Source: Abditibacteriaceae bacterium (GTDB taxonomy: Bacteria; Armatimonadota; Abditibacteriia; Abditibacteriales; Abditibacteriaceae). From it: 35,910 nucleotides of DNA. Shown here piece after piece: positions 1 to 35,910 of the stretch. The stretch spans positions 1 through 35,910 of the forward strand of contig JANPJS010000125.1 of assembly GCA_031425655.1 (NCBI GenBank), written 5' to 3'. How positions within the stretch are numbered: position 1 is the first letter of the stretch; each line of letters begins with the position of its first letter. The notes below the pieces were generated by a model that was not told the DNA's origin, did no database searches, and saw only the letters and a program-made list of their open reading frames with translations. The translations under genes and the position numbers were made by a program.

Positions 1-80
1 CTTCGCTACGCGGACGTTGTGCGAAGATTTTCGCTGTTCAATCCAAAGAAAAATCCGCGCACAACGTCCGCGTAGCGAAG
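1..80. repeat. REP-like inverted repeat
   Basis: 23-bp perfect inverted arms CTTCGCTACGCGGACGTTGTGCG (1-23) and 58-80. May extend beyond the window. Confidence 0.75.
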
Positions 81-110
81 CTCCGTGTTCCATTCAAAGC
101 GACAGGTGCC

Positions 111-1145
111 TCAAACATCGCTCTTTCGAGGCACTTTTTGCGCTTTTCCAGTCAACGCCGATTGCTTTTCCAATAAGCAAATCGCCAGAGCAGTGCGGGC
201 GTTTTCTGCGGAGATTAAGTCCGACTCGCGGTTTTCGCGCACGCATTGCACCGCGTGCTGTAATTGCGCTGCGAAGGCTTCTTTGTGGCGCGGGCGCAGG
301 ATTTTCTTGCGACCGTTGGCGCAAATACAAATATCATCGCCGGTAAACAAGTTATTGAAACGCAGTGTCGCGCCTTCGAGATAAATATCGAAGCCATGCT
401 CGAAAGTCGTGGGCGCTTCACCGACAGCGCCACATTGCGCCGTCGCGCACACAGGCTTATCATCGAATAAATATTGCGAATTTAAATACAGTAAATCGCC
501 ATTCGCCGCCGCGTAACCGCTGGTTTGAACACGCGTCGGCACGCCCAATAAATGCAAAATGTAATCGGTGTCGTGAATGTGTAAATCGAGAGAGGGGCCG
601 CCGTCTGCACGAAAATATTTATCGGCGACTTCCGGCGCTTTTCGTCCGATGATGCGCTTCAAATGCACGCCCAAAATGGCGCCGTATTTTCCCGACACAG
701 CGATTTCGCGCGCCGCTGCAAAGGCTGGAAAAAAGCGCAAAACGTGCGCGACCATCAGCAGTCGCTTGGCTTCGCGCGCGGCATCTAACATAGCATCGGC
801 GTCCTGAAGATTCAGCGCGATGGGTTTTTCTACTAAAACGTGTTTTCCGGCGCGCAATGCGGCAATCGCGGCGTCGCGGTGCAACGATGTCGGCAGGCAA
901 ATATCCACCAGATCAATCGAGTCGTCTTGCAGCAATTCCTCAAGGTCGCGATAGCACTTTACGCGCGATAAATCCTGCCGGCCTCCGCTGTCGCCGAAGT
1001 TGCCTTGCACGCCGCGCCAATCGCCGGCGAGCTTTTTCTCGTCGCGCGTGCAAATCGCCGCGACGCGCGCGCCTTTCACGCCTTGCAACGCTTTAAAATG
1101 CGTCGCGCCCATAAAGCCGATGCCTACAATGCCGACGTTGACCAT
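111..1145 (-). CDS. Gfo/Idh/MocA family NAD(P)-dependent oxidoreductase
   Basis: VGIVGIGFMG Rossmann motif, HVLVEKPIA and DLHIHD motifs. ATG at 1145 is preceded by AAAAGGAA. Confidence 0.92.
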   Translation of the reverse strand: MVNVGIVGIGFMGATHFKALQGVKGARVAAICTRDEKKLAGDWRGVQGNFGDSGGRQDLSRVKCYRDLEELLQDDSIDLVDICLPTSLHRDAAIAALRAGKHVLVEKPIALNLQDADAMLDAAREAKRLLMVAHVLRFFPAFAAAREIAVSGKYGAILGVHLKRIIGRKAPEVADKYFRADGGPSLDLHIHDTDYILHLLGVPTRVQTSGYAAANGDLLYLNSQYLFDDKPVCATAQCGAVGEAPTTFEHGFDIYLEGATLRFNNLFTGDDICICANGRKKILRPRHKEAFAAQLQHAVQCVRENRESDLISAENARTALAICLLEKQSALTGKAQKVPRKSDV

Positions 1146-1294
1146 GATTTCCTTTTTACGAGCAAGCAAAGATGCCCGAAAGTTTAGCAGCCGCGCTTTG
1201 AACGATGTTCTTAAACGGTGTTGCCCATGCAAAAAAAGCGAATTCAGAATCCCATCCTCGCCCCTTCGAGAAGACGCGATGGTCTAAAGTCGGC

Positions 1295-2845
1295 ATGAAA
1301 TTCCACGCCTGCTTCGCACTGCTATTAACCGCCCTGCCCGTTGCCGCCGACAACTGGCCACAAGCCGCCGGGCCAAACGGCACTTGGCAAACCGAGGGCA
1401 CGCCGCCAACTGCGTGGAGCGTGACGCGCAACCAGAATATCGTCTGGAAAAGCGCTCTGCCCGAAGAAGGCCAAAGCGGTATCGCCGTGTGGAACGACCG
1501 CGTTTTTCTCACGACCATGAAGCCTCTGGCGCTGGACGCGAAAAGCAAGGAAGGCAGCGACATCGTGGGTTATTGCTTAGACGCCAAAGACGGCAAAATC
1601 CTCTGGACGGCAGATTTGCCCGGCACGGTTAAAGGGCCTTACGCTTACGGTTTCAGCAATTCGTCCACGCCTTCGCCGATCACCGACGGCAAACATGTTT
1701 GGTTTTATAACGCCAGCGGTTCACTCGGCTGCTACGATTATTCCGGCAAACAAATCTGGCTGCGCACATGGCAACCAACAGCTAACGGACGGCCCTTCAA
1801 CAAGCAATTCGAGCCGATAATGATCGGCGAAACCGTGCTTAATATGGAGCCGCGCGACGCCGACGACCCAAAACGCGAAAAAGACGCGTGGAATTATCTG
1901 CGCGCATTGGACAAAACGACGGGCAAAACGCTGTGGATTTCCGACGATGCTTTAACGCACTACAACACGCCGCGCATCGGAGTTTTGGCCGACGGCAGCT
2001 ACGCGATTTTGCAAGGTCGTGGCGGCCATCACGACGTGCCGGAAAAGCCCGAAGGCTTGAGTCTGATGAGCCTGGCACACGGACAAGCCGGAAAAACGCT
2101 GTGGCGCTACGAAACGCCCACGCACGCGCTTTACGTCATGCACTGGGACAAGAAATACGCGTATTGGCTCGGCGAACAAAACGGTGAACATCGCGTGCTG
2201 GACGCCAAAACCGGCGCGCTTTTACGCACGCAGTCGCTGACGGAAAAAGTAGATTTACGCAGCTTCGATTCCGAAACCGGCAAATACAAATTGCAAGCCG
2301 GCATCAATCTAAAAACTCAAACGCCGCCGATTAACGTGATGCCGGCGTGGTTTTCCAACATCGTAGTCGGCGATTGGCACTATTTTCTGTGCTTTACGGA
2401 CAGTGGAGCCAAGCGCGGCCCGGCTTATTGCATTGGGCGCGTAAACGTCGAAAGCGGCAAAGTGGAATATTTGGAAGTTCCTGTTCAAGTCAAGCGCGAA
2501 GCCGGACAGCCCGACAGTTTTATCTGGCACCAATCGCAGCCGGCTTCAACCGTCAATTCGCGCGGCATTGACGTGGCGGGCGACCCTCGTTCGCGGCGCG
2601 ACGGCTGGTATTGGAATTTCAACGGCACTCCGACTGCCGTCGGCGGCAAAATATTCTTTAACACGATGCTCGGCGTCACTTACGTTATTGATGGCCGCGC
2701 CCCGATTTTCGATGAAAAAGCGCTACTTTCGGTCAACGATCTCGGCCCCGGCGGGCAAACATGGAGCCTGAATTCCATCAGCTACGCCAATAATCGGCTG
2801 TATCATCGCAGCATGAAAGAAGTGGTTTGCATCGGTGGCAAGTAG
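1295..2845 (+). CDS. Secreted PQQ-like (BamB-type) beta-propeller repeat protein
   Basis: Signal peptide then ADNWPQAAGP, with repeated LDAKDGKILW / LDKTTGKTLW blades. Confidence 0.85.
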   Translation: MKFHACFALLLTALPVAADNWPQAAGPNGTWQTEGTPPTAWSVTRNQNIVWKSALPEEGQSGIAVWNDRVFLTTMKPLALDAKSKEGSDIVGYCLDAKDGKILWTADLPGTVKGPYAYGFSNSSTPSPITDGKHVWFYNASGSLGCYDYSGKQIWLRTWQPTANGRPFNKQFEPIMIGETVLNMEPRDADDPKREKDAWNYLRALDKTTGKTLWISDDALTHYNTPRIGVLADGSYAILQGRGGHHDVPEKPEGLSLMSLAHGQAGKTLWRYETPTHALYVMHWDKKYAYWLGEQNGEHRVLDAKTGALLRTQSLTEKVDLRSFDSETGKYKLQAGINLKTQTPPINVMPAWFSNIVVGDWHYFLCFTDSGAKRGPAYCIGRVNVESGKVEYLEVPVQVKREAGQPDSFIWHQSQPASTVNSRGIDVAGDPRSRRDGWYWNFNGTPTAVGGKIFFNTMLGVTYVIDGRAPIFDEKALLSVNDLGPGGQTWSLNSISYANNRLYHRSMKEVVCIGGK

Positions 2846-2851
2846 AATCGC

Positions 2852-3403
2852 TTATTCGCTCCAATGCGTTGCTATCGCTTTGCAGAATACGATCATTTCG
2901 TCGTGGCTGAAGCGGTTCTTGGCGCAGTTGGCCATGTAACAAACGAACTGCACGTTACCGCTTACATAACCCTTTTTCGGGTCAATCCGATCTAAACTGG
3001 CGCATTGTGGTCTTAATTTCCAGCGGCCACCAATATATTCGCCGGAGCTTTCGGGGATGAGCATTTTCCATCCTGTATAAGGGCAGATGCCTTGCTGCCG
3101 TCCCCATAATTCCTTGAGCAATTCAAGATTCAAAGAAAACTCAAGCCCAAACTCGACAGAACGCCTGCGAGCCGTGCGTAAAAACACTTTGAAACTTGAA
3201 TAGCCGTCTTTGCGACTGTAGCCCCGCAAATGCTCCCAAATCTTGGTGTCTTCTGGAATATTTTTTAAATTGGCCTTTCCGGCACATGACCTTGAACAAT
3301 AAATCGGTCGTCCCAGCCGATTGCTGCGGAGAACTTCGCTGCGAACTCTCTGATAGGTAGATTCACAAATTGGACACACTAATTCGATCATCGTTTGTGC
3401 CAT
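2852..3403 (-). CDS. Zinc-finger plus His-Me (HNH-like) endonuclease-family protein
   Basis: N-terminal CPIC...YCSRSC and C-terminal CPYTG...SLDRIDPKKGYVSGNVQFVCYMANCAKN. GGAGG SD 8 nt before the ATG at 3403. More AT-rich than its neighbours. Confidence 0.75.
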   Translation of the reverse strand: MAQTMIELVCPICESTYQRVRSEVLRSNRLGRPIYCSRSCAGKANLKNIPEDTKIWEHLRGYSRKDGYSSFKVFLRTARRRSVEFGLEFSLNLELLKELWGRQQGICPYTGWKMLIPESSGEYIGGRWKLRPQCASLDRIDPKKGYVSGNVQFVCYMANCAKNRFSHDEMIVFCKAIATHWSE

Positions 3404-3457
3404 AAAAAATGCCTCCGACTCCATTTTATCAAATGGAATCGGAGGCATTTTTTATGG
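3400..3457 (-). terminator. 27-bp hairpin: tmRNA terminator that also sequesters the nuclease SD and ATG
   Basis: Arms 3400-3426 and 3431-3457 with one G.U pair in the minus-strand RNA. The GC core is followed by U6. Confidence 0.8.
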
Positions 3458-3460
3458 AGT

Positions 3461-3842
3461 TGGAAGCGTTGGGAATTGAACCCAAGTCCGCGAGGTGAAC
3501 GACAACGGCATCTACAGGCTTAGTCGCGTTTTGATTTAGGTGCTCGCTCCCGACACGACAGCGGAATACGCGCACCGAGTTCGCATTTTGCTTCTACCTT
3601 GCGGTTTCGGCGTGCCGGAAAACTAAAAGGGGCGAACTAACCCGTTAATTTTCCATCCGTCTGAGTGATGTTTAACGAAGTCCGACGGACAAAACTCTGT
3701 TAAACATGGCGGCGATTAAGCAGCCAGGGCCAGCGGTTGCTGGTAAGTGTTGGCAATTGTGTTTTTGAGCTGTTTAACGAGTCTGCCCAACTCGGCCTGC
3801 CACCGTTGCATCCAAGTCCCCACGTCGAAACCTGTCGCCCCC
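3461..3842 (-). ncRNA. ssrA: tmRNA
   Basis: 5' GGGGGCGACAGGTTTCGAC. Tag ORF 3754-3716 reads ANTYQQPLALAA*. T-arm TTGGG-TTCAATT-CCCAA, acceptor 3' strand CGCTTCC-A with G3.U. Confidence 0.95.
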
Positions 3843-3889
3843 GTTAAGCAAACCTAAAACGCGAAACAGCCTGCGCCGTTCCCGCTTTT

Positions 3890-4897
3890 TCACGCGCGAT
3901 GCCCGTAATTCTTGCGGTAATACGCCTGATAATCCTCGCCGGATTTAATGGGGCGCCACCACGCTTCTTGGTTGCGATACCACATCACGGTCGTGCGAAA
4001 AGCGTCTTCGAAAGAGTGTTGCGGGCGCCAGCCCAGAGCAGAAATTTTATCGCAGCTCAGCGAATAGCGGCGGTCGTGGCCGGGCCGGTCGGCGACGTGT
4101 TTAATCAGGCTTTCGGGCTTATTCAGCAAGCCCAAAATGCCGTAAGTGATCTCGCGATTAGTGTGTTCGTTGCCGCCGCCGATATTATACGCTTCGCCCG
4201 CTTCGCCTTCTTCGGCGCATAGCAAAATGCCCCGGCAGTGGTCTTCGGCGTAGATGAAATCGCGCTGCTGCAAGCCGTCGCCGTAAAGCGGCAAGGGCAA
4301 ATCATCCATCGCGTTGGTGATAAAAAGCGGCATTAATTTTTCGGGAAACTGATACGGCCCAAAGTTATTCGATCCGCGCGTAATAACGACCGGTAAATCG
4401 TGCGACACGAAATACGAGCGCGCAATCAGTTCGCCGCCGGCTTTGGAAGCTGCATAAGGCGAACGCGGCAAAAGCGCGTCTGTTTCGACGCTGTGCCCGT
4501 GATGCACATCGCCGTAAACCTCGTCGGTGCTGACGTGCAAAAAGCGTTCGATATTCCGCCGTTTGGCTTCTTCGAGCAGAACGTAAACGCCGTAAGTGTT
4601 GGTTTGAATAAACGAACCGGCGTGTTCTGCGCCTTCGATAAGCGATCTGTCAACGTGCGTTTCCGCCGCGAAATTGAAGACCCATGAGCAGCCATCCATC
4701 GCTTCAGCAACGACTTCGGGATCGCAAATATCGCCCTGCACGAACTTCACGTCCAGACCCTCTAAGTTCTCCATGCGCCCGGCGTAAGTCAGCTTATCCA
4801 ACACCACAACACGCCAATCGGGACGCTCGCGCGCAATTAAACGCACGAAGTTGCTGCCGATAAATCCGGCGCCGCCAGTCACTAAAATCTGCTTCAT
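3890..4897 (-). CDS. rfbB: dTDP-glucose 4,6-dehydratase
   Basis: TGGAGFIGSNF, AAETHVDRS, STDEVYG, YAASK and DRPGHDRRY motifs. Confidence 0.95.
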   Translation of the reverse strand: MKQILVTGGAGFIGSNFVRLIARERPDWRVVVLDKLTYAGRMENLEGLDVKFVQGDICDPEVVAEAMDGCSWVFNFAAETHVDRSLIEGAEHAGSFIQTNTYGVYVLLEEAKRRNIERFLHVSTDEVYGDVHHGHSVETDALLPRSPYAASKAGGELIARSYFVSHDLPVVITRGSNNFGPYQFPEKLMPLFITNAMDDLPLPLYGDGLQQRDFIYAEDHCRGILLCAEEGEAGEAYNIGGGNEHTNREITYGILGLLNKPESLIKHVADRPGHDRRYSLSCDKISALGWRPQHSFEDAFRTTVMWYRNQEAWWRPIKSGEDYQAYYRKNYGHRA

Positions 4898-5724
4898 AAT
4901 TGGTTTTGCAGATAATTGACAGCGACGCGCGCATTGCCGCCGCTTTTGTCTAAGGCCGCTTGTGCAGCCGTTTCGTCAACACCGGCCAAGTTCATAACCA
5001 AGCGCCGCGCGCGATCTTCCAACTTGCCGCACAAAGGCCGCAAATCCGTCATCAAATTGCCCTCGACGCGGCCCAAACGCAGCATGACGCCGGTAGAAAT
5101 CATGTTCAGCACCAGTTTTTGCGCCGTTCCCGATTTCATGCGCGTCGAGCCGGCAATCACTTCCGGCCCGACTGCGGGCGCAATGAGCACATCGCACCAA
5201 TTCGCCATCGCCGCCTGCGGATTGACCGTCACGCCCGCCGTAAAAGCGCCGATTTCGCGCGCGAATTGCAGCGCGCCGATGACATACGGAGTGCGTCCCG
5301 ATGCTGTTAGTCCGACGACGCAATCGAGCGCTGTCAGTCCGGCTTCACGCAAAACGGCGGCGCCGTTTTCGATTACGTCTTCGGCGCCTTCCTGTGAGCG
5401 AAACATCGCTTCGCGGCCTCCGGCGATGAAGCCTTGCACCCATTCGGGCGGCGTGCCGAAAGTGGGCGGGCATTCGCTGGCATCCACCACGCCGAGGCGC
5501 CCAGACGTGCCGGCGCCGACATATAACAAGCGCCCGCCGCTTTTTATGCGCGCGGCCACAGCGTCCACGACTTGCGCCACTTCATCCAACACAAGCGCGA
5601 CCGCGACCGCCACTTTTTGGTCTTCGTCGTTGATCAGTTGCAACGCCTCGCGCGTCGGCAATCGCGACAAATCGCCGGTGCGAGGGTTGACGGCTTCGGT
5701 GGGAAGATGAGATAAATCAGACAT
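4894..5724 (-). CDS. murQ: N-acetylmuramic acid 6-phosphate etherase
   Basis: GAGTSGRLGVVDASECPPTFG and GSTRMKSGTAQKLVLNMIST motifs. Confidence 0.95.
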   Translation of the reverse strand: MSDLSHLPTEAVNPRTGDLSRLPTREALQLINDEDQKVAVAVALVLDEVAQVVDAVAARIKSGGRLLYVGAGTSGRLGVVDASECPPTFGTPPEWVQGFIAGGREAMFRSQEGAEDVIENGAAVLREAGLTALDCVVGLTASGRTPYVIGALQFAREIGAFTAGVTVNPQAAMANWCDVLIAPAVGPEVIAGSTRMKSGTAQKLVLNMISTGVMLRLGRVEGNLMTDLRPLCGKLEDRARRLVMNLAGVDETAAQAALDKSGGNARVAVNYLQNQL

Positions 5725-5730
5725 TTTGAT

Positions 5731-5847
5731 TGACGAGTGACGAGTGACGAATTACGAATTACGAATTACGAATTACGAATTACGAATTACGAATTACGAA
5801 TTACGAATTACGAGTAAAATTCGTAACTCGTCACTCGTAATTCGTCA
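5731..5847. repeat. Heptamer tandem repeat with inverted copies
   Basis: 12 forward T(T/G)ACGA(A/G) units, including 8 perfect TTACGAA (5752-5807), then 4 inverted units (5820-5847). Confidence 0.95.
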
Positions 5848-6723
5848 CTAAGCCCAGCCATCTTCGAGCATTTGCCGCAGATATTGGGCGTATTCGGTTT
5901 TGCCAAGCGCGGCGATCTGGCGCTGCACGCCTTCAGCGTCAATGTAGCCCATTTGGTAGGCGATTTCTTCAAGACAGGCGATTTTCAAGCCCTGCCGTTT
6001 TTCGATGGTCTGAATGAAGGTGCCGGCTTCGAGAAGGGAATCGTGCGTGCCGGTATCGAGCCATGCCGCGCCGCGTCCGAGTTTTTCCACGCTGAGTTGG
6101 CCCATTTCTAAATACGCGCGGTTTACGTCGGTGATTTCCAGTTCGCCGCGCGCCGACGGCTTGACCGCAGCTGCAATTTCCGTAATGCGCGCGTCGTAAA
6201 AATAAAGCCCGACGACGGCATAATGCGATTTCGGATGGGAAGGCTTTTCTTCGATGGAAATCGCCCGTCCCGTCCCGTCAAATTCCATGACACCATAACG
6301 TTCCGGGTCTTTGACCCAGTAACCGAAAACGCGGGCGCCGCGTTCAAGGCACGCAGCATTTTGCAACTGGGCGCTGAGGCCTTGTCCGTGGAAAATATTG
6401 TCGCCTAAAACCAAGCACGCCGGGCCGCCGGCCACGAACTCTTTGCCGATATGAAAAGCCTGCGCCAATCCTTCGGGACGCGGCTGTCCGGCGTATTGAA
6501 TATTGATTCCATACTGGCTTCCGTCGCCTAAAAGCCGTTGAAAAAGCGGTAAATCGTGCGGAGTTGAGATCAAAAGAATGTCGCGCAGGCCCGCAAGCAT
6601 TAAAACCGACAGAGGATAATAGATCAGCGGCTTGTCGTAAACCGGCAGCAATTGCTTGGAAACCGCCTGCGTAATCGGATATAATCGGGTGCCGCTGCCG
6701 CCTGCCAACACGATGCCTTTCAT
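5848..6723 (-). CDS. rfbA: Glucose-1-phosphate thymidylyltransferase
   Basis: [35 protein letters not shown] and [10 protein letters not shown] motifs. Confidence 0.96.
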
Positions 6724-6895
6724 AGATGCCTTTGAGCTTATTTCGCAATCTGCGCTCGCCATAGTGTGGCGCGTCGAAGCTTTGGTTTGCAACGCATAGG
6801 ACTTAAAGTTTTCGCTGCTTTTCGCTTGGCAATATACAAATTGGCATTGAATATGCAAATAGGCGCGGAGACGCAAAATTTAAGGAGGCACTCTC

Positions 6896-7165
6896 ATGGC
6901 CACAGATGTCGAAGCCCGCGATACCGGCAGTTCCGCAATGATCATCGCAATTGTTGCATTGGTTTTGGTAGCAATCGGCGCGTTCGCCTATTTCGGTTCA
7001 GGCGGCACTCGCGTAGTCGAAACTGCGCCCAGCACATCCTCGACCACAGTCATAACCCAACCCGCCGCGCCGGCAGCTCCCAACGTAATTGTTGACTCGC
7101 CGCCACCCGTCATTGTCAACGGCGGTTCGTCTGATAAGGCACCCGCTGCTGCCGACAAACCGTAA
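6896..7165 (+). CDS. Small single-pass membrane protein with Pro/Thr-rich tail
   Basis: Strong SD AAGGAGG and one TM helix. Paralog of the next gene. Confidence 0.8.
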   Translation: MATDVEARDTGSSAMIIAIVALVLVAIGAFAYFGSGGTRVVETAPSTSSTTVITQPAAPAAPNVIVDSPPPVIVNGGSSDKAPAAADKP

Positions 7166-7196
7166 CACGTTCGCAAACATTCTTGGAGGAATAACA

Positions 7197-7622
7197 ATGG
7201 CTTACGATCCCGAAGCCCGTCAGCAAAGTAATTCGGCCATGACCATCGGCATTGTCGCTCTGGTCTTGTTGGTTTTAGGCGCCGTCGCCTATTTCGCAAC
7301 GCAAGGCCCGCGCGACACAGTTGTGACTGCGCCTGCGTCCACGCACACCGAACGCACAATTGTCGAGACCGCACCGGCAAACCCGGCTCCGCCAGTCGTT
7401 ATTCACGACGCCGCGCCGCCGGTTATAGTGCAGGGTCAACCGCAGACAAAGGTAATCGAGCGCAACAACACGATTACCCGCGACCGCATCGTTTCCCCAC
7501 CGGTTAAGGAGGGCGACACCAACGTGACGGTCAACGTGCCTCCGGCACCAGACCGCGACACAGCCCAACCTCAAGCCGGTTCTGATGGCGGTGAAGCAGC
7601 TCCCAAGCCTGAAACCCCGTAA
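7197..7622 (+). CDS. Single-pass membrane protein with Pro-rich tail
   Basis: SD GGAGGA before the ATG at 7197. N-terminus MAYDPEARQQSNSAMTIGIVALVL resembles the previous gene. Confidence 0.8.
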   Translation: MAYDPEARQQSNSAMTIGIVALVLLVLGAVAYFATQGPRDTVVTAPASTHTERTIVETAPANPAPPVVIHDAAPPVIVQGQPQTKVIERNNTITRDRIVSPPVKEGDTNVTVNVPPAPDRDTAQPQAGSDGGEAAPKPETP

Positions 7623-7638
7623 TTTAGTTGGCGCTTAT

Positions 7639-7680
7639 ATAGAAAAAGCCGTCCGGCAACTGCCGGACGGCTTTTTCTAT
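7639..7680. terminator. Bidirectional intrinsic terminator
   Basis: AGAAAAAGCCGTCCGGCA-AC-TGCCGGACGGCTTTTTCT between convergent units. Confidence 0.85.
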
Positions 7681-7704
7681 GCCCGAATTGGGCCTTCGAC
7701 TGAG

Positions 7705-7789
7705 CGGAGGGAGAGGGATTCGAACCCCCGGAAGATTGCTCCTCAACGGTTTTCAAGACCGTCGCATTCGACCGCTCTGCCATCCCTCC
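7705..7789 (-). tRNA. tRNA-Ser(TGA)
   Basis: GGAGGGA acceptor, anticodon arm ACGGT-CTTGAAA-ACCGT, long variable arm, GGTTCGAATCC. CCA not encoded. Confidence 0.95.
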
Positions 7790-7794
7790 TGTAA

Positions 7795-7848
7795 AGTGCG
7801 GAGTTCGGAGTGTAGAGTGCGGAATATATCTCTATTCCGCACTCCGCA
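7795..7848. repeat. Degenerate heptamer repeat hairpin (GTGCGGA units)
   Basis: AGTGCGG AGTTCGG AGTGTAG AGTGCGG followed by inverted TCCGCAC units. Confidence 0.7.
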
Positions 7849-8301
7849 CTACGTTGTTCCCGTGTGTCCGAAACCGCCGCTGCCACGAGCGGTTTCATCC
7901 AATGATTCGACGATTTTGATAATGGGCCGCTCGACTTTGGCGATGACCATTTGCGCGATGCGGTCACCGTGCATTATTTCAAAGGGCTGCCTGCCCAAAT
8001 TCGTGAGAATGATCTTGACTTCGCCGCGAAAATCAGCATCAATCGTGCCGGGAGCGTTGAGAATGGTGATCTGATGCTTGGCTGCGAGGCCGGAGCGAGG
8101 CCGAATTTGCGCTTCATAACCAATCGGCAGCGACATCGAAAAGCCCGTTGACACCAACCGCGTGTCGCCCGGCGATAAAACCAATGCTTCCGCCGCGCGC
8201 ACATCCATGCCCGCCGCGCCATCGGTTTGATAAGCCGGCAATTCTACCGCTTCGTAACCCGGTTCACGCTTAAAACAAAGCTCGAAAGGCGATTCACTCA
8301 T
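7849..8301 (-). CDS. dut: dUTP diphosphatase
   Basis: [24 protein letters not shown] and [10 protein letters not shown] motifs. Confidence 0.96.
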
Positions 8302-8860
8302 CGTCTTGACTCTTCTTTGCGCGACTTTGCTTGGTGGGCGCGGCCATTTTGTGACCGTTCAAATATCCGCTCAAACCGCCGTTAATCGCCATCAAAAGGG
8401 CATTTTCTTCTTCGCCGGAAAGCGCTTGTATCGTGCGCCCTTCAATGATTGATTTGCCAAAGCAACGGCTTTCCTGCCGTCCAAAAAGCCCGGTGATAAT
8501 GGTGCCGTTGAGATCGCCGTCCAACATCGCTAAGGAAAACGATTGATGCCCCGAAACGTCATGAAACGCATCGTAGCGCACCAGTCCGATGTGCTGTAAA
8601 CAGCCGCGCATCTCGTCGCGCAAAGTATGAATGCGCGTTTCCACGTCGTCGCAGCGATTAGAGGTTTTGCGCGATTCGTCAAGGCTATGATGAATCAGCG
8701 CTTCCAAATCTTCGCCAGTCGGCCCGGTCATCAAGCCGCGAAACGAGCGCGCTAAACGCTTGAGGCGGCCACTCAGCCCGGTGATAATGACGAATTGAAT
8801 AATCACCAGCGCGAACAACGCCAGCAACATCTCGGTTTGGTAAGCGCGCAGCACTTGCAT
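8294..8860 (-). CDS. DUF4446-like membrane-anchored protein
   Basis: N-terminal TM and coiled coil, then IGLVRYDAF...QSFSLAMLD...LSGEE. Confidence 0.75.
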
Positions 8861-8883
8861 GACAACTCGTGGCTCGTCGCAAG

Positions 8884-10035
8884 TTAAAAGCGGCGGCGCG
8901 CTTTGGCAGGCTTGGCGACCGAAGTCGAATTCGACGGCACTTCACTTTGCGCCGACGAAGGCATCGAAGGCCGCACTGCGCTCGGCGAGGCGCTTGCCAA
9001 AGTGGCCGGCGCAGCATCGCGCGCAGAACGAGCCGCGCGCGAAATGCCCTGCTTTTTCATGTCCCAGTTATGCCACGCGACCAAAACCATCGAAGCGTTG
9101 AAAATCGAAGAATACAAGCCGGAAACGATGCCGATCAACATGGCTAACACGAAGTTATAGATGCTGTGACCGCCAAAAAGCAGCATCACGAGCAACATAA
9201 TCACGACCGTCAAGCCGGTGTTAATCGAGCGGCTCATGGTTTCGAGCAGCGAATCGTTGACCACGGTGTTGAACTCTTCTCGGCGGCGCAAACGCAGGTT
9301 TTCGCGGATACGGTCGAAGATGACAACCGAGTCGTTGATTGAATAGCCCACAACTGTCAAAAGCGCCGCGATGAACGTGCCGTCAATTTCCACGCTCGGC
9401 CAGATGTATCCGATCAGCGCGAAAAGTCCGATCAGCACCAAAACGTCGTGGACGAGAGCCACGATGCCGCCGACTGCATAGCGCAAACCGCCGCCCGCGA
9501 AGTTGTAGCGAATATAAATCCACAGCGCGATCAGCATCACGCCGAGAAGCACACCGTTGACGGCGTTGCGCCGCAGTTCCTCGCCAATAACCGGCCCAAC
9601 TAAATCGCGGCTGATCGGCGTCAGATATTGCGCGTTAGCCGCATCTTCCGGCTTTTTGGTGACTCCGGGGTCAGGTGTTTTAGTGACTTCGGCAATCGCG
9701 GCGCGGGCGATGCGCTCGTGAGTGCGCAACTCGGCATCGTTGCGCGCTAAGGTGGCGATGACAAAAGTGTTGCCTCCCGCGATTTGCACCTTAACTTTGG
9801 CGAGTCCCTTTTGTTGCAGCGCGCCTTGAAGCTGATTGCTGAGCGCAACGGCTTCGCTTCCACGCGCCGACGGAGCGATGCGGAACTGCATTTGGCCGCC
9901 GCCCTTGAAATCAATGCCGAGGTTCAGTCCGAACGCCTTCCACGACACCAGTCCGATGACGATAATAGCCAGCGATAAGCCAAACCACAATTTGATGCGG
10001 CCTACGAGATCAATATGTTTTCCGCGAAAATCCAT
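8884..10035 (-). CDS. secF: Protein translocase subunit SecF
   Basis: LGIDFKGG, VGPVIGEEL, HDV and GYSINDSVVIFDRIRE motifs. Confidence 0.95.
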   Translation of the reverse strand: MDFRGKHIDLVGRIKLWFGLSLAIIVIGLVSWKAFGLNLGIDFKGGGQMQFRIAPSARGSEAVALSNQLQGALQQKGLAKVKVQIAGGNTFVIATLARNDAELRTHERIARAAIAEVTKTPDPGVTKKPEDAANAQYLTPISRDLVGPVIGEELRRNAVNGVLLGVMLIALWIYIRYNFAGGGLRYAVGGIVALVHDVLVLIGLFALIGYIWPSVEIDGTFIAALLTVVGYSINDSVVIFDRIRENLRLRRREEFNTVVNDSLLETMSRSINTGLTVVIMLLVMLLFGGHSIYNFVLAMLIGIVSGLYSSIFNASMVLVAWHNWDMKKQGISRAARSARDAAPATLASASPSAVRPSMPSSAQSEVPSNSTSVAKPAKARRRF

Positions 10036-10046
10036 AACTTTCCATA

Positions 10047-10117
10047 GTTTTGAATTTTAAGTTTTTAGTTTTGAGTTGATGCTGTAACTCAAAACTAAAA
10101 ACTCAAAACTCAAAACT
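10047..10117. repeat. Heptamer repeat hairpin (TTTTGAG/CTCAAAA)
   Basis: Degenerate forward and inverted heptamer units between secD and secF. Confidence 0.8.
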
Positions 10118-10118
10118 T

Positions 10119-12158
10119 TCATTGCTTCTGAGCGGCTAAGGCCGCACTTGATTTCACTGCTTTGGCAAACAAACCGCGATTGGTTTCGCCGGTTTTTGCC
10201 ACGCTCCACATGAAAAGGCGCGTCACGCTGATGGCCGAGAACAAGCTCAGCAACACGCCGATAGCAAGCGTCAGCGCGAAGCCTTTAACCGGCCCGGTGC
10301 CCAAATAAAACAGCACGGTGGCGGCGATAAGCGTGGTGACGTGCGAATCGAGAATGGCCGTCCAGGCCCGCGCGAAGGCAGCGCGCAAGGCGGCAGTGAA
10401 GGTCGGCTGCACCGCCATTTCTTCTTTGAGGCGCTCGAACACCAGAATATTGGTGTCCAGCGACATGGCAAGACCGAGCAAAAAGCCCGCAATGCCCGGC
10501 AGCGTCAGCGTGCCGCCGATAAGGATGAAGGCCGCGAGATTCAAGAGGCAATAAATCACAAGCGCGGCGTTGGCTAAAAGTCCGGGCAGGCGATAATACA
10601 GCATCATGAACGCCATGACCGCCAAAATGCCGATGAAGCCGGCTAAAAGGCTTTGATTGAGCGATTCGGCGCCCAGAGTCGCGGAAACGCTGCGATTTTC
10701 TACTACATCCAGCGGCGCCGGCAAAGCGCCGGAGTTCAGCAGCAGCGCCAAATTTTGCGCTTCTGTGATGGTTTTGAAACCGCCCGAAATCTGTCCGCTG
10801 CCGCCCGTAATCGCCGACTTGATGACTGGCGCCGAAATGCAGCGGTCATCTAAGAAAATCGGCATCAGGCGCCCGACGTTGGCCGCTGTCGCCGAGCCGA
10901 ATTTCTGCGCCGCTGCGGGTTGCAACTCGAAGAAAACCGCCGGTTCGTCAGCGCCCATGAAGCCTGCTGAAGTCGTCGGCTTTAAGTCGTCGCCCTTGAC
11001 AATCGGCGTCGAATACTGCAAATTCTTGCGAATTTCCGCGCCTGAAATTTGATTGCCCTTGTCATCGAAAAACAAGGTATTATCGGGATTTTTGGGATCG
11101 TCGCGCGGCGTGATTTTTTGGTCGAGCAGGCGGATTTCCATCTGCGCTGTTTGCCCAACGACATCCACGGCCTGTTGCGGGTCGTTGACGCCCGGCAATT
11201 GCACAATAATGCGATCCGGCGGCTGCGCTTGAATAACCGGCTCGCTGACGCCTAATCGGTCAACGCGCTCTTCGACGATTTTTATAGTCTGCGACAGCAC
11301 CTGCGCCTGCGAACCCTGCGCATCGTCTTGTTGACCTGCCGGCGCAACCGGCTCGTAAAATTGCGGATTGCCCGACGGCGTGAATTTATAGAGCGCCACG
11401 CTTTTCAAAGCCTCGGCGATGGCGGATTTCTGATCATCAAACTGCGCGCGGTCTTTGGCCTGCGTGCGCACTTCAACCAGGTCACGCGCATCGTTTTTGA
11501 TAACTACGTCGGCCCGCGCCAAATCGGTGTCGCCCGGCGCTTTTTGCAGCGCATCGCGCACCAGCGTAATGAATTTATCGCGCTCTTCGATGCTGGCCGG
11601 AATGGGCTTATCGAGTTGATAAGTGAACAAAGCGCGGCGAATTTGCAGCACAAGGTTGACGCCGCCCTGCAAATCAAGACCGAGTTTGACGGCAGGAACC
11701 GGGCCGCGTGCGCCCTGCTTCATCGGAAAAACGGCGGTATCGCCCAGTGCGAAGAGAGGACGCACCGGCAATTTGGCAATGTCTTTTTCAGTTTGCGCGC
11801 CCAATGCCACGCCTTTGAAAACTTTGCTCAAGGACGCAACAATGCGCTGCGAGCGCGCTTCGGCTTCGGCGCGTGTGGTGGCGTAATCCTGCACCTCAGC
11901 TTCTTTGCTGCCGGGCTTGGTCGTCAGAGCGCCGGGAACGCGTTCCGGGCTGACAAACTGCGTGTCGAAGGCTTTGTCGGCCTCATCGCCGGGGTTTTTC
12001 TTCTTGTCAATGAGGTCGGCAAACGGCTTGGGGGCCGTGAGGTAAACCGTGTAGACCTGCTCTTTGGGAGTCGAGCCTACGGGGAAAAAGATGATGCCCA
12101 AACACGTTAAAACGAGCAGCAACAAACCGAGATATTGAACTGGACGGCGACTAAACAT
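10119..12158 (-). CDS. secD: Protein translocase subunit SecD
   Basis: LGLDLQGG, RVDRLGVSEP, LNSGALP, DTNILVFERLKEE and GTGPVKGFA motifs. Confidence 0.95.
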   Translation of the reverse strand: MFSRRPVQYLGLLLLVLTCLGIIFFPVGSTPKEQVYTVYLTAPKPFADLIDKKKNPGDEADKAFDTQFVSPERVPGALTTKPGSKEAEVQDYATTRAEAEARSQRIVASLSKVFKGVALGAQTEKDIAKLPVRPLFALGDTAVFPMKQGARGPVPAVKLGLDLQGGVNLVLQIRRALFTYQLDKPIPASIEERDKFITLVRDALQKAPGDTDLARADVVIKNDARDLVEVRTQAKDRAQFDDQKSAIAEALKSVALYKFTPSGNPQFYEPVAPAGQQDDAQGSQAQVLSQTIKIVEERVDRLGVSEPVIQAQPPDRIIVQLPGVNDPQQAVDVVGQTAQMEIRLLDQKITPRDDPKNPDNTLFFDDKGNQISGAEIRKNLQYSTPIVKGDDLKPTTSAGFMGADEPAVFFELQPAAAQKFGSATAANVGRLMPIFLDDRCISAPVIKSAITGGSGQISGGFKTITEAQNLALLLNSGALPAPLDVVENRSVSATLGAESLNQSLLAGFIGILAVMAFMMLYYRLPGLLANAALVIYCLLNLAAFILIGGTLTLPGIAGFLLGLAMSLDTNILVFERLKEEMAVQPTFTAALRAAFARAWTAILDSHVTTLIAATVLFYLGTGPVKGFALTLAIGVLLSLFSAISVTRLFMWSVAKTGETNRGLFAKAVKSSAALAAQKQ

Positions 12159-12208
12159 GGAATTAAAGTGCGAGAAACCTTTCGTAACGGCTTTGCGGCG
12201 CGCAAAAA

Positions 12209-12835
12209 TCAGCCCCGCAAAAGCACCTTTAAAGCATACCGGCTTGACCTGTTGCGGTCAACGGAAACGCTAAGAGGCTGCGGAACGCGATTATCGTCGC
12301 CAAGAAAATTGGGAAAGGAAAAATATGCCGCAACGCCCAACGATACAACGGCGCCGACCAGTAAATAAACCCGCGAAGTCGCCTCGCGCAAGGCCAGCCA
12401 GTGCGGCACGAAGACGATTTTATGCCCACGCGAGCCAACGCAATCCCAGAATAAATGACTTCCGGTGCCAACTGCCAAACCAACTGAGACGCTGTCAAAA
12501 GCAAACGATGACTGCCGTAAAAACGGATAGTGCCACGCCGCGCCAGCCAATAATAGCGGCAAAAACGGCGAATGCGTGAGCCAGTGGCGATGCGATGCCG
12601 GCCCTAAAAACAGCACGTCCCAGTCGGGCAAAGGATAATGAAAAAACTTGAGCGGCCCTTTTTTCGACCACGAATCGGGCACGAAAAACAGCGCGCACGA
12701 CGACAAAATCAAGGGAATGAGATATTCAGGACGGCGCAGCCAAAAATCGAGTTCGCCGCCCGCCAGCAGCCCAAAAGTGGCCGAAAACGCCATCGCCGCG
12801 GCGAAATGCCACAGTCCGGCCCCGAAATAACTCAT
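12209..12835 (-). CDS. Membrane-bound metal-dependent hydrolase-like protein (YdjM-like motifs)
   Basis: Multi-TM protein with LPDWD, HRHWLTHS and SHLFWD motifs. Confidence 0.6.
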   Translation of the reverse strand: MSYFGAGLWHFAAAMAFSATFGLLAGGELDFWLRRPEYLIPLILSSCALFFVPDSWSKKGPLKFFHYPLPDWDVLFLGPASHRHWLTHSPFLPLLLAGAAWHYPFLRQSSFAFDSVSVGLAVGTGSHLFWDCVGSRGHKIVFVPHWLALREATSRVYLLVGAVVSLGVAAYFSFPNFLGDDNRVPQPLSVSVDRNRSSRYALKVLLRG

Positions 12836-13246
12836 TTAACGACGACGATAATTCCGGCGCGAGTGCTTTTTCGCTGTGCGGCGGCTTTTTCCGCCGCGCG
12901 AAGCCAATCGTCCGCCGCCACGCGAAATCACTTCATAACTGACCGGGCCGACGCCGCGGCCCAAACCGCCGTAAAGCGCCGAAAACGCTCCGGTTGAAAG
13001 GTCAAGAATACGGTTGCCGTTAAACGGCCCGCTGCCCGTCACGCGCACGGTGACAGAACGGCCATTTTGTGGGTTCGTCACGCGCAAAACCGAGCCAACC
13101 GGCTCATAACGCGACGCGGTAATCATCGCGCCGGTGTAATAATGATACGCGGCGCGCCCGCTGCGAGCCTGCGCGATGCCGGAAACCGCGACGGCGGCTA
13201 ATGCCGTCAAAACGACATGGTTTTTCAAAAACGTGCGAAATTCCAA
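12836..13246 (-). CDS. RlpA-like double-psi beta-barrel protein with basic tail
   Basis: GSVLRVTNPQNGRSVTVRV..GPF..RILDLS..AF motif. TTG start after GAGGAG, followed by a signal peptide. Confidence 0.8.
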   Translation of the reverse strand: MEFRTFLKNHVVLTALAAVAVSGIAQARSGRAAYHYYTGAMITASRYEPVGSVLRVTNPQNGRSVTVRVTGSGPFNGNRILDLSTGAFSALYGGLGRGVGPVSYEVISRGGGRLASRGGKSRRTAKKHSRRNYRRR

Positions 13247-13336
13247 AACTTTCTCCTCGCGCAAAACCCTGTGTGCCTTGCGACTTTTACTCTTTAACCT
13301 TACCAGTCGCCTCCAGCGGCAAAAAGGACTCATTTG

Positions 13337-14299
13337 ATGGCAACAGCGATTAGCTTCGGCGAACTTTTAGTGGACATGGTCAGCCCGGCGGACGCGACGC
13401 TTGGTGAAGCGCACAACTTTCTCAAAGCGCCCGGCGGCGCTCCGGCTAACGTCGCGGTCGGATTAGCCAGACTTAGCGTGCCATCGGCGTTTGTCGGCCA
13501 GGTCGGCGATGACCCGTTCGGCATCTGGCTGCGCGAAACCGTCGCAGAGGAAGGCGTGGACACCACGCATTTGTTTCACAGTGCCACGGCGCGCACCACG
13601 ATTGCTTTTGTCGCCACGCGCCGCGATGGCAAAAAAGACATTTGCTTTTACCGAAATCCCGGCGCTGATGCCCTGCTCCGCCCCGCCGACATCAGCAATT
13701 CGGTCTTCGACGGCGCGCGGTTGTTCCACTGTGGTAGCGTGTCATTGTCGCTTTCGCCGTGCCGCGAGGCGCAGTTTCACGCCGCAAAACAGGCCAGGAA
13801 GCACGGACTTTTAGTTTCCTTCGACCCAAATTGGCGCCCGTCGCTGTGGGACGATTTCGACCTCGCGCGCCAACTCATCTGGCAAATGATGCCGCTCAGC
13901 GATGTCGTCAAAGTCGCCGACGAAGAATGGGAATTCGTGACGGGAACCACCGATTTCGCCGAAGGTGCGGCCAAAATTCGCGCGCAAGGCCCGAAACTCG
14001 TCGTCGTCACGCGCGGTGCCGACGGCGCTTATTTCGACTGCGAAGCGGCGCGCGGCGATGTTCCGGGCTTCAAAGCCGCTGCCATGGATACGCTTGGCGC
14101 TGGCGATGCCTTCGTCGCTGGATTACTGTCGCGGCTGTTGCAATTCGCTACGTTTGGCGATGCTCTTAACGAGACCTCGCTACGCAAAATTCTGCGCTTC
14201 GCCAACGCCTGCGGCGCTATTGCCACGCAAACGCCCGGCGCGATTCCCGCTTTGCCGACCGAAGCGCAAGTGACGGCGTTTTTGCAAAGCCAAAGCTAA
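13337..14299 (+). CDS. PfkB family carbohydrate kinase (fructokinase-like)
   Basis: GGAPANVA, FDPNWRPSLW and DTLGAGDAF motifs. Confidence 0.92.
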   Translation: MATAISFGELLVDMVSPADATLGEAHNFLKAPGGAPANVAVGLARLSVPSAFVGQVGDDPFGIWLRETVAEEGVDTTHLFHSATARTTIAFVATRRDGKKDICFYRNPGADALLRPADISNSVFDGARLFHCGSVSLSLSPCREAQFHAAKQARKHGLLVSFDPNWRPSLWDDFDLARQLIWQMMPLSDVVKVADEEWEFVTGTTDFAEGAAKIRAQGPKLVVVTRGADGAYFDCEAARGDVPGFKAAAMDTLGAGDAFVAGLLSRLLQFATFGDALNETSLRKILRFANACGAIATQTPGAIPALPTEAQVTAFLQSQS

Positions 14300-14316
14300 C
14301 GAATTGGAACGTAAAA

Positions 14317-14429
14317 CGGGAAATCGGGAAGTCGGAAAGACGGGGAAAATTGAGGGATGGTTTTTGAAATCTGCGATTTCGTCACCACGATCAAATTCTT
14401 CCCGACTTTCCGCTCTTCCCGCCTTCCCG
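14317..14429. repeat. Degenerate octamer repeat with inverted copy
   Basis: CGGGAAAT CGGGAAGT CGGAAAGA CGGGGAAA followed by inverted TTCCCG units. Confidence 0.6.
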
Positions 14430-14463
14430 CTTTGTTGTCAATTTGCTAAGCCACAAAAACAAA

Positions 14464-14488
14464 ACGGCTGCGCTAAAAGCGCAGCCGT
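14464..14488. terminator. Intrinsic terminator hairpin
   Basis: ACGGCTGCGCT-AAA-AGCGCAGCCGT with a T-tract on the minus strand. Confidence 0.7.
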
Positions 14489-14531
14489 CCTGTCAACACG
14501 CGGTTCATCCCGCCAACGTGTTCTAAATATT

Positions 14532-15386
14532 TTACCGCGTGTTGGGCGGGAGGCCGGCCATTGTGCGTAAGCGGTCAATAGCGGTTGAGGCTTCTTGCTT
14601 CGTCAACTGGTCTACGCGCTTGCCCAACATTTGTTGCAATTCGGTGTCCGTGTTGCCGTCAAACACCTGACGCGCATAGCCGAGTATGGCGTTTTGCTGT
14701 TTTTCCGTCAAGGAATTGCCGCTACCGAAGGCCGGAGCCGGGTTTGCGTCGCGTTCGGCCCGTGCTTCGCGCGCCGGCACGAAGCCGGATTCCCGTTCGG
14801 GCGCACGCCGCGCACCGGGACGGTCATCCAAATCCATGTCCTCCAAATCCTGCGTGAACATCCCTGAAGCCCGCGTTGCCGACAACGTAGCATCAACCAG
14901 GGCGCGCTTTTTCGACATCTTCAGAATCGTGTTGGCGACGTTGGCCGCGTCCTGATTCTTATAGCGCCGCTCGCGGCTGTTGCAGCAACCAATGCCTTCG
15001 GCTTCGACTTGACCGTTGCGCTTGTTGATTAATGTGACTTTGACTTCGTAAGACACGAAACCTTTGTCCCAATCTTCCGAGCGTCCGACCACTTCGACAA
15101 TCGGCGCCAGCCCGAAAATCGCGTTCAGCTTTTCGGCGCCCGATTTGAAAAGCGTCGGCTTGGTGTTGGTGCCCGGCACGATGCCGTAGTCCTCGCCTTC
15201 GACCATGTGTCCGCGAACGAACTCAGCCAGCATTTTCACGCGCCGGTTGGCTTCTTCGAGGCTTACCGCGAAATCAGGAAACACATCTGCCATGACAGTG
15301 TTTGACGGCGATGCGCCCGGCGCGTTTTGCGCGCTACGCGCCACCATCTGCTCTTCAACCATCGTTCCGTTTTGTTCCGGTGTCAT
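14532..15386 (-). CDS. Phage-type putative single-strand annealing protein (Rad52/ERF/RecT-like fold inferred)
   Basis: DYGIVPG..KPTLFKSGAEKL, three beta strands, EGIGCCNSRE and ANTILKMSKKRALVDA. SD AAGGAG before the ATG at 15386. Confidence 0.55.
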   Translation of the reverse strand: MTPEQNGTMVEEQMVARSAQNAPGASPSNTVMADVFPDFAVSLEEANRRVKMLAEFVRGHMVEGEDYGIVPGTNTKPTLFKSGAEKLNAIFGLAPIVEVVGRSEDWDKGFVSYEVKVTLINKRNGQVEAEGIGCCNSRERRYKNQDAANVANTILKMSKKRALVDATLSATRASGMFTQDLEDMDLDDRPGARRAPERESGFVPAREARAERDANPAPAFGSGNSLTEKQQNAILGYARQVFDGNTDTELQQMLGKRVDQLTKQEASTAIDRLRTMAGLPPNTR

Positions 15387-15415
15387 CGAATTACTCCTTT
15401 TCAATGTTCACCCTT

Positions 15416-15451
15416 AGTATAACGAAGTGCGATTCATATTTCAATGAATCG
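15416..15451 (-). promoter_or_regulatory. Sigma70 promoter with palindromic operator
   Basis: TTGAAA (15444-15439), 17 nt, TATACT (15421-15416). CGATTCAT-N6-ATGAATCG (15430-15451) straddles the -35. Confidence 0.7.
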
Positions 15452-15461
15452 AATGAAACCA

Positions 15462-16772
15462 TTATCTTCCGCGCGAAGCCGACCAATTTCGCTGCGCACG
15501 CATAGCCGGACGCGATGATGTAGCACTGGGATTTCCGCCGCCGGCAGAGTTGTAACGCTCGCGGCGCTGCGTTTCGTGGCGATTCTGGGAAGGCCGGCGG
15601 CGCGACGAACTTTGTGCGATGGGCCTATCGGGAAACTTTTCCGGCGAATTGGGCGAAAGCGGCATTTCGGTGCGGAGCAGTTTTTCGATGTCGCGCACAT
15701 CGCCGGCCTGATCGGGCGCCGCGAAGGAAATGGCGTGGCCGCTTTTACCGGCACGTCCTGTGCGCCCGATGCGGTGAACGTAATCTTCGGGGCTGTCGGG
15801 CAAGTCGTAGTTGAGCACTAATTCGATGTTCGACACGTCAATGCCGCGCGCGGCGATGTCCGTTGCGACGAGAACGCGATAAGTGCCGTCTTTGAAGCCG
15901 TCAAGGGCGGCGCGGCGCTGGCTGAGCGTGCGGTCGGCGTGAATTTCCGCCGATTTGTGGCCCAAATTGCGAACGTGACGCGCCACGCGACGGGCGCGCG
16001 ACCTTGTGCGAGCGAAAACCAGAATCGTGCCGTGGTATTTCACGAGAAGTTCTTGCAAAAGGTCGTTTTTGGCTTCCTGCGAGATCACGAACAATTCCTG
16101 CGTAACTTGATCGGCGGCCAAGCCGGCGCGGGCGACTTCGACGCGCACAGGGTTGACCATGTAGTTATCGGCGATTTGCGCGATGGCGTCGGGCATCGTG
16201 GCCGAAAAGAGCATGGTCTGGCGCTCGTCGGGCACGCCGACGAGGATTTGCTTGATCTGCGGCGCGAAGCCCATATCGAGCATCCGGTCGGCTTCGTCTA
16301 AGACGAGCGTATCAACGGTGCGAAGGTCAATGGTGCGCTGTTGCAGATGGTCAATGAGGCGGCCCGGCGTAGCGACGATGATGTCGGGGTTGGCGCGCAG
16401 TTGCGCGTGCTGCGGGCGAATCGGAGCGCCGCCGATGAGAACAGCGGTGCGAAGTCCGAATTTCGAGCCGATTTTTTGCAAGGTTTCGTCAACTTGCAAA
16501 GCGAGTTCGCGGGTCGGCAGCAGAATCAGGCCGCGTCCGCGTGTTTTGGCGGTCAGAAAGCGTTGCAGCATCGGAATGCCGAAAGCGAGTGTTTTGCCGG
16601 TGCCGGTTTGGGCGATGCCGATGATGTCACGGTCTTCGATGCCAAGAGGAATCGCTTCCTGCTGAATCGGCGTCGGGACGGTGAACTGCAAGCGGTCGAG
16701 AACGGCGAGAATCTGGGGCGCGATGCCCAGGTTGTGGAACGACGGAACGTCTGTGGTTTCTGTCTTGTGCAT
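15462..16772 (-). CDS. DEAD-box ATP-dependent RNA helicase (RhlE-like)
   Basis: Q motif, AQTGTGKT, PTRELA, DEAD, SAT, ARGID and HRIGRTGRAG motifs. Confidence 0.96.
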   Translation of the reverse strand: MHKTETTDVPSFHNLGIAPQILAVLDRLQFTVPTPIQQEAIPLGIEDRDIIGIAQTGTGKTLAFGIPMLQRFLTAKTRGRGLILLPTRELALQVDETLQKIGSKFGLRTAVLIGGAPIRPQHAQLRANPDIIVATPGRLIDHLQQRTIDLRTVDTLVLDEADRMLDMGFAPQIKQILVGVPDERQTMLFSATMPDAIAQIADNYMVNPVRVEVARAGLAADQVTQELFVISQEAKNDLLQELLVKYHGTILVFARTRSRARRVARHVRNLGHKSAEIHADRTLSQRRAALDGFKDGTYRVLVATDIAARGIDVSNIELVLNYDLPDSPEDYVHRIGRTGRAGKSGHAISFAAPDQAGDVRDIEKLLRTEMPLSPNSPEKFPDRPIAQSSSRRRPSQNRHETQRRERYNSAGGGNPSATSSRPAMRAQRNWSASRGR

Positions 16773-16950
16773 AAAATCCAAAAATTGACCCGAAATGGCG
16801 CTGGGTCAATGGATTTTTCCAAGACGCTGCAGTCCGAGGGGACGCAATCTAACGCGGGGGTTCGAGTCCTTCGCTTCCAAACAACGGAGCGGAATCTGTA
16901 ATATCTTGCTGAATTATAACCGAATCCAGCGAACGGCGGCTTTCTAACGA

Positions 16951-16985
16951 TTAAAGCCTCTCACGGGTTGCGTGAGAGGCTTTAA
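16951..16985. terminator. Intrinsic terminator downstream of tRNA-Met
   Basis: TTAAAGCCTCTCACG-GGTTG-CGTGAGAGGCTTTAA. Confidence 0.75.
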
Positions 16986-16991
16986 AAATCG

Positions 16992-17064
16992 TAGCGGGAG
17001 AGGGATTTGAACCCACGACCTACGGCTTATGAAGCCGTTGCTCTAACCCCTGAGCTACCCCGCC
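16992..17064 (-). tRNA. tRNA-Met(CAT), elongator type
   Basis: GGCGGGG acceptor with G2-C71 and C3-G70, anticodon arm ACGGC-TTCATAA-GCCGT, GGTTCAAATCC. Lacks initiator features. Confidence 0.88.
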
Positions 17065-17070
17065 AAATCA

Positions 17071-17136
17071 AGTGACGAATTACGAGTTACGAGTGCGGAG
17101 TGAAATCATTCGTCACTCGTCAATCGGCCTTCGTCA
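17071..17136. repeat. Heptamer repeat hairpin (T[G/T]ACGA[A/G] family)
   Basis: Same unit family as 5731-5847. Confidence 0.7.
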
Positions 17137-17141
17137 TTGGT

Positions 17142-17324
17142 TTAATCGTCGGCTTGTTGACGACGTTTGCGTTTTTTGCGCTTTTGCTTCTTCATTTTGC
17201 GCTCTTCGATTTTGCGGCGGCGGTCGGAGTGCTCGCGGCGAATGTTTTCGGTCAGTTCACCGTCGAGACCGGCGAGCGGCGCGGCGTCGTAGGCTTGTAA
17301 GCGGGGCAAATCAATAGCTGGCAT
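17142..17324 (-). CDS. Small highly basic protein (60 aa)
   Basis: SD GAGGTGA, a consensus promoter upstream, and a K/R-rich C-terminal half. Confidence 0.7.
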   Translation of the reverse strand: MPAIDLPRLQAYDAAPLAGLDGELTENIRREHSDRRRKIEERKMKKQKRKKRKRRQQADD

Positions 17325-17374
17325 GGAAATATCACCTCACTGTCACTTGCGACCCCGTTTCCGAGGCCTGTAAA

Positions 17375-17403
17375 ATTATAGCGGTCACCTTCGGAGATGT
17401 CAA
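17375..17403 (-). promoter_or_regulatory. Perfect consensus sigma70 promoter
   Basis: TTGACA (17403-17398), 17 nt, TATAAT (17380-17375). Confidence 0.85.
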
Positions 17404-17423
17404 CGCATTTCGCTCGCCAGTGA

Positions 17424-17536
17424 CCCCCGATTGAAATCGGGGGCTATTCATAACCAAACCCGCCTTCGCGGGTTGAAGGGTTAAAGAGTCCGCGCAGGCG
17501 GACTTCGTAATTGTAGACTCCGAATTTATTCGGGGG
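17424..17536. repeat. REP/REPIN-like element
   Basis: Inverted halves, each with a (G/A)TAG tetranucleotide plus a CCGA..TCGG hairpin and an internal CCGC..GCGG hairpin. Confidence 0.75.
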
Positions 17537-17556
17537 CAGTAAATTCAAAGGATATT

Positions 17557-18543
17557 ATGAAACAAGCTGTCAGAGTCGCCGTGACGGGCGCCGCCGGACA
17601 AATCGGCTACGCGCTGCTTCCGCGCATCGCGTCGGGCCAGATGTTTGGCCCCGACACGCCCGTAATTTTGCACCTCATCGAGATTCCGCAGGGCGAAGCC
17701 GCTTTGCGCGGCGTAGTCATGGAATTGGAAGATTGCGCGTTTCCTTTGCTTAAAGGCATCGTGCCGACCACCGATTTAAACGAGGGCTTCAAAGGCGTGA
17801 ATTGGGCGCTTTTAATCGGCAGCGTGCCGCGCAAAGAAGGCATGGAACGCAAAGACTTGCTTGGCATCAACGGCAAGATTTTTACGGGACAAGGCCAAGC
17901 CATCGCTAAAAACGGCGCTTCGGACGTGCGCGTTTTGGTTGTCGGCAACCCGTGCAACACCAACTGCCTGATCGCCATGAGCAACGCGCGCGACATTCCG
18001 CGCGACCGCTGGTTCGCCATGACGCGACTGGACGAAAACCGCGCGGTTGCACAACTGGCGCAAAAAGCCGGCGTGGACACGACTCTCGTAGATCGCGTGG
18101 CGATTTGGGGCAACCATTCGGCGACGCAGTATCCCGATTTCACTAACGCGCGCATCGGCGGACGCGCCGCGACACAGGTCATTTCTCATCGCGCGTGGCT
18201 GGAAAATGATTTCTTAAAAACGGTGCAGCAGCGCGGCGCGGCGATTATCAAAGCGCGCGGATTGTCGTCGGCAGCTTCGGCGGCCAATGCGATTGTCGGC
18301 AGCGTGCAGTCCGTTGTAACGCCGACGGAAGGCGACAACTGGCACAGCTTGGCGGTGCCCTCCGACGGCTCTTACGGCATTGAGCCGGGCCTGATTTGCT
18401 CTTATCCAACGCGCAGCAACGGAGCGAAAGTCGAAATTGTGCAAGGCGTGCCTGTGGATGACTTCAGTCGCCAGAAAATTGATGCCTCGGTGGCGGAATT
18501 GAAGGAAGAAAAGTCTTTGGTCAGCGAACTACTGCCCTCGTAA
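17557..18543 (+). CDS. mdh: Malate dehydrogenase
   Basis: [39 protein letters not shown] and SSAASAA motifs. Confidence 0.96.
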
Positions 18544-18553
18544 GACAAACAGC

Positions 18554-18592
18554 AAACGGCCCGCTTTTCCAAATTGGAAAAGCGGGCCGTTT
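18554..18592 (+). terminator. mdh terminator
   Basis: AAACGGCCCGCTTTTCCAA-A-TTGGAAAAGCGGGCCGTTT followed by GTTTTT. Confidence 0.8.
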
Positions 18593-18628
18593 GTTTTTCA
18601 GCGAATCGTTGCGAACGCCAAAAAATCA

Positions 18629-18656
18629 CAAAGCCCCACCGGATGGCGGGGCTTTG
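18629..18656 (-). terminator. Terminator of the small lipoprotein gene
   Basis: CAAAGCCCC..GGGGCTTTG hairpin just after the stop at 18669, with T-rich sequence on the minus strand. Confidence 0.65.
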
Positions 18657-18668
18657 CAAACAACAAGG

Positions 18669-18809
18669 TTACGGGGATGGGGCAGTGTTACCTGTTGCGT
18701 TGACTGGCGGCGCTTCTTCTTCCGGCGTGCCACAGCCAACAACCAACGCGCTGCACATCAAGCCACCGAGAACGGCGAGCAAAGCGAAACGACTCATCCA
18801 CATTTTCAT
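18669..18809 (-). CDS. Small putative lipoprotein (46 aa), absent from the ORF track
   Basis: SD AAGGAGG. Translates to MKMWMSRFALLAVLGGLMCSALVVGCGTPEEEAPPVNATGNTAPSP with lipobox VVGC. Confidence 0.75.
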   Translation of the reverse strand: MKMWMSRFALLAVLGGLMCSALVVGCGTPEEEAPPVNATGNTAPSP

Positions 18810-18987
18810 CGAAAAATCCTCCTTAAGGTTGACCAAGTCACGCGCAGTATAAAGCCTGCGATTTCACTGCGCAAGCATTTTTGACATAGCAAAAATGCTC
18901 AGAACAGATATAAGCGCGTATCGCGCGCCGATTACGTTCCGTCTTAGTCATCAAGCGCACGCAATTCTGCGAGCGCAAATTTGGTTC

Positions 18988-21378
18988 TCAAAAAGCCCGC
19001 GCGATTTCTAAAGAAAACAGATTCTGCGTAACTTTCGGTTCGTTGAAAATGAAATTCGGCTGCGAAGTCGAAGCGCGCGTGAAGCGGGCCGACACCGTGA
19101 TGTCGCGGCGAAAATCGTAGCTCGCGTTCAAGCGAATGATTTGTTGGCGCGACAAGTTTGCGCCCGGCGCGGTTGCTTCCGAGTTCAAATCGGCGTATTC
19201 CATGCCGCCGCCCAGTCGCAGCTTGCTGGTCGCGCGCCAGTAGCCTTCAAAGCGCAGAGTTTCGGCTCCGCCCAAGCCAATCGAACCCGGAATGACCGGG
19301 CCAAAAACCGGCGCGACCGGATAGCCCAACGGCACGCCGCGGTAATAAGCATCGTAGCCGGGGCGATTGGCGCTCAAATCCAAATAAGTGCGGCCCTGCA
19401 AGTTGGCGAATTCGACGTAAGCGCCAAGTTTCGAGGGATTGCGCGGCGAAAAAAGATGCGCGCCCAGCAGGCTGGCGTAGCGGTTGCGAATGCGATTGTT
19501 GTTATTCGCGCCGAAATCGTCGGCCAACAATTCCGCATACACGCGTGCGCCGCGCGCAATGCTGCTTTCGATATAAAGTTCGCCCGACAGATTACCTGTC
19601 TCATCCCCAATGCGCTCGGCTAAAGCCAACGGAATCGGGCTAAATGTCGCCAAAAGCAGCTTGGGGCTAAGGGAATCGGTCGCATCAACCACTGATTCGA
19701 TGACACCGATGCGCGTTTGCGAGCCGATATTCAAATACGTGTTTTTGGCGTAAAACGAGCGCTTCGCGCCGTTTGGGGCGGAACCGAGCGGCGCGTAAAC
19801 GCTTTCGGCGACCCACGAACCGCGCTTGAGCGTGGCGTGAATCATATTCAGCGGCCCGGCGTTGTCGCTGAGCAAAAGCGTGCCGAAATGGCCCGGCCCG
19901 AACCATAATTCGTTGCGCCCGACATCAATAGTCAGGCCGCGCAGCAATTTATTGGCGTTATAAGAAAGCAGGGCGCGCCGCACAAAATAGCTGCGGTCGT
20001 TGACGCCTCGGACAGGATCGCTTCCGGCGTCTACCGAGCCGAGAAAACTGAAATCGCCGGAGCGTGCCCACAAGTTGGTGCGCGTGTCCAATCCGCTGCG
20101 CGTGCGAAAACCGCGCGGATTCGAAAGCGTTCCCGGAACCACCGGCCCGCTTTCGCTAAAGGGCGGACGGAAGTTGTCGTTGTCGCCGCCGAGCAGGGAA
20201 AGGCGCTGCTGGCCGCTAACGCCAAACTCGAAGCCCTTGCTTTGCGAAAACGGCGCGACTGCGGCATCGCTGACACCTAATGTCCGCAATTCTCTGCCGT
20301 ATTCATTGACGAGTTGGCCAAGCGCCACGCGATTCTTTGACGAAGCGTTTTCGGCTTTCGGACTGGAAAGAGCCTCACGAATCAAGCCGGCGATGTGCGC
20401 CCGCGTAAAAGTGATGTCTTCAGCAGTGCGATGGCGGCGCACACCTTCGTCGTTAAAAACGTGCGCCGGCTGGCTGGTAATCAATCCCTGCGCGGCGAGG
20501 CCGGCCAGATAAAGATAAGTCGCATCCGCTTTTGGCACAACGATATTGGAAGCGCCGGTTTCAAAGCGAATCGGCGCGGCGGGAACGCCGGGCGCGACTT
20601 CCATAATCGCAGGCGCGGCGCCTGAAGTGACGCCGATTATATCGCCGGCCACAGGCGCCCAGATTTCATCGCGCCAGAGAATGGTGCCGGTCGCATTGGC
20701 CGGATTGACGGCCAAAACGCGCACCAAAGCCACCACGTTGCCATCGCGCAGAACCGGCAGCGTGGCGCCGGCTTTAATGCCGCGCTGTGCGCCCGCGTTG
20801 AGCGTCACATTTGTGCCGTCCACGCTGGCCAAAGCCACCGATGACGCCGAGATGGGCATCGTCTTGATCGGTTGCCCTGTCGGAAGCGTGGGCAGGGGCT
20901 TGAGCGTGGGCGCGATAGGCGTAAGCGGCGTGGAGGACGAGGGCGCGACGTTCGCGGTGTTACCGCCGGCTGGCGCTGTTACGGACGGCGGCGTGGCGGG
21001 CTGCGGCTCCGGCGCGGCGGGTAAAGCGCCCAATTCGAGGAAGCGCGCCACATCACCCACGGTGACGATGAAGTCCGTGGCCACAGAAAGCAAATTCGCG
21101 GTGCTGTCAGTGCGGCGCACTTCGGTGATTTGCATCCGTGCTTGCGGTTGCCCGCCGCGCATCACGGCATAAATTGCGCCTCTTTGGGCGCCGTCGTCGC
21201 TGCCGATGCCGAGTGTGATTTGCTGACGGCGCGCCGAAGTAATGACGGCTTCGCGCGGCCCGGCGTCCTGTGCCAGAACGCTTGAGGTCAGCAGAGGCGT
21301 GAACGGCGCCGTGCCCAGAAGCGCCATCGCTGCCGGCACAACGCCTGTGGAAACACGCAGTTTCGAGTGTGAATGCAT
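18988..21378 (-). CDS. Outer-membrane protein with capsule-assembly Wzi-like barrel and duplicated N-terminal beta domains
   Basis: Signal peptide, GRNELWFGPGHFGTLLLSDNA Wzi-like motif, terminal Phe. Two repeats resembling FlgT-C (ITLGIGSDDGAQRG / VTLNAGAQRGIKAG). Confidence 0.65.
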   Translation of the reverse strand: MHSHSKLRVSTGVVPAAMALLGTAPFTPLLTSSVLAQDAGPREAVITSARRQQITLGIGSDDGAQRGAIYAVMRGGQPQARMQITEVRRTDSTANLLSVATDFIVTVGDVARFLELGALPAAPEPQPATPPSVTAPAGGNTANVAPSSSTPLTPIAPTLKPLPTLPTGQPIKTMPISASSVALASVDGTNVTLNAGAQRGIKAGATLPVLRDGNVVALVRVLAVNPANATGTILWRDEIWAPVAGDIIGVTSGAAPAIMEVAPGVPAAPIRFETGASNIVVPKADATYLYLAGLAAQGLITSQPAHVFNDEGVRRHRTAEDITFTRAHIAGLIREALSSPKAENASSKNRVALGQLVNEYGRELRTLGVSDAAVAPFSQSKGFEFGVSGQQRLSLLGGDNDNFRPPFSESGPVVPGTLSNPRGFRTRSGLDTRTNLWARSGDFSFLGSVDAGSDPVRGVNDRSYFVRRALLSYNANKLLRGLTIDVGRNELWFGPGHFGTLLLSDNAGPLNMIHATLKRGSWVAESVYAPLGSAPNGAKRSFYAKNTYLNIGSQTRIGVIESVVDATDSLSPKLLLATFSPIPLALAERIGDETGNLSGELYIESSIARGARVYAELLADDFGANNNNRIRNRYASLLGAHLFSPRNPSKLGAYVEFANLQGRTYLDLSANRPGYDAYYRGVPLGYPVAPVFGPVIPGSIGLGGAETLRFEGYWRATSKLRLGGGMEYADLNSEATAPGANLSRQQIIRLNASYDFRRDITVSARFTRASTSQPNFIFNEPKVTQNLFSLEIARAF

Positions 21379-21468
21379 CAAAATTTCTCCTTCAATTCGC
21401 CTTCAAACGTCCCGGCGGCTTCGTTGAAATTCTACAATAATTGCCAATGAGTCACCAAAACTTAAACG

Positions 21469-21500
21469 AAAATGGCCCGTGTTTTCACACAGGCCATTTC
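21469..21500 (-). terminator. Probable terminator
   Basis: AAATGGCC..GTG-TTTT-CAC..GGCCATTT hairpin. Confidence 0.55.
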
Positions 21501-21530
21501 AGGTTTGTCCGGCACGCGACAAAAGCCGTC

Positions 21531-22247
21531 TTAGCGCACTTCAGTCTTGGTTTTCGGCTCAGTCTTGGTTTTCGGCTCAGTCTTCGTTTCGGCGTCGGTC
21601 TTGATGGTATCGCGCGAGCCGGACAGAACCGGCGCGATGCTTTCCAGCAGCGTGGTCAGCGTGGACGTATCTTCCGCAACCTGGCTTAAGGCGCGCAGTT
21701 GATCCGGCGCGAGGCTGTTAGCCGGCACTTCCTGCAATTCCAACACGAAATCGCTCAACGTCGAGCGTAAACCACGCGCGGGATGGTTGAAAGCGCTAAC
21801 CACCAAGCGATCTGTCGGCTTGAGCGATTTCTCTTGGTTGCCCAGCGATTTGCTCAGTCGCAGGCCCGCTTTAGCAACCCGATTGGCAACACGAGTCAGC
21901 GCTTTGGCATCGTAAAGCGGCGCGATGGTTTCCGTCGTTTTGTCGTCTTTTTGCACTTTCTTGGCTTTCGCCACGTCGCGCGTTGCGTTCAGGAAGCTTT
22001 GCATCGCCACGCCGAATCGCCCCAGCGCCGCGTTGTAGCTGGCCAAGTGAATGCGCGGGTTTTGCGCCGCGTAAGTGCGGCCCGAAGCGCCCAGCGCGCC
22101 AACACGCGCGCTCAGCGTTTCCATCTTGGAATCCACATCCGGCGCCGTGGGCGCGGTTTGCGCGCGAGCAATGCCGAATCCGGTGAAAAGCAGCGTCGCG
22201 CCCACTATCAATCCTGTTTTCCATTGCCGCCGTTTTGCCGTTTTCAC
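21531..22247 (-). CDS. Secreted helical hypothetical protein with C-terminal TKTEPK repeats
   Basis: GTG after SD AAGGAG, signal peptide ending ARA-Q, 18-bp coding repeat near the 3' end. Confidence 0.7.
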   Translation of the reverse strand: MKTAKRRQWKTGLIVGATLLFTGFGIARAQTAPTAPDVDSKMETLSARVGALGASGRTYAAQNPRIHLASYNAALGRFGVAMQSFLNATRDVAKAKKVQKDDKTTETIAPLYDAKALTRVANRVAKAGLRLSKSLGNQEKSLKPTDRLVVSAFNHPARGLRSTLSDFVLELQEVPANSLAPDQLRALSQVAEDTSTLTTLLESIAPVLSGSRDTIKTDAETKTEPKTKTEPKTKTEVR

Positions 22248-22383
22248 TGTGATTCTCCTTGAGGTTTCGTCGTTCGCGCTTTCAAAATAGAGATGTTGTG
22301 CCATGCGAATTAAACCCATTGTAACAAAACGATTTTTCGCAGGCCACACGCAAATTTACGACGCGCGACGCCTGAAAACTGCT

Positions 22384-23559
22384 TCAATCGTAACGAAAGT
22401 AAGCGCAGCAGCGGGCGCACACCGAATACGGGCCGTTCTGCGCCAATCTCATGCGATGCGCGCGAAAGAGTTCGCCATTCCAGATGTCCATGAACGGCGT
22501 ATCGCGGATGTTGCCGACAATGTGATTGAAACACGGCGACACGTCGCCATTCGGGAAAATCGCGGTTTGCAGCCACGCGCAGCCCGGCGCACGCGGACGA
22601 ATAAAAGTTTCCGGCTCGTTGTAATAAGTGTGCAATTCGGTTTGGTTGAGTTCGGGATAGAAAACGGCGGGAATCGGCGAAGTGCGCTCGGTTTCGCGCA
22701 TCACTTCGTGAAGCTCGTTGGCGTCAATCGGCGCGGTTTCGGTGCTGCCGATTTCATCAATATCCATCGGCATACAATCGCTCCACTGATGATTGTGATC
22801 GTCAATCATCGGGCGCGTCATGAACCAGAAGTGCTGAAAATTGATGATCGAAGCGCCTAATTCCGCCGCGACTTTGGCAACCTGCGGCATATTGCGAAAA
22901 TTGGTGCTGGTGATGACCGAGTTGATAACCACGACCGGAAGCGCCGATTTGCGCTGCTTTTTCAATTCGAGCAGCTTTTGCAAGCCGCGTTGGGCTTTAT
23001 CGAATGTGCCGTCCACCATGCGCAGTTTGTCGTGCGTGTCGCGCGGGCCGTCAATCGAGATTTGCAGCGAGGCTGGCGGCGCTTCGATGAGTTCTTCGGC
23101 TTTGCGTTCGAGCAGCGTGGCATTGGTCACCATCGCGGCGTGCATCCCGTGATGCTTGATGCGTCCCAATAATTCGCCGATGCGCGGATAAAGCAAAGGT
23201 TCGCCGCCGGTAATCGAGAAATACGGTTTATACGGCGCGACCTGGTCTACTAAATTCATCCATTCGTCGTCGAGAAAGTAATCGGCCTTGCCGAAAACCT
23301 GCCCATTGGCGACGAAGCGGCAAAATCCGCAGCGCAAATTGCAGCGAAAAGTCGGCTTAATGGTGATAAAACGCGGGTTTTGCGAGTGCCCGTCAGTTTT
23401 GCCCCAGACTTGCTGTTCCCACGGCAAAACAAGGCTGCGGATGCGGTTGTGCAAATACCAGGGAATGAAGGTTCCGGCTAATTGGCGCGCTTCTTCAGGA
23501 TTCTCCCGAATCATACGAAGCCCGATGCCCTTCACCATTTTTACGGCGTGATTACTCAT
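22384..23559 (-). CDS. Radical SAM/SPASM-twitch domain protein
   Basis: CNLRCGFC, GGEP, ISIDG and C-terminal C...GDVSPC...CARCC motifs. Confidence 0.9.
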   Translation of the reverse strand: MSNHAVKMVKGIGLRMIRENPEEARQLAGTFIPWYLHNRIRSLVLPWEQQVWGKTDGHSQNPRFITIKPTFRCNLRCGFCRFVANGQVFGKADYFLDDEWMNLVDQVAPYKPYFSITGGEPLLYPRIGELLGRIKHHGMHAAMVTNATLLERKAEELIEAPPASLQISIDGPRDTHDKLRMVDGTFDKAQRGLQKLLELKKQRKSALPVVVINSVITSTNFRNMPQVAKVAAELGASIINFQHFWFMTRPMIDDHNHQWSDCMPMDIDEIGSTETAPIDANELHEVMRETERTSPIPAVFYPELNQTELHTYYNEPETFIRPRAPGCAWLQTAIFPNGDVSPCFNHIVGNIRDTPFMDIWNGELFRAHRMRLAQNGPYSVCARCCAYFRYD

Positions 23560-23566
23560 AGCTTAA

Positions 23567-23627
23567 TGAATTTAGAATTGAGAATTTAGAAATACAGTCC
23601 ACTTTTCTCAATTCTAAATTCTCAATT
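23567..23627. repeat. Heptamer repeat hairpin (TT[G/T]AGAA)
   Basis: TTTAGAA TTGAGAA TTTAGAA followed by inverted units. Confidence 0.75.
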
Positions 23628-23628
23628 C

Positions 23629-23967
23629 CTACGTCGTTGCGGCGGTTTCGGTTTTGGCGGGCGTGGTGCTTTCGCTTTTCGGCTCGCTTTTGGTTTCGGT
23701 TTTCGTTTCCGATTTGGTCTCGGTCGTCGCGTCCTTCGATTCGGCGGACGCTGTTTCTTTCGGCTCGCTCGAAGACTTGGCTTTTTTCTTCTCGGCAGCT
23801 AAATCGGTGACGTAAAAACCACTGCCTTTGAAATGTAATTTCGGCGCGTGCAGCACTTTTTTCACGGCTGCACCGCATTCTGGGCAAGGCGGCGCGTCGG
23901 CGCCCACTTCCTGCCAGATTTCAAACTTATTCTCGCAATCTTTGCACTTGTATTCGTAATTCGGCAC
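23629..23967 (-). CDS. FmdB family zinc-ribbon protein
   Basis: MPNYEYKCKDC...CPECG...FKGSGFYVTD with a low-complexity tail. GTG start after AGAGGAG. Confidence 0.9.
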   Translation of the reverse strand: MPNYEYKCKDCENKFEIWQEVGADAPPCPECGAAVKKVLHAPKLHFKGSGFYVTDLAAEKKKAKSSSEPKETASAESKDATTETKSETKTETKSEPKSESTTPAKTETAATT

Positions 23968-24104
23968 GTCTCGACTCCTCTTGGAAACTTCTGCAATTAT
24001 AGCGTTTTCTGGCTTTCCCTGTTCAGAGCGCCCGGCGATGCGCGCGGTTCCCTGCCGTTAAATTTCCGTTCGGCGAAATTGGTAAGCTGAAATGCGCTTC
24101 GCTT

Positions 24105-25475
24105 ATGCAGAAAACACCTGTTTCTCCTTCGCGCCACGCGCCCGGCCCGCCGGGCCGCTTTTTATTCGGCAGTTTGCTCGACGTGCGCGAAAACCCCATC
24201 GAATTTTACGCGGAGGCCACGCGGCGCTACGGCGATGTCGTGCGCTTTCGCTACGGACGCCGCAAAGCGTGGCATTTGGTCAACAATCCGGCGCATATCG
24301 AATGGATTTTGCAGAAAAACGTCGGCAATTATCCCAAAGGCTTCTTTTTCAACCGGCGCATCAGCCTGCTCTGCGGCAACGGCTTGGTCACCAGCGAAGG
24401 CGATTTCTGGCGCCGTCAAAGGCGTTTGGCGCAACCGGCGTTTCACCGCCAGCGCTTGGCAAATCTCGTCGGCACCATGACAGATGCCACTGATTCCATG
24501 CTTGGCGAATGGGATGATTATGCGCGGCGCGATCACGCTTTCGACGTGACCGAATCCATGATGCGTTTGGCCTTGCAAGTCGTTGGGCGTTCGCTGTTCA
24601 GCACCGAATTGGGCGAGCACAGCGAGCGCGTATATCACGCCATGAGCGGCGTTTTAGCGCACATCGGATTTCGGATGTTCAACCCGTTCTCGGCGGGCGA
24701 AAAGGTGCCGACCAAGCGCAACCGCACTTTTGTGCGCGACCGGCACACGTTGGATGAAGTTTCGCGCCACATCATCGAAGAACGGCGGCGCGAAGGCGGC
24801 GACCGGGGCGATTTACTTTCGATGTTGATGTTGGCGCGCGACGAAGAAACCGGCGAAGGCATGAGCGACGCGCAGTTATTGGACGAAGTCCGCACTTTGC
24901 TTTTTACCGGCCACGAAACGACGGCTGTTGCGCTGTCGTGGACGTTCAAGCTGCTGGCTCAAAATCCTCATGTCCGTGAGCGTTTGCAAAGCGAAGTTGA
25001 CGAAGTTTTGCAAAACCGCACGCCGACGCTGGAGGATTTACCGCGCCTGACGTTCACGCGCCAGATTTTCGAGGAAACGCTGCGCTTATATCCGCCGGTT
25101 TGGTGCATTCCGCGCCATTGCAACCAAGCGGACGAAATCGGCGGCTACGACATCGGTGCCGATTCAACCGTCGTGATTTTGCCATATTTGACGCATCGTC
25201 ACCCCGATTTTTGGGACAACCCGGAAGCCTTCGATCCCGACCGTTTTTCACTTGAACGCTGTGAAAACCGCGCCAAATTCGCGTATTTCCCGTTCGGCGG
25301 CGGGCCGCGCGTGTGCATCGGCGCCAATTTCTCGATGATGGAGGCGCAAATTATTCTGGCGATGGTGACGCAGAAATTCCAACTCGATTTAGTGCCCGAT
25401 CACCCGGTTTCCATGTCGCAATCGCTGACTTTGCGCCCGCGACACGGCTTAAAAATGACTTTAACGCCGCGTTGA
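24105..25475 (+). CDS. Cytochrome P450
   Basis: TGHETT, EETLRLYPP and FPFGGGPRVCIG motifs. Confidence 0.96.
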   Translation: MQKTPVSPSRHAPGPPGRFLFGSLLDVRENPIEFYAEATRRYGDVVRFRYGRRKAWHLVNNPAHIEWILQKNVGNYPKGFFFNRRISLLCGNGLVTSEGDFWRRQRRLAQPAFHRQRLANLVGTMTDATDSMLGEWDDYARRDHAFDVTESMMRLALQVVGRSLFSTELGEHSERVYHAMSGVLAHIGFRMFNPFSAGEKVPTKRNRTFVRDRHTLDEVSRHIIEERRREGGDRGDLLSMLMLARDEETGEGMSDAQLLDEVRTLLFTGHETTAVALSWTFKLLAQNPHVRERLQSEVDEVLQNRTPTLEDLPRLTFTRQIFEETLRLYPPVWCIPRHCNQADEIGGYDIGADSTVVILPYLTHRHPDFWDNPEAFDPDRFSLERCENRAKFAYFPFGGGPRVCIGANFSMMEAQIILAMVTQKFQLDLVPDHPVSMSQSLTLRPRHGLKMTLTPR

Positions 25476-25477
25476 TA

Positions 25478-25562
25478 TTCACCACAAAGACACCAAGACA
25501 CAAAGAAAATCAGTTTAAAGTCCTTTTTAAAATTCTTTGTGTCTTGGTGTCTTTGTGGTGAA
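25478..25562. repeat. 30-bp perfect inverted repeat
   Basis: TTCACCACAAAGACACCAAGACACAAAGAA (25478-25507) and its reverse complement (25533-25562). Confidence 0.9.
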
Positions 25563-25570
25563 AATTTTCC

Positions 25571-26857
25571 ATGACTTCCCACCGCGTTATTCTCGCTACT
25601 TTCGGCACGTTGGGCGATTTGTATCCCTATCTCGCCATCGCGCGCGAACTGAATGCGCGCGGTCATCGCGCCGCAGTTGCAACGGCAGAATTTCATCGCG
25701 CGACAGTCGAAGGCGCTGATGTGGAACTTTTGCCGATTCGTCCCGATTTGCCGCGCGATAATTTCAGCGAAGCCTTCGCGGGCGTGATGGACGCGCGCGG
25801 CGGCACCAAATACTTGTTTCAAAACCTGATTTTGCCCGCGCTGCGCCAAAGCTACGACGATTTAACGCGCGCAACGGCAAACGCCGACCTTTTAGTCACG
25901 CATTCTCTTGCGCCGGGGGCAGTTTTGGTGGCGCAAAAGCAAAATGTGCCCTGGATTTCTGCGGTCGTGTCGCCGATTTTCTTTTATTCGCAAAACGACC
26001 CGCCGCTATTGCCGATTTTGCCGCAGTTGGCCCGTGCGCCGCTTTTTGGCACGTTGTGGACGCGCTTTTTGATGCGCGTCGTGCATCGTCGCTTCGAGCC
26101 GACTTTCGCGCCGCTTTACGAATTCAGGCGCGAACTCGGCCTGCCGCGCGGCGCTTTGCCGCTTTTTGAAGGCCAGCATTCGCCGCACAAAGTTTTAGCG
26201 CTTTTTTCTCGTGTTTTGGCCGAACCGCAGCCCGATTGGCCGCAAAATACCATCGTTACGGGATTTTGCGAATTAGATGACAGGCGTGATTTATCGCCAA
26301 CAGCGCGCGGTTTTCTCGAACGCGGCAACGCGCCTTTAGTGTTCACATTAGGCGCGTCGTCCACGCACGCGCCCGGCGATTTCTGGGCGCAAAGCGTAGC
26401 CTCCGCGCGATTATTAAAGCGCCGCGCGCTGTTATTAACGGGCCGCGACGACGTAACTTTCGCCCCGTCGCCGGATGTTGCCGTTTTCGCCTACGAGCCG
26501 CTGGGGCAAATCCTGCCGCGCGCCGCAGCGCTGGTTCATCACGGCGGCATGGGCACGATTGCCCTCGCTTTGCGCGCCGCCTGTCCGCAGCTCATCATGC
26601 CTTTAGCCAACGACCAACCCGACAACGCCGCGCGCATCGCCCGTCATCGCGTAGCGCGCGTGTTGTCTCCGGCGGCATATCAAGCGCCGCGCGTGGCTCT
26701 CGAAATCAGAAAACTGTTGGAAGATCAACTCATCGCGCAGCGCGGCGCCGAGTTGCAAAAAATTATCGAAGCAGAAAACGGAGCGAAAACGGCGGCGGAG
26801 CAAATCGAGAAGTATTTGAACTCTCGCAAAGGCGCAAAGACGCAAAGAGTTTTTTAG
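25571..26857 (+). CDS. GT1 family glycosyltransferase (GT-B fold)
   Basis: GTLGDLYP, VHHGGMGT and DQPDNA motifs. Confidence 0.9.
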   Translation: MTSHRVILATFGTLGDLYPYLAIARELNARGHRAAVATAEFHRATVEGADVELLPIRPDLPRDNFSEAFAGVMDARGGTKYLFQNLILPALRQSYDDLTRATANADLLVTHSLAPGAVLVAQKQNVPWISAVVSPIFFYSQNDPPLLPILPQLARAPLFGTLWTRFLMRVVHRRFEPTFAPLYEFRRELGLPRGALPLFEGQHSPHKVLALFSRVLAEPQPDWPQNTIVTGFCELDDRRDLSPTARGFLERGNAPLVFTLGASSTHAPGDFWAQSVASARLLKRRALLLTGRDDVTFAPSPDVAVFAYEPLGQILPRAAALVHHGGMGTIALALRAACPQLIMPLANDQPDNAARIARHRVARVLSPAAYQAPRVALEIRKLLEDQLIAQRGAELQKIIEAENGAKTAAEQIEKYLNSRKGAKTQRVF

Positions 26858-26890
26858 TTTTCTCTTTGCGTCTTTGCGTCTTTGCGAGAG
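26821..26890. repeat. 29-bp inverted repeat overlapping two convergent gene ends
   Basis: CTCTCGCAAAG(G/A)CGCAAAGACGCAAAGAG arms with 1 mismatch. Confidence 0.9.
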
Positions 26891-27480
26891 ATTTCAGTTA
26901 ATTCGCACACCGCGGTTTCGACATCCGGCGCGTCCCACGCCGCGCCGATGACGGCGATGCCCTGCGCGCCCGCTTCCAGACACAGCCGTGCGTTTCGCAA
27001 TGTGACGCCGCCGATGGCGAAAACCGGCACCGCGACCGAGGCGCACACTTCGCGCAGCATTTTGAGACCTGCAGGAGCCGCGCCGGGATGCGACTGCGTT
27101 TCAAACACCGAGCCGAAAATGAGGTAATCTGCGCCCTGCTCTGCCGCGCGCCGCGCTGATTCGAGCGAGTGGCAGGACGCGCCGCGCACAAAAAACTCGC
27201 CTGCGACCGGCGGCGCGTTTTCCGGCAAATGCAAGCCGGCGCCCAGCGTTTGCGCCAAGTGCGGCGCGTTGTTCAGCAGCAAAGTCGCGCCGTGCGCCAT
27301 GCACAGCGTTTGCGTGAGGTGCGCCAGCGAAGCCAATTCTTCGTGGGTCAAATCTTTTTCGCGCAGTTGAATCAATCGCGCGCCGCCGCGTAATGCAGTC
27401 TCCAGCGCGCTTGCAAAATCCGGCTTCATGCGAGCGCGCTGCGTGACCAGCATCAAACGAGGCAAAGCTGTTTTTTGCAT
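26854..27480 (-). CDS. thiE: Thiamine phosphate synthase (ThiE/TenI family)
   Basis: IQLREK, GASCHS, VFETQSHPG and FAIGG motifs. The SHPG motif is also TenI-like. Confidence 0.75.
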   Translation of the reverse strand: MQKTALPRLMLVTQRARMKPDFASALETALRGGARLIQLREKDLTHEELASLAHLTQTLCMAHGATLLLNNAPHLAQTLGAGLHLPENAPPVAGEFFVRGASCHSLESARRAAEQGADYLIFGSVFETQSHPGAAPAGLKMLREVCASVAVPVFAIGGVTLRNARLCLEAGAQGIAVIGAAWDAPDVETAVCELTEISRKDAKTQREN

Positions 27481-27535
27481 TTCGACATTGTGCGCTTGAA
27501 TTTCGATTCCTAAACTGCCCGCCCGTGTTTGGTGA

Positions 27536-28549
27536 TTGTTCGTGATCGAGTGGAGCCGGTTTTGGCCGGCCTTCTGGCCCGCGCTGGTCGGCACGCTGCA
27601 AGTGTTCGCTATCGGCGCCGCCGGGTTCGTGCTTACGCGCAAAGGCTGGCTGGGCGAAGCCGGATTGCCGGCGCTGGGCCAGCTCGTCGGCCTGTTGACG
27701 ATGCCGTGTTTGGTATTTTATCGCTTCGCCGGGCAATTCGACCCGCAAAGTTTTCCCGACTGGTGGAAATATGCGCTCATCGGCGCCGCGATCACCATTT
27801 TCGGCCTGATTTTGGGCAAACTCGTGGCGCTTCGACACGGCAACAACGACGAAGCCACCATGCTCGTCGGCTTTCAAAACGCCGGGTTTTTCGTGTTGCC
27901 GATGCTGCAAGCCTTGCTGCACGACCCGCAGGAATTGGCCCGCGCTTCGCTGATGCTGTTCGTGCTGATAATTCCTTTCAACGCTTCGCTGTGGCTGTGC
28001 GCCAACTGGCTGCTGCTGAAAAAGAATACTTTCGAGTGGCGCACAATTCTCACGCCGACTTTCGTGGCGACAGTCGGCTCGGTTCTGCTTTTCGGCGTTT
28101 TTCACGACCAAGTTCATCGCCTCGACGGCACGCTGCTCTGGCAGGTGCTTTTTGGCGACGGCAAAGCCGGCGGCAGGCCGGGTGCGGTTCAATATGTCGG
28201 AGATTTGACCGTTCCCTTAGCCACGCTCACGATGGGCGGCTCGATTGCGCTCAGCGTGCGCGGCAAATGGGCCGAAATTCCGTTCAAGCGCGCGGCGTTG
28301 GAAGTGACTTTAGTCAAGCTCATCGTGGCGCCATTGCTGGGCTATTTTATGCTGCTATATTTCGCATCCGGCGCCGATCACACAGTCTGGCTGCTCCTGA
28401 TTCTGCAATTTGCGGCGCCGCCGGGTCTGGCTATCGCCGTCTTCGCGCAACAAAACGGCTACGAGATGAAATTCATCCCCGCAGCCTGCCTGCTTTCCTA
28501 CATTTTGTGTTTGCTGACCGTGCCATTTTTCGTCGCTTTGGCTCCGTGA
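27536..28549 (+). CDS. AEC family transporter
   Basis: About 10 TM helices, FQNAGFFVLP, two-repeat architecture. Confidence 0.85.
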   Translation: MFVIEWSRFWPAFWPALVGTLQVFAIGAAGFVLTRKGWLGEAGLPALGQLVGLLTMPCLVFYRFAGQFDPQSFPDWWKYALIGAAITIFGLILGKLVALRHGNNDEATMLVGFQNAGFFVLPMLQALLHDPQELARASLMLFVLIIPFNASLWLCANWLLLKKNTFEWRTILTPTFVATVGSVLLFGVFHDQVHRLDGTLLWQVLFGDGKAGGRPGAVQYVGDLTVPLATLTMGGSIALSVRGKWAEIPFKRAALEVTLVKLIVAPLLGYFMLLYFASGADHTVWLLLILQFAAPPGLAIAVFAQQNGYEMKFIPAACLLSYILCLLTVPFFVALAP

Positions 28550-28553
28550 CAAC

Positions 28554-28628
28554 AGTTTTGAGTTCTTAATTTTGAGTTTTGTGTTGTGAATCTGTAACTC
28601 AAAACTCAAAATTAAGAACTCAAAACTC
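28554..28628. repeat. Heptamer repeat hairpin (TTTTGAG/CTCAAAA)
   Basis: Overlaps the last codons of thiG. Confidence 0.8.
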
Positions 28629-29379
28629 CTTCCATTGGGCTGCTGGCCGTCGCATACAGCTTTTTGCCGATGCGCCCGGCGTGACGCGCAAGGTAACCGG
28701 ATTCGATGGCGAGTTTCATGGCGCGGGCCATCATTTTCGGCTGTTTCGCGCCGTAAATCGCGGTTTGCATCAACACGGCGTCAGCGCCTAATTCCATCGC
28801 AACTACGGCGTCGCTGGCCGTTCCGACTCCGGCATCCACAATCACCGGCACGTTGGCTTTTTCGATGATGATCTGCAAATTCGTGGTGTTGCGAATGCCC
28901 AAACCGGAGCCAATCGGCGCGGCCAGAGGCATCACGGCGGCGCAGCCAATATCTTCGAGTTTGCGGCAGACAATCGGGTCGTCAATGCAATAAGGCAAAA
29001 CTACAAAGCCATCGTTCACTAAAATACGCGACGCTTCCAGCAAGCCTTCATTGTCGGGAAAAAGCGTATCTGCATCGCCGATAACTTCCAATTTCACCCA
29101 GTTGGTGCCCAACGCCTCGCGCGCTAATTGCGCCGTGAGAACTGCATCTTTGACGGTGTAACAAAGCGCGGTATTGGGCAATAACGTCATGCCTTCGAGA
29201 TAATCCACCAATTGCTCGCCCGGCGCTTCATTTTGTGGAATGCGCCTGATGGCAACCGTCACCAATTCGGCGCCGCTGGCTTCGATGCACTCGCGCATCA
29301 GCGGATAAGCCACGCCTTTGCCCGTCCCAACCCAAAGGCGCGAGTTAAACGTCTTTCCAGCTATCGTTAATTGATTCAT
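28612..29379 (-). CDS. thiG: Thiazole synthase
   Basis: [30 protein letters not shown] and DAGVG motifs. Confidence 0.96.
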
Positions 29380-29396
29380 TTTGTCCTTGTCTCGAC

Positions 29397-29597
29397 TTAT
29401 CCGCCTTGCACCGCGCGAATAATTTCTACTTCGTCGCCGTCTTTTAGCGCTGTGCTTTGATGCTCGGCGCGACGAATGACAGCACCATTTAACGCCACGG
29501 CGACGCCACTTTCCGGCGATTGCAGTCCGGTCAGCAATTCGGCGATTGTCGCCGCTTGCGTGGCCTTGTTTTCTCCGTTGAGTCGAATGGTCATCAT
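29397..29597 (-). CDS. thiS: Sulfur carrier protein ThiS
   Basis: VAVALNG, GDEVEI and C-terminal GG. Confidence 0.95.
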
Positions 29598-30841
29598 GTA
29601 TGAAATCGCGCGATATTAAATTCGCGCGGCGGCTCTTGCCCGTTCAAAATGCAATCGGCCATCAGTTGCGCGGTGATCGGCGTCAGCAAAATGCCGTTGC
29701 GAAAATGACCTGTCGCCACGAAAAGGTTTTCCAGCGGCGTGCGTCCTAAAATCGGCAATCCGTCGGGTGTCGCAGGACGCAAACCAGCCCAAGTGGATTT
29801 AATCGGATAATTCAGCAACTGGGGCCATAAATGGCTTAAGTTTTCCAACAATTGAAAAACTCCCTTCGCAGTGACTTGCTTTCCAAAATCTTTTCTTCTG
29901 TCCATAGTTGCGCCGACTAAAAGTGAACCGGAGGCACGCGGCACCAAATAAACATTTGAAGCATAAACCACTTGCTCCAAAGCCCAACTTCCAGCTTCTA
30001 ATTCTATTATTTCGCCTTTAACCGGAGAGACCGGCGGCAAGCAATCAGGCGGCAAGTCTCCTAAAAGGCCTGACCATGCCCCACTACAAAGCAGCACTTT
30101 GTCGCACTCAATCGTGTGCATTCCGGCATTCAACGTGACAATTCGGTTTTCGATGGCAGCCAATTCATGCACTGAGCTACTTGCGTGAATTTGCACTCCA
30201 CTTTCTTTCGCGGCACGTTTCAGACTTTCCACCAGCAAGCGATTATCTACTTGCCCTTCGCTTTCCATCCATAGGATGCGCCCTTCTGATGCCCACTGCT
30301 CCCAATGAGCCGGACAAGGCACAAGCCTTTCGCCCAGCCATAAATGCTGCTCGGACGCCGGCGTCAAAGCAACTTTGCCAGTCAAGCGTTGTAATGACAA
30401 AGCACTTTCACATCGAGCCGCCGTAGGTGGATGAAGATAACCATCCATAGCGGAAAGTGAATTGGGAACCGGATCATCCTCGGCTGAAGCCACATAGACA
30501 ATTCCGTGATGTTTTTCTCCATCACGCTTAAATCCAGCCAGTTGAAGTTCAACGTCTATTCCTGTTGCGTCTCTCAATTCATCAGCAAAACTCGGATACA
30601 AATCGCGGCTTCGCAGGCACAAATCGAGCATCGCGGCGCGGGCAGCAGGCTCTTTGGGCGGATGGCGCGCGGCTTCGACAAGCGGCGCCAGCATTCCCGC
30701 CGCCGCCCAACTCGCCTCGCGACCAACCGTGCCGCGCTCGAACAGCATCACTTTGGCGCCGCCTTGCGCCAAGCGCCACGCGCAGGCAAGGCCAATTACG
30801 CCGCCGCCGATTACCGCCACATCGCACTTCATACCCTGCAT
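29594..30841 (-). CDS. thiO: Glycine oxidase ThiO
   Basis: [21 protein letters not shown] and GHFRNGILL motifs. Lies directly upstream of thiS-thiG. Confidence 0.9.
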
Positions 30842-30957
30842 GAAAACTTCAGTATAAAAGAGCCGCCATCACGCGGAAAAACACTTCGGGCCAATGCGCT
30901 TGGTTTTCCCGTTCTATGCGGTTCTGAAAATTCCTTAACAATTCTTCGCCAAAGCAC

Positions 30958-31021
30958 TTGTCAGCGCGAAAACGGCGCGTTAGAATGTCGGAAGTAAATC
31001 CGAGTATTCAACTCGGATTTA
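30958..31021 (+). promoter_or_regulatory. Promoter with 11-5-11 palindrome
   Basis: TTGTCA (30958), 17 nt, TAGAAT (30981). TAAATCCGAGT-ATTCA-ACTCGGATTTA at 30995-31021. Confidence 0.65.
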
Positions 31022-31122
31022 AGAAAAGCAAATTCCCCGGCGTGGGGCGCCGGGGAATTTGGGGAAGACGAAAGCCGCGTCTTCCGGCGGGGTTTTGCCG
31101 TGGGGACACCACTGCTTGCCAC
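31021..31122 (-). ncRNA. Candidate ~100-nt sRNA with C-rich loops
   Basis: Upstream TTGAAG-N18 with extended -10 TGtTATGCT, several stem-loops, and a 14-bp terminator stem followed by CTTTTCTT. Confidence 0.4.
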
Positions 31123-31210
31123 CTTTGAGCATAACACCGGACTGCTCCGCTCTTCAAGAATTGCACGGCGCGCGGCGGCATATATTTATCCGCGCGCCGG
31201 GGAGAATGTT

Positions 31211-31948
31211 TTGCGTTACACAGTTTCAGTCAGGTTGGCGGCGGGCGTCGTAGCGTTTGGCGTGTGGAGCGCCGGTTTCGGAGCGAACGAAGCTAAAGCG
31301 CATCGCCGGGATTTTCCGAACACCTACGATTGGCATCAGCCGGCCAAAGGCGCGAAGGAAATTGAGTTTCACACGCGCTATCGGGGTCGTAACAACTCGC
31401 TGCGCCAGCAAGTCGAATTTGAATACGGCATCACCGACCGCTGGATGGTTGCTCCTTACTTGGTGTTTCAAAAAGGCAGCGGCGGCGGCTTGGACTTAAC
31501 CGGCTACAAATTGCAAACGCGCTATCAACTGGGCGAATACAAGGCGAACACCTGGCTGCCCGGCTTGTATGCCGAATACATCGGCAACAAAAACGCCCCC
31601 GATGTGGCCGAAGGCAAGCTGATTTTGTCGCGTTTTGGCAAAAAGGGCGACAATTTTTCGTTCAACTACATCGTCGAGCGAGCGCTGACAAATGGAGCCG
31701 CGTTTGAAAACCAGTATTCGATGGGCTATGCGCGCTCGCTGGGTAGTAAAGGATTCGCGGCCAAACGCGATTTGCGCGGCGGCGTTGAATGGATTCACAA
31801 TCTGAGCAGCGGACGCATCAACGCCGGACCGGTGTTGGGCTTTTCGCCGAGCAAACGCACTTGGATTGTCGGCGGATGGGCCTTGCCGGTCAACAGCCGG
31901 GGCGGTAATAAATCGGAATTCCGTTTACTGGCAGAATACGAATTTTAG
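31211..31948 (+). CDS. Putative outer-membrane beta-barrel (DUF6662-like)
   Basis: TTG after GGGGAG, signal peptide ending AKA, EFEYGITDRW motif, terminal YEF. Confidence 0.65.
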   Translation: MRYTVSVRLAAGVVAFGVWSAGFGANEAKAHRRDFPNTYDWHQPAKGAKEIEFHTRYRGRNNSLRQQVEFEYGITDRWMVAPYLVFQKGSGGGLDLTGYKLQTRYQLGEYKANTWLPGLYAEYIGNKNAPDVAEGKLILSRFGKKGDNFSFNYIVERALTNGAAFENQYSMGYARSLGSKGFAAKRDLRGGVEWIHNLSSGRINAGPVLGFSPSKRTWIVGGWALPVNSRGGNKSEFRLLAEYEF

Positions 31949-32112
31949 GAATCGCTTGAACCTCCACGGCCAAAGTGTTGTCACACACAACGGCGAAATT
32001 TGCTTTTCGTATGTCAAAAATGCAGAGATGAAATTTTCGCATTGTTGACACGCAAGGGTTAAGCTAAAGTTAATTCCGAAAATCCAGTCGGAATTGCAAC
32101 ATTGGAGCAGAT

Positions 32113-32439
32113 ATGACTGCGACTAAGCGTTGGAAAACGCGATTGAAAGCGCATATGCGAACACAAAAATTGAAGCAGCGCCTGCATCATCAGCACGAAG
32201 CGCATTGCACTTCGCTGTGCTGCGGCAAGCGCGGCGACGCTCTGCAAATCATCGAATTGGTGGGCAGCGACATCGAAGCCGAGCGTTTGCGCGATTTGGG
32301 TGTGCGCGAAGGCGCCAAAGTCACGATCATGCGCGATGGCGATCCGCTGATGATTAAAGTGGACAACGCGCGTTTTGGCCTCAGCCGCGCCGCCGCGCTG
32401 AACGTGCATTGCGAGTTTTGTTCGAAATCGTCTCGCTAA
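32113..32439 (+). CDS. feoA: Ferrous iron transport protein A
   Basis: RLRDLGVREG..GDPLMIKV..LSR..A motif, upstream of feoB. Start uncertain. Confidence 0.85.
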   Translation: MTATKRWKTRLKAHMRTQKLKQRLHHQHEAHCTSLCCGKRGDALQIIELVGSDIEAERLRDLGVREGAKVTIMRDGDPLMIKVDNARFGLSRAAALNVHCEFCSKSSR

Positions 32440-32447
32440 GCTAAAAG

Positions 32448-32559
32448 TTTCAATAGAACACGGATTTCACGGAAACGGCCACGGGTTTTCACGGATTTTT
32501 CTTGAAATTGATCTGCGAAAATCCGTGGCCGTTTCCGTGAAATCCGTGTCCTATTGAAA
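32448..32559. repeat. Long inverted repeat (CACGGATTT units)
   Basis: TTTCAATAG.ACACGGATTTCACGGAAACGGCCACGG and its reverse complement. Confidence 0.85.
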
Positions 32560-32615
32560 GTGTCTGACGGACGCCCGCGCCGTTTTTGTCGTGTCTCCTC
32601 GTTAAAGCTCAGATC

Positions 32616-34778
32616 ATGGCCGTATTGGAAACTTCTCGGATAAATCCGCCGCGCGAAGGCGATAAAGCGTTGCGCCGCATCGCTTTAGCCGGCAATCCCA
32701 ACGCCGGCAAAACCACGCTTTTCAACGCACTGACCGGCCTCAAGCAAAAAGTCGGTAATTATCCCGGCGTGACCGTAGATAAAAAAGAAGGTCGTCTGGC
32801 GCTGCACGGCGGCGACGGCGTGCTGCTCGATTTGCCGGGCACTTACTCGCTTTCGCCCAAATCACCCGACGAAGTCATCGCGCGCGACGTTTTGCTCGGT
32901 CTGCGCTCCGATACGCCGCCACCGGACGCGATAATCGTCGTCGTAGACGCTTCCAACCTCGAACGCAACCTCTTTTTAGCCACACAAATTCTCGAATTGG
33001 GCCTGCCGTCGGTCATCGCGCTCAATATGACGGACGTGGCGCGCACGCACGGCAAAGAAATCAATGCCGCCGATTTAAGCCGCGCGTTAGGCGCGCCGGT
33101 CGTGGAAATTATCGCGGTGCGCGGCGAAGGGATGCAAAAGCTGCGCGAGGCGCTGGAAACGGCGCTTGACCAGCACTTAGCGCCGCGTCCGCCCGCGTTG
33201 GATTTACCCGCGCATTTGCAGGCCGCGCGCGAACGCTTGGCTGACACGCTGCATAGCACGAATCACTTAAAAACCGAGACGGCGCGCGGCATCGCGCTGC
33301 GATTATTGTGTTCAAATCCGCCGTTGGAGGCCGTAAAACATCGTTTTGGCGGCGCTGTAGCCGAAGAATTGGTGTCATTGCGTCAAAGCGCCGCGACCGG
33401 GCCGCATTGCTTGTCGCCGGCAGCGGCCAACGTGCTGGAAGCGCAGGCACGCTACGCAAAATTAGCGGGCATCGAAAGCTCCGTCGTCAATCGCGCCGAA
33501 GCGACCAAAGCCGCCAGTTTCACCGACCGCGTGGATGCCATTCTGACGCATCGCGTGTGGGGCTTGGTTTGCTTCGCGCTCCTCACGCTGCTGGTGTTTC
33601 AGGCGATATATTCATGGGCCGCGTGGCCGATGGATTTGATTGACAACAGCGTTGGCTGGCTGGGCAAACTGGTCGAAACGAATATGGCCGCCGGGCCGTT
33701 GCGCGACCTTTTGGTCAATGGAGTTATCAGCGGCGTCGGCGCGGTCGTCATCTTTTTGCCGCAGATTCTCATTTTATTTTTCTTCATCGGCGTGTTGGAA
33801 GATTCCGGTTACATGGCCCGTGCCGCGTTCGTAATGGATCGTTTAATGGCTCGCGCAGGCTTGCCGGGACGCGCTTTTATTCCCTTGATGTCGAGCTTCG
33901 CGTGCGCAATTCCGGGCATCATGGCGGCGCGCACTATCGGTTCGCGGCGCGACCGCATGACGACAATTCTCATCGCGCCGTGGATGAGTTGCGCGGCGCG
34001 CTTGCCGGTTTACACGCTGATGATCGGCGCTTTTATTCCCAATCGGCAGGTGTTTGGCTTTCTTTCGCTGCGCGCAGTCACGATGTTTTCGATGTATGTT
34101 TTGGGCGTTTTGGGCGCGATGGCAGCGGCTATGATCTTCAAAGGCACGCTGTTTAAGGGCAAGCCGGCAGCGTTTATGATCGAGTTGCCCGATTACAAAG
34201 TTCCGGCGTGGCGCAACACCGTTTTCACGATGTGGCAGCGCGGTTCGCAGTTTTTGAGCAACGCCGGAACGATGATTTTGGCGATTTCAATTGTGCTGTG
34301 GTTTTTGCTGAGCTATCCGAAACCGCCGCAAAACGTGACGGATTCGGGCGCCAGAGTCAGTTATTCGTTCGCCGGGCGCATCGGGCACGCGGTTGAGCCG
34401 GTCATCGCGCCGCTTGGCTTCAACTGGAAAATCGGCATCGGCTTAATCGGCGCGATGTCGGCGCGCGAAGTTTTCGTAGCGACGCTGGGCACGGTTTACA
34501 GCGTTGGTGAAGACGCCGACGAAACCTCGCAGCCGTTGCACGAGCAAATGCACAATGATCGCTGGCCCGATGGCCGCCGTGTGTGGACGCTGCCCACTGT
34601 GCTGTCTTTGTTGGTTTACTTCGTGTTCGCCATGCAGTGCGTTTCGACGTTGGCCGTCGTAAAACGTGAAACCGACAGTTGGAAATGGCCTCTTTTCATG
34701 TTGGTTTACATGACCGGCGTGGCTTGGATTTTGTCCTTCATCGTTTATCAAGTGACGACCGCGTGGGGCTGGAAATGA
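32616..34778 (+). CDS. feoB: Ferrous iron transport protein B
   Basis: GNPNAGKT, NYPGVTV, DLPGTYSL and EDSGYMARAAF motifs plus gate domains. Confidence 0.96.
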   Translation: MAVLETSRINPPREGDKALRRIALAGNPNAGKTTLFNALTGLKQKVGNYPGVTVDKKEGRLALHGGDGVLLDLPGTYSLSPKSPDEVIARDVLLGLRSDTPPPDAIIVVVDASNLERNLFLATQILELGLPSVIALNMTDVARTHGKEINAADLSRALGAPVVEIIAVRGEGMQKLREALETALDQHLAPRPPALDLPAHLQAARERLADTLHSTNHLKTETARGIALRLLCSNPPLEAVKHRFGGAVAEELVSLRQSAATGPHCLSPAAANVLEAQARYAKLAGIESSVVNRAEATKAASFTDRVDAILTHRVWGLVCFALLTLLVFQAIYSWAAWPMDLIDNSVGWLGKLVETNMAAGPLRDLLVNGVISGVGAVVIFLPQILILFFFIGVLEDSGYMARAAFVMDRLMARAGLPGRAFIPLMSSFACAIPGIMAARTIGSRRDRMTTILIAPWMSCAARLPVYTLMIGAFIPNRQVFGFLSLRAVTMFSMYVLGVLGAMAAAMIFKGTLFKGKPAAFMIELPDYKVPAWRNTVFTMWQRGSQFLSNAGTMILAISIVLWFLLSYPKPPQNVTDSGARVSYSFAGRIGHAVEPVIAPLGFNWKIGIGLIGAMSAREVFVATLGTVYSVGEDADETSQPLHEQMHNDRWPDGRRVWTLPTVLSLLVYFVFAMQCVSTLAVVKRETDSWKWPLFMLVYMTGVAWILSFIVYQVTTAWGWK

Positions 34779-34784
34779 ACGGCA

Positions 34785-34815
34785 ATTTTGAGTTTTCAGT
34801 TTTGAATTTTGAGTT
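34785..34815. repeat. Heptamer tandem repeat (TTTTGAG)
   Basis: Four degenerate units. Confidence 0.7.
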
Positions 34816-34836
34816 GTCGGCGGGAGGTTAATCGCC

Positions 34837-35028
34837 ATGTTTCAAGAAATCGTCGTTTTTATCGTCGTCGCGGTTGCAGCGGCTTATCTGGTGCGAATGG
34901 CGGCGCGCACCTTCCTTTCGCGGCGCGCTTGCGGCGGTTGTGGCAGCGCGTGCGGCGGCAAAGTGACGCAAAAAGCGCCGCAATTGGTGCAATTGCAGAT
35001 TAATCTCAAAGATAAACCTCCGAGATGA
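34837..35028 (+). CDS. FeoB-associated Cys-rich membrane protein
   Basis: TM helix followed by CGGCGSAC, SD GGAGG, directly after feoB. Confidence 0.85.
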   Translation: MFQEIVVFIVVAVAAAYLVRMAARTFLSRRACGGCGSACGGKVTQKAPQLVQLQINLKDKPPR

Positions 35029-35910
35029 GCGCGCCGACGCTTTCGATTCTCATTGTCAACTGGAACACGCGCGATTTGCTTCGCGCGTGTTTGCTATCTG
35101 TGCGCCAAAACGTGGCGGTGCCGCACGAAGTTATCGTGGTGGACAACGCTTCGCACGACGGCTCGGCGCGGATGGTGCGCGAAGAGTTTGGCGAAGTCGT
35201 TTTTATCGCCAACGACGGGAACGAGGGCTTCGCGCGCGGCAATAATCAGGCTTACGAATTGGCGCGAGCAAATTGGATTTGGCTACTCAATCCCGATACC
35301 GAAGTTTGTGCAGGCGCGGCGGAGGCGATGATCGCGTTTTTAGAAGCCGATGCAAAGCGAGGCGCGGTCGCTTCGGCGCTGATTGACGCGCGCGACGGCA
35401 AAATTCAGCGTTCGTGCCGCACTTTTCCTTCGCCCGCCGCGTTGTGGGCCGAAGGCAGCGGTCTGGCAAAATTTTACGCGCGTTCGCGGCGCTTTGGCTT
35501 TTACAAAATGGGCTGGTGGAGCATGAAAACGGCGCGCGAAGTGGATCAGCCGATGGCGTCCAGTTTTTTGCTGCGCCGCGCTGCGATTGAAAGCTGCGGC
35601 GGTCTTTTCGACGAGCAATTTCCGATTTTCTTCAACGACGTGGATTTGTGTTGGAGACTGAAAGTGGCGGGTTGGCAAATCTGGTTTACGCCCGCAGCGC
35701 GCGTTATTCATCACGGCGGCGCCGGCACGCGGCAGGTGCGCCCGCAAATGATCGAAGAGTCGCACAAATCGCTGCGCCGCTTTTACGAGAAGCATTATCG
35801 AGGGCATATTTCAGCGCCACTTTATTGGGCGACGATGCTCTTGGCCGATGTCAGCGGTTGGCTGCGCGTCAGAAAAGCCACACAGGAGATTCTCTCGCAA
35901 AGACGCAAAG
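35025..35910 (+). CDS. GT2 family glycosyltransferase (WbbL-like rhamnosyltransferase), runs off the window end
   Basis: ATG at 35025: MSAPTLSILIVNWNTRDLL..VVDNASHDGS..GFARGNN..LLNPD..FDEQFPIFFNDVDLC. Confidence 0.88.
   Translation, partial: MSAPTLSILIVNWNTRDLLRACLLSVRQNVAVPHEVIVVDNASHDGSARMVREEFGEVVFIANDGNEGFARGNNQAYELARANWIWLLNPDTEVCAGAAEAMIAFLEADAKRGAVASALIDARDGKIQRSCRTFPSPAALWAEGSGLAKFYARSRRFGFYKMGWWSMKTAREVDQPMASSFLLRRAAIESCGGLFDEQFPIFFNDVDLCWRLKVAGWQIWFTPAARVIHHGGAGTRQVRPQMIEESHKSLRRFYEKHYRGHISAPLYWATMLLADVSGWLRVRKATQEILSQRRK

Follow-up and report, generated by a model that had tools for sequence, protein, structure and literature searches.

A PacI-like nuclease family adjoining tmRNA genes: candidate homing endonucleases with an intact chromosomal member behind ssrA

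The stretch of DNA analyzed here, 35,910 nucleotides of a contig from an Abditibacteriaceae bacterium (hereafter the window), carries directly behind its tmRNA gene (ssrA) a gene for a PacI-like nuclease, P0001. The family to which P0001 belongs is in near-obligate contact with tmRNA ends, in phages and in several bacterial phyla. We consider it probable, at roughly three chances in four, that these proteins act as free-standing homing endonucleases, which would bind a motif resembling the tmRNA acceptor strand, cut nuclease-free ssrA alleles close to the T-loop, and be copied along with their own tmRNA end. The copy in the window is best explained as a horizontally gained, intact family member at a single chromosomal ssrA.

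The window locus and its nuclease

The ATG of P0001 lies 58 positions past the discriminator A of the tmRNA gene on the same strand, with 57 bases between them, and its stop is 6 nt away from the stop of the convergent neighbor, all coordinates in agreement with the original prediction of a 183-aa ORF at this place (Table 1). That the ORF is AT-rich was also confirmed: four consecutive 60-nt blocks at 3061-3300 hold 30, 29, 27, and 23 G+C, and the whole ORF has 47.1% G+C versus 56.7% for the genome, a content as low as in 1.8% of 10,673 genome segments of the same length (552 nt each), with a GC3 of 51% versus a median of 67%. The beta-propeller neighbor has a host-like G+C of 55.7%. The encoded sequence of the tmRNA gene has no CCA tail. 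P0001 is single-copy in the assembly, Rfam found no intron in the window, and a search of the assembly found no displaced ssrA 3' fragment or second ssrA 3' end, as had been claimed. The contig begins at window base 1, leaving 2.85 kb of visible DNA downstream of P0001, and within it no integrase or attR was found that would mark an integrase island at this ssrA. We scanned two downstream and three upstream ORFs with Pfam; the two visible downstream genes encode the beta-propeller protein and an oxidoreductase, and the upstream dehydratase, whose product we take to be rfbB-like, provides by synteny a conserved anchor for the orthologous site in two genomes of the same genus (G002 and G003).

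Table 1. Features of the nuclease locus, in window coordinates
Feature	Positions	Strand	Basis
Convergent neighbor, PQQ-like beta-propeller protein, outside the element	1295..2845	+	Pfam PQQ_2, E 3.4e-12
183-aa PacI-like nuclease gene (P0001)	2852..3403	-	ORF, homology, profile and fold searches
27-bp hairpin with the shape of a two-way terminator, pairing off the ribosome-binding site and start codon	3400..3457	-	Fold
Shine-Dalgarno GGAGG, 8 nt ahead of the ATG, in the 3' arm of the hairpin	3412..3416	-	Sequence, fold
Extended -10-like motif TG-n-TAAAAT at the hairpin loop, candidate promoter	3423..3431	-	Seen in sequence
Degenerate copies of the last 8 nt of the tmRNA, candidate operator	3434..3447	-	Sequence; function inferred
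tmRNA (ssrA) gene, standard one-piece, tag ANTYQQPLALAA	3461..3842	-	ARAGORN; Rfam RF00023, 156.7 bits
3' part of the tRNA-like domain: GGAC, T-arm, acceptor 3' strand	3461..3489	-	Sequence comparison
Upstream neighbor, NAD-dependent sugar dehydratase	3890..4897	-	Pfam GDP_Man_Dehyd/Epimerase; synteny

Searches of Pfam, NCBIfam, and PADLOC returned no family for P0001 (PADLOC gave 0 matches at E up to 1), and its nuclease domain is matched by PHROG 3322 'endonuclease' (E 3.4e-23) and PHROG 1035 'endonuclease VII' (E 1.1e-16). Homologs number 386 among 420 candidates, and a wide search with an E cutoff of 0.001 gave 11,365 representatives. PacI is the top PDB match for a profile of 102 homologs (E 0.0015). 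Using the P0001 model (pLDDT 94.5), Foldseek also returned PacI as its sole match under 1e-3 (E 3.7e-4, TM 0.38 of query), and VIA-align placed PacI at Z 7.5 and rmsd 5.8 over 107 aligned residues. The likeness suggested by these searches is modest (Z under 8, TM 0.38), yet the three methods agree.

The protein had originally been described as HNH-like, with a C-terminal His-Me finger. The fold was upheld: a beta-beta-alpha core is present in the P0001 model, and PacI and HNH structures lead the Foldseek and VIA-align lists, with PacI the best match. The site itself is not His-based, however, and we rejected a canonical HNH assignment, as the catalytic His is absent, position 139 is Arg in 212 of 215 sequences, and there is no HNH Pfam match. 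In PacI (His-Me finger group 20), a loop tyrosine replaces the catalytic histidine (passages of PMC5714182). The corresponding PacI-type active-site residues of P0001, D138-R139, Y146, and N159, appear intact in the alignment, with conservation in the 215 sequences of 214 for D138, 212 for R139, and 215 each for Y146 and N/Q159. The C-terminal 'CPYTG...VC' motif, read earlier as a conserved cysteine site, did not hold up: C107 is present in 215/215 sequences but C155 in 36/215. PacI presumably has a four-Cys zinc site flanking its nuclease core, two CxxC motifs being visible in the 3ldy alignment; a four-Cys site around the core is not conserved in the P0001 family.

By contrast, the N-terminal CxxC...CSxxC zinc module of the original prediction is a treble-clef-like finger whose cysteines (C10, C13, C36, and C40) are invariant in 102 homologs. 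Residues 4-53 give weak profile matches to eL24 (E 0.007-0.06) and to other zinc fingers, the finger also matches the phage HNH family phrog_1271, and the PHROGs matches for the whole protein include T4 Srd and sigma-decoy families. A two-copy P0001 model scored 0.60 versus 0.17 for the best control, with at least 88% contact agreement between runs and pLDDT 71-72; in calibration, the mark set for homodimers was reached for 20/30 true homodimers and for 1/23 monomers. P0001 is predicted to be, probably, a homodimer joined through its C-terminal helices, and the score may owe something to PacI structures known to the model. Most cyanobacterial homologs are about 325 aa long with two intact active sites each, a form consistent with the fusion of a dimer into a single chain.

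Contact of the family with tmRNA genes

To follow the family beyond the window, we fetched 220 loci. Metagenomes contributed the best 80 of 206 matches, viral contigs the best 80 of at least 532, and genomes 60 of 61; these are the best matches of pattern-seeded searches rather than a census. The 202 loci with at least 150 nt of upstream and at least 120 nt of downstream flank were counted. With a strict pattern alone, a tmRNA part adjoins the nuclease in 145 of the 202 loci, versus 4/678 for the remaining ORFs of these loci. With ARAGORN included, the count rose to 163, and a relaxed T-arm pattern (6/671 in its control) together with by-eye reading brought it to 192, with 9 loci negative and 1 ambiguous (L152, which appears in the intron class in the layout tree described below). 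The enrichment expected of a tmRNA-targeting element is thus seen at every level of stringency (145-192/202). Two loci, L206 and L212, had been read as permuted tmRNA loci; this reading was dropped, and both were counted as having none. Some nuclease loci free of tmRNA adjoin tRNA genes. Among clusters at 60% identity, 49/70 adjoin a tmRNA part by the automatic count and 62/70 by the final one, and the final counts are similar across sources, with 65/69 metagenomic, 72/76 viral-contig, and 55/57 bacterial-genome loci. Named carriers include MAGs or isolates of Acidobacteriota, Cyanobacteriota, Bacteroidota, and Fidelibacterota and the crAss-like phages cr56_1 and cr128_1. Most members of the family are carried by phages, and some are associated with introns.

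The reverse link fails: a nuclease accompanies 1 of 29 ARAGORN-confirmed viral tmRNAs, in a biased selection made with a canonical 5' pattern (80 loci analyzed of 120 matches). In ten loci of more distant matches, ARAGORN found no tRNA or tmRNA, and distant phage matches adjoin terminase or polymerase genes, indicating that the tmRNA link is a property of the clade of P0001.

The arrangement of the two genes varies. In the 192 loci, the nuclease lies directly behind the tmRNA 3' end in 126, further behind in 9, convergent in 13, behind an intron-split tmRNA in 8, antisense inside a T-loop group I intron in 9, and immediately ahead of the 3' piece in a two-piece gene in 4, with 23 initially assigned by a divergent 5' end. 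The gap between nuclease and tmRNA has a median of 60 nt (quartiles 49-68; 131 loci). A quick protein tree (114 sequences) requires 17 layout changes (minimum 5). Rfam scans of 16 loci found intron and tmRNA together in five (L058, L068, L228, L234, and L085), an intron core bordering the stop of the nuclease in six (L202, L214, L215, L252, L260, and L100), and two-piece tmRNA genes in L193 and L066, and missed the tmRNA in L079. In L202, L214, L215, L252, and L260 the nuclease gene lies within a group I intron, which in L202 and L215 interrupts the T-loop behind its TT at 18 nt from the discriminator, one of the minor tmRNA intron sites (passages of PMC11915505). Describing the crAss-like nuclease merely as divergent from a tmRNA 5' end proved incomplete: in these loci the nuclease C-terminus is overlapped or adjoined antisense by a 3' piece whose T-loop is odd, revealing two-piece genes whose spacer the nuclease fills. 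Intron-bearing tmRNA occurs in 18/202 loci (9/70 clusters), against 883 of 97,179 genes in a tmRNA database (passages of PMC11915505), a baseline that is mostly bacterial set beside a phage-rich sample. By analogy, this repeated re-settling around one 30-nt region, together with entry into introns, is behavior like that of homing endonucleases.

The hairpin in the spacer of the window, with the ribosome-binding site and start codon inside it, had been missed by the original prediction. At -43.9 kcal/mol (z = -12.9, 0/200 shuffles equally stable), it fills nearly the whole 57-nt gap. The best copy of the tmRNA end in this spacer matches at 7/8 positions (3434-3441), and another matches at 5/8 (3440-3447) at the offset usual for the family. 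The -10-like motif at the loop may be the nuclease gene's own promoter, an assignment that is weak for this copy; a promoter/terminator scan of the window listed neither the hairpin nor the motif. Across the family, TATAAT-type motifs occur in 16/50 spacers versus 3.7 in shuffled ones. For 50 cluster representatives, the last 8 nt of the tmRNA agree better with their own spacer (6.46) than do 8-mers permuted among members (5.88; p 0.0005), mostly 20-24 bp past the tmRNA end and in hairpin-free spacers too. Where the tmRNA end lies elsewhere, the motif precedes the ATG in 17 of 24 representatives (3.3 expected from shuffled sequences), often double and in either orientation. In phage T4, I-TevI represses itself via an operator resembling its own homing site, and a hairpin conceals the ribosome-binding site of SegB and others (passages of PMC2988022). 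Both a hairpin that sequesters the ribosome-binding site and an operator-like copy of the target are present in the P0001 family by sequence and fold, and we infer by analogy that its spacers follow T4-type control logic.

Patchy distribution and inheritance of tmRNA ends

Within the phylum, the family profile matches 5 of 401 genomes, and the gene is intact only in the genome of the window (G000). A frameshifted copy stands behind ssrA in G350, a 47-residue fragment lies directly behind ssrA in G320, and G001 and G099 give partial matches that lie away from any tmRNA. The same-genus genomes G002 and G003 share the upstream genes with the window, followed by ssrA and then a plain terminator and other genes, free of nuclease; the genes 3' of ssrA differ among all three. 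The syntenic sites of close relatives are thus empty and the gene is not vertically conserved among the 401 genomes, in line with the original prediction. Compared with the same-genus empty alleles, the 3' part of the window's tRNA-like domain differs in the T-stem and at position 69. Judging from the intron sites and haplotype linkage in relatives, this part is the putative target region of the family.

Two metagenomic loci, L056 and L057, with a tmRNA of the same host family, carry nucleases at 53% and 46% identity, and a protein tree groups P0001 with these and with context-less homologs. Among contigs of sequencing runs, one run is identical to the window over 1200-3998 and may be the source sample. 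Fragments from two other sequencing runs match the nuclease at about 97.5% identity, versus 88-94% for most fragments of neighboring protein genes, a weak hint, from unlinked pieces, at recent nuclease transfer. The contigs of the sequencing runs yielded no empty-site joint. A tmRNA-interior tree of the window's family fails to place P0001's node and gives no co-conversion signal for the window copy.

A denser record comes from cyanobacteria. A tmRNA match is present in 117 of 121 genomes of one cyanobacterial family (that of G401) and a nuclease in 17, located in 16 of the 17 within 300 nt behind ssrA (15 at 68-154 nt) and in the last on a separate short contig; three of the 17 copies are degraded. 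The ends of 89 tmRNAs from 91 loci fall into four compensated acceptor-stem/T-stem haplotypes, which switch 16 times on the tmRNA-interior tree (minimum 3). When ten haplotype groups of genome carriers are mapped onto trees, the nuclease tree (38 rows) accounts for them with 9 changes, the fewest possible, and the tmRNA-interior tree (40 rows) with 13. The Calothrix loci L266 and L275, for example, are identical over 70 nt upstream and close in their interiors but differ in their ends, and the L266 nuclease falls apart from those of the pair's neighbors L261 and L267. The T-arm/acceptor haplotype of cyanobacterial tmRNA therefore tracks the nuclease tree, not the tmRNA interior.

Traces of the gene persist where it is missing: 54 of 72 non-carriers retain a carrier-type hairpin, and BLASTN finds a 5' fragment of the nuclease gene in the non-carriers L400 and L433. 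A relic start codon in 9/72 non-carriers was discarded as a sign of gene loss, the criterion being too loose. One haplotype split separates 3/17 carriers from 47/72 non-carriers (Fisher p 0.0007), a test that ignores kinship and is not taken as evidence, and identical end haplotypes are found in carriers and non-carriers. The cyanobacterial pattern is one of gain, decay, and loss of the nuclease, with the tmRNA end carried along. Closeness alone could give the same linkage of 3' end and nuclease, as could interior recombination with selection for matching ends.

Homing and competing explanations

In the homing mechanism that we propose, the nuclease, probably as a dimer, would bind a short TCCA(C)-type motif resembling the acceptor 3' strand of tmRNA and cleave ssrA alleles without that nuclease, at the T-loop or close to it. 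Repair templated by the carrier would then transfer the nuclease gene to the cut allele together with the spacer, acceptor strand, and T-arm of the carrier. The carrier would itself be spared through an altered T-arm or acceptor or, in some lineages, through a group I intron in the T-loop. Our search of the T-loop and acceptor turned up no fixed immunity signature; the T-loop is canonical in 29 of 43 carrier cluster representatives, the window copy included, and odd in 14, versus canonical in 31 of 33 viral controls, a set biased by its 5' pattern that makes the comparison no evidence. Read-through from ssrA would meet the hairpin, causing termination and hiding the ribosome-binding site, so that expression would be low, and a promoter in the hairpin loop would yield a translatable message. 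The spacer copy of the tmRNA end may serve as an operator for self-repression. The minimal, intron-less selfish homing element of the original prediction is supported as to homing by the enrichment, patchiness, T-loop introns, and co-inheritance of ends, but the intron-less form does not extend to the whole family, which is found mostly in phages and sometimes inside introns.

Other explanations place the activity elsewhere. The nuclease could act on or with the tmRNA molecule, as a partner of the tRNA-like domain or as a tmRNA cutter whose neighboring variant is resistant, in a phage takeover or addiction module kept beside its cognate RNA through co-evolution. The weak match of the finger to eL24, an RNA binder, suits such a role, but the same finger matches a phage HNH family, and the motif upstream of the nuclease, occurring in both orientations, suits a DNA site. 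End haplotypes that track the nuclease tree, the Srd and sigma-decoy families among the PHROGs matches, and the odd T-loops of many carriers are also compatible with action on RNA; the antisense placement of the nuclease inside introns and its antisense overlap with tmRNA ends are not what it would lead one to expect, nor are the rarity of the nuclease beside 5'-end-picked viral tmRNAs and its repeated decay and loss. We consider this explanation unlikely.

We regard as very unlikely that the enzyme is a site-specific DNase that mainly excludes competitors by attacking non-self ssrA, in co-infecting phages or in the host gene during infection, with copying as a side effect and bacterial copies as passive leftovers. 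PacI is indeed a restriction enzyme without a methylase (passages of PMC5714182), and the arrangement prevails in viral loci, but it does so equally in bacterial genomes, where the cyanobacterial active sites are intact and duplicated; moreover, intron-embedded copies and co-inherited ends are predictions of homing, and P0001 has no PADLOC model match. It is hardly credible that the gene merely hitch-hiked, as what is left of a prophage or island integrated at ssrA, with a nuclease unrelated to the site. ssrA is an integration hotspot (PMC11915505), and the low G+C of the ORF and the differing downstream genes of G000, G002, and G003 would fit; however, this explanation is largely refuted by the tmRNA enrichment, and the absence of a displaced ssrA 3' fragment from the assembly, the contact of phage homologs with the phages' own tmRNA genes, and the narrow gap found in several independent layouts also argue against it.

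Homing by the P0001 family has parallels in known systems. Like T4 SegB and other free-standing homing endonucleases, the family constitutes an optional gene beside a conserved RNA gene, with a hairpin hiding the ribosome-binding site, and like I-TevI it has an operator-like target copy in its spacer; SegB, however, is a GIY-YIG enzyme with a tRNA intergenic target (passages of PMC2988022), whereas the P0001 family is PacI-type, tied to tmRNA, and also chromosomal. F-CphI of cyanophage S-PM2 is likewise a free-standing beta-beta-alpha nuclease adjoining an intron-bearing target gene, a layout seen in 9 loci of the P0001 family, with 9 more having the gene inside the intron, but it has an Endo VII motif and targets psbA (passages of PMC6083498), and most members of the P0001 family, the window copy included, are intron-free. 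Homing endonucleases of tmRNA T-loop introns share the same RNA and the same loop, and some P0001-family members sit inside such introns. Passages of PMC11915505 name LAGLIDADG detection alone for nucleases in tmRNA introns (36 of 883 introns) and make no mention of 'downstream' or of a flanking nuclease; the P0001 family, by contrast, has no Pfam match and is mostly free-standing. PHROG 3322 and PHROG 1035 have the nuclease domain in common with P0001, under labels that carry no target. With PacI (PDB 3ldy, 3m7k; group 20, passages of PMC5714182), the Asp-Arg pair, loop Tyr, and helix Asn align and a dimer is predicted, but identity is about 21%, P0001 has an extra N-terminal zinc finger and no conserved four-Cys site, and its family is tied to tmRNA genes and has tandem single-chain forms in cyanobacteria. 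On our best reading of these analogies, the P0001 family would work like SegB and F-CphI, with the active site of PacI but not its whole architecture. A literature search at the level of titles and abstract openings, largely within open-access journals, found no PacI-like or HNH nuclease family flanking tmRNA genes.

More tentatively, and with considerable doubt, the family may be a hidden driver of tmRNA 3'-end evolution, in which rival alleles cut each other's T-arm/acceptor haplotypes, forcing compensated swaps of the tRNA-like domain, selecting T-loop group I introns at minor sites, occupying and perhaps helping to create the spacers of two-piece genes, and moving between phage and host ssrA. 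This possibility draws on the cyanobacterial family described above, in which end haplotypes have switched at least 16 times among 89 genes and most of these genes no longer have the nuclease.

If homing is correct, the family would provide homing endonucleases with a PacI-type tyrosine site, whose chemistry has until now been known from a restriction enzyme, and a homing endonuclease resident in bacterial chromosomes without an intron. It would also offer testable causes for why most tmRNA T-loop introns have no nuclease of their own, for the odd T-loops and swapped acceptor stems of some lineages, and for the many phage tmRNA genes that escape standard finders. A 183-aa candidate site-specific nuclease directed against a gene of nearly all bacteria is a candidate for a compact tool, and P0001-family proteins may serve as markers for unannotated phage tmRNA genes, for example in crAss-like phages.

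tmRNA end haplotypes in cyanobacteria

Across the cyanobacterial loci (L396-L485, L217-L275), the acceptor stem and T-stem of the tmRNA fall into few haplotypes, all fully compensated. Mapped on a tree of the tmRNA interior, these end haplotypes switched 16 times, even among near-identical tmRNA genes (for example, L396 versus L397), and the majority of switches lie in genomes from which the nuclease is now absent. Separately, we observed that the nuclease of Calothrix NIES-4105 (L261) is a fused form of 544 aa and that, in a further cyanobacterial group (L109, L236, L242, L263, L268), the nuclease match begins ~500 nt behind ssrA.

Two-piece tmRNA genes around the nuclease

In the crAss-like gut phage loci (L072-L167) and in L486, the tmRNA gene is in two pieces, its T-loop is unusual, and an antisense nuclease gene lies at the split. 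The two-piece gene of NC_055890 is unannotated, and an Rfam scan of L079, a crAss-like contig with two other RNAs near its nuclease gene (see table), did not detect the two-piece gene there. By eye, the nuclease of L141 is sense-oriented, flanked by the tmRNA 3′ piece on one side and the tag-coding piece on the other, whose 5′ end it apparently overlaps.

Further features of the window and of a crAss-like contig
Feature	Sequence	Position	Remark
SIS-domain gene	window	4894-5724	MurQ-like
Heptamer ACGAATT	window	5747-5813	9.6 perfect copies; between SIS-domain gene and next gene
14-mer repeat	window	5821-5849	related to heptamer
RAGATH-9 RNA	L079	5747-5914	near nuclease gene
Hatchet ribozyme	L079	7443-7582	near nuclease gene

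The window genome and its relatives

Three nuclease-free ssrA alleles from another genus of the same family (L044, L045, L046) have a terminator closely resembling the 27-bp window hairpin and share with the window the variant at acceptor-strand position 69. These alleles may be relics of a lost nuclease copy or kin of the donor. The window SIS-domain gene sits within a sugar-nucleotide gene pair; its counterparts in the congeneric genomes G002 and G003 (L031, L032) appear broken up by frameshifts, perhaps through assembly errors. Elsewhere in the window assembly, contigs C61 and C317 hold 7 and 5 clustered tRNA genes, separate from the main set and perhaps derived from mobile elements.

Family members at tRNA genes

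At four loci (L206, L212, L257, L124), the nuclease lies between, or overlaps, tRNA genes (Ala/Leu, Ser/Ser, Arg), and no tmRNA was found near it. This placement possibly reflects retargeting.

Follow-up and report, generated by a model that had tools for sequence, protein, structure and literature searches.

What is the role of a long hairpin that lies between a tmRNA gene and a nuclease gene and reaches into the start of the latter? The question is raised by contig JANPJS010000125.1 of an Abditibacteriaceae bacterium (assembly GCA_031425655.1), of which we analyzed a stretch of 35,910 nucleotides, here called the window. A preliminary description had given the hairpin three roles: tmRNA terminator, translational lock on the nuclease, and carrier of a bypass promoter. 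When we reread its sequence statements (27 bp, one G·U pair, Shine-Dalgarno [SD] sequence, U6, AUG, and -10 positions), all were exact. The features concerned are as follows.

2852..3403, minus strand: nuclease gene P0001, intact, 183 amino acids, separated by 6 nt from the convergent gene that ends at 2845
3400..3457, minus strand: 27-bp hairpin, likely tmRNA terminator (symmetrical, A6/T6) and stem that sequesters the SD and AUG
3404..3409, minus strand: U6 tract (T6), read from the sequence
3412..3416, minus strand: SD sequence GGAGG, 8 nt 5' of the ATG
3423..3431, minus strand: putative extended -10, TG-A-TAAAAT, predicted start at about 3417-3416, no -35
3433..3441, minus strand: box 2, CGATTCCAT, TCCA at +27, 21 bp from box 1 and 1 nt before the TG of the -10
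3454..3462, minus strand: box 1, CAACTCCAT, with TCCA at +6 relative to that of the tmRNA, putative half-site of an operator
3461..3485, minus strand: T-arm (TTGGG-TTCAATT-CCCAA) and acceptor 3' strand (CGCTTCC-A), presumed target region
3461..3842, minus strand: tmRNA gene ssrA (ARAGORN; Rfam RF00023, 156.7 bits)

P0001 consists of an N-terminal CxxC...CSRSC zinc finger (residues ~1-50) and a PacI-like His-Me domain (residues ~62-183). A Pfam search of the protein returned no family. PHROGs matches were to endonuclease families (best, phrog_3322, E 3e-23), with weaker matches to phrog_1400, labeled "Srd anti-sigma factor" (E 1e-7), and phrog_4592. The sequence matched PacI at E 8e-4, and PacI residues D92, R93, Y100, N104, and N113 align with the P0001 active-site residues D138, R139, Y146, N150, and N159. 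Across 53 sequences, D138, R139, and N150 do not vary, and conservation of Y146 is 90% or more. With the predicted structure (pLDDT 93.8), Foldseek also found PacI (E 3.9e-4); the structural alignment is middling (Z 7.3, rmsd 6.2, 109 residues aligned) and ranks above the other HNH rows. The CFIC of PacI aligns to CYMA in P0001, where the C-terminal CxxC is incomplete, and the Cys is not conserved across the family. Fold matches of the N-terminal domain were weak (YacG, Z 2.7; FCS finger, Z 2.2). Judged by sequence, the family is a relative of PacI and not its orthologue, and sequence and structural model together make P0001 a PacI-like tyrosine His-Me nuclease of group 20. PacI acts as a homodimer. 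Cyanobacterial members of the family carry a second catalytic domain without a second zinc finger, and such a repeat of the nuclease domain alone would fit a dimeric catalytic core.

We favor ATG 3403, the start given in the preliminary description, over the in-frame ATG at 3391, because the host uses SD signals and GGAGG stands 8 nt before 3403. The 16S 3' end that holds the host anti-SD (GATCACCTCCTTTCT) was found on contig C273, and SD motifs over 1521 starts peak at -14 to -8. ATG 3391 has no SD; homolog lengths are still compatible with it. ATG 3448, from which the frame is open through the hairpin, was considered and set aside because it sits 13 nt past the tmRNA within the 5' arm and has no SD, and because homologs start 5 to 9 residues before the first Cys. 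At its other end, the nuclease gene is met by a PQQ_2 beta-propeller gene (window positions 1205-2845, plus strand) across a 6-nt gap in which no terminator was seen. The beta-propeller transcript may run antisense through the nuclease gene and end at the same symmetrical hairpin.

The tmRNA gene is of the standard one-piece form. It encodes the tag ANTYQQPLALAA and ends in discriminator A3461, with CCA not encoded. Among 24 RNA runs listed for the sequence, none shared half of its words, and assembled RNA contigs from four metatranscriptomes cover the tmRNA only. The base that follows the tmRNA's TCCA is A, which breaks the TCCAY box; it is C in same-genus nuclease-free alleles, and TCCA followed by A is also found in one nuclease-free relative (L022). 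The last 25 bases of the window tmRNA differ from same-genus alleles at 7 or 8 positions, and core divergence is 20 to 23%. Against this core divergence, comparison with the same-genus alleles did not demonstrate co-conversion at the window locus. Elsewhere in the window are genes for tRNA-Ser(TGA) (7704-7789, minus strand) and for a tRNA with a CAT anticodon (16991-17064, minus strand).

The hairpin begins 4 nt past the discriminator. Its arms, 3457-3431 and 3426-3400, are 27 nt each and 96% complementary, with one G·U pair, and enclose the loop GATA (3430-3427); the nuclease ATG at 3403 lies within the 3' arm. The region 3370-3470 folds at -46.1 kcal/mol (z -9.3), which none of 200 shuffles equaled. 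Stem length is unremarkable: the hairpin ranks tenth by length among the inverted repeats listed for the window, and 384 hairpins across the genome have a stem no shorter than 15 bp, and in 40 of these it is no shorter than 27 bp. Long, REP-like intergenic inverted repeats also occur at window positions 5728-5849, 10046-10117, 25475-25565, 26821-26890, 28554-28627, and 32448-32559, and several of these are built of 7-mer units (ACGAATT, AACTCAA).

The 384 hairpins were read on both strands as controls. The scan needs an 8-bp perfect seed and misses the studied hairpin itself, so it supplies a control set only. Over the 768 strand readings, a TG with five of six -10 bases at the loop was never seen, a TG with at least four of six was seen once, and a -10 with five of six alone was seen 14 times. 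An SD followed by an ATG in or just past the 3' arm was seen in one reading. What is unusual is the presence of SD, AUG, and extended -10 together in one hairpin, not the length of the hairpin.

We found that the terminator role proposed in the preliminary description is supported, and the hairpin is likely the tmRNA terminator. It has the anatomy of an intrinsic terminator, with a G+C-containing stem and then a U tract directly after a transcribed gene. In all 15 same-family relatives that we folded, a long hairpin stands directly 3' of the tmRNA in the absence of the nuclease (judged by eye). A consensus scanner for promoters and terminators called neither the hairpin terminator nor the hairpin promoter, which has no -35. 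The 15 relatives also speak for another reading, in which this is an ordinary long bidirectional ssrA terminator behind which the nuclease gene landed; SD, AUG, and -10 would then coincide with it by chance, and the gene would be near-silent. The number of long hairpins in the genome and the RNA contigs, which give nothing for the nuclease gene, point the same way. However, the stem sequence is unrelated to same-genus ssrA terminators and resembles the spacers of distant nuclease homologs, the control readings almost never reproduce the overlap, and the reading frame and its catalytic residues are intact. We consider the ordinary terminator improbable as a full account.

The second proposed role, the translational lock, is also supported. 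Opening the initiation region is calculated to cost 39.5 kcal/mol on the read-through RNA versus 5 to 11 on RNA starting at 3416. Among 400 sampled starts, the median cost was 8.0 and the maximum 25.1, so the read-through RNA exceeds all of them. Pairing of the SD also recurs in homologs. Of 66 clusters with a tmRNA upstream and a usable start (taken from the best 239 loci, described below), 39 have an SD-like motif, which is paired in 29; the choice of start codon favored SD-bearing ATGs. The remaining 27 spacers are without an SD-like motif, and some have a plain promoter and a leaderless start. Therefore, the lock appears to be optional and a dedicated proximal promoter common. The cyanobacterial stem, compared over 25 sequences, covaries: 11 of 12 pairs have two-sided changes, more than in any shuffle or slid control, among sequences that are related. 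Burial of the AUG holds for the window hairpin but is not general, as the two closest loci have the AUG outside the stem.

The third role requires a promoter across the loop. The motif is present and rare in control hairpins. In the family of the Calothrix genome G043, the -10 is kept in the hairpins of 8 of 11 nuclease-bearing versus 10 of 55 nuclease-free genomes. The mirror strand is also enriched there (5/11 versus 8/55), and the carriers cluster by kinship. The nuclease-free terminators of this family have a decayed nACAnT where carriers have TAyAnT. Over all lineages, the strand test was negative: a -10 matching at four of six positions lies in the loop in the sense direction in 34 of 53 and antisense in 30, and at five of six positions in 25 versus 19, which is not significant. 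This again suits an ordinary terminator. In RNA starting at 3416, the SD is still covered by a weak predicted stem (pairing 0.8). Overall, support for the bypass promoter is moderate, and the sequence makes a loop promoter plausible, not established.

Next to the hairpin stands a gene of sporadic occurrence. A full-length nuclease gene is present in 1 of 27 family genomes, and one other genome holds N-terminal fragments. Same-genus relatives share the genes upstream with the window and have different genes downstream. The nuclease ORF is the only one between the tmRNA and the convergent gene. We looked for an integrase-bearing island at ssrA and found no integrase gene in this interval and no tmRNA-end (att) copy or displaced tmRNA end behind the nuclease gene. 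An island was rejected on these grounds, the interval holding only the nuclease ORF and no far-end tmRNA copy.

A locus search of viral contigs with the single sequence found no nuclease homolog. Alignment-based searches confirmed 132 loci in genomes, 567 in viruses, and 554 in metagenomes, and we took the best 79, 80, and 80 of these, respectively, as the family set; the 239 loci form 123 clusters at 70% identity. We found that the nuclease gene adjoins a tmRNA end in 99 of the 123 clusters from these best loci. It lies downstream on the same strand in 80, convergently in 12, in a T-loop group I intron in 4, and in permuted genes in 3. The tmRNA of the 80 same-strand clusters was identified by ARAGORN in 43, by our own 3'-end profile (nhmmer) in 18, and by Rfam or inspection in 13; in the other 6, the tmRNA ahead of the nuclease contains a T-loop intron. 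Of 20 tmRNA loci called by the nhmmer profile alone, 17 were confirmed by Rfam. Intron exons and crAss-like permuted genes were read by eye, and Rfam supports the introns, not the crAss-like genes. Among the 24 clusters without a tmRNA link, 11 have short flanks and 2 later showed a tmRNA. On the sequences compared, these results show that the nuclease gene is a recent lone insert behind ssrA and that, in phages and bacteria alike, its family keeps to the 3' end of tmRNA. The preliminary description had placed a nuclease gene behind the tmRNA, correctly, and missed the specialization of the family on the tmRNA 3' end.

Several loci deserve mention in their own right. The crAss-like contigs L119, L121, L133, L136, L222, and L257 (e.g., NC_055890) hold small two-piece tmRNA-like genes that are unannotated and have no Rfam score, with the nuclease antisense in the intervening segment; inspected by eye, they show pairing between the acceptor strands and a tag-like frame with AA or similar at its end. 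In L075, L087, L097, L179, and L263, a group I intron in the tmRNA T-loop carries the His-Me gene antisense after P9. On phage contigs L142, L143, and L152, GOLLD RNA genes lie less than 2 kb from the tmRNA-nuclease pair. One homolog (L082, 1746-2556) lies between two tRNA-Ser genes, away from any tmRNA and without a box, a possible target switch. In a same-family genome (G013), locus L003 has, within 1916-2396, a different nuclease gene after the tmRNA, frameshifted, whose frame starts MRENDLYWLAGLLEAEGS and which we take to be LAGLIDADG-like by motif; a small helix-turn-helix-like ORF lies at 2235-2396. The ssrA 3' flank may attract several nuclease types.

Traces of mobility are found in the family. 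In the G043 family, the nuclease is present in 18 of 121 genomes, with several copies broken, and there are also remnants. A tmRNA-end copy lies behind the nuclease stop codon in 12 of 64 clusters (null 2.0, maximum 7; about 4 look like chance), and in L111, L204, and L208 this displaced copy starts within the T-loop. Among 53 tmRNA pairs with cores at least 95% identical, 3 show swaps at 10 or 11 of the final 25 bases. The nuclease is involved in all 3 (3 of 10 such pairs, against 0 of the 43 without it), and they represent about two independent events. The T-arm/acceptor ends of L273-L342, in the G043 family, fall into four discrete types with matching 5' strands. By its sequence, the gene has the traits of a free-standing homing endonuclease: an intact active site, a fixed place by the target gene, patchy presence, and decayed copies. 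The tmRNA linkage, relics, swapped ends, and T-loop introns point to a homing endonuclease that would target the T-arm/acceptor region.

The protein could instead be a host-takeover, defense, or tmRNA-regulating factor that does not home and sits next to ssrA for co-regulation. The phrog_1400 and phrog_4592 matches fit this, T4 Srd being a nonhoming relative, as do the missing canonical His, the incomplete C-terminal CxxC, and the many family members in phages. Such a factor is at odds with the patchy presence and many broken copies, with members in group I introns in either orientation, with the swapped tmRNA ends and displaced relics, and with conservation of the PacI-type Tyr active site (as described in the available part of PMC5714182). 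We judge it very improbable and retain the homing endonuclease.

The three roles in the preliminary description held in their anatomy, but copies of the tmRNA end in the 5' arm, a probable operator, had been overlooked. A box, CRYYTCCAY, recurs in the spacers and has the sequence of the tmRNA acceptor 3' strand. The window has two of these boxes and a degenerate TCCG at +21 (3443-3440); tandem pairs like the window's occur five times in the 6-Mb genome. We found the box in 52 of 66 spacers (9.3 in shuffles, maximum 17). Upstream of the nuclease gene it occurs in 53 of 66 clusters, and nuclease-free tmRNAs from the same phylum have it in 1 of 29 cases, a difference that also counts against an ordinary terminator. 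Boxes resemble their own tmRNA end more than those of others (P = 0.0006, n = 53). With the tmRNA's own box counted, boxes are spaced 19 to 23 bp apart in 43 of 66 clusters (null 10.0, maximum 21), with a peak at 20 to 22 bp; a spacing of 19 to 23 bp is about two helical turns.

The register of the boxes varies with the end of the tmRNA. A box at +6 occurs in 5 of 13 loci whose tmRNA has TCCA plus a purine versus 0 of 50 others (63 of the 66 rows were scored), and 4 of these 5 have another box at +25 to +29. In contrast, a box at +19 to +23 occurs in 2 of the 13 and 32 of the 50. The +6 loci are scattered over the protein tree. The window is of this type, with TCCA-A at the tmRNA end, boxes at +6 and +27, and the second box abutting the -10.

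It may be that the element and the RNA lock are real and the TCCAY boxes are scars of tmRNA-end duplication, kept where they pair by chance with the SD, CCUCC being an anti-SD. This would explain why the box resembles the local tmRNA end, and it agrees with the duplicated ends behind the nuclease gene in 12 of 64 clusters, with box-SD pairing in many hairpins, and with the retention of box and hairpin by 43 of the 55 G043-family genomes that are nuclease-free. However, the box is also found in 14 of 20 spacers that lack a pairing partner (2.6 in shuffles). So it is in 9 of the 12 convergent and 7 of the 8 antisense loci, whose upstream side carries no tmRNA end on the same strand. Three convergent loci have box pairs 19 to 20 bp apart without an SD. 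Scars also would not account for a spacing peak at 20 to 22 bp that shifts with the +6 register. We regard scars as rather unlikely, and an operator as the better reading of the boxes. Because those 43 nuclease-free genomes keep it, the box in the G043 family is independent of the nuclease gene; there it may be left from an earlier invasion or belong to a native terminator that the element co-opted.

By sequence and analogy, the boxes suggest an autorepression operator that mimics the homing site, as in I-TevI, and thus a fourth role of the hairpin. As expected of such an operator, the presumed target sequence recurs in a copy that overlaps the putative promoter of the enzyme.

Taken together, these data suggest that the hairpin probably serves as control region for a selfish element of one gene, which would encode a free-standing homing endonuclease specialized on tmRNA 3' ends. 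The steps of this explanation are not equally secure. The strong ssrA transcript would very probably stop at the hairpin, and any read-through RNA would have its SD and AUG buried, as sequence and energy indicate. It is quite probable that the zinc finger anchors on the acceptor-strand CRYYTCCAY, that a dimeric PacI-like core cleaves a nuclease-free allele within or beside its T-arm, and that repair copies the element in with a replacement tmRNA end. On balance, the extended -10 across the loop would give a short translatable mRNA that begins at the SD. Somewhat more confidently, the protein may be expected to bind the two boxes, 21 bp apart in the 5' arm by the -10, and so repress its own promoter. 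The 3'-arm SD is almost the reverse complement of the box, so a single palindrome can serve all four roles.

How the window allele would escape its own enzyme is a matter of speculation. Conceivably, the allele is immune in that the base after TCCA has been changed and the box rebuilt 6 bp away, out of register with the T-loop; we hold this with some doubt. We found no single immune T-arm sequence, as T-stems differ in nearly every nuclease-linked tmRNA and T-arms are equally varied among nuclease-free relatives, and no immunity rule among the 50 loci in which TCCAY is retained where the tmRNA ends. A joint reading, which we offer tentatively and doubt slightly more than we believe, is that the 58-bp palindrome is a four-way switch. 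The boxes copy an acceptor strand that is also an anti-SD, so that target mimicry and lock would be one. The enzyme would measure the distance from box to T-loop, and its own allele would be immunized by the changed postdiscriminator base and the box pair rebuilt 6 bp downstream; because CCA is added posttranscriptionally, the element would be able to change that base. The ssrA terminator of heterocystous cyanobacteria may then be a domesticated fossil of the cassette, and swapped T-arm/acceptor blocks would record repeated invasion of ssrA, an essential gene.

The locus offers a testable regulatory logic by which a homing nuclease could sit directly behind an RNA gene that ranks with the most strongly transcribed in bacteria, with the host unharmed, and it allows the recognition sequence of the enzyme to be predicted from DNA alone. 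The family offers a cause for the T-loop position of all known tmRNA introns and for T-arm/acceptor block swaps between near-identical tmRNA genes. Since there are cultured cyanobacterial carriers, Calothrix parasitica NIES-267 and Scytonema sp. HK-05, the model is testable. In addition, a nuclease that is small, of the tyrosine type, and equipped with a separable zinc-finger anchor could be of use as a rare cutter.

Our literature search, with most subscription papers and supplements (e.g., those of PMC11915505) outside its scope, found no tmRNA-linked His-Me family, no such operator, and no merged terminator, lock, promoter, and operator. For each single part, T4 offers a precedent. According to the accessible part of PMC11915505, known tmRNA introns are all in the T-loop, some have a nuclease gene after P9, and LAGLIDADG genes occur in 36 of 883 tmRNA introns, none over 700 bp; this part makes no mention of His-Me genes or free-standing neighbors. 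The five introns with an antisense His-Me gene described above exceed that 700-bp maximum.

PacI (PDB 3ldy/3m7k; His-Me finger group 20) has no catalytic His and uses an Omega-loop tyrosine instead (PMC5714182, in the part available to us). P0001 is like PacI in its fold, its DR motif, and this replacement of the catalytic histidine. Unlike PacI, it has an extra N-terminal zinc finger and a fixed tmRNA link; identity in structural alignments is 16 to 23%, and the C-terminal CxxC of PacI is reduced to one Cys.

The closest precedents for the control are phage genes. As far as the available text of PMC2988022 goes, T-even I-TevI/II/III, T4 segB, and Aeh1 mobE are under translational control by hairpins that sequester the SD, and similar hairpins are described in the part of PMC2677866 at hand. 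As in the T-even homing endonucleases, the SD here lies about 8 nt before the AUG and is buried in a stable hairpin on long transcripts, and an mRNA from a proximal promoter, here a predicted one, would be without the blocking arm (PMC2988022, same portion). Unlike the T-even cases, the present system lies on a bacterial chromosome and has tmRNA as its upstream transcript, and its hairpin doubles as a probable terminator. Moreover, the T-even systems use a T4 late promoter, whereas the putative promoter here is a sigma70-type extended -10, so there would be no infection clock.

The same portion of PMC2988022 describes autorepression of I-TevI at an operator resembling its homing site. The present enzyme would share with I-TevI the placement of a target copy over its own putative promoter and the modular join of zinc finger and nuclease. 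It differs in being a His-Me enzyme encoded by a free-standing gene, where I-TevI is GIY-YIG, and in having two putative 9-bp boxes, phased at ~21 bp, that derive from the tmRNA acceptor strand and double as the anti-SD arm. T4 SegB, a free-standing GIY-YIG enzyme of the tRNA cluster, is listed there as cutting a tRNA intergenic region. As with SegB and with collaborative homing (PMC10055350, in the part seen), a free-standing nuclease lies by a small structural RNA gene and is found also beside its intron. Unlike SegB, our enzyme belongs to another nuclease family, its presumed target is tmRNA, and its family has free-standing, intron-borne, and permuted-gene members.
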